Source of the DNA: Hyaloraphidium curvatum SAG 235-1
Taxonomy: Eukaryota; Fungi; Monoblepharomycota
DNA length: 64,000 nt
Direction: 5' to 3'
Assembly: GCA_025558095.1 (NCBI GenBank)
Contig: JAIVFI010000043.1
Coordinates: 379,877-443,876, forward strand
This document shows positions 1 to 64,000 of this stretch, piece after piece; position 1 is the stretch's first letter, and each line of letters opens with the position of its first letter. The notes under the pieces were generated by a model. It made no database searches. It had not been told where the DNA came from and saw only the letters and a list, made by a program, of their open reading frames with translations. The translations under genes were made by a program, and so were the position numbers.

Positions 1-1206
1 CTCAAGGCCCGCATCTCCAAGGACCCCAACCTGCCCGCGCTGGAGCGCGAGTACGCCGAGGAGAAGCGCCGCGCCGCCGCGGCGCCCCCGGACGTCGTCG
101 TGCTGCCCACCGTCGACTCGCGCGGCAGGCTGCAGGACCTCCCTTCTGGCTCCGCTTCGGGACCTCCGCGGTCTGCGGGACCGGCCAAGCGCGCCAAGCC
201 GTGGGCCGCGGACAAGGCGCAGGGCGACGCCGAGGCCGACCCGTCCCGCGCGCCCGATCTTATGGAGCTGCTGCGGAGGGAGAAGATGGGCGTGGGGGAG
301 GGGTACGACCGCGAGCTGGCGGAGCGGATCGCGCGGGACTCGGCGTTCCGGGACAACCTGGACTACATGGACGAGCAGTCGGACCGCATGGCCCGGCAGG
401 TCGGGAGGTCGGACGACAAGAAGAGGCAGACGGCGGTGGACGACCACCGGAGGATGCAGACGGCGCTGGAGCGGTGCGCGTACTGCTACCAGGACGAGGG
501 CAAGACGGCGCCCAAGGTGCCCGTGGTGTCGCTGGGGAACAGGACCTACCTGGGCCTGACGCAGACGGTGGAGATGGCCAAGGGGCACTGCGCGATTGTG
601 CCGGTGCAGCACGTCAACAACTCGCTGGAGCTGGAGGACGACGCGTGGGAGGAAGTGAGGGTACGTCGCTCAAAGTGTTGTCTGGCCCGACTGCCGCTCA
701 TCCCTCCCCTCTTTCAGAACTTCATGAAGTGCCTCACCCAGCTCTACGCCACCTTCGACCCGCCCTGCTCCCCCATCTTCATCGAGTCCTTCGCCAACCC
801 CAAGCACCGCCGGCACTGCGTCATCGAGGCCATCCCGGTCCCGCAGGACCTCGCCGCCGACGCCCCCGCCTACTTCCGCGACGCCCTCCAGAGCGCCGAG
901 GAGGAATGGACGGTGCACCGCAAGGTGATCGACACGCGCGAGGGCGGCATCCGCCGGCACATGGTCAAGGAACTGCCCTACTTCCACGTCTGGTTCGGGC
1001 CCAACGGCGGCTTCGGCCACGTGATCGAGGACTCGGCGTCGTGGCCGGACTGGTTCGGCAAGGAGGTGGTCGCGGGGATGATGGACCTGCCGCCGGAGCT
1101 GTGGAGGAAGCCGCGGTGGGCGGACCGCAGGGACGAGGCGGGGAGGCTGAAGAGGTTCAGGGAGGGGTGGGACGCGTTCGACTGGACCAAGGCGCTGGAT
1201 GAGTGA
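1..1206 (+). CDS. CWF19L2: CWF19-like protein 2 (CwfJ C-terminal domains), spliceosome-associated; 5' truncated by window edge
   Basis: CxYC motif, GHCAIVPVQH, HCVIEAIPVP, LPYFHVWF..GGFGHVIED and FDWTK C-terminus; in-frame 57-nt GT-AG intron 661-717 restores WEEVR|NFMKCL. Confidence 0.9.
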   Translation, partial: LKARISKDPNLPALEREYAEEKRRAAAAPPDVVVLPTVDSRGRLQDLPSGSASGPPRSAGPAKRAKPWAADKAQGDAEADPSRAPDLMELLRREKMGVGEGYDRELAERIARDSAFRDNLDYMDEQSDRMARQVGRSDDKKRQTAVDDHRRMQTALERCAYCYQDEGKTAPKVPVVSLGNRTYLGLTQTVEMAKGHCAIVPVQHVNNSLELEDDAWEEVRVRRSKCCLARLPLIPPLFQNFMKCLTQLYATFDPPCSPIFIESFANPKHRRHCVIEAIPVPQDLAADAPAYFRDALQSAEEEWTVHRKVIDTREGGIRRHMVKELPYFHVWFGPNGGFGHVIEDSASWPDWFGKEVVAGMMDLPPELWRKPRWADRRDEAGRLKRFREGWDAFDWTKALDE

Positions 1207-1596
1207 TCCAATCGGACCGTGGCTGTTTTGCTGCTGTGGTGCTGTGGGCTTGGTCAGTCCGGTTTCGCCCGGAAATGTGGGGTGAACGAGCCCGATGACG
1301 TCTGTCGGAGGGCGGCTGGCCCTCTCCGAAAACCTCTGTTCTTGACCTCCGGGCCCAACAGCTGTATCTGCAGAGCCATTGCTGCTCTGCGATTATAGCA
1401 CGTGCGCCTCGCTGCGTTCGGATGCGCCGGGCGGCCGGAAGTGCAAAGGACCGACGAGTGTGTCATTTCCCAGGGACGCTCAGGGACCGACCTGTGGCGG
1501 TGCTCCTTGGCCTCAAAATGGGCGACGACGGAGTCACCCGAAATCCAACTTCACTCACACCAAACACAAGCGAATACCAACCCCAGCTCTGCGGAC

Positions 1597-4500
1597 ATGC
1601 GCTGTTGTGCGGAGCTTTCCACGGACGACAAGGGCGGCCGGCGCCCGCGCGGGCGCGGCACGCGGATCCTCCTCGCGGCGCTCGCCGTCTGCGCGGCAGC
1701 GGCGCCGTTCCTCCTCGCGGGCGCCGACGCGTACGCGATCCCGGTGCACCCGCTGCGCGGCCGTGCCGAGCGCCGCGGCCTGACGGCGCCCGCGCGGCCG
1801 GGCCCGGGCACCGCGCCGCCAACAATCATCGGCGGCGGCCCGGCCTCCAACGCCCAGGCCTACCCGTTCCTCGGCATTCTCATGATGGAGCCCTACGGTG
1901 CGCCCTCCTGTCCCCGCACTATTGCCGCACTTGCTGACCTGGCGGCCCTCCCCATCCTCCGCTGTTAACCGGCCGACCTACCCGCACCCAGGCTTCAGAT
2001 GTGGGGCCACCATGATCGGCCCCCTGACCGCCATGACCGCAGCCCACTGCGTCACGACGGACAGCTATTACAGCAGCAGCTCCTCGCGCCCCAACGACCC
2101 CAAGCGTCCCAAGACGCATTTCCCCATCGAGTCGCAGCTCTTCAGCCTGCACACGTACCGCTACAACCAGTCCAAGACCGCCGAGGAGGAGGGCGCGATC
2201 ATCTACAACGTCACGGCCTTCGAGTACCATCCCGATTACGATCGCACCGGCAACCTCGAGAACGATGTCGCCGTGCTCTTCCTCTCGCTCTTCAACAACT
2301 ACGGCTCGAACGAGGCCAAATACGTGGCCCTGAACCGCGAGCCGTCGGAACCCGTGCCGCCGGAGCCGCTGCGCGCCATTGGGTGGGGCGTGTCCGACAT
2401 CTACGAGTCGTGGTGGGGAGGCGCCGGTTACTACTATCCCGACGTGAGCCATCCCGGTCTCCTTCCCTTCGTGCCGTCCTGAAGTAGATTTGGACATCCA
2501 CAGATCCTGCAGCAGGTCGACCTACCTGCGGTTGCCAGCGAAACGTGCGAGGACTACTACAATGAACTCTTCAACGACACCTGGGCCATGGATGCCTCGC
2601 AGCTATGCGCCGGCGAGCGTGGAAAGCAGCCCTGCTACGGCGACAGCGGAAGCGCTCTCCTCCGAGACCTCGGCGGCGGCGAATGGGAGCAGGTCGGCAT
2701 CACCAGCTTCGGCATGCTCGGGTGCAAAGACCCCGCCTCGCCCTACAGCTTTTTCTCGCGCGTCTCGGCGGTCCTGCCCTTTGTCGAGACCTGGCTGTCG
2801 TTCCAGAACGGGTCGATGACCCGGACGACCACCCCGACGGCGACGACCACGGCGTCGGTGACGAGGACTACCATGACCTGGGTTGGTAAATTGCTAGCCC
2901 AACCCGGCTGCCGGCCACTAACGCTCGCTCTCCGCAGGCGACTCCGACCATCGAGTACGGCAGGGTCCGCGTTTGCAGCAACAAGTATGAGCAGATCCCG
3001 CACGTCGACTCCCTGGTCCAGTCGATTGACGTGGTCGGGCTGGGACCAGTCGGGGACGTCGACATTGAGCTGTTCATCGAGCATCCCTACCCGCAAACGC
3101 TCCAGGCGGAGGTGTCCTCGGTGAACGGCGACGGAGTCTACGCCTACACCTTGCTCTTTTCCGGCCCTGGCTGCGATGACGGGGGCTTCGCGGGGCAGCC
3201 CATCACGTTCGACGACTCGGCCGGGTACATATTGGGCGAGGTCGACTGCAACGGCACTCGCTACAGGCCATGGAGCGGCATAAACGAGGAGTTCCGCAGC
3301 ATCGGACGCCTGGACGATCCCAACGGGCAGTGGAACCTCTCGGTGGTCGACATGGCGGGCCTGGACTATGGCTCGGTCGGGCAGTGGTGCCTCAACTTCC
3401 TCCCGCGCTCGGCCATGACGAGCACGACCTTCATCCCCACGCCTACGTGCGAGCCCGTGACCGTGACCGAGACGACAACCGTCGGGGCGGCGCCGACGCC
3501 CGGCTGCGGGAGCGGCGTTGGTTACTCGAACAACCTCGTCCACCGCTGGGTCTACGACGCTAGCCGCTCGACGACCACCTTCCCGGACTGTGTGGGCACG
3601 GCCGACACCACGGTGACGGACCCGTCCAAGGTCGCCTTTCCGCAGGAGATCATCAACGGCACCCTTCACCAACCCATGGAGGTCAATGGCACGCGCGACG
3701 GCCTGATCGCCCCGGCCGAAGTCGGCGCCATCGGGACCACGGACTTTACCATCACCATGTGGACCAAGATGCGCCTCGACTTCCCGTGGAACGGGACGGA
3801 TGAGAGCTGGCAACGCTGGGAACTCTTCTGCAACCGCGGGGCCGACGACGGCGGGCCGTATGTCTGCTCGAGGGTGCGCAACTACGACAACACCGTCTCG
3901 CTCGAGATCGCCAACGGGGGCCACGGCATCGGGGTGGTCGCGCAGAGCACGGACCAGCTACCCTTCCTGGACAACGAGTGGCACTTCCTCGCCCTGGTCC
4001 GCAAGGGCGCCGACGTGTCGATCTTTGTCGACGGCCTTCCCGTGGCGACCGAGACCGAGGTGCACGGGCACACCATCGACCTGCCGGCCAGCACGCTGCC
4101 CGTGGGCATCGGCTACTCGCCATACTGGGGCGACTGGCCCGTGGGCCCCTTCCGTTTCAAGGGGCGGATGGACGACGTGCGGGTGTACTACGAGGCCCTC
4201 GACACGAGCGCGCAGGGGGCGATCATGGATGCGTGGCGCGCTGCCGGCCCTTGGGTGGTCACGACTGTGACTTCCACGGCAATTTCCACCACAACGGCGA
4301 CGGTGCCGACCACCCTCACCTCCGTTTCGACTACGACTGCTGTTTCCACTTCGACGGATGTTTCAACGACGACGTTTGTTTCCACTCTCACCACGACCTC
4401 CGTTTCTACGTCGACGCAGCTTTCCACGACAACGGAGCGCTCGACCGTGACGAGCACGAGCAGCATCACTTTGCCCCCCGTCACCGAAACGCAGACGCAG

Positions 4501-4815
4501 TGGTCGACGACCACACTCACCGTAGCGCAGCCAACCACGATCATCAACTACGTGCCGACGACCGTGACCTCCGTGAGCACCTCGGTGACCACGAGCATGG
4601 TTCCGACCACCACGACCTTCGTCTCGACGGCCGTGAGCTGGAAGACCAAGACGACCATCGTCAAGGCCTGCACCAAGACGCAGTTCCGCACGACCACCCA
4701 GAAGGTGTCGGTTACGACCACGAAGAGGATCCTCTCTACCGTCACCAAGACGATCCGCACTACCGCGACGAAGACGATCCGCACCACGGTGACGAAGGCG
4801 GTCAAGCGGAAGTGA
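1597..4815 (+). CDS. Secreted/signal-anchored S1 serine protease fused to proprotein-convertase P-domain, LamG-like domain and Thr-rich basic tail (multi-exon)
   Basis: Hydrophobic N-terminal segment, IIGG, TAAHC, NDVA, GDSGS across exons (introns near 1898-1991, 2444-2502, 2881-2937); GQWNLSVVD..GSVGQWCLNF P-domain; WHFLALVR..IFVDG..FKGRMDDVRVY LamG. Confidence 0.85.
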
Positions 4816-4997
4816 TGGGTGCCTTGGCTCCGGACAGTCGTCGGCCCGATACCCTCGACATGTAAATATGTTGTCTGTCTCTGATGTATGTGGACTGGAA
4901 ATGGAAAGCTGCTGATGATCATGGAAGGAGATTCGGAAAGTCGGGGATCCGCGTCACGAGGTGACGCGTTTTCGCATTGCCGCGGTCCGTAATACAA

Positions 4998-6484
4998 TCA
5001 GGCAACCTTAACCATCATTTTTCCCTTGTTTTTGCCTTCGAAGAGCTGATAGAAATAGTCAGCATCGGGTGGCAGGCCGCCGCGAGCGCGCCCACCTCCT
5101 TGAGCCACTTGCCAGCGTTCTCGAGACCCGGGCGGACGTCGTTCTCGATCCTCAGCTTGCCCGACAGCTTCATCTCGATCATCTGCTTCATCATGGGGCC
5201 GAACTCTGCGGCGTAGTCCGTGAAAATGAAGCCCTGTCCGAACCGTTAGAAATGAAAAGGCAAAAGGGGCGTGGCGCTGACCTCCATCCGGCACCGCTTG
5301 ATGACCAGGGACATGTAGTTCGAAGGTCCCTTCGGGGCTGCACTGTCGTCTGCCGTGCCAACGTTGTCAACGGATGTTCTCCGACGGACCAGAGGCAACC
5401 AACATTGCGAAATGCCGCCGCAGAGGACGACCCGGCCGTTCAGGTTCATGAGGTCGAGCGCGAGCTCCAGCGTCCGGCCGCCGACTGTTCAATGTTGTCC
5501 GTGAGTGCCGGATTATGGCCGCTGGTGCGGCGTCCTACCGTTGTCGTAGTATTCCTCGATGCCTTTGGGGCACGCCGCCTTGAGCTTGGCCTCGAACTCG
5601 GGGTCCTTGTCTGGGCGTCCAATAAGCTGTGCTTCGAAATTCGAGGTCGATGGCACCCACAGTCAATGCATTCATCGAATCCGAGGGTCTCCTTGACGAA
5701 CTTGCACTTCTCCGGTCCGCCGGCAGTCCCGACGACGCGGCACCCGAGCGCGTGCTTGTAGATCTGCCCGGCGAACGAGCCGGTCGATCCTGCAGCGCCC
5801 GAGACGAGCACAGTCGCGCCGGGCTCGAACTTGGCCTTGCCGATCTTGTAGATGCCGACCTGGAGGGCGGATCAGCGGCACCCAGGCGGGAGACCGTCAG
5901 ACGGTACCATCGCGGTGAGACCGGTGAGCTGCATCGAAATCTGGTCCGCGGGAGTGATCCCCTCGGGTAGGCTGGAAGGAACAAGTTACAAGGACGAAGA
6001 TGTATCGAAACGGGCAAGACCGACTTCAGCTTGGTAGGACCCATGGGCTGGCTGTCGTTGACGAGCGCGTACTCCTGCCTGCGCAACGTCAGCTCAATCT
6101 AAAAGCTCAATCGCAAGTGCCCACCATCCGATGAAGGCCTGGACCAGGTCGCCGACCTTCAGCTTCTCCGACTGGCTTTCGACAACCTCGCCGACCGTGC
6201 CGCCCCGCATGACGTCGCCGAGCGGCACCTTGGGCAGGTACGTGTCCTGTGGTACCCTCCCCAATGAGCGTCTTTCGCGCGCAAAGGAGGCGGGAAGAGC
6301 CCACGTAGGTCATCCAGCCCCTCATCGTCGGGTCCAGCGACAGGTAGAGCGTCTTGACGACGACGTCGCCCGGCTTGGAGCACTTCGGGATCGGCGACTC
6401 CTTGAGCTCAAAGAGCTTTTCGGGCGCGAGCGGCCCGGGCTCGGGACGCGAGACGAGGATCATCTGGCGGTTGACGGTGGCCAT
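4998..6484 (-). CDS. NADP-dependent alkenal/prostaglandin reductase (PTGR1/CurA-type MDR), multi-exon
   Basis: MATVNRQMILVSRP, YLSLDPTMRGWM, VSGAAGSTGS, GTAGGPEKC, GRVVLCGGISQ, LFEGKNKGKMMVKV spread over exons. Confidence 0.9.
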
Positions 6485-7095
6485 CGTTGGCGTGTCGGGT
6501 TGGGAGAGTCGGAGCGGGCGTGGCGGGAGCGCGGCGCGGGCGGAAGACGCGGGAATCGACTCGTGCGAAGCGAGAAAACGGGGGTGGAGCGCGATGGAGT
6601 GCGATTCGGTTGTCTCCCGGAAAGAGCCGCACGCCGATCTGTTTGGCGACTCGGGGCGGGGGGAGGAGGTTTTGCCGACCGATCCCAAACTCCCTCCGCA
6701 CCCTCGCAGTCGTCGACTGCATGTAATCCTAACGGAAAACAAACAGACAAGCAGGAGCAGAGCAGAATGCTCACGGCTCCCCTGCCGTCTACCGAGCCGA
6801 TCCAGCTCGCGACAGCATGCCCGCATGGAAAGAACACACAAGATGTGAAGCATAGGTCCACTAGTCCAGCCGAAGACGCTGGGCTGCACTTCAGCTGGGG
6901 CAGTCCACGTCCGCGATCAAGAGTCGGCGCTAGCTCCAGTTCAGCACCTCCACACCACGTCATCCGATCCCGCGACCGCTCCCATCTTCCGCCACGCTTC
7001 GATCTCCTCGAGACATGCGCGTGCTCGCTCCGGCGCCCACGAGCCGGGATCCTCGAACCTCAGCTGTCGGATAGCTACCCGCACGGGGGTCGGCT

Positions 7096-7491
7096 TTAGA
7101 CACTGTAGCTCAGCCGGAGCAAACCAGGACCGAGCAGGCCAAGCAGCCGCCTTGCTTGCGCTAGGACCACATTCCCAAATGGCCGCTGCACGGCCGGTTC
7201 CGACAAGACGAGGTCCAAATCACTGACGTGGTTCAGCGCCCCCGCGCGTTCCAAAGCGTCTATGGTCTCCCCCGCGCGATACGGTTCGACCCAGGCGAGC
7301 GAAAAACGCGCGTATAGCACCGGCATCAGACACTCGCGCATGGTGCGGCACGTGAGGGACAGCTCAAGGAGGGTCCGCGATCCGGGTTGGAGGAACGAGG
7401 CGACGGCGAGGAGGACCTCGGGCGGGAGGGCCAGGCCGGGTTCATCGGCAGAGGATGGTTCGGGGGCAGCATGACTTCCGACCGATTCCAT
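7096..7491 (-). CDS. F-box-like protein, short or truncated
   Basis: LPPEVLLAVASFL..RTLLELSLTCRTMRECLMPVLY resembles an F-box; 3' extent unclear. Confidence 0.5.
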   Translation of the reverse strand: MESVGSHAAPEPSSADEPGLALPPEVLLAVASFLQPGSRTLLELSLTCRTMRECLMPVLYARFSLAWVEPYRAGETIDALERAGALNHVSDLDLVLSEPAVQRPFGNVVLAQARRLLGLLGPGLLRLSYSV

Positions 7492-7697
7492 GTCGTTTCG
7501 CCGGTTCCCGGGGTTTGTGACGGACGCGTCCTCGGGCGCGCGTGGGCGAGGGCGCGGGTGACAAGTCGGCCCGGGCCACTTCCGAAGCGTCCCAAACACA
7601 CCCTCGCCGAGCCTCCGGAAAGAAAGTGCGTGCTCTCCGGCATGTCTCCGTCTCCCCGAACGCGCGCTGACCGGCTTCCTTCCGTCCAGACGCCGAG

Positions 7698-8950
7698 ATG
7701 CCCCCCGTCGACCTCTCCAAGCTCCCCGTCTCCCGCTCGCCCTTCCAGTACACCCGCCGCGACGTCATCCTCTACGCCGTCGCCGAGGGCGCGTCGTGGG
7801 ACGACCACAAATTCGTCTGGCAAGTGGCACCTCGGGCTTCGCGCGCTCGACGCGGTCTGACTTTTCGCCCTCGCGCTTTCCCTCTCCCCTCTCTCCCCTT
7901 CCTCCCGCAGGGAGCGCCACCCGGAGTTTGAGACGCTTCCAACTTATCCGACGGTGTTGGGACAGAAGGGGGATGGTTTCGAGCTCCGCAAGGTGGGCCG
8001 AACCCCCCCGTCCCCTCTCCGCTCCTCTGACTCCGGTCCAAGTGGGAGGACATGTCCCGCGGCGGCTTCAACATCCCCGGGGTCAAGCTCGACCCCCAGC
8101 TCTTCCTCGACGGCGGCCGCACGATCGAGTGGCTCGCCCCGATCCCGACCTCGGGCAAGGGCGAGATCGTCGGGCAGACCACGGGTGTCTACGATGTGGG
8201 GCAGGCCGCGGTGATCGAGACCACGAGCACGGTCATTGTGGACGGCGTCGAGGTGTGCAAGATCATCGGGCAGCTCTTTGGTGGGTGCGCTCGGCGTGGT
8301 GGTTGTCAGCTCCCTGATCCGCGCCCAAGCCCGCGGAGGTGGCGGCTTCGGCGGACCCAGGCCCCCCAAGGACCCCAACCCGGTCGAGATCCCCAAGGAC
8401 AGGTGGGAGAGCGCTGATGCGGTCATTATTTTGGCATCTGACTGGCCGGCATTGGCAGGGCCCCTGATGCCATCCAGGAGATCCCGATCCCGCTCAACCA
8501 GACCCTCATCTACCGCCTCTCGGGCGACACCATGCCTCAGGTGCGTGTCCTCTCGTCGTGCCTGTGCCCCCTCGATCAACCCTGAGCCCCTTTGCCCGGC
8601 AGCACGTCGACCTCGAGCTCGCCAAGCGGATGAACTGGCCCCGTCCCATCGTCATGGGCCTCGGCACCTACGGCATGACCGCCCGCGCGGTGCTCAGGCA
8701 CTTTGCCGCCAACCAGCAGACCCGCATGCAGAAGATGAGCGGGCGGTTCGCCGCCGTCGTTTACCCCGGCGAGACGCTCTACGTCGAGATGTGGAAGGTG
8801 CGCGAGGACGCCGACACGGTGACCGTGGCGTACCAGAGCCGCGTCAAGGAGCGCAAGGGGCCCGACGGGAAGGACCTGGTGGTGATGAGCCAGGGTTCGG
8901 CGGTGTGCAGGAAGAAGGGGCTCAAGGACACCGTGCCGGCCAAGCTCTGA
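7698..8950 (+). CDS. Peroxisomal enoyl-CoA hydratase 2 (double hot-dog/MaoC fold), multi-exon
   Basis: YTRRDVILYA, RGGGGFGGP, YRLSGD..|HVD, GRFAAVVYPGETL; C-terminal PTS1 AKL; first intron is GC-AG (7820-7910). Confidence 0.9.
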
Positions 8951-9089
8951 GGTCAACCTGTCAAAGGCCGCACCGGCAGCGAGCTGTAGCTTCAGCAGCA
9001 ATAAGAAAATTCTCTCCAGAAAGTTGTTCGTACGTTCGCGACGGCATGCACGCAACGGCCCGACTCCCCGCCGCCTCGACCTAAAAACA

Positions 9090-10184
9090 ATGTCCCCCGA
9101 AGTCCTCTCGCCCGAGCTCTCCGCGCTCCGCACCAAGGCCGGCGAGCTCGCCTCGCTGATCGCCAAGCTGCGGGACGATGCCGCGCTCAGCGACGCGCAG
9201 CGCCTCGCGGCCACCCGCGACGCGTCCAAGGCCGCGGGCATCTTCCCGCTGATGCGCGGCGGCACCGCGCTCCAAATCGTCGTCGCCCGCGAGGAGTTGG
9301 CGCGTCAAGGCGTCGGCCACGCGGCGGGCATCTTCGGCCCCGACGAGGGGATGCTGCGCGGCGCCGCCGAGCCGCTGCGGTCGACGCACCTGAACCCCAT
9401 GCTGGACGGCCTCAAGAGGGGCAGCCTGGGCATCACCGAGCCAAAGGGCATGCCGCGGCCGACGTACGCCACGATCGACGGCGATCACTTCGTCGTCACG
9501 GGCAAGAAGAGCTACATCACGGGCGGGCAGGAGGCAGACTTCGTCGTCGCCCTGGTCGAGGTCGAGGGGCAAGGGCCGGCCATGATCGCCATCGATCTCG
9601 ACTCGCCCGGCGTCTCGGTCGAGCGCCGCTTCGAGTCCATCGACGGCTCGAGGCACGCCGCCTTCTCCTTCACCAACGTGCGCGTGCCCCTGGCCAACCG
9701 CGTCGGGCGCGCCGGCGAGGGCCGCTCCCAGGCCCTGCAGCGCATCAGCGCCGTCCGCCGCGCCGTCTCGGCCGACTGCGTAGGCACCATGATCCACCTG
9801 ATCGACCTCGTCGCGGCCGACCTGAAGCGCCCGCGGCGGGGCGGGCCGCTGGCCAAGAGCGAGCGCGCGCGGCTGCGGTTCGGCGAGATGCGCGTGCTGG
9901 CCTACGCCGCGAGGTCGATGCTGTACCGCACCGCGGTGCTGGCAGACGCCGGGGAGGACGCGGTCAACGAGACGATCGCGACCAAGGTGTTCTGCACCGA
10001 GGCCGCGGGCAAGGTGGCCGACATGGCGATGCAGATGGTCGGGGGCGACGCGACGGTGGTTGGACACCCGGTGGAGAAGGCGGCGCGGGCGGTGCGGGTG
10101 CTGAGGTTGGCCGAGGGGGAGACGGACACGCTGCGGGTCAACCTCGCACGCGGGTTCCTGGACCTCAACAAGGGTAGGCTTTGA
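9090..10184 (+). CDS. Acyl-CoA dehydrogenase, intronless
   Basis: GITEP, TGKKSYITGG, KVFCTE, MQMVGG, RLAEGETD (catalytic Glu region). Confidence 0.9.
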   Translation: MSPEVLSPELSALRTKAGELASLIAKLRDDAALSDAQRLAATRDASKAAGIFPLMRGGTALQIVVAREELARQGVGHAAGIFGPDEGMLRGAAEPLRSTHLNPMLDGLKRGSLGITEPKGMPRPTYATIDGDHFVVTGKKSYITGGQEADFVVALVEVEGQGPAMIAIDLDSPGVSVERRFESIDGSRHAAFSFTNVRVPLANRVGRAGEGRSQALQRISAVRRAVSADCVGTMIHLIDLVAADLKRPRRGGPLAKSERARLRFGEMRVLAYAARSMLYRTAVLADAGEDAVNETIATKVFCTEAAGKVADMAMQMVGGDATVVGHPVEKAARAVRVLRLAEGETDTLRVNLARGFLDLNKGRL

Positions 10185-10374
10185 GTTGGTGGGGGATTGG
10201 AATCAGCGATGTAAGTAAGTGCAGACAGAAACCGACTCTCCTTGACTTAAAGAACTCGCACTATTAGATTGTTGTAGAGGGGCGAGCAGATCAGTTTGCT
10301 TATGTTTTAGGGGATTGTAGCGGGAGGAGCGTCCCTAATCGCAGGCCCGCCACGCCGCCGCAACGAAGTCCCCC

Positions 10375-12701
10375 ATGTCGAAGTTCGAGCAGTTTTTCGA
10401 AGCCGAGCTCGTCCCCGAATGGCGCTCGCAGTACGTGGACCTTGCGCGCCTCCGCGCGGGCGTCGAGGGCCTCGAGGCGGCGCTGCCCCGGCAGGGACGC
10501 GGCATGCTGCGTGAGCCCCACGCGGCGCTCCTCGCGGCGCTCGACGCGGAGCTGGCAAAGGCCCAGGAGTTCTACGCCGCGCGTGAGGCGGAGGCGGTGA
10601 GGCGGTGGGAATCTCTGAGGGCGCAGACCAGGCTCGTGGAGGACCTGGACCGCGAGCTCCGGGGCGGTGTTGTCCTGCCGGACGCCGCCCTCGGCCCGGA
10701 CGGGGCGCCGCATGTGGCTGAGGATGCCAAACGGACAGGTTCTGCCCCGCGGCAGGTTTTTCCATCCTCTCAAAGGGCTACTACGGAACCGAACGACGTC
10801 TCTAAGGCCTGGAAGGCGCTCACGCGTTACACACTGGAGTTCTACCGCTACCTCGTTCTCGTTCGGAACTTCCAGACGCTAAACCGTGGAGCGCTGGAGG
10901 GCTTTGCTGCCAGGATCGACGAGGTGATGGAGGCGGCAGCCGGCAAGACAAACAAGCATGCGGCCCTGAGCTTGGCGACGCTCCGTAGATCTCTAAGCCT
11001 GAAGAGTATCGCAATCGGGGATGGGATGGCATTGGACACCGAAGCTGGGAAAAGGTGGTTCAGAGGAAAAGCGGACTCGAGCTCCTTGGCCTCGAGCGAC
11101 TCCATCGTCGAACTCATGGCTTCGACCGAGGAATTCTACGTGGAGCTCTGCACGCATCCGCCCTACCCGGGTCAGCCAAAGCTCCCTACCCCCTCGGAGC
11201 GCCGTGCTCTGCTCCGCGAGCTGCACCTGCCCCGTCAGCACATCGCCGTCGCGGCGCACTTCAAGACCGAGCTCGGGACGACCTACCGCAGCGGGCTGCT
11301 CCTGGGCCTCGCGCTGCCAGCCTACGCCGCAGCCATCTTCTCCGTGGTCCTCGCCTCCATCCGCGAGCCCGACATCCCCTACAACACGCGGGTGCTAGTC
11401 CAGATCCACGGAGGCTTCTTCATCCCGTGCCTTCTGATCTACGCCTTCGGGGTCAACGCGATCGGCTACACGCGGGCGCAGATCAACTACGCCTTCGTTC
11501 TGGACCTCGACCCGCGCAACCACCTGGCCCCCCATCAGATCCAGGAGCTCGCCCTCTGGGGCATCCTGCTGACGGGTTACTCGCTCTTCCTCTCTGTCGG
11601 GTACAACTTCCTCCCCTTCATCCCCAGCACCCTCTACCCGGCCATCCTCGCGTGCCTCCTCTCCGCCATGGCCTTCTGGCCCTTCGACCACCTCTACCGC
11701 TCCGCGCGGTTCTGGGTGCTCCGCTCACTGCTCCGCATCTGCACACTAAGCAAGCTCGGCACCCTGTCCGTGCCCTTCTGCGACACCTTCGTCGCCTCGG
11801 CGCTCACCAGCGCGACATACAGCTTCACCGCCATGCAGGCGTTTGTGTGCGCGTACGCCTCGGGGTGGAACGGGATGGCGACGAACTGCGCCATGGGGGC
11901 CTCTTACTACGTCGCGCTGCCGACGTGCCTACCGCCCTTGTTCCGCATGTCGCAGTGCCTGCTCAAGTTCTGGGACAAGGGACAGCGGAAGGACCTGGTC
12001 AACGCGGCAAGGTTCGCTTTCTCGGTGACGGTGGTCTGGTTCGCGGCGTGGTCCGCGATTTCCGGGCTGCCCGAGGCTCACATCCTGTGGATCGTCGTGG
12101 CGGCGGTGTCGGCAGCGTACAGTTACTGCTGGGACATATACATGAGTGAGTGATCCGACGCGCTCGCCTACGTGTGGCCCTAGCCGTTGACCACCAACCC
12201 GACCAGGCTTTTCATTGCTGAGGATCCGCGACCCCAAGGACCCGCACTTCCTCCTCCGGCCGGAGCTCCGTTACTCCCCCCAGGCGGTCTACTACTTCGC
12301 CATGGTGTCGAATCTGCTCCTCCGCGTCTCGTGGATCGTTACGGTTTCGCCCAGCTACTGGGGCATTCTCGTCGACGGCCGCATGCTCGCGCTGGTGTTT
12401 GCGCTGCTGGAGGTGGCGAGGCGGTTCCAGTGGAACTTGTTGGTCGCACGTCGCAGGCATTTGAAGAGGGTTTCGGCGACTTATCGGTGCCATCCGCAGC
12501 TTCCGGATCGAAACCGAGCACGTGGGGAACAGCGAGTCCAACCGGGCCGTGCGGGACGTTCCGCTGCCGTTCCGCATCCTGGAAGCCACGGGCGACGACC
12601 GCTCGGAAATGGGAATGGACATGGCGATCGCGGATCGCGCGGACGGGTGGGCTTTTGCGATGCCGCCGGTGCCTGGGACCGAGACCAGCACAGGGGTATA
12701 A
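10375..12701 (+). CDS. SYG1: SPX-EXS phosphate exporter (SYG1/XPR1/PHO1 family)
   Basis: MSKFEQFFEAELVPEWRSQYVD SPX start, NFQTLN, INYAFVL, YSYCWDIYM, EVARRFQWN|FFRIETEHVGN..RAVRDVPLPF after introns near 12146-12206 and 12439-12499. Confidence 0.9.
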
Positions 12702-13054
12702 GGGTGTAAACCGTGCTGTGTTAACGTGCTTGAAAAGATTCGCCAAAGACCATGGCTGCCTTACAGAGCCCGAACACGCTGCCTCGCGCGAGATCGAAGA
12801 ATGGCAGTCAGGGTTCATGCGGTCACTCCTGCGTGCGTGCGCTGAAACAGTGCACCCCAAGGGCAGACAGGGTTCATGTATGCCTCGAGCGCCACCTTCC
12901 AGCGGATGGCATCCTTTCCGTGCTAGGTTGGACCGAAGCCCCATCGGGGACGCAGAGGAATCCTTGTGTGTAGTTGAGGTGATGCATCCGGTGATGTACG
13001 GTTCCGCGGCGCACGGTCCGTACCCTCCGCCGCCCCCAGTCTGAAGAACTGCAA

Positions 13055-14006
13055 TTGGTGGCTCTACCCGCCCGCCTCCGCAAAGGGCATCCGGTCGCCC
13101 GGCCGCGCGATGGTGCTGCTCCGCGGGAACCGGCTCGGCACGCGCGAGGGGATGCTGATGACCGGAGACGCCCCCGCGGGGAAGCCGTCTGGGGTGTGGT
13201 GGACCCGTCGGCGCCGGCCATCGCCGCGGGGACCAGGGTGCGGATCGACAGGTCAGCGATCCAGAAGGGCCCGGGCGTGCCGATGCCGGGCGACTTGGTG
13301 GAAAAGAAGACGTTCAGGGAGCTCAAGGGGTGAGAAGCCTAGTGGATGGAGCTCGAGGGGCCGCGGACGGTTGGGAGCGTCATCAACGGTGGGCTTCTCT
13401 TGCAAACTGCTCGCACGGGTCTTCACTACCGCGCCCCACAGCGCTCGCCAACATCGAGTACGGCTGCACCGACGTCGAAAAGAAGTGGACTGCCGAGGAT
13501 TTCGACCACCGCGACGACTGCAGCGACTGCCCGCGCAACGGTTTCATCGGGTTTGAGCGAATCGTTCTGCCCGCCGGATCCTCCGCCGGCATCGAGCACT
13601 GGAAGGCCGTCTGGTCGAGGTAGATATCTCTCTTGTTGCCCCTAGGCTACCGTCGTTGAAGGACCCCCGTCACCGCAGGCCTTTTCGTCACTTAGGAGTC
13701 GACCTGTACGGCTCGTACGTACTCTCGCCCCCCGTCTCCGAGAAATTCTTCGACCCCCGCGTGCCCGGACAGAGCCAAGCCGAGGTGGATGCGACCCTGG
13801 AGGCGTACAATCGGGCGGTGAATCAGCTCGCGAGCGCGGATCCCGAGGTGCTCGAAGGCCTCGGAGCCAAGGTGGACGCGCTTTTGCGGGACCCCGCCGC
13901 GTTCTTCGGAGCCGGTACAGCCGGGGTGGCAGACGGGACAGCGGGCGGCTCGGAGGAGGAGGAAGAGACCATGGCGAGCCTGTTCGATCCTCGCGATCTG
14001 GACTAG
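13055..14006 (+). CDS. Hypothetical multi-exon protein; start uncertain
   Basis: Three consecutive coding-like ORF segments separated by GT..AG-bounded gaps; acidic C-terminus; no recognisable motif. Confidence 0.45.
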
Positions 14007-14438
14007 CGTGACCGCGCCTCCGACGGCGCGAGGTTAGCGACACCGAGGTCAACGACAGACTGCCTTGCTGGTTGCAACCGATGTAGCCGAGTAATCAATT
14101 GGCATCTTCACCATCATTCGTTGGTCTGCTGCGCCCTAGCAGTGTCGCTTCTCCATCACCGTGCGGTCGATCGGCTCGGTGGGCCGCGTCTCGCAACCAA
14201 AACAGACCGGACGGCGCGCACATGGAGCGCAATCGGTCCCGCAGGAGCCGGTGGCCATATGAATCCGGATCCCAAGACATTGTTTAGGTGGTGGCCGTGT
14301 GGGAGATGCGGACGTTCGATCAAAACGCCGTGGTGTGTCATGGTTCCAGACCAGGGCCCTGATCAGCACCGGCCCCTGTCCCGCGATGCCGTGGGATCCC
14401 GAAGGCCGGCCCCGCTCCCCGGGGCGCCCCAAGGACCG

Positions 14439-15703
14439 ATGAGCACGAGCGGGGTGCGGAAGCCGCGGCGCCGGCCCCGGTCGCGGGACGCCGGCGCGGT
14501 GCCGCTGCCGTCCCCGCCGCCGAGTTCCCCCGCCGCGCCGAGCGCCGTGGCAGCCGGCCACGCGCGCCGCAAGCAGTACCGCGTGCTGCACGGCGTGCTC
14601 GGCGCCGGCAGCCAGGGCGCCGTGCGGCTCGCCGTGGGGCCCGCGGGGCTGTGCGCGATCAAGACAGTGGGGGTCGCGCCGGGGAACGCCGACGCTGCGG
14701 AGGCCGTGCGGAGGATGAAGGCCGTGTGGGGCATCGTGCCGGAGCATCCTGGGATCGTGCGGCTGCTCGATTCGTTCCGGACGCGCAGCAAGTTCTACTT
14801 CGTTAACGAGTTCTGCGAGGGAGGGGTGGGTCCAGGCGGATAATCCGAACTCGAAGCCCGCCTCACCGCTTCCCTGCCCACAGGACCTCGCAAAATACCT
14901 CGAGCGGCACGCCGGCGAGATCGAAGAGGGCGAGTCCCGGGAGATCGTCCGCTCCCTGCTTGTTGCAGTGGACTGGCTGCACTCGCACTGCATCGTGCAC
15001 CGCGACTTGAAACCCGCGAACGTGCTGCTGCGGGACGCATCCCGGCCGGCCGGGACGCTCTGCCTCGCGGATTTTGGGAGCTGCTTCGTGGAGGATCCCG
15101 CACGGACGGCAGACGGCCCGGGCGGGTCGGACTCGCCCATGAACACCATCTCCTCGATGCGCTCACTGTCTGACAGCCTCCGTGCCGGCTCCAGCACCCG
15201 CATGGACGCCATGAGGACTATCGCAGGTAGCCCGATGCGCGCTCGGCTCAAAGCCTCCCCTGATCAATCCCCGCCTCCCAGGTACGCCGTCCTACCTAGC
15301 CCCCGAGCAGATCCGCGGCATCCCTTACGGCCCCGGGGTCGACCTGTGGTCCCTGGGCTGCATCACCTACGTCCTTTTCTTCGGCGTGCACCCTTTCTCC
15401 CATGCGGGTTCGTTCCAGGACCTCTACGGGCGCATCGTGCGCGCCGAGTACCCGGTCCCCCAGGAATCCCCGGCCCCGGACGCGGCGCTGGAGTTCCTGG
15501 CATCACTGCTCACCGCCGACCCCGCTGCGCGACCATCGGCCGCAGACGCGCTGCGGGATCCGTGGATGCTGGCGCCGCGAACCGCGCCACCGCCGAGGCC
15601 GCGGGATGACGGCGGGGGATACGAGGTGCTGCTAAACGATTTAGGAGAGCTAGTGCTGGCGGATCTGGAAGTGGCGGACGACAGCGGGATGTTGCCTGCT
15701 TAG
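14439..15703 (+). CDS. Ser/Thr protein kinase (CAMK-like), local paralog 1 of 4
   Basis: GAGSQGAV, CAIK, HRDLKPAN, DFG, APE, DLWSLG; two introns (about 14827-14883 and 15227-15281). Confidence 0.9.
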
Positions 15704-15895
15704 GCTGCGGACGCGGATCGCTCGCCAGTCGCGGGGAGTCCGCGGTCGAAGGAAGGGGGGACTGGCGGGGGGCCAGAAGCAGCGCGGCAAGCGGCGCCGC
15801 TCCAACTGAAGCCGGATCCCGTACGAGGAAGTTCTTAGCTTTGACTTCGGACATCAGCAGGGGTCATCTTCCTCATCCGAACCATGGACAGCGCG

Positions 15896-17223
15896 CTAAC
15901 TCCCCTTGCGTGAAAGGTACGTGCTGTCGTGTGACGCGTCCACGTCGGCGAGCACTAGCTCACCCAGCTCGTTCAGGGTGACTGCGTAACCCTCCTCGGG
16001 TAAGCCACCGTTCGGCGGGGATGCCCCCGCCATCCAGGGATGCGACGCCGCGTCCTCGGCGGACATCCGTGACTCGGGGTCGACAATCAACAGCGATCGG
16101 ATGAAGCAGGCCGCCTGAGGGGATATAGGTCGGTCCGGAGGGAGCTCGTAGTCCGCCCGGCCGATGCGCGAGTACAGTTCCTGGAAGGAGCCGACAACCT
16201 GGAAGGGGTGTCGCCCGAAGAGCAGCTCGTAGACGATGCAGCCCAGGGACCACATGTCGACGCCGGGGCCGTAAGGAAGGCCACGGATGATTTCGGGTGG
16301 AAGGTAGAACGGTGTCCCTAGATGAAAGCCAAACGTGAGAGTTATGGACAGCTGGAGCTCGACGCGACGTACCAGCCAGCGTCTGCATCGCAGTGATGCT
16401 CGAGCTCGATCCGCGCCGTGTTTGATTGCCGATCAGCAGGGGAGGGTTTGGCCTGTCGTTCGGGGACGTGGCCGCGGAGAAGAGGGTGACCGGCGAATCC
16501 GGCTCTCCCGGAGTGTTCCTCCCCGAGCCGTCCTCGTCCTCTCCCGCACCATCCACAAATGAACTGCCAAAGTCCGCCAGGCACAGGGTTTCGGCCGGGC
16601 GTGAAGAGTCTCTGAGGAGCACATTGGCCGGCTTCACATCCCGGTGCACAACTCCGTGGGCGTGCAGCCAGCGCAGCGCCGACAGGATCGCAAAGGCAAT
16701 GTTACGGGCCTCCTCCTCGCCGATGGCACCCGCGTGACGCTCCAGGTACAGTGCCAGGTCCTGCAAACAGCTCGGTCAGTCAAAATGCCTGCCCTCGTAA
16801 AGACCGGCGTCCACCAACCCCGCCGGCGCAGTACTCGTGCACAAAGTACGCCTTGCCGCTCGTCCGGAAAAAGTCGAGCAGCCGCACAACACCGGGGTGG
16901 TGCGGCCGAATGGCAAACACCGCCCGCATGCGACGCACCATCTCGGCCGCGTCGGCGTCGCCCGGCAGCGTCTCGACGGCCTTGATTGCGCACACGCCCG
17001 GCGGCCCCACGGCGAGCCGTACGACGCCCTGGCTGCCAGACCCCACGACGGGTTGCAGCGTGCGGTAGAGCCTCCGCCGTGCCCGGCCGGCTGCGAACGA
17101 AGACCGGGAGCTGGGCGACCGCGGCGGGGTGGTCGGTGGGCGGACCGGCGCCGCCGAGGGCGGAATCTCGAGGCTGTCCACAGACGGAGAGGGAGAAGGC
17201 ACTGGTATTGGCGAGCGTTGCAT
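15896..17223 (-). CDS. Ser/Thr protein kinase (CAMK-like), paralog 2 of 4, convergent with paralog 1
   Basis: GSGSQGVV, CAIK, HRDVKPAN, DFG, PPE, DMWSLG; same two intron positions. Confidence 0.9.
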
Positions 17224-17910
17224 GTCCAGCTGGTGGTTGGTGGCGAATCGGGCCGCCTGTCCGCCCGGAGACCCTTAGCCGCGTGGCTTCCTCAACGGCA
17301 CGGTTCCACAGCGGCCAAAAGACGTGCATCGCTCACCGACGTGAGAAGTGGCCGTTCCACCATGATGTCGTATTTGTCAAGGAAGCCCTCCCGGCACGGT
17401 ACCCCTGAATGCGTCAAGTCGGGGTTTTGGAACCGCGCCCAGATTGACGGGACGGGCTGACGAAAGGCCCCCAAAACCGAACGCGGCCACCCTGATCACA
17501 TCGCCGCCCCGGTCCGCAGCGCTCACACTCGCTAGGCGGATGCATGAATACCGAGCGTAGGGAGAAGAGCCGCCCCCTTAAGACCGGGTTCTCAAACCGA
17601 GGCGGGAAAATGGTCGAGTAGCACCGCCCTTCCTGGGGCTTCCGTCCTGCCGCTGCATTGCCTCCCTGCACACCCCGCTCTGTTTACGCAAGTAGGGTGT
17701 TCCATTCGTGCGAGTTTACTGCGCAACTCCGGTGCCCCAGTCCACTGCAGGTCGCCCGGATGCGACTTGGCGGCGGGCCACAGAGTCGGACCCTTCGAAG
17801 TTTCCCGCGATCTGCGCAACCGGCCGAACCGGCCACGAGCTCGCCATCGGCGGCTTGTCCGCGAGGCCGCAACCCGATCATCGCATGCATACTGCCAAGC
17901 CGCTCCTGAA

Positions 17911-19410
17911 TCACAGCGGCATTCCACCAGGGGGCCCGAGCCGCCTCGCGACCTGCGCGGCATGCACCTCCGCCGGCTCCACCCCCTCGGGCCCCGCCGC
18001 CTCCAGCCACCACCCCACTTCCGGCGTCGCCGACGGTAGTTCGGTGCGCAGCCCCACCATCGCCAGCTCCGGACCCGCCCAACCCGCCGGCGGCGGACAC
18101 AGAGGCCTGCCAGCGCAGAGGTTCCAGAACAGCCCTCTGGCGCCGCAGAACCGCCCGAGGTCGGCGCCGCCGCCGCACCGCCATATGCGGTTCCCGGCGC
18201 CGCAGTCCAGGTCGGAAAAGAGGTTGGCGTGGTTGCACTTTCTGTGGTGGTCGAAGCACAGGTCGTTCCCCCGGCCGCGCGAGAAGACGTTGCCGGCCGC
18301 GGAAGCGCCCTCGACGGTCAGGTCGTGAACGTAGTTCGCGCGGAAATCGAACCGCGTGACGAGGTTATCGGACCCGTTGGCCGTGAGCCCGTGGTGTCCC
18401 ACGCACCCGCCCTCGGCGAGGTAGGAATTGGAGGTCTCCACCGGCCTGTCCGCCGTGAGCACGATCCCGTCGAGGGTGCAGTGGATCCCGTTGGCGTAGA
18501 CCCCGCTGTCGGCGTTGTGTATCGCGACATCGCGGATCCAGCAGTGCGCCGCGCCCGAGATGGCCGCGGCGTTGTGCCCCAGCTCGGTGAACTCGCCGCG
18601 CCACGGGGCGGGGGGGAATTCGAACCGGAGGGACTCGATGCCCGAGTCGGTCACGGTGGGAGCGAGGGCGGCGAGGCGGGGGGCCCAGGATGGGCGGAGG
18701 TCGTTGCGGAGGGGGCGGTCCAGGCGGATCGTTTTGGTGTGCGCGTCGACGGAGGCGATTCGCGCGGGTTGTCGCGTGGTCGGCGGAGGCAGCTTGAAGA
18801 AGCCGCCCGGGTCGCCGCCGTGGAGGTACGAGGTCAAAGTGCGGGAATCGTCGTCTCGGATGCTGATTTCGACCCAGCGCCCGGGGCTCAGGCCGTCGAC
18901 AGAAGATAGCGCTATCTCGAGGTCCCCGCGCCGGGCCTCTCCGACCACGTCCGCGACGTGTTGGGCGCCCATCGACGACCCCTTGATGGTGAGAAACCCG
19001 CCACTCCACGAGTAGTTGCTCGTCCGCAGCCCCGTCGTCGTCGCGCCCCAGTTTGGCTCCACGTCCGTCAGCGGCCGGTCGAACACGAGAACCGAGCGGC
19101 CCGGGCCCTCGCCGCGGAGCACCACCCGCGGCCTCGATATGGTGACGACGCCCGTGATCCTGTACCGTCCCGCGGGAACCAACACGGCGCCCTCGGGGGC
19201 CTCGGCCAGGCCCGCGTTGAACGCGGCGGTGTCGTCCGAAAGGCCATCGCCCTTTGCGCCGTAGTCGACGACGCTGGCGATCACCGGCGGTTGCGGGATC
19301 GGGAGCTCGCCGCAGCGGTAGCCTGCAAAGGAAAAGTCGGGCACGCGGCCGGCGGGGTGCCACAGCTCGCCCGAGGCGCCCCACAGGAGGGAGCGCTGGG
19401 GCCCAGGCAT
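17911..19410 (-). CDS. Pectate_lyase_3-like right-handed beta-helix protein, intronless
   Basis: PDFSFAGY, VVDYGAKGDGLSDDTAAF, VLVPAGRYRI, VVLRGEG; no evident signal peptide. Confidence 0.8.
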   Translation of the reverse strand: MPGPQRSLLWGASGELWHPAGRVPDFSFAGYRCGELPIPQPPVIASVVDYGAKGDGLSDDTAAFNAGLAEAPEGAVLVPAGRYRITGVVTISRPRVVLRGEGPGRSVLVFDRPLTDVEPNWGATTTGLRTSNYSWSGGFLTIKGSSMGAQHVADVVGEARRGDLEIALSSVDGLSPGRWVEISIRDDDSRTLTSYLHGGDPGGFFKLPPPTTRQPARIASVDAHTKTIRLDRPLRNDLRPSWAPRLAALAPTVTDSGIESLRFEFPPAPWRGEFTELGHNAAAISGAAHCWIRDVAIHNADSGVYANGIHCTLDGIVLTADRPVETSNSYLAEGGCVGHHGLTANGSDNLVTRFDFRANYVHDLTVEGASAAGNVFSRGRGNDLCFDHHRKCNHANLFSDLDCGAGNRIWRCGGGADLGRFCGARGLFWNLCAGRPLCPPPAGWAGPELAMVGLRTELPSATPEVGWWLEAAGPEGVEPAEVHAAQVARRLGPPGGMPL

Positions 19411-19612
19411 CGCCGTTCCATGGGACCACGACAGGGCAATCGAGAAACCGCGCGCTCGAATCGCAACTTCCTAGATTTCTGGGACCGTAGCCGCTCTAGA
19501 GAATCCGTGCTGGAGGACTGGAACTGAACAGATGGGGCAAGGGCTTGACGTTCCCCCGTTCACATCCTTCTGTGGCAACGTCTCCCAGGGAGCGCCGCTG
19601 GCTATCGCCGCC

Positions 19613-20578
19613 ATGCAGACGGCCGCCGCGAGCTCCTCCGCCGCCGGTGTGCCCGGCGTGGCGCCGATGCTCCGCGCGGGCGCTTCGCCCGCCGAGGTCG
19701 CCGCCGCCCTGCGCGAGAACGGCTTCTGCGTGCTCCCCGACGCCGTCCCGCCCGCACTCGTCTCCAAGCTCCTTTCGCACATTGACCGCTACATGGCCGG
19801 CGCGTGGCCGCGGTCGCTGGAGAACTACTTCCACGGGCACAACACGTACCGCTACTTCGACCTGCTGAACGCGGACCCGGAATGGAGGCAGCTGACGATC
19901 CTGCCGGGGGTGCTGGGGGCCGCCAAGGAGATTCTGGGGAAGGATCTGCAGCTGGCGACGTTCGGGACGGTGTCGATCGGGCCGGGCGAGGAGGTGGGCG
20001 GCCGGCCTCGGGAGGTCAGACGAGTGGTCTGACGTACAACCTTCGACGTCGCCCACAGGCGCAGAAGATCCACGTCGACGACATCATCTACCACCTCCCG
20101 CGGCCGCACCCCGAGGTCTACCTGAACGTCATCTTTTCCCTCTCTGAGTTCTCGTGCGAGAACGGCGCGACCCACGTCGTGCCGGGCTCGCACCGCTTCC
20201 CCGACGAGTGGGTCCGCCGCTTGACGCCTCCAGATTGCTCCTGACACTTCCCCACGCGACAGCCCCGATCCCGAGCACCCCCTCGCCACCCTGCAAGCCG
20301 CCATGCCCCCCGGCTCCGCGCTCCTCGTCCTCGGCTCCACCTGGCACGGCGGCGGCGCCAACCGCACCCCCAGCATCCGGCACGGCGCCACGATTGCCTA
20401 CTGCGCGGGGTGGGTCCGGCCGATGGAGAACTTCATGGTGTCGGTGGAGCAGGAGAAGGCGGCGGGGTTCGAGGAGGAGGTGATCGGGCTGATGGGGTAC
20501 AGGCTGTGCAGGGGGAGGCTGGGGATGGTGTTTGCGAGGAAGGATACGGGGCCGCTTATGGAGAGGGTGAAGCTGTGA
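19613..20578 (+). CDS. Phytanoyl-CoA dioxygenase (PhyH) family Fe(II)/2OG oxygenase; upstream ATG at 19532 also possible
   Basis: IGPGE|AQKIHVDD (HxD), ENGATHVVPGSH, WHGGGAN, GWVRPMEN; two introns; ends VKL. Confidence 0.88.
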
Positions 20579-20851
20579 GGGTGCAGCGGCGTGGGCTTTG
20601 GTTGTAGTCGGCTAATTGCGATTCACTGATGCTTTCCAGTTGAAATTCGATCCTTCTTCTTTCCTTGCCGCATTTCCCTTCTCCATTTTCTGCCCCCGCG
20701 CCTCCTCTACTTCTCCGAGCCGCGAAGCCTTAGCGGGGGTGGGCCTAGTAGTCGGTGGCAAAGCAACCGCCGGTTCGAACGCTGCAACTTCCTGGTTGCC
20801 TGCGGGCAGCAACGGTACCGCCGGGAGCACTCCTGCCCCGCGGAGCACACG

Positions 20852-22385
20852 ATGGGCGATGCGGCACCGGAGGCCGACGTGGACGACTTCAGCGGGGCGG
20901 AATGGCTCGCCATCCTCCCCGCGCCGACACCGCCGAACGGTGCGCTGTTCAGCGGCGACGTCGGCGGCGGCTCGTCCACGGCGCGCCTCGACGGGAGCGA
21001 AGTGCTGCGCGAGATGCGCCGCGTGAGCGCGCCGCTGGCGTTCTTCTTCCGCGTCACCGTCTTCGCGGCGCCGTGGGCGCGGCGCGTGGCCGTGCGGGCG
21101 GTGCTGAGCGCCGTGCCGGTCACGTGCGTGATCGCCGCCGCCGCGGTGTTCGACGACGGCGCGCGGGGCACGGCGCGGCTGGCCGCAGGGATGGCCGCCG
21201 CGTTCATCGCCATCGCCGCGTCCGTCGCCGTCGCCCTGTTCGGCTCCGTGGCACGGCTGTACGGGCGGTTCGCGGCGGGCGGCAGGGCCGACCCGGGCAA
21301 TGGCCCCGCGGCAAAGCCCGGCGAGCCGGACTACAGCTCGCACGCGCTCGCCGGCCTCGTGCGCTGGTCCGAGCTGGCTCACGCGGAGGGCGCTACAAGG
21401 AAGGACGGGCATGTCGAGGCAGGGAAGGAGGGGGCCGCCGAGAACGCAGGGCACTCGCGCCTCCTCGAGCACTGGCCCGACGACGCCTTCTGCCCGTGCC
21501 CCGCGAAATCCTGCGCCGGCCACCTCATCGGCAGCACAGCGGCGCTGGCCGTGCTCGGCCCCGTATCGCGCATGGTCCCGCTCACGGCGGCCCAGTTCCT
21601 GATCGTCTCCAACCCCACCTTCCTCTACGCTGCGCGCTTCTGGGCCTCCCCTTGGGCGCTCGCCGGCGCCGTCGCCCTGGTCGGCATCCTCGACTACGTC
21701 CCCGTCAATTTTGCCAGCACCTTCAGCCCCAACGTCGCGCTGCTCCGCCTCGCCATGCGCGTGCAGCGCCGCGCGACGTTCCTCGCCCTGCGCGGTTTCC
21801 TCGACCGCGCCGCCGCGGCGCTCGACGGCCGCGGCGCTGCCTCGTTGGACGGCCGCACGGAGCTCTACGCGCGCCTGCACTACCGCCTGACCCTGTCGTG
21901 GGAGCGCCGCGCGACGTTCGGCTTCCTCGTCTCCAACCGCGTCCTCGTTGCCACCGGCATCACCTGCACGGCGATCCCGCTGCTGATCAACCTGGCCGCG
22001 GGCCCGTGCGTGCCCGCCTACGTGCTATGCTTCGCCGCCTGGACTGTGCTGATGGTGATCACGGATCTGGTGCACGTGGCCCTGGCCAACGAGCAGATCG
22101 AAAGGGTGACGGAGCTCTACGCCCAGGCGCAGGCCGAGATCCGCGACGCTCTTTCGCGCCTTCCCCGCGGGACAGGGCACCGCGGGGACGCGGCCGCGGT
22201 CCTGGTGCTCGAGCGGCACGACCGCCTGCTGGACTCGTTCCGCGCCGAGGTTCTTCGGCTTCGTCGCCTCGTTCGGCGTGCTGCGGACCTTTTGCGCGAC
22301 CCTGCTGACCGTCGCCGTCGCGCTGTGGTCCGTCATGCGGGGGACGGTGGTGCTCACGGTGGATTCGATATGCCCGGGGCCTTGA
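20852..22385 (+). pseudogene. 7-TM membrane protein paralogous to 31991-33466, with apparent frameshift near 22247
   Basis: Shares F(S)..EWLA, H.LA...RW, CPCxxC and NxAxLxLxxR with the paralog; the conserved C-terminus RFFGFVASFGVLRT..LWSVMRG..SICP is in the +1 frame (22248-22385). Confidence 0.7.
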
Positions 22386-23040
22386 AGACGGGGGACGGAC
22401 GGACGTCGGCGTTCGTTGCCCTGGTACTGCGGTCCTTGTATTCGATTGACCCAGCCCACCCCTTTCCCTCGTCCCTGCCATTGCGTTGTCGAGGGACGCG
22501 CCCTGGCTCGCCCCAGAAGCCAGGCATCGCATGAATCCGAATCGCCTGCTCGCATTGCCACAATCCGGAATCGCCCGTGATTGACCGCTTTCCCGGGTTG
22601 AGAGGGGCGGCAAGAGTCCGGCCCGACGCCGGCCATGTGCGGGGCCCCCGTTTTCGTGGGGGACGGCCCGGCAACACCTACTGAGATTGACGGCAGGTCG
22701 GGAAGCATGCCGTCGTCGGCCCGCCACTCGGTGGCAAAGCGGCCGCAAATTTGGCCGGTCGGGTTCGGGTCGGGTCGCCCGTCGGATCTGGTTCCGATGA
22801 ACTGGGAAGGTTGCGTCATCTCACTCTGTCTCATCGTTTGGGGAATGCATTCCTGCCCTCGCGGGTGGATGAGGGTAACCTGGAATGAAGTCTAGAGAGT
22901 GTGCGGATGGTCGGTTGCCCGAGGCGTTGTCTGGCTGCGCTTCCTCGAGCGGCCGACCGGCATCACGGGCAAGGGACGTGAGGGACGTTTGCCGCCCGGT
23001 GGGTGCGGCCACCGCCGAACTCAACCACCGACAGGATCCC

Positions 23041-24359
23041 ATGAATCGCACTCCAATATCCGCGGCCGAAGCCGCCATGCCGCCGCGCAGGCGGGAGACG
23101 CTCCCCGCGGGGGCTCCGTCCCGCTCGCCGCCGGCGGCACCGCCCTCCCCGGTGTCCGCGCCCGCCGAGGGCCGCGCCCGCCGCAAGCTCTACCGGACGC
23201 TGCAGCACTCGATCGGCTCCGGCAGCCAGGGCGCCGTGCGGCTCGCGATGGGCCCGCCCGGCGTGTGCGCGATAAAGTCCGTCGAGACGCCGGCGGGCGA
23301 CGCCGATGCCGACGAGGTCGTGCGGAGGATGCGGGCGGTTTTCGCAATCAGGCCGGAGCACCCCGGCGTCGTGCGGCTGCTCGACTTCTTCCGGACGAGG
23401 AGCAAGGCGTACTTTGTCCACGAGTACTGCGCCGGCGGGGTGGGCGGTCCCCGGTTGCGGGAAGTGGCAAGCATGTGACTGACGCCGGAGTTGCAGGACC
23501 TGGCGGCCTACCTCGCCCGCAGCGCGGGGCCCGTGGGCGAGGAGGAGGCCCGCGACATCACCTTTGCCATCCTGTCGGCGCTGTGCTGGCTGCACGCCCA
23601 CGGGATCGTGCACAGGGACCTGAAGCCGGCCAACGTGCTATTGAGGGACGCCGCCCGCCCCGCAGATACCCTGTGCCTCGCCGACTTCGGCAGCGCCTTT
23701 GTCGAAGATCCGGGAGACGATGAAGAGGACCCGGAGAGGACGGTGCCGGGCGAACCGGGTTCCCCGGCAACTGTCTACTCGGGGCTGGCGTCTCCCGGAA
23801 GCAGCTCCGGTCTTTCCGGGCCGTTCCCCAGGACACGCCGCGGTTCAAGCTCGAGCTTCACCGCGATGCAGACCCTAGCAGGCAAGCGCAGTCCCCGTTC
23901 TTGCCCTCCTTCAGCCCTGACCTCTGCCTTGCAGGCACCCCCTTCTACCTCCCCCCCGAAATCATCCGCGGCCTCCCCTACGGCCCCGGCGTCGACATGT
24001 GGTCCCTCGGCTGCATCGTCTACGAGCTCCTCTTTGGCCGCCACCCCTTCCAGGTCGTCGGCAGCTTCCGGGAGCTGTACCAGCGCATCGGCCGTGCGGA
24101 CTACGAGATCCCCGTGGACCGGCCCGTCTCCCCGGACGCGGCATCCTTCATCCGCGCGCTGCTGGCAGCGGACCCCGAAGCGCGGATGTCGGCCGAGGAG
24201 GCGACCGCGCATCCCTGGATGGCCGGCGCGGCGGGAACGCGCGCGGCGGAGGGAGAGGAGGGCTACGCGGTGGTCCTGAACGAGCTGGGCGAGCTGGTGC
24301 TCGCGGACCTGGATGCGGCGGACGACAGCGGGTACCTGTCGCGCAAGGGGAGCGGGTGA
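23041..24359 (+). CDS. Ser/Thr protein kinase (CAMK-like), paralog 3 of 4
   Basis: GSGSQGAV, CAIK, HRDLKPAN, DFG, PPE; second intron is GC-AG (23882-23934); closest to paralog 2. Confidence 0.9.
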
Positions 24360-24502
24360 TGGGTGCCGCGTCGGCGTGCGGCCGGGCTGCTGTTGGCCGG
24401 CGGGCAGGAAAGAGGGGGTGTCGCGCGCGGCATGGGACCGAGAGCGTGCGGGCGTGTGTTTGCCTGCGATAAAGGATGACCATACACATTCGATTTTCCA
24501 AG

Positions 24503-25818
24503 TCAGAGCTCTACCGTATTGCAATGTCCCGGGACGAGATACCAGTAGCTATCCAAAACAGGGTATAGTACTGCTGTCTGGTCAGCGAGGGTGCACATGT
24601 TCGCACTCGCGACGCATAAGCAGTTGCCGATGACGGCCCCGGATGGATTCTGCGTCCAGGACGAGTAAGCGTAGTAGGGGACCGTCAGCCCATTGCCCTT
24701 GGCAAAGTTGTGGGGCAGGTTCGCACATGCGGCTGCGCAGCGCTGCGCACAGGTGGACCGCGGGGTGCCCGTGTCGCAGACCCAATCCGGGGCACCCATG
24801 ATGACGGGGAGGGCGCCAGAGAAGAGGCAGAGCTTGCCGGGGCCGAGGCCGAAAGAGGCAGTCTGGTCGACGGTGTTAGCCGCGTCGCCGCCGCAGGCGC
24901 TCGAGGGGCAGTCCGAGTCCTTGGTGCACGGGATGGCCACCGCCGTCGTGGAGGTGGCACGGCGGGTGGAGGTGGCACGGCGGGTGGTCGTGGCTTTCTT
25001 CTTGGACGTGGTCTTCAAGCTCTTCCCCTTGGTCGTCGTGCGCTTCCTTGTTGTGGGGCGCTTCCCGGCCGTCGTATACCGCCTGCCCGCGATGGGAAAA
25101 TTGCCCAGGTCGCTCCTAACGACCGGGTGCTTGGCTGCATTCGCGGGTCAGGGAGGGGAATGTGCGGACGCGCGGGTATCCTACCGAGCGCATTGCGAAT
25201 GGGGGCACATGCCCAGTAGCAGTAGATTGACGTCGTAGCTCCCGTTAGGTCGCACGTCGTCTCGAAGTGAATGTTGAGCGCGTTTGCCCAATCGGCGAGG
25301 TACCCGATCCTCGTGCTCTTGTCCCACGGGGTAGCGCAGCCGGGCACGCTCCCTGGCCTCGGTCCGTCGTAGCGGAAGCCCAGCGAGTTGATCGGCGTCG
25401 CCGTCGAACCAGACAGCTTGCTCCTCGGAACGGTGAGGGCATTGTAGAAGGCGTCATCGCCGTTGGGGACGCCGAGGATGCCCCTGTACGACGGCAGCCG
25501 CGACAGCGGCACGGCCACGCAGAAGGTGGTCTGGAAGTAGGCGATGGGGTTGGCCGAGGGACCGACCGGGACGCAGGAGGCCAGGGCGGCAGCGAAGGTG
25601 GCCGGCCCGCCGGGCGGGCACGGCAGACGCTCCGGCGGGCCGAGCCGGACGTCGATGTTCGTGAGCGTCGCGGGGCGGCAGCCGGGTGCGCTCGCCGGCG
25701 AGCTGAACGAGAGGAAGTACGCCGCGAGAGTCGCGGCAGACGCCGGGGCAGGTGCGCCGAGCGCGGCGAGCAGTGCGAGCGCGAGCGGCGCGAGCGGCGC
25801 GAGGCGGAGGGCGGCCAT
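24503..25818 (-). CDS. Secreted Cys-rich protein: two unknown domains joined by a Lys/Arg/Thr-rich linker
   Basis: Signal peptide MAALRLAPLAPLALALLAALGAPAPASA; one intron near 25134-25183 joins ORFs 25015..25863 and 24503..25018. Confidence 0.7.
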
Positions 25819-26477
25819 ATCGGCCGTCGACCGCAGTGTTGAAAGGAGACCGTCGCGGGGCACCGCTGACGAGCTTCACGGCCGTGCCGAAAGGAGGGTG
25901 CTCCAAACTGCGCCACGCCAAGCCAGGTGGAAGATGATGCCGAGCCAGTTGAAAGAAAACCGAACCCAACCGACGAATCGGCAGAAGCTGACGTCTAAAA
26001 CTCTCCGTGTCGAGTCTTCCGATCCATACACTGCGTTTGCGGAGACTTGGGCCGCGCCCACGGTAGTTCTTCGAAACACCAACCACCTCGAGTGCCGCGA
26101 TCTCCGCTCTGCTCACCCGCGAATAATAGCCGTTGACCCGGCTAACCCGTCCCCCCTATGATCGCTTGCGACCCATTTCGCCATCTGCGTTGTATTGCTG
26201 CTTGTCCTCCCGATGTCCTTCTCGATGAACGCTGCCGCCGAAAAGTAGGGTCCCGCAGGCATTACCGCGAACGACAAGTTGCGAAGGAGGCTCACATGCA
26301 CAAAGTGGAGCTTTGCCCTCCCTGCTTCGGGTGGCACGAAGTCGGTGAGCGGCGCGGCAGCGTCTACGGCCAAATATCCACGGATGCGTTGGACCTCGTC
26401 CTTTGCCACTAGGCGCATCTTCCCCAACCGGCCGACCCCAGCTCCTGTTTGAACTCGCCTCCGGCCCGCGCAGCACG

Positions 26478-27859
26478 ATGACCAGTAGCCTCCCTGCCGG
26501 TCTCGAGCAGCCCGCGCCCCTCCGCGAGGGCGAAGCCCCGCGCAACTGGGCCACCGTGTTGACCGGCACAAAGAAGATTGCAAAGGAGCCCCGCGCGTTC
26601 CCCGTGCGTCCGCCGCGGCCTCCTCTCGTTGAAATCGTTCTAAGATCGTTCCAGGATGATCCGCCGGAGGGATTCGTGCAGGTCAACATCAAGCGCTGCG
26701 GGATTTGGTGCGTGGCGCCGGGAGACGCTGGGAGACACTCGTGACCTGACGGCGCGCGCAGCGGAAGCGACCTGCACGTTTGGGAGGGCGTTGACATGAA
26801 TGCAAAGAAGTCCGGGTACCCTCTGCCCATGGGTGGGTGGCTCGGAAGGCGGTCCAGCGGCCCTTCGATTGAACTCCGCGCTCACCCAGTGATGGGCCAC
26901 GAGGCCTCGGGGATCGTCACCAAGCTCGGCCCCAAGGTGGACACCCTCAAGGTCGGGCAGGCCGTCGCGGTGATGCCGTGGACCTACTTCGGCCTCCTGG
27001 CCACGCACATAAACCACCCCGCCGCGCTCTGCTTGCCGCTCCCCGAGGGCGTGTCGCTGGAGGAGGGCGCCTACACGGAGCCGCTCGCTGTCGGGCTGAA
27101 CGCGGCGCGGAGGGCCAAGGTGGAGGAGGGGAGCACGGTGCTGATCATCGGCTCGGGGAGCGTGGGGCTCGCGGCGCTCGCCTGCTCGCTGGCCATGGGC
27201 GCGAAGAAGGTGGTCGTGACGGACCTGTCGGAGTCGAGGCTCGAGGCGGCGAGGAACTGCGGTGCCACGGCCACGGTCAACACCACGGGACTGGATCCGA
27301 TGGAGGCGGCTTACAAGGTCGCCGAGGCGGTGACGGGGAAGCCGTACGTCAAGGGCGAGGCGCCGCTCGGGTTCGAGGTCGGCGTCATGGAGAACGTCGT
27401 GGACTGCGTCATCGACGCGGCCGGGTTCTCGTCCTCCGTCATGGTGGGTTGCCCTGGCGTTGCGCGCACTGGATGGGAAGCTCAACCCGACCGCCTCGGA
27501 CCAGACCGCCGTCTACGCCGTCAAGCCCGGCGGCTCCATCTCCATCGTCGGCCTCGGCTCCAGCCTCCCCACCGTGCCCATCCTCTCCGCCACCATCAAG
27601 GAGGCCAACATCTACGGCGCCTTCGGGTACGGGGCCACTGGCTACGCGGACGCCCTGAAGATGATCGGGGAGAGGAAGGTTGACGTGTCGAAGCTGGTGA
27701 GCCACAGGTTGCCGATGGACAAGGTGCAGTACGGATACGAGATTTGTCACGGGACCAAGGACGGGGCGGTCAAGGTGGGTCGCCGTGGACGCGCGTTTGG
27801 GGTGCATGTGGACTAATGGAGGCCGTCATTAGGTCATCTTCTCGACGGACGAGGAGTAG
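26478..27859 (+). CDS. Zinc-dependent sorbitol/xylitol dehydrogenase-like MDR, multi-exon
   Basis: GIC|GSDLH, GHEASG, EPLAVG, GSGSVG, DAAG, LVSHRLP, VK|VIF. Confidence 0.85.
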
Positions 27860-28041
27860 CTTGACAAGGCAAACCTTGAGACAGAACATGAATCGTGTTA
27901 GCCAGTCGCCCTTACATAGAGCCCGAAAGGCAGTTTCAATCAACGAGTATCAATACCCAAGACTTGTCTCCGACGCGAGCAAACCGCCCGGCCGAGCAAC
28001 AGCACGTTCCCCTGCAGCACGAGCTCGGGAGAGTCCCGCTT

Positions 28042-28676
28042 TCAGGCGGTGCCGCCCTTCCCGTTCTGAAACGTCGGCGCAAGCCCCCCACCCGCCAGGC
28101 CGGCGGCCATCTTGTTGTCCATGATGATCTTTACGGGTGAGTTTTGGTTGTAGCGCACTTCTACCCACACCCTGGACGGAGGCAGGTCAGCGACAGGCGG
28201 GCAGGTCAGCGACAGGCGGGCCAGCAAGGCGGCCGATCTCACTTCTCGACGACGCTCGGTTCCCTCGCCGCCTTTTCCCGGGCCCGCTCGGCCAGGACGT
28301 GCCCCGGAAGGTCCACCCTGCCGTTCCGCACCCCAGTCTTGATCCTAGCCGTGTCTCCGTGCCTCCTCGGCTTGAGCAGCGCCTGCACCGACGCCGCCAC
28401 CGACTCGGCCAGCGACCTCGCGTCGTCGTCCCCGCCCTTCCACAGCGAGCGCCGGATCTTCTCGGCGAGCGTGCGCTCAATGTCCCCGTCCGATGCCGCG
28501 GCGAGCTCCGGCCGCAGCGTGCCCTCCCCGCGTGCCACTGCCCGCAGGCCGGAATCGACAACAATGTGCGCGTAGTCGTCGACAAAGTCGTCCACCGTCT
28601 CGGCGCGGGCCTGCGGGGGCGCGCCCAGCACGCCGTGCGACACCTCGCGGCGGTTGGAGGAGTGGGAGCCGGCCAT
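28042..28676 (-). CDS. Small orphan protein, paralog of 39057-39633 (2 exons)
   Basis: AET.DDF, LRP, LAERAREKA and exon 2 W.E.RYN.NSP.KI..DNK shared with the paralog; same phase-2 intron. Confidence 0.7.
28181..28218. repeat. Perfect 19-bp tandem duplication inside an intron
   Basis: ggcaggtcagcgacaggcg x2. Confidence 0.9.
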
Positions 28677-29352
28677 CGTGTCGGGAGACGGGGGTGGGTG
28701 CAAGGGCAGCGGCGGTGCGGCGTGCTCGTTTGACGCGGAGTAACCAACTCCCGAACCCTTCGATGAGGCGACAGGCACCGATGCACGGGCACAGACCAAT
28801 GGAATTCGATGCAGATTAACAGATTCTGGTATACGATCGGGATTCGGGGTGGGATTCGCGCGGCTGCCTTAATAGGGCAATTGCAGGACGCCCCGAGCTC
28901 CCGCACTGGATTCGATCGAAGCCAACGGATAGGACCAACTAGGCATTTCGTTGGCGATGAACTAACAGCACATTAGTTTACGATCCTGAGTCCGATCGGG
29001 GTCTCTTGCGCGCCTTGTCGCCGTCAAGAGCAGTCGATACCGCGCGCCCAATCACCGCGCACCCTGCCCTAGCCAGTCGTATAGACTGCGGACGCTACCG
29101 CTCACTTCAAGGAGAAGTTGATGTTCATTCTCTCTGTCATCCATCCCAACTCGACAAAACCAGTTGCCTTTCTTGCCAAACATCTTCTCAGCAACGCAGC
29201 TGCAGATCGAACGTGCTCTTCAGGTGCGCGCCACCATCTACTCGGAGGGCGACGGCGGTGACCGAGTAAGATAAGACCGGCAAGGAATTCAGTCAGTCAG
29301 ACATGGGCTGGTGGGGTTCCGCCCCGACGAAAAAGCACCCTCTCTCTCCCGA

Positions 29353-31623
29353 ATGGCCCTCGCGCGCGCCGTGCTGCATTCGCCTCTGCTTTTCGGCGTG
29401 GCCGTTCTGCTGGCAGCAGCCGTCCCGGCCGCGCGGGCGGCGTCGGTGGTCGAGGTCTCGTGCGGGCAGGAACACGCGCTCGCCCTGCTGGACAACGGGA
29501 CCGCGCTCGCCTTCGGCGCCAACTACGACACGCAGCTCGACGCGGGCAGGTCGCTGGACGGCGTCAGGCATGTCGCTGCTGGGGCGAACCACTCGATGGT
29601 GCTCTTCTCAACCGGCAAGGTGCACGTGTGGGGCTACAACTTCGACGGCCAGACCATGATCCCGGCGGCGGTGCAGAGCGGCATCGTCAAGATCATCGCG
29701 ACGGGCTACGGACACAATCTGGCGGTCACGACGGACGGCAATCTACACTGCTGGGGTTGGCAATCTAACGGCCAATGCACTTTCAACACCACGGGAAGCG
29801 ACTTTCCACGGTGGGCGTACAATGTGCAAGACGTCGCCGGCGGGTCGCAATTCACCGTCGTGCGCATGCCGGAAAACAAGGTCAAGGCATGGGGCCTGCT
29901 TCCCGCGCCGGTGCCGGACAAAATCATCGCCAAACCTGATGTGCTCAATGGCGACGTGGTGGCCATCGCCGCCGGCTACACGCACAGCCTGGCGTGGCTC
30001 AACGACGGGTCGATCGTGTCGTGGGGCGATCCAAAGGTGACCGACCTGAACGTGCCGGCGGACCTGGCGGTGCCCAACTCCAAGGTTATCTCGATTGGGG
30101 CCCGCGCGACCTCCTCGTGGGCGGTGCTCAAGGACGGCACTTTGCGGGTGTGGGGCGCGCTTTCCAATGTTCCGCCGGGGAAGTACACCGGTATGTGCGT
30201 CTCGGGACTCGGCTGGGCGCTGGGCATCACGGCCGAGGGCAAGCTCATGCCGTGGGGCGACCCGAACGCCAAGGTGCCACAGAGGATCCCTCGGGAGCTT
30301 GATGCCCGTTACGTCGCGCCGACACCCACGCCGACCGTGGTAGATGGGGACAGCGGCGGCCCGCCGATCGGCGCGATCGTCGGCGGCGTGGTGGGGGGCC
30401 TCGTTACCCTCCTTGTGGCCGCCGGACTGGCCTACTACCTGGCCCGTCGGAACCGCACCAAGTCTTCAGCGGCGGCTGAACCAGGGGTAGATTACCCGAT
30501 TAGCAACGGCGACGGAAAGCCCGAGGTTGCCACGCGTGAGTCCTTCATTTGCGATCACGGATTGGTGGATCGCTGACCTTGCCTTCCCCAGCTGTTTCGG
30601 CGGCTTCCGACGCCACAGCATACGAGACCATGGCCATGAACACGCTGGTCAAGCCGCCGTCCAAGGCGCCGGTGTCCAACGGCCCTCCGTCCAACGGACC
30701 CTCGACCCTCGCCGTTCCCACCGCCGGATCCAACGCATCCAACAATACGCCGAAGTCGCCCATGTCGCCGCGCCTGCGCATCGATCCCAAGGACCTGAAC
30801 ATCGACTACGGCGCCAAGCTCGGCGACGGCGGGTTCGGCGAGGTGTTTGCGGGGAAGCTGTTCATCACGACGCCGGTGGCGGTCAAGATCATGCGGGCGC
30901 GTGTGGACGACGCGACGCTCAGGGCGTTCGAGAGGGAGGTCACCACTTGGGAGAGCATGATCCACCCCAACGGTGAGCCGTGCTCGCGCTCTTTCGGCAC
31001 CAGGCTCTCACGTTCCGATCGTGCCGCGCACAGTCATGCCTCTCATGGCCTACACCGTGTCCCCCCCGATGCTCATTTCTCCGCTCGCGGTCCAAGGCAA
31101 CCTCCGGAAATACCTCGCCGCCCTCAACTGGCCGCAGCCCGACGGCATCCGCCTCCTGCACGGCGTTGCCCTCGGCATGTCCTTCCTGCACGCCCGCGGC
31201 GTCTTGCACGGGGACCTCAAGTCCCTCAACGTGCTCGTTGACGCCGGCGTGGCCAGGATCACCGATTTCGGGCTGGCGAGGTTCGCCTCGTGGGCGACGA
31301 CGTCGGATGCGGGGCTGCGCGGGACGCCGGCATTCATGTCCCCCGAATCGTTCGACAACGACCCGCCGAGGCCCCCGGCGGACGTGTACGCGTTCGGCAT
31401 GGTGTGCTACGAGGTCGTGTCGCGGGGGAGGCACCCGTTCGAGGAGGCGGGGTCGCTGCCGGTGCTGATGAGGATGGTGCTGGAGGGGCAGAGGCCTGCA
31501 AGGCCCGCGGGGGTGCCGGATAGGCTGTGGAGGCTGATGCAGAGGTGCTGGGTCGAGAAGCCGGAGGATAGGCCGTCGTTCGTGGAGATCGTGGGGGAGC
31601 TGGGGACGATCATTGGAGTTTGA
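29353..31623 (+). CDS. Single-pass receptor-like kinase: signal peptide, RCC1/BLIP-II repeats, TM helix, TKL kinase
   Basis: Repeats such as VAAGANHSMVL..GKVHVWG; TM IGAIVGGVVGGLVTLLVAAGLAYYLA-RR; GDGGFGEV, VAVK, HGDLKSLN, DFG, MSPE; introns 30536-30591 and 30973-31033. Confidence 0.9.
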
Positions 31624-31990
31624 CGGTACCCAGGAGCTGAAAGATTCTAGCTCGATTGCTCGGCATGGAAATAGAAACATCCCCGATGAGAGGAACTTCC
31701 ATTAGTGTCGGGGCGCTCCAGAGGGGGATTCGCGCTACGGGTCGTAGCGTCGCCCCGGGCTGCAACGCGGTTGATTCCAACGAAGCCAACAAATGGGATT
31801 CATCTGGCACTATATTGGCGACGAACTTGCAAACCATGAAGCAGCGATCCTGACTTCATCGTGGTCGGAGCGGATGGGGACCGAGACAAGCCATGCACCG
31901 AGCTTCCATTGGACGCGTCGTCGGGGAGACAGCACCAACACCTCTCGCCCTCCCGAGCGGCTCCTCCCGCGGTGCATCATCGCCGGCTCC

Positions 31991-33466
31991 ATGGCCCCCG
32001 CGCCGGACGCGCCGCTCACCTTCTCGCCGCGGGAATGGCTGGCCCTGTTCCCCGCGGCTCCCCCGAGGAATACGGGCGCGTGTGCCGTGCCGGGCGCCCC
32101 GCCGGCGGACCCGGCCGGGGCGCTGCGTGCTTCGGAGCCGCTGACGCGCGAGGCGCTGCTGGCGGCACTCTCGCCGTCGCCGCTGCTGGCGGGGATGACG
32201 CGCGCGCAGCTCTCCCTGGCGCGATGGGCCGTCCAACGGATTCGCCTGCGGTACTACCTGCTCACGCTGTCGGGCGCCATGCTCCTCGCTGTTGTGTGGC
32301 CGGCCAACGCGGCGCTGGGCAGGTTCACGCCCGGCCAGCTCGGCGTCGGCACCGCTGTTGTTCTTACCAATACGAGCGTGTCCCTCGTGAGCCTGCTTTT
32401 CATTTTCCGGGGTATTGGCGCCCGGTTCGCCTCCCCTGTGGACCTTTCGACGCACCCGCTGGCCGTCTTTGCGCGCTGGGCGCAGCTGTGCTCCGCTGGG
32501 GATCCCGGGGGCACGCTCTCCCCGCTTGTGGCCCACGCAGCTGAAGACTCGCTGTGCCCGTGCTCAGATTGCTCCAGGGACTTGCTCGCCCGTGCGGGCG
32601 CGCTGCGTGTCGCCGAGTTCGTGGCCCGCTTTTCCGCAGCCGCATTCTGGCACTTCGTGTTCCACGCGTGGATGCCTGCCATAACCCTGGGCGCCTACAC
32701 CTGGGCGACGCCGTGGGCCGCCGTCCTCTGCTGCATTTACTTTGCAATCAGTGTCGAGTTCCACGTGACCATGCTGGTCGCCGCGTCGCCCTCCAACATC
32801 GCCGCGCTTCAGCTCTCTCTGCGTCTGCACAACCGAGCCGCGGGGCTTGCGCTGAGTGACATGCTGGGCAGGTACGACCGGCTGCTCCTGGACGCCGCCA
32901 GCATCCCGGGTGACCCACGGGCGCCGGCTTCGGAGCCATACGCCCTGCTGCACGACGGCATCGCGGGCACGTGGCGACGCCGGATCAGCTCCCTCAACTC
33001 GGGCGCGACGGTCGTCTTCGCCTTCGGCATCATTATCGCCGGCACTTTCGTTGTAGGCCTCGCCTCGGGCAACTGCGTCCTCGGCCCCACCCTCTTCCTC
33101 CTCCTCTACACCGTCCTCCTGATCGCAATGGACCTCGCCAACTTCGCCGCCGCCAACTCGCACCCCTCCGCCATCGTCGCGCTCTACGCATCCGCGCGCA
33201 CCTCCCTCCTCCGCATGGGCTGCGCCGCCGCCGCCTCGGCCGCCCCCCCACCCGCGCACGCGAGGGAGCTCGCGGCGGCGCAGGACAGGCTGCTGGGCGC
33301 ATACGTCGCCACCGCGCCGTCCTTCTTCGCGTCGTTCATGGGGTTCCGGGTCAGCGCGGCGGTGTTGCGCAACGCGGCGGCGACGGCGTTCACGCTGGGG
33401 GTCGGGCTGTGGAGCGTGCTCAAGGGGGCCGGGGTGGGGTTCACGATGAACACGACGTGCGGGTGA
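31991..33466 (+). CDS. 7-TM membrane protein of unknown family (candidate GRL/DUF3537-like), intronless
   Basis: Seven hydrophobic segments, CPCSDC in first long loop, C-terminal FMGFRVSAAVLRN..LWSVLKG. Confidence 0.8.
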   Translation: MAPAPDAPLTFSPREWLALFPAAPPRNTGACAVPGAPPADPAGALRASEPLTREALLAALSPSPLLAGMTRAQLSLARWAVQRIRLRYYLLTLSGAMLLAVVWPANAALGRFTPGQLGVGTAVVLTNTSVSLVSLLFIFRGIGARFASPVDLSTHPLAVFARWAQLCSAGDPGGTLSPLVAHAAEDSLCPCSDCSRDLLARAGALRVAEFVARFSAAAFWHFVFHAWMPAITLGAYTWATPWAAVLCCIYFAISVEFHVTMLVAASPSNIAALQLSLRLHNRAAGLALSDMLGRYDRLLLDAASIPGDPRAPASEPYALLHDGIAGTWRRRISSLNSGATVVFAFGIIIAGTFVVGLASGNCVLGPTLFLLLYTVLLIAMDLANFAAANSHPSAIVALYASARTSLLRMGCAAAASAAPPPAHARELAAAQDRLLGAYVATAPSFFASFMGFRVSAAVLRNAAATAFTLGVGLWSVLKGAGVGFTMNTTCG

Positions 33467-33583
33467 CTTGGTCCGCCCTAATGACATGTGTATTGACGTC
33501 AACGCATTGCACAACGAGCAACAACGGTTCCAACTGCGGTCTTCCAAAGGACCAGCCTCCAAGCCATGCACCGCTCCGCCCAC

Positions 33584-34998
33584 TCACGAGTCCGAGACGG
33601 AGCTGATGACCCCGCCGGAGCACGAGAAGGACGACACCTGGGTGCTGCTCCCCGCGCCCGCGAACGCCGGGTTGGACCACTGCGGCGCAAAAGTCAGCCC
33701 CGTCCTCCCGCGCATCGGCGGGCGACCCACCCCAAAGTACACCCATCCGTTGAACTGCTGGTTGTTGCACGTGACATACAGCCTGAGCAGCCTCCCCCTC
33801 AGCGATGCCTGGAACCACGTCGGGGCGTGCGTCGAGCCCTGCGCCTCGGTGTTGCAGTTGCGCCGCTGCAGCACGTCCACGCCCTGCCGCGTGGCGTAAA
33901 AGTTCATCTCCGGTGCCTGCGACGAGTACTGAGAGGGCTGGCCCGCGGGGACGGTGTACAGGGAGGTGATCGGGGAGCTGGCGAACTGGTTGGTGTTGTT
34001 GTTCCAGATCTGGAACATGCCGTTGGAGTTGCAGGCCTGCCAGTTGTTGCCCGGGCTCATGGCGGTGCCGTTGGCAAAGGCAAGGTTGGCGATCGGGGTG
34101 TCGCAGCCGGTGCCGGAGAGGAAGGGGATGACGCGGGAGGGGGACGAGCCGGTCGGGACGGCGACGAAGCTCGGGCATTCGCGGCCGATAAGGGCCTGCC
34201 GGATGGGATCGGAGGCGGGGGCCGCGGCGGTCGTGGTGGTGGGGACGGGGGTCGTCGTGGTACGGGCCGCCGTGGTCGTGGAAGGTGCCGCCGTCGATGT
34301 GCGCACATCCGGGGACGGGAGCGGCGGGGGCGGAGGGGGCGAAGGTGGGGATGGCGGCGGCGGGGCGACCCCGGCAGGGAGGCAGCGGCACTGGAATGGC
34401 GACGGCTGGTCAGCTTTCGAGCTGCCTATGGAGGCAATCGGTGTCTCACGTTGCCGGACGAGTAATCCGGGTAGAACCCGCCGACCTGGCGCCGCAGCAG
34501 CACGTGGCGCTTGCTTCCCGCGTCGCCGTGCGGCTCGACCTCGACGTAGTACCGCGAAGTGCCGCCCTCCTGGTCGGCGAACACGCCGTGCTCGTCGGCG
34601 CCGGCGGGGGAGACGGAGATGTCGGGCAGCGCGGACCACGCGTTGCGGTAGTCGACGCAGAAGCGCACGCCGTCTGCGGTCTCGCCGGGCGCCAGGCTGC
34701 GGGTGCCCTCCACCAAAATGGAGGCGCCCTCTGCGGAGAAGGCGGCCCCGGAGGAGGACGAGAGGGCGGCGCCGTCCAGCTTGAGGCTGCCGCGCCACAC
34801 GCCGGCGACCATCCCGGCGGGGTTCGTCACGCGCAGCTCGGCGCACTGCCGCCACCGCGAGCCCGGCGCCGGCGTCGGCCCGGAGGTCTTGACGATCTCC
34901 ACCGCGGCCGGCCAGCTCGGCGACGCCGCGCCGGCATCGCCCGCCGCCGCGGCACACAGCAGGGCGAGCAGCGCCGCGCACGATGTGCGCTGCGGCAT
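33584..34998 (-). CDS. Secreted protein: CBM2-like N-terminal domain, Pro/Thr linker, unknown C-terminal domain shared with 49500-52016
   Basis: Signal peptide; CAELRVTN..W..SLAPGET..VRFC resembles CBM2; one intron near 34391-34449; LQRRNCNTEAQGSTHAP motif. Confidence 0.75.
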
Positions 34999-35721
34999 CG
35001 TTGCGATGTGAGAAATCGCTGCTAGGGACCCGAACTTGGGTTGGTCGCCCGTTGCACGTTGAATCCCTGGCCTGGATCGGCCGTCGAAGGGACCGCCCTG
35101 ACGAACACCTTCTACGGACACGCGAGATACGGAAAAACCGAGTCAGCGGGCGCGCCACCGTCGTCAGACCCGGCGCGTCAATGTTTTGGACCCCGATTGC
35201 ACTGCTCTGCGGACGGGCGCGGCCCGGGAACGCCTCCCGATCGGTCCGCCTCCTCTATCCCATCGCACCCTTCTCCGGGCCAATCCAAGGTTCGGCGCGA
35301 TCATTCCGGCCGGGAACTCCGATTCTCCGATATCTCCCACCACTTTCGATCGCAGGCCGAGCACCACAGCCTTCTGCGGGCCCAGCGACCGCTCGGATCC
35401 AGCGTTTCCGCAGTCCCTGCTCCAGCCGGGAGGGTCCGAAGACGGACAACCGCCCGGGGGAAAGCCCATGCGGCCGGAACGGGAGACGGGTTTCGTGCCA
35501 CGGGACCGCGGACGGCCGAAGCGCAACTCGCTTTTCGAGCGTTTCTCGCGCGGGATGGAGCGTTCCGGAGGTTGCTGGGACCGGTTGGGCACGGCTGTCT
35601 TGGTTTCAGACAACCGGTCCGGGGTGGCTCCGGGTCGAGCAGCAGGGGTCGTTTCGCATCTGAATCATTGTCGGCTTCCCTGCCGGGTACCTTCGAAGCC
35701 TGCAAGGAGTCGCGCTTGTAA

Positions 35722-35751
35722 CCATAGTCCTTATGCCCATAGTCCTTATGC
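35722..35751. repeat. 15-bp tandem duplication, intergenic
   Basis: ccatagtccttatgc x2. Confidence 0.8.
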
Positions 35752-36113
35752 CGCGTCCACCCACTCGGCCGGAGATTCGGACTGCGCCTGCCAGGCGGCG
35801 GCGCAGTGCGGGCCTTCCGGGTCAATCGGGGGGATCCTGCCCTGTTTCTGCACCTTAGACGCGGGGCGGCCTTTCTAGCGAAGGTCGGGGTCGCGCTTCC
35901 CCAGCGTGTCTCCGCAGAGTCTGACGAGATCCAATCCAGCAACGTGCCGGACGGTAGGGCTCCGGCGACGTCCACGCCGAGGCCCTTGATCGAGGAAGTC
36001 ATAAGGTGCTGTCTTTGATCGTGAGCGATAGAGATCTGATCCGTTGAAGCACGACGACTGGACCCTTCCAGACGGACCCTGACATCCCGAACTCACACTC
36101 TTCCCGCCAGAGG

Positions 36114-37046
36114 ATGAGCCTGCACGAGGAGAACCCGCTGCCCAGCTGGCGGGACGGCCCGCGCCGCCGCGCCCTGCTCGACTTTGTGGCGGCCGTGACG
36201 GCTGAGGGCGGCCCGGAGTTCGTGCCGCCGGCCGGGCGCATCGCCGTCTTTGACAACGACGGCACGCTGTGGGTCGAGCAGCCATACTACGTGCAGCTCG
36301 CCTTCATCCTGGACCGCATCCGCGCGCTCGCCCCCGCGAATCCGGGCTGGCGGGAGGACGCCGTGTTCCGCGCCGCCGTCGCGGGGGACAAAGCCGCGCT
36401 CGCCGCCGCCGGCACGGCCGGGCTGCTGAAGCTGGCCGGCGCCGCCATGGCCGGCATGTCGCCCGAAGATTTCCAGGATCTCGCCGCGGGGTGGCTCGGC
36501 GAGGCGCGGAATGCTCGCTGGGGACGCCCCCACACGGCCCTCGTCTACCAGCCGATGCTCGAGCTGCTCGCCCACCTGCGCGCCAGCGGCTTCACCTGCT
36601 TCATCGTTTCGGGCGGCGGCGTGGAATTTGTGCGCGCCTTTTCCGAGGAAACCTACGGCATCCCCCCGCACCGCGTGGTCGGCTCCAGCTTCGCGCTCAC
36701 CCCGGGCGAGGCCGACGGCCGCATCGCCCTCACCCGCGAGCCCAAGGTGGATTTCATCGACGACGGCCCCGGCAAGCCCGTCGGGATCGCCCGCCACATC
36801 GGCGCCCGCCCCATCGCCGCCTTCGGCAACTCGGACGGCGACTTTGAGATGCTGCGGTACGCGACCGAGGGCGGCGGCAGGCGACTGGGGATGATCGTGC
36901 GGCACGACGATGCGGAGCGGGAGTACGCATACGACCGGCAGACCCACGTGGGACGGCTGGCGCGCGCGCTCGACGAGGCACCCGCGCGGGGCTGGGAGGT
37001 TGTCTCCATGCGCGAGGATTGGGTGCGGATATTCTCTGCCGATTGA
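36114..37046 (+). CDS. HAD-superfamily hydrolase (bacterial nonspecific acid phosphatase-like), intronless
   Basis: AVFDNDGTLWVEQP, IVSGGG, GKPVGI, FGNSDGDFEML, HDDAEREYAYD. Confidence 0.9.
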   Translation: MSLHEENPLPSWRDGPRRRALLDFVAAVTAEGGPEFVPPAGRIAVFDNDGTLWVEQPYYVQLAFILDRIRALAPANPGWREDAVFRAAVAGDKAALAAAGTAGLLKLAGAAMAGMSPEDFQDLAAGWLGEARNARWGRPHTALVYQPMLELLAHLRASGFTCFIVSGGGVEFVRAFSEETYGIPPHRVVGSSFALTPGEADGRIALTREPKVDFIDDGPGKPVGIARHIGARPIAAFGNSDGDFEMLRYATEGGGRRLGMIVRHDDAEREYAYDRQTHVGRLARALDEAPARGWEVVSMREDWVRIFSAD

Positions 37047-37652
37047 GAGCACAGACGGGGGGCTTCGCGGATGAAGGAGCTTCAGCAGCCCCGCGGGCAA
37101 ATGGCGAACTCGCGGAATCAGGCCGGCCGAGATTTTAGGTGTTGGCCCGGGATGGAGCTCGACTGGCTCACTCCGTCTATTCTATTGTTGACAGGAATGA
37201 TGAGTTGATGAGTACAAAGTCCGGCCGCCCCTAGTTTCCCCTGCGCCAGGTCCCTCTGACGTCACCCCGTACGGAACGTCCCGTCGTCATTGCGGGCGAA
37301 GGCCGGATCTGGAGGAAGGGGTTCCGAAAGACTTATACGACCCAGGGAGAGCGCTCCGCCGGCCCAGCTTCGCCTCGCTCGCCACACTTGGCGCTTGCGG
37401 GACTCACTCGATTCTGCCGTGGACCCTTCGCGTCTCCGATCCCAACTTGGCGCGAAATCCCGGATTGGTTCCTGTCAAGATCCAAGTGTGACCGGGAGAG
37501 CCGGGGCGTAATTTTGCGCACGATTGCACTGTCGCGGGAGGGACTCCGTGCCGCAGGGACTTGGGGCATGGGTCGCGCCGGAGGGCTGGTGGTTGAGCAC
37601 GTCGGTGCGGAGAAACTTCGAAACCGCCCCACTGTTTGGCCTCGTCAGCACA

Positions 37653-38915
37653 ATGAAGAGATCGGCCGGGCTCACGACCGCCGCCACTTTTGCCATCGCC
37701 GTAGCGCTCTTGCTGGCAACGCTGGTGCGGCCGGAGGCCGCCGCTGCGAGGTGAAATCCCGTCCCCTCCTTGGCACCGCCCCGGCGCTGAGGGACCTCGG
37801 CCAACCCCCTCGTATCGGCCCCTAGCCCCATTTCCTAGTAAGTTTCTCACGAGGAGCCGGCTCCGTGCTGGGAAGGCGAGCAGCCGGGCATCGACCACAC
37901 GGTGTTCAGGCGCTCCTGCGGCGAATGCGGGGAGGATGACTACTGGTGGGGACCCCCGCTATCCCTCTTGCGGTCCCGCTGACCCCCCTGCCGCTCGGCA
38001 ACATCGACGTACCAAGGGGCATCTGCCTCGACTCGGCCGGGAACGTGTTCTTTACTCAGACCTCGAACTCGGCCGTGCGCAAGGTCAACATCGCCACGAA
38101 CATCATAACCACCGTGGCGGGCAATGGCACGTCGGGATACTCGGGCGACAATGGCCAGGCCACAGCGGAAAAGCTCAACAACCCCGTGGCCTGTGCCTTT
38201 GACGCCTCCGGCAATCTGCTGGTAGCCGATCAAAGCAATAACCGCGTGCGCAAGATCGACATGACCACTGGGGTGATCACCACTTTTGCTGGCAACGGGG
38301 GCACCGGCGTATCCGGAGACAACGGCGCACCGACGTCCGCAACGCTCGAGACCCCGTGGGGTATTGTCGTGGGCTCCGACGGCGCCGTCTACATCGCGCA
38401 GAACCTCCAGAAGACGATCCGCAAGGTGCACAACAACGTCATCACCACCGTCGCCACGTACGCAAGCTACTCAGCGACCTTCATGGCACGTTACGACGAC
38501 AACAACCTGCTGGTTTCGACAGCTTCATCCGGACACAGGGTTCTCCTCCAGCCCGTCAGCGGCGCGACTGCATCCGTGTTCATCGGGGACGGCACGAACG
38601 CGAACACTGGTGACAACGGTGCCGCGACCTCAGCGCAGATCGCCGGCCCCCAGGGGCTGGCCAGGGACCCGGACGGAAACACCTTCATCGCATCCAACTT
38701 CGGCAGGATGGTCAGGGTCGTCTCGTCTAGCGGAACCGTCACCACTCTGGCTGGCAACGGGACGTCGGGGTACGGGGGCGACGGCCAGCCGGCTTCGAAC
38801 ACGATCACGACCTTTGGAAACTTGTGGGGCCTTGCATACGACTCCACGAGTGAGGCGCCTCTACATCGCGGACGCAAACTGGAGGATTCGGATGATCCAG
38901 TTCTCGTGGTCATGA
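37653..38915 (+). pseudogene. Secreted NHL-repeat beta-propeller protein with apparent reading-frame lesions
   Basis: Signal-peptide exon; repeats ITTVAGNGTSGYSGDNGQAT..LNNP; last repeat continues RRLYIADANWRIRMI in another frame after about 38850; 5' splicing does not resolve cleanly. Confidence 0.65.
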
Positions 38916-39056
38916 CCTGGGGTGGGGTCCGTGGGTGCCATTCGGTCTAAAACATGTAACTCCAAACCAAGCAGGCAACATAGATATCACAAGTGCAACA
39001 AACGGCTGATCGGAAGCTGTTGCATCCTAGCAGCAGGAGCCGGGATTCATTCTCCC

Positions 39057-39633
39057 CTACTTCTCCGCGCCTTGGAAGGTCGGCGCCTGCATCCCCCCGC
39101 CGAGCCCGTTGGCCGTCTTGTTGTCCAGCATGATTTTGAGCGGAGAGTTGATGTTGTACCGCAGCTCGTTCCAGATCCTGCCGGGGGTTGGGTCGGCATG
39201 CGGTCCCTGGCCCCTGCCGGGCGACCCACTTCCGGGACAGCGTCGGCGGCCGCTCCGCCTTCTCCCTAGCCCGCTCCGCCAGCTCCGTCCCCGACATCTC
39301 CACCGCCCCGTTCTTGGGCTGCCCGGCGCGCAGCAGGCTCCGCACCGTCGACGCGCTCGATTTGACCGAGGCCGCGTCCCCGGTGGCCTTCCGCTCTGGC
39401 GCCGTCTTCAGCTGCTCCTTCAACGCCCCCGCGACGTCCCCGGAGGCAGCGACACCGGGCCGCAGTTCTGCCTTGCCGAGGTTCACCTTGCGCTGCGCGG
39501 CCTCGGCGACGGTGCCGGCAAAGTCCGCGAGGAAGTCGTCGAATGTCTCGGCGGGCCGGACGGCCGGCGGGCGGACGACGGTGCTGCCCGTGGTCTCGCG
39601 CCGCTGCGGTGTGTCAACCCGGTCGCCGGCCAT
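39057..39633 (-). CDS. Small orphan protein, paralog of 28042-28676 (2 exons)
   Basis: Exon 2 IWNELRYNINSPLKIMLDNKTANGLGGGMQAPTFQ matches the paralog. Confidence 0.7.
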
Positions 39634-39804
39634 GGGATTTGGAGGGATAGGAACGCGTCGGCGCGCGGGAACGTGCGCGAGGATTCGAAAGTTCGGAGGT
39701 CGTCGGTCTGGGCTGAACCTATTCTTCCGATCTACCGATCGAGGAACGGCCACCAAAGGCTTCGCCGCGATGCGACTGCGACTCATTGGATGGCTCCGGG
39801 CCAA

Positions 39805-41259
39805 TCACCACCTCATCCTACCGCCCCCACCAAAGAGCCCCTTGACCTTCCCGAACGCCCCCTTGATCGAGTTCCCGGCGCTTTCAAGCGCCCCCTTGAC
39901 CTTCTTGCCCGCGCCCTCCAATGCGGCCTTGGCCTTGCCCCCGGCCTTGCCCGCGGCCCCCTTGATCCCCTTCCCCAGCTCCTTCGCGTCCTCCTTGAGC
40001 CCCTCCCTGATCGGTATCGCCCAGTCGAACGGTATCTGCAGGTCATCGTCGAACCCGTTCGCCCCGCCCAGGGTGCCGCCGCCGACCCTGCGCACGCAGT
40101 CTTTGCGCGCCGTCTCGACCTCCTCAGCCGGCGCGATGCCCGAGAGGCACTGGTCTCGTTCCGCACCGGAAAAGGCCTGCTCGACGGTGCCGCCGTTCTG
40201 CTCCGCACCGCCGTTGGCCAGCACCGCGGCGTCGTCGAACGAGAACCACTTCTTGATGATGGCGTCGGCCTCCCTCTGTGCGGCCTTGCTCCGGCCCGAG
40301 GATTTCACCGACCTCGCGCGGAGGAAGCCAGCCCACATGTCGCGCATTGCGTCCCGCGCCGCTGCCGCCTCGGGCTTCACATTGCCGGCACCGAAATCCG
40401 TCGCCACGTCCATCGCCGACGGGTCGAGCCAGATCACGTCTCCATGATCGTTTTTGACGGGCGGGCGGTGCGTGTGCTGCGCGCTGTCCTGGGTGCAGAG
40501 GTAGCTCTTGATCCCCAGCACGGTGCGGAAGCCGTCCGAGGCATCGCGGATGCCATGTTCAGTGGAGAACGAGTCCTGCAGCAGGTGCGCCGCGCGGCCG
40601 AGGAGGAAGAAGGGGCGTAGGGCGGTTCGCCGCACCGAGGCTGCGCCGCCGTCCCAGAAGTCGATAGGGGTGGCCTTGGCGGTCGCCGCGGCAAGGAAGG
40701 CGAGCTTGAACCGCAGCCGCACGGCACGGAGGGCCTTGAGAGCACCTTTTCCACCAACGTCGTCGGCTTGGCGCAGGAAATGGCTGTACTGCACGTGGGC
40801 CTGGCTCTGTGTAATGCTGTCCCAGCACACTTTGCCTCGCGGCCTGACGATGGAGAACCCCCCGATGTCGACCCATCGCTGGCCCATGACCGCCGACCAA
40901 ACGGAAAAGTACTTTGCCCCGAAGGTTTGCAGCCCCAGTTTCCCCTGCGGGTCCCGCAGCATCGCCGCCTGCGCGTCCGTGATTTGCTGCCCCTCGCCCG
41001 GGTCCTCGGGCGGCGCCTCGGCGTCCAGCACGTCCGCGAGGCCCTGCAGCGCCGGCAGCCCCGCGTCGCCGGCGACTATCGAGTACGGCTCGCCGAGGAG
41101 GTCGAGCGCGGACGCCGCAGTGAGCCATTCGTGGCCGAGGGGCGTAATCGGAGAGCTCTGCGAGAACGCGAGCGCCGGCCGCGGGGCGCGTGCGGCAACG
41201 ACGGCGAGGAGAAAGACGGAGAGGGCGAGGGCTCGCCGGACGCGCCGTCGACGCGCCAT
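39805..41259 (-). CDS. Secreted putative zinc-dependent phospholipase C/P1-nuclease-fold protein with Lys/Ala/Gly-repeat tail, intronless
   Basis: Signal peptide, then FSQ..GHEWLT, RWVD, HF, GRAAHLLQDSFSTEH, HTH..D; LEA-like C-terminal repeats. Confidence 0.6.
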   Translation of the reverse strand: MARRRRVRRALALSVFLLAVVAARAPRPALAFSQSSPITPLGHEWLTAASALDLLGEPYSIVAGDAGLPALQGLADVLDAEAPPEDPGEGQQITDAQAAMLRDPQGKLGLQTFGAKYFSVWSAVMGQRWVDIGGFSIVRPRGKVCWDSITQSQAHVQYSHFLRQADDVGGKGALKALRAVRLRFKLAFLAAATAKATPIDFWDGGAASVRRTALRPFFLLGRAAHLLQDSFSTEHGIRDASDGFRTVLGIKSYLCTQDSAQHTHRPPVKNDHGDVIWLDPSAMDVATDFGAGNVKPEAAAARDAMRDMWAGFLRARSVKSSGRSKAAQREADAIIKKWFSFDDAAVLANGGAEQNGGTVEQAFSGAERDQCLSGIAPAEEVETARKDCVRRVGGGTLGGANGFDDDLQIPFDWAIPIREGLKEDAKELGKGIKGAAGKAGGKAKAALEGAGKKVKGALESAGNSIKGAFGKVKGLFGGGGRMRW

Positions 41260-41746
41260 GCCGGCGGGAACGAGAAGCGATGGGTGTTCAGGCGGTGGAC
41301 CCGCCGATGCCCCACCACCATCGATCGCCGACAGCACATCTCGCAGCCAGGCCCCTGGGAACCGCAAGAGATCAGCGTCACAATAAAGCCAGCCCGCTAT
41401 TAGCGTATCCTTGTGCCCGTGTTCCCTGTGTCTCGGTCCCCCATTATACCGCGAGTGCTGTGGGCCCTTCTCGCAGCCTCTACGGGAAGAACACGGTCCT
41501 GAAGGTCGCGGCTGGTCTCACGGCAGCATCGACGTCGTCTGCAGTCCCGCAGTATATGCCGGTGGCAAGGTGGGAGACGTCCGGGAACTGGTCGGAGCGG
41601 CATAGCCATGTTCTCCCAGGAGGGTCCGGACCAAGGCCTTCAGCCTTTCGGGATATCTTGCCGGCCGGTACCAACCGCGGAAGCCCTGGGCCGCCAAGAT
41701 TACCGCTTATCGGAGCGGCCGGCTGCCTCGGGAGCGCGGGGGGTTC

Positions 41747-43085
41747 ATGAGCCTCCCCGCCCCGCAAACCCCTCGCACCCCGGGATCCCCTTGGCCGGTG
41801 GATGCCACGGCGGCCACCTGGCCGGGCTCGCCACCGCCGACTGATCCTGCAGCAGATGGCCACGCGCGGCGCAAGCTGTACCGCGTGCTCAACAGGCTTG
41901 GCGCCGGGGCCCAGGGCGGTGTCCGGCTGGCCGTCGGGCCGGCAGGCCTGTGCGCCATCAAGACTTTGGAAGCACCCGCCGGCGACGCGAGAGCGGCCGA
42001 GACAGTGCGGAGGATGAAAGCCGTGTGGAATATCGTGCCGGAGCATCCGCACATCGTGCGGCTCCTGGATTGCTTTCGGACACGGAGCAAGGTCTATTTC
42101 GTCAACGAGTTCTGCGCGGGAGGAGTGGGTCTTCCAGCCGAGGCTGCAAACCGGGCATTCCCGCTGACTGATGCTCATTCGCCACCTCCACAGGACCTTG
42201 CCAAGTACCTCTCGCAGCACGGCAGCCGGATCGACGAGGACGGAGCCCGCGAGATCTCCCGCTCCCTGCTCTCGGCGCTCGAGTGGCTCCACTCGCGCTC
42301 CATCGTCCACCGGGACGTGAAGCCGGCCAACGTGCTTCTGCGGGACGCGTCGCGGCCGGCCGAGACGCTCTGCCTCGCGGATTTCGGGAGCTGCTTCGTG
42401 GAGAACCCGGAGCGGGACGTGGAAGAGGGGCAGGGTCCAGAGACGCCGGCGACGGTCTTTTCGGGTTTCCGCTCCGTCTTCGACGGCCCGCGTGCTGGCT
42501 CCAGCACGAGCATGGATGCGATGCAGAGCCTCGCAGGTGAATCGATGATATGGCTCTGTTCCGCGCCTTCTCTCATTCCAATCCCCGCCTTCAGGCACAC
42601 CCTTCTACCTCGCCCCCGAGCTGGTCCGCGGCATTCCCTACGGCCCTGGGGTCGACCTCTGGTCCTTCGGCTGCATCTTCTACGAGCTCCTCTTTGGCAC
42701 GCGTCCTTTTTCCCTCACGGGCTCGTTCGAGGACCTCTACGGCGGCATCCTGCGCGCCGAGTACCGCGTGCCCGACGACAGCGCGGCATCCACGTCCGCA
42801 CTGGAGTTTCTCGCTTCTCTGCTCACGGCCGAACCCGCCGCGCGGCTCTCGGCGTCGGATGCCCTGCGATGCCCGTGGATGCTTGCCCGCACTGCATCGC
42901 TCTGCGCCCCGAGGCCGCGGGACGACGGCGGTGGCTACGAGGTTTTGTTGAACGAGATGGGGGAGCTCGTGCTGGCGGATCTGGACGCGGCGGACGACAG
43001 CGGGCTGTTGCCAACGTGGACGGCGGTGGACGGGACGGCGAAGCCGGGGAAGGCGTCCGCAGGGGGCAGCCTGCCCACAAACTGA
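41747..43085 (+). CDS. Ser/Thr protein kinase (CAMK-like), paralog 4 of 4
   Basis: GAGAQGGV, CAIK, HRDVKPAN, DFG, APE; same introns; closest to paralog 1. Confidence 0.9.
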
Positions 43086-43458
43086 ACTTGGGTGGAGACT
43101 TTGACATCCGGATGCTGAATGGGTCCCGACGAGTTGGGCTTGTTGGAGCCTTCAAGTATGATTCTTGGTACTGCATGACGTTTTCCCTTGCAATCGCCCC
43201 CTCCCGTCCCGTCCTCCCACCACCTCTTGGCCTCGGTAGTGATCGTCTTGAACGAGATCACCTGCATCGTCTCGGTCGTCTTTACCGTGTCGGATCCCGC
43301 TTTGGGCTGTGCGCGATTCTTTGCGATGAGAACGCCCCCCACGTGAGCCCATCGGAACCTGTCGGACCCCCTTACCGCGACAACTGCTATGGTCGAGAAG
43401 AATTGGACGATCATTCCTCGTTGCACCGCTCATTGTTCGCGGTCCACTCCATGTACAG

Positions 43459-43930
43459 TCATGGACCGAAGTCGTACTTCCCCTCGAGGTGCCCCGTTAC
43501 CCGCGCCAGCAGCCCCGCCGCCACAGCGGCATGACACTGCGTCGCCAGGTGGTTCTCATCCCACAGGTACCTCGCCCACGGATCCCCGCACAGCGGATCC
43601 TCGGGCTTCCTTTGCATAGACGTGCACCGCTCCTTCCCCGTGGCACCGAACGGGGCGCAGCCCGCGTCCATCCGGTGGAAAACGATCTCGGACCCCGGGA
43701 ACAACGGGCGGAGGGAGTGCAGAGCTGCGGGAAGCAAGGAGTCGTGCAGCTTGATGGCGGCGACCTGCGAGTGGCCAGCGAGCCCGCGGGCGGGTCCTGG
43801 GGCGGGGGGTACCCGGCAAAGGGCGCAAAGTCGGTGGTGACGACGAGGATGCGGCACGAGAGGAGGGATATGAGGGAGGGAAGGACGGCGTCGCGGAGGT
43901 GCGCGACGTTGGACTCGACGGAGAACGGGG
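43459..43930 (-). pseudogene. C-terminal remnant of a GDSL/SGNH lipase-esterase
   Basis: C.DP.ARYLWDENHLATQCHAAVA resembles GDSL block V (DxxH); upstream part is in a different frame; no GDS block I seen. Confidence 0.5.
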
Positions 43931-44083
43931 AGGGGTGTCGGGCGGCAGAGTCGGGGGGAGAGGGTTCGGCGCCGCAGGGTAGTTCGGCTGAGCGCGGCGG
44001 CGGCGACACCTGCTTTCGCCGCCTGGCCGCTCGGCCTCCGACGCCCGGAGTCCCCGCGAGGGCGTGCCGCGGGCGGCGGCTCG

Positions 44084-45736
44084 ATGACCCCGAAGGCCCT
44101 GCGCCGGTCGCGCCGGGTCCTCTCCGTCCTCGCCGTCGGACTCGGGTGCTTCTCGCTTCTAGGCCGGCCCGCCCCGGAGCCGCCCCCGCCGCCGCCCGAG
44201 CCGTGCCTGATTTTCGCACGCTGGCCCGGCGCCAAAATGCATTCGAACCAGGCGCTGTTCACGTCGCGGGCCGCGGGGCTGGCGCGGGCGCTGGGCTGCC
44301 GGCTTCTGCCGCCGCTGCTTTCGATGGGTTCCGGCGGCTGGGCGGATTACTCGATCCCCCTGGCCGAGTTCTTCGAGCCTTCGCGGCTTTTTGTGGACAT
44401 GGCCAACGCCGAAGACGCGGCGTTCGTGGCTCGAGCTGTTTCTTGGGCCGCAGGGGAACCCGTCTCCCCTTCCTCGGACCGGGCCGCCATGCGCGTCGCC
44501 CAGAGTGCCAACAAACGCCCGCTGGACGTGCCGTGTCTTGTCGACCGCCTTTCTCTGATCGACCCGCGGTTTTCCGGCGGGATGCCGGCTTTCCGTTGCT
44601 CCGCTAGGCTGTTGCTCGAGCCTTGGGCGACCCACGCGCCCCACGCGGCGGACAATCCCTCGGCCCGGCCCTCTCGGGAGCTGATCACCTTCCGCAGGGA
44701 GTTTGGCGGCGGGCTGGTCGGCGTGCCCGACCTCGTTGGTCTCAACGTCAGCTGCGCCACCGAGATCCGCGGCAGCGCCGAGATGCCTCCCCGGCAGGAG
44801 CTGCTCCGCGCGGCCAAGTTCGCCCTGTGGAAGTTCGTACTGGGCCGTGAGGATCCCTCGGACGCCGAGCGCCTGCTCGAGGCGTGGGGCGGCGCGCCTC
44901 CCGTGAGCTCCCTTGCCTACGCGAGGTACCCGGACCCCGCCCCGGCGCTCGTCACGGCGCACCTCCGCTCCGGGTTCAACCACCAGCAGTATTGCTACGC
45001 CCGCATGCGGTTCCCGCTCTGCGCCACCAGCGACGCCCTCTCCGCGCAACACCTGGCCCCGCTGCTGTCGGGCTGCGGATCGCAAGTGGTGGCTTTGCTG
45101 GCCGGGGATACCCTGACGGGAGCCTTCGGCAAGTCATCGCTCCCCTCCCTCCTCCCGCCTCTTCTCGAGCGCCCGCACCCCAGGATAGTCTACACGCGGG
45201 ATCTCGCCCGCGCGTACCTCGCCGCCCTGCGGCACCCCTCCCTCAACTTCACCCACCACCGCACGACGACCTGGATCAACTACTACGGGACCAACGCGGA
45301 GAACGCCTACTACTCCCTCGCCGCGATCCTCATCGACCAGGTGCTCCTGGCCTGCGGCTCCGCGGTGCCGGGGGGGGCCTATTTCCGGACCCACATGTCC
45401 ACCTTCTCCTGGCGCGCCGCGATCCTCGGCTCCGACGTCCTCTCGGCGGTGTGCCTCCCCTCCGGCACCCGCCTCCCCACGTCCTTCGACGCCGCCTCCA
45501 CCGCCGCCGACGCGGACGCCGAGCTCCACGCGTTCGCAGAGGCGGGCGTGGACCTCGCCGCGGAGCACAAGGCGCCCCCGGGCAACGTCACCAGGCGGAC
45601 CATGGGCCCCGGGGCCTGGCATGTCGGGTGCACGGCGACGGGGAGGTTCCTCCCGAGCCTGCCGTTCGAGGATCGGAGGAGGGGGGATCCCAAGGGGGCC
45701 GGCAAGTGCTCGTCCTGCGGGGACTCGAGGTGGTAG
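44084..45736 (+). CDS. Type II membrane glycosyltransferase, O-fucosyltransferase-like, intronless
   Basis: N-terminal basic residues, TM and Pro stem; SNQ, TAHLR, IDQVLL..YF...STFSW motifs of GDP-fucose transferases. Confidence 0.6.
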   Translation: MTPKALRRSRRVLSVLAVGLGCFSLLGRPAPEPPPPPPEPCLIFARWPGAKMHSNQALFTSRAAGLARALGCRLLPPLLSMGSGGWADYSIPLAEFFEPSRLFVDMANAEDAAFVARAVSWAAGEPVSPSSDRAAMRVAQSANKRPLDVPCLVDRLSLIDPRFSGGMPAFRCSARLLLEPWATHAPHAADNPSARPSRELITFRREFGGGLVGVPDLVGLNVSCATEIRGSAEMPPRQELLRAAKFALWKFVLGREDPSDAERLLEAWGGAPPVSSLAYARYPDPAPALVTAHLRSGFNHQQYCYARMRFPLCATSDALSAQHLAPLLSGCGSQVVALLAGDTLTGAFGKSSLPSLLPPLLERPHPRIVYTRDLARAYLAALRHPSLNFTHHRTTTWINYYGTNAENAYYSLAAILIDQVLLACGSAVPGGAYFRTHMSTFSWRAAILGSDVLSAVCLPSGTRLPTSFDAASTAADADAELHAFAEAGVDLAAEHKAPPGNVTRRTMGPGAWHVGCTATGRFLPSLPFEDRRRGDPKGAGKCSSCGDSRW

Positions 45737-45972
45737 GGTGGGCGGATCGCGGGGGATACGCGCCGGCGTCTTCGATGCGACTGCCTACATGTCCGGCGCC
45801 GGATTCCAGCAGCTCTCGGGCACGCTCCAGCTGCTCGACCATCGCCAAAGCCCCGAAGCGACTTCCTCGGTCCAAGCAAGAGCCGGCAATGGGAAGCAAA
45901 AGTTTCCACGAGATCAACGACGACAGTAAACACGGACGCTATGTACAACGACCTTCCTGGTCCGCTGCGGCC

Positions 45973-47760
45973 CTAGGCGACCGCCGCCATCCTCCCCTCC
46001 TCCTCCTCCTCCCTCTCCAGGGCGAGCCCGCGCTCTTGCACCCTGGCCATCTGCTCCGCCTCCCCCCCCAGCTTCTCCAGCATCTGCCCCACCTGCCTCC
46101 ACCTCCTCGCCCCCAGCACGTCCCTCCTCCCGTGCTCCAGGATCTCCCTCCCGATCGCCTGCGCCCGTTCTCTCGTCTGCTCGAAGAACCGCGCGAGGAA
46201 CGGCGGCGTGCTCCCCCCCGTCCCCGCCGCGCGGGACATCCCCCCAACGGGCTGCTCCGCGTAGATCATCCGCAGCACGTAGCTCCCGTGCAGGCACCTG
46301 TGCGACGCCACCGCGCACGCGAGGCGGAGCCTGTGGAACGCAGATACCTCCCAGCTGCCGGCCATCCTCGGATCGCTCCGCGGGTCGATCAGGTGCGGCC
46401 GCGCGCGCACCGTCTCCGACAGGTCGGCGAGCATCCCCAGGTGCACCGCCGGCCGGGTCAGCAGGTCGAACGCCCTCTGCATCGAATCGATCGGGTCGCC
46501 GCCCATCCCCCCGGCGTCCTCCTCCCCAGCCACCACCCGTGCGATCCGCTCCCTCCCCTCCGCGTCGGGCTCGTACGCCGCGCGCGAGCCCGCGACGCCG
46601 GCGAGCACGTCGAACCACTTGAACATGGTCGAGTTGGCCCCCGTCTGCCCGAACTCGCGGTCCACGAAGCACCCCCTGCGCCCCTTCCAGGTGTCGGCGC
46701 CGCACCCCTCGTAGAACACGCCGTGGGGCGGGTACACGGTGCCGCACGCCCCGCGGACGCCCTTGATCGGCAGCCTCACGGCGGGGTACGAAGCGGCGGG
46801 GGTGCCGCGCATCATGGTGGCAAACACCCTGTGTGCGCGCTCGGCAGCCGACGCGACGGCGTCCCACCCGGCCTCGATCTCCGCCAAAGTGGCCCCGGGG
46901 CGGGAGAGGGAGGAGAAGGCGGCGACGGCGGGGGGCATCTGCAGCTCCATGAGGGTGTGGTTGAACCGGAAGTTGTGCTCGGGGGTGCCCCCCGCGACGT
47001 CGAGGAAGCCGACGGGGGTGCGGGTGCGCGCGACAAAGGCGAGGATCGAGGCCGGGTCGGAGTAGTCCACCTCGGCGGCGTGGGAGGGGAAGGCGGCGGC
47101 CTTGAGCGTGTAGTCGTCGTAGACGAACTCGATCTGCCGGCGGCCCAGTGCGGCGTTGGACGCGTGCGCGAGCGCGGAAAGGGGGTACGGGACGTAGGGA
47201 TGGGTGTGGCGCTCGCCGTGGAGCTTGCCCTCGAACAGCACACCGCGGATGAGCCACGCGCACCAGAACGCCACGTCCGAGATGGCGTGCGCCTTGTTGT
47301 CCGTGGGGGCGCGGGCAAAGTCCTCCAGGAGGGCGAGGAATCTGGGGAACGCCTGCCGCTTGGGCTCGCCGTGCACCACGCGCCGCCAGACCTCCCTCCG
47401 GAGGCGGTTCCCCGCAAGCAGCCCCGGCCTGCCGTCGGCGAGGCGCACCGCCTGGGCCCCGGCGATCTCGGAGAGCGCCGACCAGGGGGTGCCGGCCAGC
47501 GGCGCCGCGGCGCGGTTCGGCAGGAACCCGGCGGTGTTCCAGACGGCGCGCTGCACGCCCGCCAGCTGCTCGGGCGACCAGCGCCGGCCGAAGATGTCGA
47601 GGGAGAACGACAGGCCGCCGTTCAGGACGGTCGGGTACGCGGGGCCGGGCACCGTGCGGAGGTCGAGCAGGCGGACGGCGCACCGCGCGGGCGGCGTGTG
47701 CAGGCCGCGGCGGGCGGCGGGTGCGCGGGGCAGGGCGGGGCGCAGCGAGCGGGGCAGCAT
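45973..47760 (-). CDS. Indoleamine 2,3-dioxygenase-like heme protein (IDO-gamma type), intronless
   Basis: GQTGANSTMFKWFD, HRCLHGSYVLRMI (proximal His), GTGGST..FL; Arg-rich, acid-free N-terminus. Confidence 0.7.
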   Translation of the reverse strand: MLPRSLRPALPRAPAARRGLHTPPARCAVRLLDLRTVPGPAYPTVLNGGLSFSLDIFGRRWSPEQLAGVQRAVWNTAGFLPNRAAAPLAGTPWSALSEIAGAQAVRLADGRPGLLAGNRLRREVWRRVVHGEPKRQAFPRFLALLEDFARAPTDNKAHAISDVAFWCAWLIRGVLFEGKLHGERHTHPYVPYPLSALAHASNAALGRRQIEFVYDDYTLKAAAFPSHAAEVDYSDPASILAFVARTRTPVGFLDVAGGTPEHNFRFNHTLMELQMPPAVAAFSSLSRPGATLAEIEAGWDAVASAAERAHRVFATMMRGTPAASYPAVRLPIKGVRGACGTVYPPHGVFYEGCGADTWKGRRGCFVDREFGQTGANSTMFKWFDVLAGVAGSRAAYEPDAEGRERIARVVAGEEDAGGMGGDPIDSMQRAFDLLTRPAVHLGMLADLSETVRARPHLIDPRSDPRMAGSWEVSAFHRLRLACAVASHRCLHGSYVLRMIYAEQPVGGMSRAAGTGGSTPPFLARFFEQTRERAQAIGREILEHGRRDVLGARRWRQVGQMLEKLGGEAEQMARVQERGLALEREEEEEGRMAAVA

Positions 47761-48242
47761 GGCGCGGAGGGCAGAGGGCGGGTTGGAGCCGCGGGTGCGC
47801 CCGGAATTCGCGGGTGTTGTGGTCACGCGGCGTGTCTCCCGGTCGTCGACTCACGCAGGCTGTGCAGACCCCCGGTCCCCATCGCTGAGGAGGAGGCACG
47901 TTTGCCATGTCTGCCATGGAGTTGAAAGATGGATACCACTCGTCGTTGGAATGCGAGAAGCGGGGACAGGCGAACAGTAGGGATGCAGGAGCGGCAAGGG
48001 AGGTGGCCTATAGCTGGGGACCCGTTGCGAGAGGGGCACCGGTCCCCAGATTGCGGATTCGGGCGACGGGAACTAGGGCGCGGACGCGGATGCCGGAAGT
48101 GTGTTCCAGCGGATAACCGACAGCCCGTGTCGCGCCCCGGCCACCCGATCGGCGATTTGTAAGCCGCCCGGCGGAACGAGGGCGGGTCCTGGCCGGGTCC
48201 ACTTTCCGGCCGAACACCGGTCTCCACCCATCCGCCACCGCC

Positions 48243-48781
48243 ATGCGACGCGCCCCCGCGCTCTCCGCGCTTCTCCTGCTCCTCGTCCTCGCCGTTGCCC
48301 CCTCCGCCGCGTCGTGGGTGCGCCGCCGCCCGCCCCGCCCGCCCTCACCTCCCGCCCCAATTGCAGCCCCGCCCCGCCCCGCCTAGCCCCGCGAGCCTCC
48401 AACGCCTTCTGCGACGGCACCGGCTCCTCCCGCGACCGCCTCTGCCGCTCCAACGCGGCCTACGGCGAGGCGTGCGACTACTCGACCGGCAAGGCCGTGG
48501 ACGGCACTTCAAGCACCGGCATCTGCATCTGGGGCTGCTGCAACCCCGCGCAGTTCCAGCTCGATTACTGCCGCGACGTTTACGCGCGGGCGTGCACCGC
48601 GGGGACGGGCAAGCTGGCGGTGGTGGGCTCGTCCGGCACGCTGCCGAGGTGCAACCCGTCCACGGGGGCCGTGTCGACGAGCGGAACGTCGACGTGCAGG
48701 GGGCAGAGCGACTGGTTCGGCAAGGCGATGGTGTGGAAGGGGATGACGGCTGGGTGCTGCAAGGTGCCGGGGCAGGCCTGA
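48243..48781 (+). CDS. Small secreted Cys-rich protein
   Basis: Signal peptide MRRAPALSALLLLLVLAVAP; probable intron about 48311-48366; about 12 Cys in ~135 aa. Confidence 0.65.
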
Positions 48782-49499
48782 CGACTGGGGCAAGGTGGCC
48801 GCGGGGGCGAGGTGACTGCGGGGGGCGAGGGACCCGGGATCCCACTACCCAGGGACCGCGGGGACAAGCGCGGCATTCCGGACCGGGCGCACAAACTACA
48901 ACCGGTGTGCAACGTAACGGATTCCTGCCCTTTCCCGTCCGCGTTCCCGTGCCGGGGTCGCCCCAGGGTGGCGAAAGGGCTGGAGGTGGCAACTCCCCGT
49001 CTCTTGCGGCTGGGCGAAGGGCAGCCAACTTGACCTTCCATGCCCGGCTGCGCCTTGCCCACCTTCCTTGCGGAAACCGCGCGACGGCAGTTGCCGTTGG
49101 CGGCACCGTCCAACGCCTGATTGGCCCAGTGATACGGCACCGACCGGGGCTGCGTGCCTCGATGAGCATTAGATCGTCGAAGCCGGATTCGGTACATTGA
49201 TTCGGTAGCACGATGAGCAGCGGCGTGAGACCGAGCTCGCTGCAGAAGCGTGAATCGGAGCGCCGAAAGCTGTGCCCCACTTCAAACTGACGTCGCACCC
49301 CGGATGAGACGGCGAGGATCGCCGGAGAAGGGAGATCGCGCACGGATTAGCAGTGCAAGGGCGCCTAGGGTCAGAAGTGTGGTTGCGCTCTTTTTTTCCT
49401 GCTCCGCCTCGGCCCTCCGCCAAACGCCGGACCCTTCTCCGAAACACCGCAACAATGAGCTCCCCCCGCCGCCCGCGCCCTCCGTGCCCCGCGGCGACG

Positions 49500-52016
49500 A
49501 TGCGATCTTTTGCCACCTTGTCCGCCGCGGCTGCCGCGCTGGCCCTCGCGGCGCTGCTCGCCTGTGCGGGCGTCCCCCTCGCGGCCGCCGGCCCCGTGCG
49601 CCGGCAGCTGACGCCGGACTGGGCCGCCGATCTCTCCGCCGGTTCCGCCGCGGCACGCCAGCTGCCCGCCGCGCCCTCGGCCGCCTCGACGCCGTGCGCG
49701 GCGCTGCCCGTCGCGGCGGACTGGCGGTGCGGCCCGGACTTTGGCGCGCGCTGCCCCGACGGCCTGTGCTGCTCGCGCTTCGGCTGGTGCCAGGACAACG
49801 GCGGCGATTCCGATCCTCGGTGGTGCGGCGACGGCTGCCAGCTCGGGTACGGCAAGTGCCTGTTCCCGGCGGGCTCCCCCGTCCCGGACGCCGTGTGCCC
49901 GACCGCCTCGGCAAGGGCGCCGCCGACCACCGTGTCGGCCTCGACGACGGTTTACGCAGCCTGCACCACGGTCCCCGAGGCGGCGGACGGCCGCTGCGGG
50001 GCCGAGTTTGGCCGGCGGTGCCCGGACGGCCTGTGCTGCTCCCAGTTTGGGTACTGTCAAGGTGCGTTGGACCCCTCCCGGCCGATGATCTGCGAGCTCA
50101 CCGGCATGATCTTCCAGACGACGGCAGCGACTCCGGGGCAGCCTGGTGCGGCGACGGCTGCCAGCTCGGCTTCGGCAAATGCTTCCTGCGCCCCGCCCCG
50201 CCCCGCTTCTCCTGCCCCACGCCGCGGCCCGACCCCACGCCGACCTACCAGCTGACCACCATGTCGTCGTCGACGCCGGTCTACATGGCGTGCCCGGATC
50301 TGCCCGTGACCGAGGACGTGCGCTGCGGACCCCAGGCCGGCAGGCGCTGCCCCGGCAACCTGTGCTGCTCGCAGTGGGGATTCTGCCAAGGTGCGTCGCC
50401 GCTCCGCCCCGTGCATCTGCCTGCCTGCTCATCTTCTGCTGCATGCTGCAGACGACGGCGGCGACTCTGGCGAGCCCTGGTGCGGCGCCGGTTGCGAGCT
50501 CGGCTGGGGCAAGTGCTTCCTCGGTACCGCGCCCTTTGCCTCGGATTTCGCATGCCCCACGCCGACCTCGGACGGCCCGCCGCCGACGTACCAGCTCACC
50601 TACGTGTCGGCCGCGACGCCCGTGTACATGGCCTGCCCGACGCTGGCGGTATCGACCGACGGGCGGTGCGGGGAGGGGTTTGGGACGAGGTGCAGGGACG
50701 GGTACTGCTGTTCGCAGTGGGGATGGTGGGTAAATGCACCGCCGGGCTACCCAGCATCCGCTGACTTTGCTTTTGCCGGCTTCAGGTGCCAGGACAATGG
50801 GGGCGACTCGGGCTACTCGTGGTGCGGCGAGGGATGCCAGCTCGGCTTCGGCAAGTGCTTCGTCGGGTCGGCGCCGCTCTCGACCGCCTTTTCGTGTTCG
50901 GCGAGTCCCACGGCGGTGCCCGAGACTGGCGTGCCGACGCCCCCGCCCGCTTCGACCTCGGAGGTAACACCGACGAGCACGGCCGCACTGCCGACCACCG
51001 AGACCTCGGCAACCGCTGCCTCGACCACGGTCGCACAGCCAACTACAACCGCCACCCCCGCGCCGTACGTCGGCCTGCGCATGACGGCCGACTGCCCCTC
51101 GGGCACCTTCCGCGTGCGCAACGGCAACGCCTTCTCTGTGCCCTACAGATGGGACGTCTTTGGCGGCTCCCTGAACGGCAGCGGCGTCGCGGCACCCGGC
51201 ACGACGATGGGCGCGATCGACGTGCGCCCGCTGACTGGGGTCACGGTGCGGCTGTTCGTGAACGGGACGGTGCTGCAGGATACCAAGGCTCAGAAGCCGG
51301 CGTCGGACTGCCCCGCGGATACCACGGCTGCGGGGCCGACCAACACCGGGGCGGCATCGACAATCGTGCCGCCGGCCACGTCTTCCGTCACTCGTCCGGC
51401 CAGCACAACCGCTCAGCAGCCGGGAACGACGACGCGAACGACAGCCACCTCCACGCCCGTCGACACGATCCGCCAGGCCCTCACCTCGCAGACCCTGCCG
51501 TGCCCGGCCTTCTCCCTCGGCTCCGGCCTGTCGACGAACCCCATGTTCCCCTTCATCAGCAACCTCGCCTGCGACTCACCCCTCGCCACCCTGCGCTTCT
51601 GGAACGCCACCGCGTTCCCCCTCAACTTCGGCGGCTGCAACTCCCAGGGCCGCTTCGACGTGCTCGCCTTGAACGGCACCTTCGTCCCCGCCCCCGACCG
51701 CTCGCAGATCGCCTTCCCCGCGGGCGTCGACCCCTCCGCCCCGCAGCTGGACATGGACTTTTACGTCACGGGTACCTCCCTGCAGCGCCGCAACTGCGGC
51801 ACCGAAGCGCAGGGCAGCACCCAGGCGCCGTCGTTCTACGCCTCCGCGCTCCGGGGGCGTGTGCTCCGGCTGCAGGTCTCGTGCGCAAACGGGGCCTACG
51901 CGGGCCCGCTGTACTTTGCCTGGTCGGACCCGCAGTACTACGGAAGGCAGAACTCGACGATGGTGCAGCTGTTCAACTGCCTGGGCGGAAAGGTGGCCGG
52001 GGTCACCACGCCGTGA
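49500..52016 (+). CDS. Secreted protein: 4x CBM18 (hevein-like chitin-binding), small beta domain and unknown C-terminal domain
   Basis: Four RCG..FG..CP...CCS..GWC..WCG.GCQ.G.GKC repeats; introns 50062-50117, 50391-50451, 50726-50785; P/T linkers; LQRRNCGTEAQGSTQAP. Confidence 0.85.
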
Positions 52017-52087
52017 TCGGCGCCTCTGTGAGCGGGGCTGGCGGATCGGGACGGGGACGGCAGGGTGCCATCGCAGTCATGGGGCTT

Positions 52088-52286
52088 TCAGTAGATAGAT
52101 GTGAGCTTTTGTCGCACCATCTTTGTCTTTGACCAATTCACCGCGCTCGAATCGCAATCGGCCCCGCCTGCCCAGGTCACCTTGACAGTCCTGGTCGTCT
52201 TGCCGTTACCTTTCCCACGCAGCGACGGCGCCGACGCCGGCCAGGAGCAGCGCCGCGACTGCGGAGAGCGCGGCGCGGCCCGACAT
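52088..52286 (-). pseudogene. Possible remnant of a secreted-protein gene
   Basis: Signal-peptide-like MSGRAALSAVAALLLAGVGAVAA followed immediately by a stop or frame change. Confidence 0.25.
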
Positions 52287-52868
52287 GATTCCCGGCGCGG
52301 ACAGATTGCGGCAGACGGGGCGCGGCGCTCTCCTCCGCGGCCCGGCGGCGGCGTGCTCCAAAGCGGCAAAGTCGCTTGTGGGAGGACGGTGCTGCAGAAA
52401 GGAATCGCACTCGGGGTCGGCGCCTCCGCGGGTCCAGTACACTGCCAGCGTAGACACGGCGTTGGCGACTAGCTCCGGATCGGCGGGGGTAGTCTGACAG
52501 GAGACTATGACCCTAACTCATGGAAAGTGTAATCCAGGCGAGAGATGCGTGCCAATGTGCGATGACTTCGCGATGTGGGAACCGGCGGAGCCGGGCACGT
52601 GATTCCGCAAAGAGATCGACGAGGACGAGCTATAGCTTCCGCCGACCATCGAGGCATCGCCCGGACCGGCGACAATACTGCGCTCCGTTACGATTCAATC
52701 GCCTCTTTTCTCTACCCGCCGCGGTATCGGCACTCCAAAACGGCGTCATCAGAGCGGCCGAGGTCATCGGGGCTGGTGCACCCCTCCTTGCTCGCTTTCG
52801 CGCCCTTGGAACCGCACCCCTTCCCGCCCGCATCGCCACCCTCCCCGCCCTCCCGCCCCGCCGCTGCG

Positions 52869-53607
52869 ATGAGCTACCCCGGCGAGACCGCCAGCCCGGT
52901 CTCGGGCGTCATCGACGTGCCCCTCGGTGCGCGCGCCGCGCCGCCGGCCGGCAATCTCTGACGGGTCCCGGGGCAGACAACAAGCAGTACGAGGTGTCGG
53001 CGCCGCCGTCGGGCGGCGCAACGATCTTCTGGAAGGTCGCGGACCCGATTGCACTCGCGCTCTTCACCGTCGGCGTCATCCTGAGCTGGGTCTACATCCC
53101 GAGGTGGGCCGGCCGGAATCGCCGCGAGATGCCGGCGCTCACACGCGACCGACAGCATCCAGACCGTCTGCTGCGGTCTCGCCAACCTGTATGTCCTCCG
53201 CCCGGACCGCGACGGCCCGCGATTGACCCGACCCCGACCCCGCCCACCCGTCCGCAATGCCTCCCCGCCCTCGCTACCCCCTCCCGCCCCATTCGCCGCC
53301 CAACAGCGCCCTTCTCGGCCTCGTCGTCGCGCTCACCTTCAAAGCCCTCCCCTTCTTCACCTCGCAGCTCCCCGCGGCCAACCACACCGTCGGCCGCGGC
53401 GTGATCTTCGTCTACATGGGCTGCTTCGCGTGCCTCGGAAACGGAGGGCTGGCGCTGGGGATGGGGCTGCCGGTGGTGCTTTACGGGCTGTTTTACGTGC
53501 TGACCAAGTACATCAACGTGCCCGGTGGGTGGTTTCCGGCTCGGGCGGGGCCGGCGATTGGTGACGGGGTTCGTTCGCGGCAGCGCTGGTCTGGGCGCCT
53601 GCCTAGG
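52869..53607 (+). CDS. Small multi-pass membrane protein, TVP15/COPI-associated-like, several short exons
   Basis: Hydrophobic exons; GRGVIFVYMG resembles the TVP15 GRGxFYxFxG motif. Confidence 0.45.
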
Positions 53608-53975
53608 CAGGACTGTGTGAGGGTGTCCGGCTCGAGCGAAGTGTCCGCGTTGGATACTGGGGTTATTTCCGGCATGGCGGGTCTGGGCGCCGACGTAGGC
53701 CGGCCTATGTGTGGTGTGGGGTGATCAGAGGGACGTAGCTGTCTCCCCGTGGTGGACTTCCTCCCCCTTGTGCTGATCTCATCGGCGTCCTCTCGGTGTT
53801 TGGGGACGGCGCTCGGGCCCGACGCCGGGCCCGGAACCCGGTCGGCCTTGCTGGGTCCGCCGCGAGAACCCGGCCGCACTGCGCCACAATCCTCGGGGCC
53901 AGCCTCCCAAGCCCCGTGCCGACCCGACAACAAAAGCGCGCCCGGAAAGGCAACCGCCGCCCAACCGACACCGCC

Positions 53976-54972
53976 ATGTCCCGCGCAATCACCCTCGCCG
54001 TCGCGCTCGCGCTGCTGCTCGCCCCCGGCGCGCCCGCCGCGCCGTTCCCCAACAGCAAGGGCGTCGGGCGGCCGCGCTACGTGCCGTACACGCTCGGCGG
54101 CAGGCGGCTCGAGGACGTGTCCGCCGGCTGCGCGGCCGCCGCCAACGCCACCGGCCCCGTCGCGGAGCGCTGCGTCGCAACGGAGATGGGGAAGATCTTC
54201 CTCGCCGGGTTCGACAGCACGACGTGCTCGACGGGCTGCGCGAGCGCGGTCACCTCGTACTGGGACGGCCTCACCGCCGCCTGCGGTTCCGAGGTGGGCC
54301 TCCCGTGACTTTGTTCCTTCAAAAGTGGTCGCTAACCCCGCCCTTCCACGCCAGACGCTCGTGTCCATCGTGGCCCGCAACGCCTCGCTGTCGCGGAACC
54401 TGAGCGCCGCCGACCTCGCGCCCTCCAACCTGCTCGGCCGGGCGCTGTTCTGCGCCAAGGACGCCTCGGGAGCGTCGTGTATCCCCGGCGTGGAGTACAT
54501 CAGGTCGGCGCCCAAGGGGGCGGGCTTCAACGAGACCCGCTGCAAGGAGGTGAGCATCACCGGTTGCGCCTTCGCCGGTCCGATTTCTGACCTCCCCCCC
54601 ATCCAGTGTGCCGCCGCCGCCCTCGCTGCCGTCGACACCGTCGCCGGCGCCTACCCGTCGGCGACCTACTTCACGGGCAACTTCTTCCGCGCCGCCTCGT
54701 GGGCCGACGTCCGCGCCGAGCTCTCGGGCCGCTGCGCGCGCACCGCCGCCGCCGCCTCGAGCCGCTCCGCCGCCTGGGCGTCCAAGACCGTCTCCAAGGG
54801 CGCCAAGGGGACCAAGGGCGTCAAGGCCGTCGACCCCGTCAAGACCAAGGCGGGCGGGACCAAGACGGCCGGGACAAAGTTCCTCGCCAAGGCGACCAGG
54901 TCGGCCAAGTCCGCCAGGGCCAAGGGCACCAACAAGGCCTTTGCCACCCTGGTCGCCAAGAAGGCGCTCTGA
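53976..54972 (+). CDS. Secreted Cys-rich protein with Lys/Thr/Ala-rich basic tail
   Basis: Signal peptide MSRAITLAVALALLLAPG; one intron about 54294-54354; spaced Cys; very basic C-terminus. Confidence 0.7.
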
Positions 54973-55174
54973 GGGGGCGCACGTTGGACGGCCGCGGCCG
55001 ATACCCGGATCCAAAAGCATACCTCTTTGTCGTCTGGACCTGCCATTTATGAATTAGATCCCGGGCTGCAGCCTTGACTCGAACAACTCCGCTTCCCATT
55101 ACCCCGCAATACGTTACGTTGCCCCTACGTCCCTGGTCTAGTCCGTCTCTCTACGTCTCGGGGCCCGCATAGCC

Positions 55175-58100
55175 TCACACGGCCCCGCCAAAGTTGACCG
55201 CATCCGCAAACGCCTCCCCCTCGGCCTCACCCTCCTTCCCGCCGGCAAAGTACGCCACGCACTCGCCCCCCGGGTCAGATATCCGCAGCAGCTTGCCCTC
55301 GTCCTCCCTCCCGATCCCCGGCAGCGCGAACGGCAGGTCCGCGGCATCCACCACCCTTGCCACCCCCCTCGCCTGGTCCCCCGCGCGGTCGAGGTCGAAC
55401 GCCTTGACGAGCTCGTACCGCTCCTGGCCCTCCCCCGGCGCCGTCAACGGGCGGCACCACAGCAGCACGTCGGCAAAGAGGATCAGCTCGTCGTCGCGGC
55501 CGGCCTCGCGGGGGGCCGCGGGGATCACCGTCGTCGGGAGGAGGGGCACGGCTTCCTTGATCCGGGAGCCGAGGGGGCGCACCAGCACCGCGGGGGGAAC
55601 CAGGTTGCTGTCCGAGCGCGGGGGGACGGGGGAAGAGAGCACGTCCTCGGGGGCCTGGGGCAGGCCGACGAAGGCGGCGACGGCGGCGTCGGGGACGTAG
55701 GCCCGCACGACGACCCGCACCGCGCGCCAGGGCGCCGCCTTGAGCAGCTTCCGCCGCGCGGAGAAGATGCGGAGCAGGCCCGCGCCCGTGGTCAAGGTCG
55801 TCAGCGAGGCCTGCGGGCTGCCGGGCGAGCCCGGCGGCGGCGACAGCGCGAGCGACGAGCCGCGCGCGGGGATCCCGCCCGACGGGCGCGCACGGTGTCC
55901 GGGCTGGTACCCAGGCGACGGCGACCCCGGTACCGACGACGCCGGCGACGCGGACCCCGACGTCAAGGGGCTCGCGTCCTCCTCCGGCGCCCGGATCTGC
56001 CGCAGCACACCCTCCACTACCGACGTGACCCCCTCCCACTCGCGCTTGCGCTCGTTGCACTCCCGCACCCGCAGCGCCAGCTCCTCCATCGCCTTCTCCA
56101 GGTCCTCGTTGTCGGGGTGCGACGCGTCCGTGCATTCCCACAGCTTCTCGAGGAGCATCTTGTACCGCGGCAGGCGCTGCACGGGGAGCAGCAGCCACGC
56201 CTGGAGGTTGATCTGCCGGTGGTTGGGGGACTGCCGCGCACGCTCGACGTGCTGCCGGAACCGCTTGACGGTCTTGGGCGCCGGCGTCGGCAGGTTCATT
56301 GGGTCCTTGCGGCCGGCGGGGGGCGGCTTGTCCGAGTCGAGCTTCTCGAGCATGGCCAGGGCCGCGTCGAAGCCGTTGTAGTAGACCGAGTAGAGCTTGA
56401 GGAATGCCGCGTACTGGAGGAAGCAGCGGCCGATCCGGCCGCGGAGCGAAGGCGGCTGCACGTTCGGGGGGTCCACGCGGCCCGAGTAGTCGTCGCAGGC
56501 CCGCGTGAGGTTGGGCAGGATAAAGTCGCTGGCAGATGAGGGCGGCGATGAGCGGGAGCGGGTGCGGCAAGTCGGGATGACCCACCTGTGGAGCCCCAAC
56601 AAGCTCCCGACGTTCTGGAATATCCGCGCGTGCTCCTCCTTGCTCAGGATCCTGTCGTTCCCCGACCCCGGCGGACCCCCCTCGAGCGGCACCACGTACA
56701 GCTCCATGAGGTTCCTCAGGAGCTGCACGTACGTCCTCTCCGTCGACAGGATCTCCCGCACCAGCGCTGCGCGGAACTCGGGCGGCTTGACCTTCTTCAC
56801 CGGTGCGGCAGGTGCCGCAGGCTTGCCCGGCACGGGCGTCGACGACCCCCCGCGACCCAAACCGAGCATGCTCAGCGGCACACCAAACTCGCTCGCCCCG
56901 TCCCCCCCGCCGAACGACGACGAGTCCGCGTCGGAAGCCAGCACGGGGAACGACCCCGTGCGCGTGATCTGCCCCCTCCGCGCGCGCGAGGCCTCCTCCT
57001 TCTCGACCTCGGCAGCGCGCCGCGCGGCGTCGTCGAGGTCGTGGCAGTCCCTGAGGTGCAGCATCAGCCGGCGGAAGGCGCGGTGCCGGGCGCGCAATGC
57101 GGAGGCGCGGCCGGTGGGGGAGGGCGCGCGGGGGACGGGGGAGAGGGTCGACGGGTTGACGAGGGTGCCGGCGGTGTTCGAGGAGCGCGTCGAGAGGCCG
57201 TCCAGCGGGTTCTCGTGGTCCTCGGAGGAGGGGCGGCCGGCGAGCATGGCGATCTCGGCTTCGAGGAGGGAGATGCCGGGGACGGGCTTGTAACCGTGAG
57301 CGGCGCGGAGGGCGCGGGCGGCATCGACGTAGGCCTGGACCGCGTCGCCCGTCCCGGGGCCGAGATCGAGGCCGTCGAGGACGAGCACGCGGATATTGGA
57401 GCGAAGGCCGAGGGAGGGCGGAATGTCGCCAAGGGGATTGCTGGCGAGCGACAGGGAGTTGAGCCGGTGGAGCTTGCGGAAGAGCGTGGGGGCTGTGGGG
57501 CGGGCCGGTGAGACGGTCGCGTAAACGGATACGCCAAAGAAGAACCCACAAAGCGCCTGAATTTGGCAACCCCCGAGATCCAGCAGCTCCAGCCGCCTCA
57601 GCTCCGACAGGTCCGGCAGCCCCTGCAGCGGGTTGCCCCCCAGCCACAGCTCCCGGAGCCCCTCGACCCGGCCGATCTCGGGCGGCAGCACCGAGATGGC
57701 GTTGAACGACAGGTCCAGCACCTCGAGCAGGGGCATCGAGAGGAACATCTGGCGCGAGGGCGGGGTGTCAGCGAACGGCTCGCCTCGGGACCGCAAGTCG
57801 ACGACCCACCTTGCCGTCAACTCCCTCCAGCTCCGCCCCCCTCACGTTCAGCACCGCCACCTGCTCCGCCCACCCCACCCTGTCCCTCCCCAACCACCCT
57901 CCCTTCCACCCGACCGGCGCCCTGAACGCCCCCTGGTCCTCCGCCTCCGCCCCCAGCGCGGCCTCGAGCTCCCCGCTCGTCCGGAGCATCTCCCTGGCCC
58001 CTTTGTCCCGCAGCAACGACATGCTCCCCGACCCCCTCCGGATCCCCGTGGAGCCGGCCGACCGCACGCTCGCGGCGTCATCGTCCATCCCGGCCGACCT

Positions 58101-59927
58101 GGGCACCGCGTACGGGTCGTCGTCCTCCCCGTCGGGCGTGCCGTGCGGCGTCGAGGGGGAGACGGAGAGGCCGGGGGGGGAGATGGCGCGGGTGGTGACG
58201 ATGGGGGGGAGGGGGGAGGGTTGCACGAGGGATTCGAGGTCCTCGGGGGTGGGGGTGCCGGGGGCGGTGGGGTCGGGGAGGTGGTCGAGGGCGGCGATGG
58301 AGAGGGGGGCGATCTCGAGCGGGGGGATGGTGGGCGGGGAGGGGTCGAGGGAGGGGACGGGGGAGGGGGAGGGTGTGGGTGTTGCGGGGGTGGAAGTCGG
58401 TTCGGGTGTCGCAGGCGGGGAAGGGGAGGGGGTGGCAGGTTCGGCGGCGACGGGCTCGAGAGTGGACGGCGGCTCCGCCAGCGCCTCGGCCGAGACGACC
58501 CCCGAGACGACGAGTGCGGGGGGAACGAGTTCGAGCTCGGGTTCGGGCTCGACGGCCGCCGGAGGCGTTGGTTCGGCTGGAGCAGGTGGTTGGGCCGTGA
58601 TCTCCGCCGGCGCCGGTTCCGCACTGTCGTCCGGCGGTACCGAGACCGATGCCGCACTTTCGACGGCTGACACAAGGGGTTCGTTGGGCGGCAAGTGCGC
58701 GGGGGGCGAAGTAGACCTGTCCTGGGGTGCGGGTGCTTTGGGCTGGGCCTGCGCAGGCACGTCCTCGACAAGCCGCTCCTCGACCACCGTCCCCGCGACT
58801 TCGGGGGCCGCAAGGGACTCGACAGGTTCGAGCGCGACAACGGCTGGTTCAGTGCCCGGCAGCCCGGTGGGCGCGAGGGGCGGAGCAGAAGTGTCCTCGG
58901 GTTCGGGCGCGCTGGCCGGGGCGTGCGCCGGCTCCGCGTTCGCGCGCAGCTCCTCGATCGCCGCCTCCTCGAGCCCGACAGCCCCATTTTCGGCTGCAGC
59001 CGGCATAGCCCCGTCCAGCAGGACGTCGCCAACGACCTCCACATCCCCCCCGGGCATGTCCTCGGGGGGCTCCGGGGTCCCGGCCTGCGGCGTCGCGGCG
59101 CCCGACCACACGTGCCCCGACCCGCCGTCGTCGTCGTCCGCATCGGGCACCGCAAGCCGGTCCATCGCAGGCGCCGCGTCCGAGACGGTAGAGAGAGTCG
59201 GTTTGCGCTCCAGCAGCGCGGTCGCTGCGGCCATCACGGCGTCCCACTCGGGGGTCGAGTCGGCAGTGGTCGGCGACGGCGAGCCCGTCCCCTCCGCGGG
59301 GAGTCCCTCCGCAGGCAGCCGAGAGTCTAGCTGCGGGGTGGGATCCGGTTCGGGAGAGGGGGTCGGAGATGGCTCGACCGGGCCGGGAGGGGTGGGCACC
59401 TCTTCCGGGGTCTGCCCAGCTGCCGCATCGGGATCCGCTGCAACTTTGCCCGCCTCTCCCAGCGCCGTCTCAGCAACCCCGTTGGGAGATCCACCGGGAA
59501 TATCAGCCGCGGAGGCGGGAGCCGGGGAGGGGGCCGGGGCCGGGGCGTGCTCGTCCGGCCCCTCCAGCACGGGGTCCTCGGCGGGGGTCGTCAGGGCCGC
59601 CAGCGCCGCCATCGCGCTTTGCGCCGGCGGGGCATCGAGGTCTGCGGGCGCCGCCTCGCCGCTGCGGTCCTCGCCGTCGCTGTCGTTGCTGTCTGCGGGT
59701 GCCGGGGCGGGCGGCGGCCTGACCCGCGGCCCCGCGAGCACCACGCTGCCCGGCCGCCGCGCGCCGCTCAGCGAGCCGCCCGTGCCCGAAAGCGGCGCGG
59801 TGCCCAGCCGGCCGAACCGCGGCGGCGGCGCGTTGGGCACCGCCGCCGCCTCGAACCGCGAGACGAGCGCGCGCACGCCCGACGCACGGCCGGGGGGCGC
59901 CAGAGGGTCCTCCGCGGGCGCTGGCAT
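55175..59927 (-). CDS. LRR + RhoGEF (DH-PH) protein with long Pro/Glu/Ala-rich disordered N-terminus
   Basis: LDLSFNAISVLPPEIG LRRs; RAALVREILSTERTYV, IFQNV, LLLPVQRLPRYKMLL, RVRECNE (DH); ELILFADVLLWC (PH); at least 3 introns. Confidence 0.9.
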
Positions 59928-60088
59928 CGCGATGCGGGCGGCCCGAAGGCGGATCGCCGGGCGCGACCCGTCTGCGGTGCCCGGGGTGGCAGGTTGAGCC
60001 GCCTTAGCTCTTTTCTCTATTCGAGGCGCATGCGCACGCCTCGACATCCCCGCGTACCAACCCAGCGAGTTGTCCGCCCGAGCCCGCC

Positions 60089-61390
60089 TCACGCCTCGAC
60101 CATCATCTTGCCCAAGTTGGCCCCCTCGTACAGCCGGATCAGCGTGCGCGGCAGGTTCTCGAACCCCTTGACGACCGTGAACTCGGCCTTGATCTTGCCC
60201 TCCTTGAGCAGCCGCGTGAGCAGCGCGATGCCGTCGGGGAAGGTGTCGGCGAAATCGAAGCTGGGAACGCGGGGCGGTCAGAGGAGTGTTCGGGGGACGA
60301 CGATGCCGCCCGAGACCCACTAGATGAAGCCCTCGAACCGGATGCGGTGCGTGACGATCGGGAACAGGTTGTACGGGAACTTGTGGTCCGTCTCGTTGTT
60401 GTTGTACTGCGAGATCTGTGGATCCACGGATGTACGTCAGCTTCAGAAAAGAAAGCAGAGGCCCCGGCGGTCGTCCCACCTGCCCGCAGCCGATCACGAC
60501 CGAGTGCATCGCGCACCGCTGCAAAACCTCGTCCAAAATCCAGCCGCCGGTATTATCAAAGTACTGTTGAATGCGCCCAGGGGTGACCGCCTCGAGCTGA
60601 TTCTTGAAGTGCTCGCGGCCCAGCTTGTAGTCGATAACCACGTCGGCCCCCAGGACCTCCTTGACCCATTTGCACTTGTCGGGCCCGCCGGCGACGGCGA
60701 CGACCTTGAATCCGGCGTACTTGTACAGCTGTACGGCGACGGAGCCCGTCGCACCCGCGGCGCCCGAGACCACGGCGGTCTGCCCCTTGCCGACCTCCGG
60801 CGCCTTGCTGAAGTCGACCCTGCCCACGCACCGGATCCCGGTGTACTGCTCCCCCACACGTCAGCCCGCAGCTCCCCATGATTCCGAAACGCGCACGGAG
60901 CCCACCGCAGTCAGCCCCGTCCCCCCCAGCGTCGCCATCGCCACCCTCGGATCCACCCCGTCCGCCAGCTTGCTCGCCAGCTGCTCCTTCCTGACGACCG
61001 ACCTGGTCCGCCACCCGGGCTGCAGCCCGGCGCGGTACCGCTCGCCCTCCTTGATCCCCTCGGCGCGCGACGCGAGCACGCGGACGAGGGTGCCGCCCGT
61101 CATGGGCGAGCTAAGGGGCACCGGCGGGACGTAGTTGGAGCCGTCCTTGTTTCCCTCTGCCCGTCGGGTGCGGGGTCATCACAAGCCCCGAGCCAACGCA
61201 GCAGGAACACGCCTTCGAGCCACGTGCGCATCGCCGGGTCCACGGAAAAGATCTCGGCCTCCACGAGCACGTCGCCCTCGCCGAGCTCGGGGAGCGGCAC
61301 CCCGCGCTTGAGCTCGAACGTGGCGTCGGTGATGTTGCCGTTGGGGCGCTGGGCGAAGATCCACTGGTCGGCGGTGGTGGGGGAGGCCAT
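60089..61390 (-). CDS. NADP-dependent alkenal/prostaglandin reductase (PTGR1/CurA-type MDR), second copy
   Basis: FSVDPAMRTW, LGGTGLTA, VSGAAGATGS, AGGPDKC, YFDNTGG, LYEGANLGKMMVEA. Confidence 0.9.
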
Positions 61391-61827
61391 GGCTGCGTGT
61401 GCGGTTGGGGGGACGCGTCGCGGGGGAGACAGTCGGATCAGATCCAAAACAACTAGTCGGATCGGGCCGGCAGGGAAAGCCCTTGGATCCTGGCGGAAGG
61501 CTCCTCGGGCCACGGATGACCGCGACGGGCCCTGACGAACCGGAATCACAGCACGAAGAGCTTTCTTTTGTGATGGATATGAGGCTATCTAGCTACCGAA
61601 CCCCGCGATGATCGCTGTATGGGGACTCGTCGAAGTGGAGGCGGCACCGGCCAAGGAAGTGCTGGGGATACGGATCAACACAATCAAGCATCGAAGACGC
61701 GTTCGATTCGCTCGTGATCATCTTCCTAAAATCGGATTGCGCCGATCCCGAGGTAGTGGCCATCGCGCCTTCTTGGCGGGCCAGCGGACAACCAGCCTCG
61801 CCGCGTGCCCGCGCCGCGCTCGCACCG

Positions 61828-62658
61828 ATGCGGGACGCGACACTTCCATGGAAGATTGCGGTTGTGGCACTCGTGCTTGTGGTCGGGATTCGTGGGCTCC
61901 CGGCGGGACCGACGACCGCGCCTCCCGAGCACGTACGCGGTCCGGCCCCCCCTCGACCGCGACGCGGAGGCCCCGGCTGCGCGTCGCCGCCGCGGTTTCT
62001 CGACGCCGTGCTGAAGGCGGACGCGATCCTGAACGAGCAGCAGCGCATCTGGATCGCGGCAACGATCAACGCCGCCGCGACGCATCCAGCGCCGCTGAAC
62101 GTGCTCATCTTTGGATGCGGGAAGGATTCGGGAGCTTGGTGGGAGGCCATGTGTTCGGCATCGGTCGGCTCCGAGCTGCTGTTCCTCGAGACGGACCGGG
62201 CGTGGATCAACAGGACCGCGGACGCGTTCCCGCAGCTCGCCGGCGCGGTACTTCATTTCGACGGCTACAGCTCGACTCTGGCCACCAAGGCCGCGTTTTT
62301 TGCGGCGCCGGACGCGTCTCAGCTCAACGCCAAGCTCCCTGAGGCGGTGACGTCGCGCTGCTGGGACGTCGTGCTGATCGACGCGCCGCCCGGGATATGG
62401 GGCCACGACTTTGGCCGGCACGAGGCCGCGCACTGGACCGCGGAGCACGTGTTGTCGTGTTTTGCACGCGGCGATGGTGAGCGGGACCCCGTGGTCTTTA
62501 TCCACGACCTGCAGCGAGGGAGTGAGAGGGACGCCTTCGAGCAGCTCATCTTGGCAAGGGGCGCGGAGAAGCTGGGCGAGTTGCCGGGACCAGGAGGTCT
62601 GCTTGGTGGCGCTGTGTTCCGGCGTCCACACAGTGCCGACGTTCGCAATGATAGGTGA
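61828..62658 (+). CDS. DUF579 (GXM/IRX15-like) polysaccharide O-methyltransferase, type II membrane, intronless
   Basis: TM and Pro stem; NVLIFGCGKDS..W, LFLETDRAWI, WDVVLIDAPPG, GR, VFIHDLQR..E align with plant GXM motifs. Confidence 0.8.
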   Translation: MRDATLPWKIAVVALVLVVGIRGLPAGPTTAPPEHVRGPAPPRPRRGGPGCASPPRFLDAVLKADAILNEQQRIWIAATINAAATHPAPLNVLIFGCGKDSGAWWEAMCSASVGSELLFLETDRAWINRTADAFPQLAGAVLHFDGYSSTLATKAAFFAAPDASQLNAKLPEAVTSRCWDVVLIDAPPGIWGHDFGRHEAAHWTAEHVLSCFARGDGERDPVVFIHDLQRGSERDAFEQLILARGAEKLGELPGPGGLLGGAVFRRPHSADVRNDR

Positions 62659-63831
62659 ACTAGGCCATGCAAGTCCGGAGATTTGTGACTGGTCCCTATG
62701 GCGGGTGCGTCCAGGATTATGCATAATCCCTAGTCCTCAAACGTCCTCAACAGTCCCCGACGTCCTCAATCGCTCCCACACACGCAATTCCCCCCGAAAC
62801 CCCAGGAAAATTCCGGATCGGCGCCGGATGGAGCTCTGAGCAGCGATTCCCGGTGGTATCTCAACTACCCCCGGATGAACCCTCGGCGGCGCGGGGCCCG
62901 GGAGAACCGGGCGACCCGGCCGGCGACCCGCTGGCCTGTGCGAGCACCAAACCACGCACCCCGAATTCCCCTCTCCTGCCTCCGCGCAGCTCACCAGCTT
63001 GCCGCGTCATGTGCTGCTCGCTACTGGGGGCGGCGGAATGTCGGCGGACGATTGGGGAAGCAGCACCTGCCGGGCGACCAGGTCGGATGGCATGGCGGCC
63101 GCGCTTCCCGTTCCGGCCAGAGATCCGTCTTCCGGCGCGTCCCTCTACCTGGGCCGACTGCGGCGCGTGTCTCCTGGTGCTTGCCGGGTCGGGGACGCGG
63201 TTTTGTGCGTGGGAGCTCGCCACGGGCCACCACCTTTGCCGCGGGGGGGGTCCGCCTGCTTTGACACCAGCTGCGCGGCGGCACTACCACTGCTCCGCCG
63301 CGCATATTGCATTAGGTAATGGACGTCGAAGGAGCGCCGACTGGGTTTGTGTGTGGGAAGCAGACTCGCCGCGGACAAGTACTGGCAGCGGGAGGTGGGG
63401 TGCCGCTTGAAACAGTGCGGCAAGCCGTGACTGCGCCGCAGCTAATTGAGATAGAGTCTGCCTTTCGATTCCCTTGTTTGCGGGGCACCTTAACGGCCTC
63501 CAGCTTCACCGGGGTGATGACCCTCCACCGGCCGCCGGGGCGCCAAGACACGCTTGAGGTGCCGAGGTCGACGGACACGAGTCCACGCCATCTAGGTTCA
63601 TTCAATTGTCGTTGTTGACCATCGAACGACCCAGGGGACGGCGGACCACGGCCTGGAAGGTCCCACCACCTCCCGCTCCTGGGGCTGCCTCACTCCGACA
63701 CCGAGGTCAAGCGCGAGGTAGACGGCGGCGACAGATCCCGCTACCAGCTTCCCTTCATTCGCTGGTCAATGTTGGTCGAGAAATCGGCCAGGCGCGGCCC
63801 GTACCCGGCCGCCGACTTCCCCCCGGCCGTC

Positions 63832-64000
63832 TTAGGTTAGGTTAGGTTAGGGTTAGGTTAGGTTAGGTTAGGTTAGGTTAGGTTAGGTTAGGTTAGGTTA
63901 GGTTAGGTTAGGTTAGGTTAGGTTAGGTTAGGTTAGGTTAGGTTAGGTTAGGTTAGGTTAGGTTAGGTTAGGTTAGGTTGGTTAGGTTAGGTTAGGTTAG
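63832..64000 (+). repeat. Telomeric repeat array (TTAGG)n
   Basis: About 33 tandem TTAGG units running to the sequence end, G-rich strand oriented outward; one TTAGGG (63847-63852) and one TTGG (63978-63981) variant. Confidence 0.95.

Follow-up and report, generated by a model that had tools for sequence, protein, structure and literature searches.

A six-cysteine, predicted beta-sandwich domain of modular secreted proteins in Hyaloraphidium curvatum: a probable accessory module rather than a new catalytic CAZyme

A domain of modular secreted proteins in Hyaloraphidium curvatum, here called domain X, is probably a secreted, disulfide-braced, non-catalytic accessory module that likely binds a cell-wall or extracellular polymer. 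This reading is drawn from the occurrence of the domain at either protein terminus, its four kinds of partner, one of which is a complete enzyme, a conservation limited to the scaffold, and a predicted beta-sandwich structure. From its six cysteines, we infer three disulfides. As far as sequence searches extend, the domain is specific to the Hyaloraphidium lineage. The host is a little-studied fungus that lacks flagella and belongs with the allies of the Monoblepharidomycetes (PMC6899921), and its genome was taken into a survey of early-diverging fungi (PMC9457484). We analyzed a stretch of 64,000 nucleotides (C43:379877-443876, hereafter the window) of its assembly, which has a total length of 31.9 Mb and a G+C content of approximately 68%.

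Two copies of domain X are encoded in the window, copy A (33584-34210, - strand) in the 3' part of KAI9002210.1 (P0002) and copy B (51462-52016, + strand) at the 3' end of DFJ74DRAFT_714365 (P0001, 779 aa); the features of both genes are shown in Table 1. In BLASTP, the two copies aligned over their whole length with 81/208 identities (39%, E 4e-39), and six Cys residues are common to both copies and to the entire domain X family. The similarity that an earlier note had described from the sequence, with its listed motifs and six shared Cys, was thus borne out, as was the fusion of the domain to differing carbohydrate-binding modules, CBM2-like in gene A and CBM18 in gene B. Copy B was described as standing behind four CBM18 modules, and these are indeed present, but an additional 86-aa module intervenes, so that the order in gene B is signal peptide, four CBM18, Thr-rich linker, 86-aa module, linker, and domain X. 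The 86-aa module has a single paralog in the genome (C40:475020-475280, - strand, 61% identity), which lies just downstream of a CBM2-like N-terminal module, suggesting that the 86-aa module has also been shuffled.

Table 1. Positions in the window of the features of the two genes that encode domain X
Feature	Position	Strand	Remarks
Gene A exon 1	34450-34998	-	ATG at 34998; signal peptide, CBM2-like beta-sandwich, and low-confidence tail with L-x-[KR]-R-Q
Gene A signal peptide	34924-34998	-	Within exon 1
Gene A CBM2-like beta-sandwich	~34600-34923	-	Within exon 1
Gene A 59-nt intron	34391-34449	-	GTGAGA..CTGAC..CAG; skipped in RNA contig
Gene A exon 2	33731-34390	-	C-R-C motif, linker, and first 160 residues of domain X
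Gene A exon 2, C-R-C motif, then Pro/Thr-rich linker	34211-34390	-	
Gene A exon 2, first 160 residues of domain X	33731-34210	-	Cys 1-5; RLLRL-x-V-x-C-N-N motif
Gene A in-frame 51-nt intron inside domain X	33680-33730	-	GTGGGT..CTGAC..CAG; skipped in RNA contig
Gene A exon 3, last 31 residues of domain X	33587-33679	-	W-S-x-P ... C-S-G-G; RNA contig piece 33400-33679
Gene A stop codon	33584-33586	-	
Gene B exons 1-3	~49500-50060, 50117-50389, 50451-50726	+	
Gene B exon 4	50787-52013	+	Four exons in total
Gene B 5' part, signal peptide and four CBM18 (hevein-type chitin-binding)	49500-50900	+	PF00187, E 1.1e-13; spans all four exons
Gene B 86-aa module of unknown type	51057-51314	+	Between two Thr-rich linkers
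Domain X copy B, 184 aa, uninterrupted	51462-52013	+	Query of the structure model; B residues 596-779
Gene B stop codon	52014-52016	+	

The RNA evidence for gene A consists of one 2347-nt minus-strand contig from the single public run in which this stretch occurs. This contig omits exactly 51 nt and 59 nt of the gene, both with GT..AG ends (CT..AC on the + strand), indicating that gene A is transcribed and that both introns are spliced. Because the 51-nt intron is removed, the copy A domain comprises 191 aa and not 208 codons. The public gene model KAI9002210.1 reads through this intron, which adds 17 spurious residues, and we therefore corrected the model for intron retention, from 451 to 434 aa. 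In the BLAST alignment of the two copies, a 17-residue gap in copy B coincides exactly with this intron. Further support for it comes from introns at the same position of domain X in the C32 paralog and in the environmental orthologue P0003 (L008), whose gene call also ran into the equivalent intron. P0003, the gene A orthologue on an environmental contig, has kept the whole architecture together with the intron position; when the environmental contigs were compared with the window by tblastx, they were collinear over gene A only, with no flanking synteny. The spliced exons of copy A and of the C32 paralog entered the alignments as separate rows, with the exons left unjoined in all searches and fold predictions. 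A GTGAGT sequence that overlaps the stop codon of copy A was considered as a splice donor and rejected, because the convergent ORF ends 118 nt away, no further minus-strand ORF is present, and the RNA contig is unspliced there. The contig reaches approximately 130 nt beyond 33400 (region 33271-33466), where it overlaps the 3' end of a convergent + strand gene (ORF end 33466), suggesting either overlapping 3' UTRs or transcripts merged during assembly.

When a profile of the domain X paralogs was searched with HMMER against 1.84 billion representative proteins, 12 matches were obtained: five from H. curvatum, five from environmental Logan or IMG assemblies (P0003, P0004, P0005, P0009, and P0011), and two from bacteria. 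The bacterial proteins are repetitive and were aligned through short repeats alone; they were taken as spurious, which leaves about ten true members. No other named fungus was found to carry the domain in this search, and a word-indexed search of 5.8 billion proteins with the copy B domain recovered nothing beyond the query proteins.

An HMM scan of the H. curvatum genome revealed eight domain X loci with four architectures, in which the domain is located at either protein terminus. Besides gene A (CBM2-like module followed by X) and gene B, the paralogs C8 and C32 have X directly behind the signal peptide and then CBM18 arrays; C18:587k (L006), C5 (P0007, L027), and C42 (L028) have a C-terminal X joined to a vanadium-haloperoxidase-like protein of the PAP2 superfamily; and C18:160k (P0010, L024) combines a divergent X with a Ser/Thr stalk and another Cys domain, as does the environmental protein P0011 (L009). 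Residues 1-440 of P0007 were most closely related, among PDB entries, to the Zobellia vanadium iodoperoxidase 4cit (E 6e-29), and they also matched chloroperoxidase chains of the 1vnc type (E ~1e-14); the match to 4cit indicates that the haloperoxidase-like partner is complete without X. In these three paralogs, domain X would tether the vanadium-haloperoxidase-like enzyme to whatever ligand X binds. A signal peptide was seen by eye in A, B, C8, C32, P0004, P0007, and P0010, the members whose N-terminus was read, the P0007 (C5) sequence at that end being signal-peptide-like. The annotated protein KAI9028044.1 (P0006; C8:792k, L003) starts at an internal Met within domain X, and this annotation appears to be 5'-truncated, because the upstream open frame holds a signal peptide and approximately the first 100 residues of X. 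The C-terminal domain of P0010 and P0011 is conserved and contains Cys (...GNLLD.F..G.F.Y.V.SKNVP.RTM...GSW.QLRGC.WK...GYIPMV), and it has no recorded Pfam assignment.

The repeated recruitment of domain X to differing partners, at both termini, suggests that it brings a function to the proteins that carry it. It is very improbable, in our judgement, that X is an inert structural or stalk element, or a fast-evolving lineage-specific secreted domain with no specific ligand. Such a reading would agree with the small size and lineage restriction of the family and with a conservation that is nearly all structural (Cys and hydrophobic core); however, eight paralogs and their environmental relatives retain the domain at 22-60% identity with loops that are conserved within clades, and copy A is expressed.

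The statement that the domain is unrecognised and recurrent also stood, since neither Pfam, nor PDB sequences, nor predicted structure yielded a confident match. Pfam-A searched at E up to 1 gave nothing for A, B, or any of the 15 alignment members, scans of the whole proteins likewise left X without a family, and a profile search of PDB sequences gave only a chance match (E 1.2). AlphaFold2, run on a 15-row alignment with copy B as the query, produced a model with a pLDDT of 76.5 and a pTM of 0.76 (four of the five models were above 71), in which X forms a single beta domain of eleven strands and two short helices, a generic beta-sandwich. This single predicted domain, linked by Pro/Thr-rich segments to CBM18 or CBM2-like modules, is a discrete module in the sense that applies to CBMs in general. 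In a Foldseek search of the PDB, the model matched nothing at E <= 0.001, and the best entries were Fab and p53 cores with a TM of approximately 0.3; a second-look VIA run agreed with this outcome. A shape search of the ESM Atlas retrieved fn3-like and other accessory domains at TM <= 0.43.

The best structural matches, namely cadherin EC, RET cadherin-like, Ig V, and pilus/S-layer domains, could be read to mean that X is an Ig/cadherin-like module for protein-protein interaction, adhesion, or oligomerisation that joins secreted or wall proteins, and one clade bears X on a Ser/Thr-rich mucin-like stalk in the manner of an adhesin head. We consider this reading rather unlikely, because the matches are weak (Z <= 5.1, TM <= 0.43) and generic for beta-sandwiches, and most of the modules joined to X bind carbohydrates. 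Furthermore, a conserved Ca-binding acidic motif of the cadherin type is not expected in X, in which no Asp or Glu residue is invariant.

Searches with language-model features yielded leads of the lectin type only, ricin/AbfB for copy A (0.82) and PA14/GLEYA for copy B (0.89, 150 shared features), both of which lie below the reliability bars. The two leads disagree with each other, and identities of X as a ricin-type beta-trefoil or a PA14/GLEYA domain were rejected as having neither Pfam support (E up to 1, 15 members) nor fold support: there was no match to PF07691 or PF10528, and both PA14/GLEYA and ricin were absent from the top 50 structural matches. A lytic polysaccharide monooxygenase (AA9-AA17) was also rejected for domain X. 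Such enzymes begin, at the signal-peptide cleavage site, with the His1 of the histidine brace, but most copies of X, namely A, B, and those of the three haloperoxidase fusions, are found at the C-terminus, and no His is invariant in the family.

The earlier note had proposed that X has a catalytic or wall-loosening action on chitin or cellulose, as a candidate new CAZyme family, with the Glu and Arg of an invariant RRNCxTEAQGS motif as a likely functional site. In its full form, this reading has the CBMs direct X to its substrate and the two residues form the active site. The layout of CBM, linker, and terminal domain does match that of many polysaccharide-active enzymes, and genes A and B encode no other candidate catalytic domain; proteins made of CBMs and X alone leave room for X as the "business end." In B numbering, the positions that are invariant or nearly so in the family as a whole are Cys 14, 37, 59, 112, 141, and 173; Pro 15 and 30; the aromatic residues Phe17, Phe65, Trp/Phe74, Phe100, Tyr151, Phe152, and Trp154; and Leu135, Arg136, Leu137, and Gly148. 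Asp, Glu, and His provide no invariant position, either family-wide or in the seven-member core clade (A, B, C8, C32, and P0003-5). The invariant polar residues of this clade are Arg4, Asn48, which belongs to an N-x-[ST] sequon, Tyr101, Arg109, Asn111, Arg136, Tyr151, and Ser155. Some lyases use Arg or Tyr chemistry, and in a catalytic reading, the invariance of Arg109, Arg136, Tyr101, and Tyr151 in the core clade would count in its favor, as would the strong conservation of the loop in A, B, the C32 copy, and P0003.

This loop reads TE[AL][QE]GST in A, B, C32, and P0003, SSDR-AGE in C8, SGSQ-TGS in P0004, and R----GNG in P0005, whereas it is deleted in the haloperoxidase fusions and unrelated in P0009-11. 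The invariance claimed for RRNCxTEAQGS is therefore confined to A, B, and two further members, and the Glu/Arg site that had been proposed falls within a loop prone to indels. Its Glu is missing from C8, from P0004 and P0005, which are 50-55% identical to copy B, from all haloperoxidase-fused copies, and from the divergent clade. Because the loop varies in both length and content, RRNCxTEAQGS cannot be a family-wide catalytic site. Pfam, PDB profile, and structure searches all gave no match to a GH, CE, PL, AA, or expansin family, and the structure search recovered for X none of the catalytic folds, such as those of a TIM barrel, a DPBB, or a jelly-roll lyase. A match to a known GH, AA, CE, or expansin family is what the earlier note had named as evidence against its proposal, and on that point its expectation of novelty held. 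The idea of a catalytic or wall-loosening X nevertheless lacks support on other grounds: no Asp, Glu, or His is available as an invariant catalytic residue, and X is appended to complete haloperoxidase-like enzymes in three paralogs and occurs at either terminus. In chytrids, CBM18 proteins that lack a catalytic domain form an accepted "lectin-like" class (PMC3569864), and the existence of this class means that A and B need no catalytic end. These results leave the "new CAZyme" reading without support, and we consider catalysis by X to be very unlikely.

The conserved loop RRNCxTE[AL][QE]GSTxAP of A, B, C32, and P0003 could, to judge by its conservation, be a site whose function, of whatever kind, is specific to that clade. 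With low confidence, we also put forward a more specific possibility, that X is the first representative of a new family, carbohydrate-binding or wall-modifying, that is confined to the Hyaloraphidium/monoblepharid lineage, in which the loop of these four members recognises a non-chitin wall polymer or loosens it non-hydrolytically. A loop acting on such a polymer would explain why X is paired with binders of chitin and crystalline polysaccharides.

The N-terminal module of gene A had been called CBM2-like, and this assignment holds for the fold but not for the sequence. The core of its AF2 model (residues 1-108) has a pLDDT > 90, and its best structural matches in Foldseek are CBM2-type chitin-binding domains of Streptomyces and Thermococcus/Pyrococcus chitinases (probability 1.00, TMt 0.55-0.60, E ~5e-3), whereas Pfam found no match to CBM_2 (PF00553) in the module or in 11 of its paralogs; the call therefore stands at the fold level only. 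A word-indexed search of 5.8 billion proteins with this module likewise returned only the query proteins. The H. curvatum genome contains at least 14 further matches to it (paralogs L011-L019 among them). In the copies with a readable N-terminus, the module lies directly behind the signal peptide, with a conserved L-x-[KR]-R-Q dibasic motif (kexin-like by eye) after it and differing C-terminal domains beyond. The module may be a pro-domain that is cleaved off, or it may serve in targeting. CBM2 occurs essentially in bacteria and archaea, and a fold-level CBM2-like family in a fungus is a by-product of this analysis.

Overall, H. curvatum has a toolkit of shuffled secreted modules that comprises domain X, the CBM2-like N-terminal module, CBM18, and the 86-aa module. 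Another by-product is a set of secreted vanadium-haloperoxidase-like enzymes that bear domain X as a candidate targeting module. If X is an accessory binding module, as we favor, the products of genes A and B may act as multivalent coat or cross-linking proteins of a chitin-containing wall. If binding is true, X would represent a new family of the CBM type, from an early-diverging fungus on which there is hardly any work, could be used to probe for a polymer of the wall or the environment, and would provide a handle on wall building in chytrid-grade fungi.

Fungi commonly have secreted domains that are rich in Cys and specific to one lineage. As a protein family, domain X is unrecorded and lineage-restricted, whereas as an add-on beta-sandwich of modular secreted fungal proteins, it is familiar. 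It differs from CBM families in having no sequence similarity and no confident structural similarity to them, and with its six Cys, it is larger and richer in Cys than most CBMs. The N-terminal module of gene A, for its part, differs from CBM2 in that, in the copies with a readable N-terminus, it is located directly behind the signal peptide and is then followed by the conserved dibasic motif. The beta-sandwiches nearest to X are of the cadherin EC, Ig-like, and fn3-like types (8tri_A, 7cym_B, and 2x2u_A), together with the SusE-like BT4661 (4ak1_A). PA14/GLEYA domains and ricin-type trefoils, which were the nearest feature clusters, resemble X in being sugar-binding add-on domains of similar size. 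Proteins A and B have in common with the lectin-like CBM18 proteins (PMC3569864) that no catalytic domain is recognisable in them. X resembles CBMs in being a discrete module, a predicted beta-sandwich of 170-190 aa, that is joined through Pro/Thr linkers to CBM18, to a CBM2-like module, or to an enzyme, occurs at either terminus, and is found in shuffled architectures.
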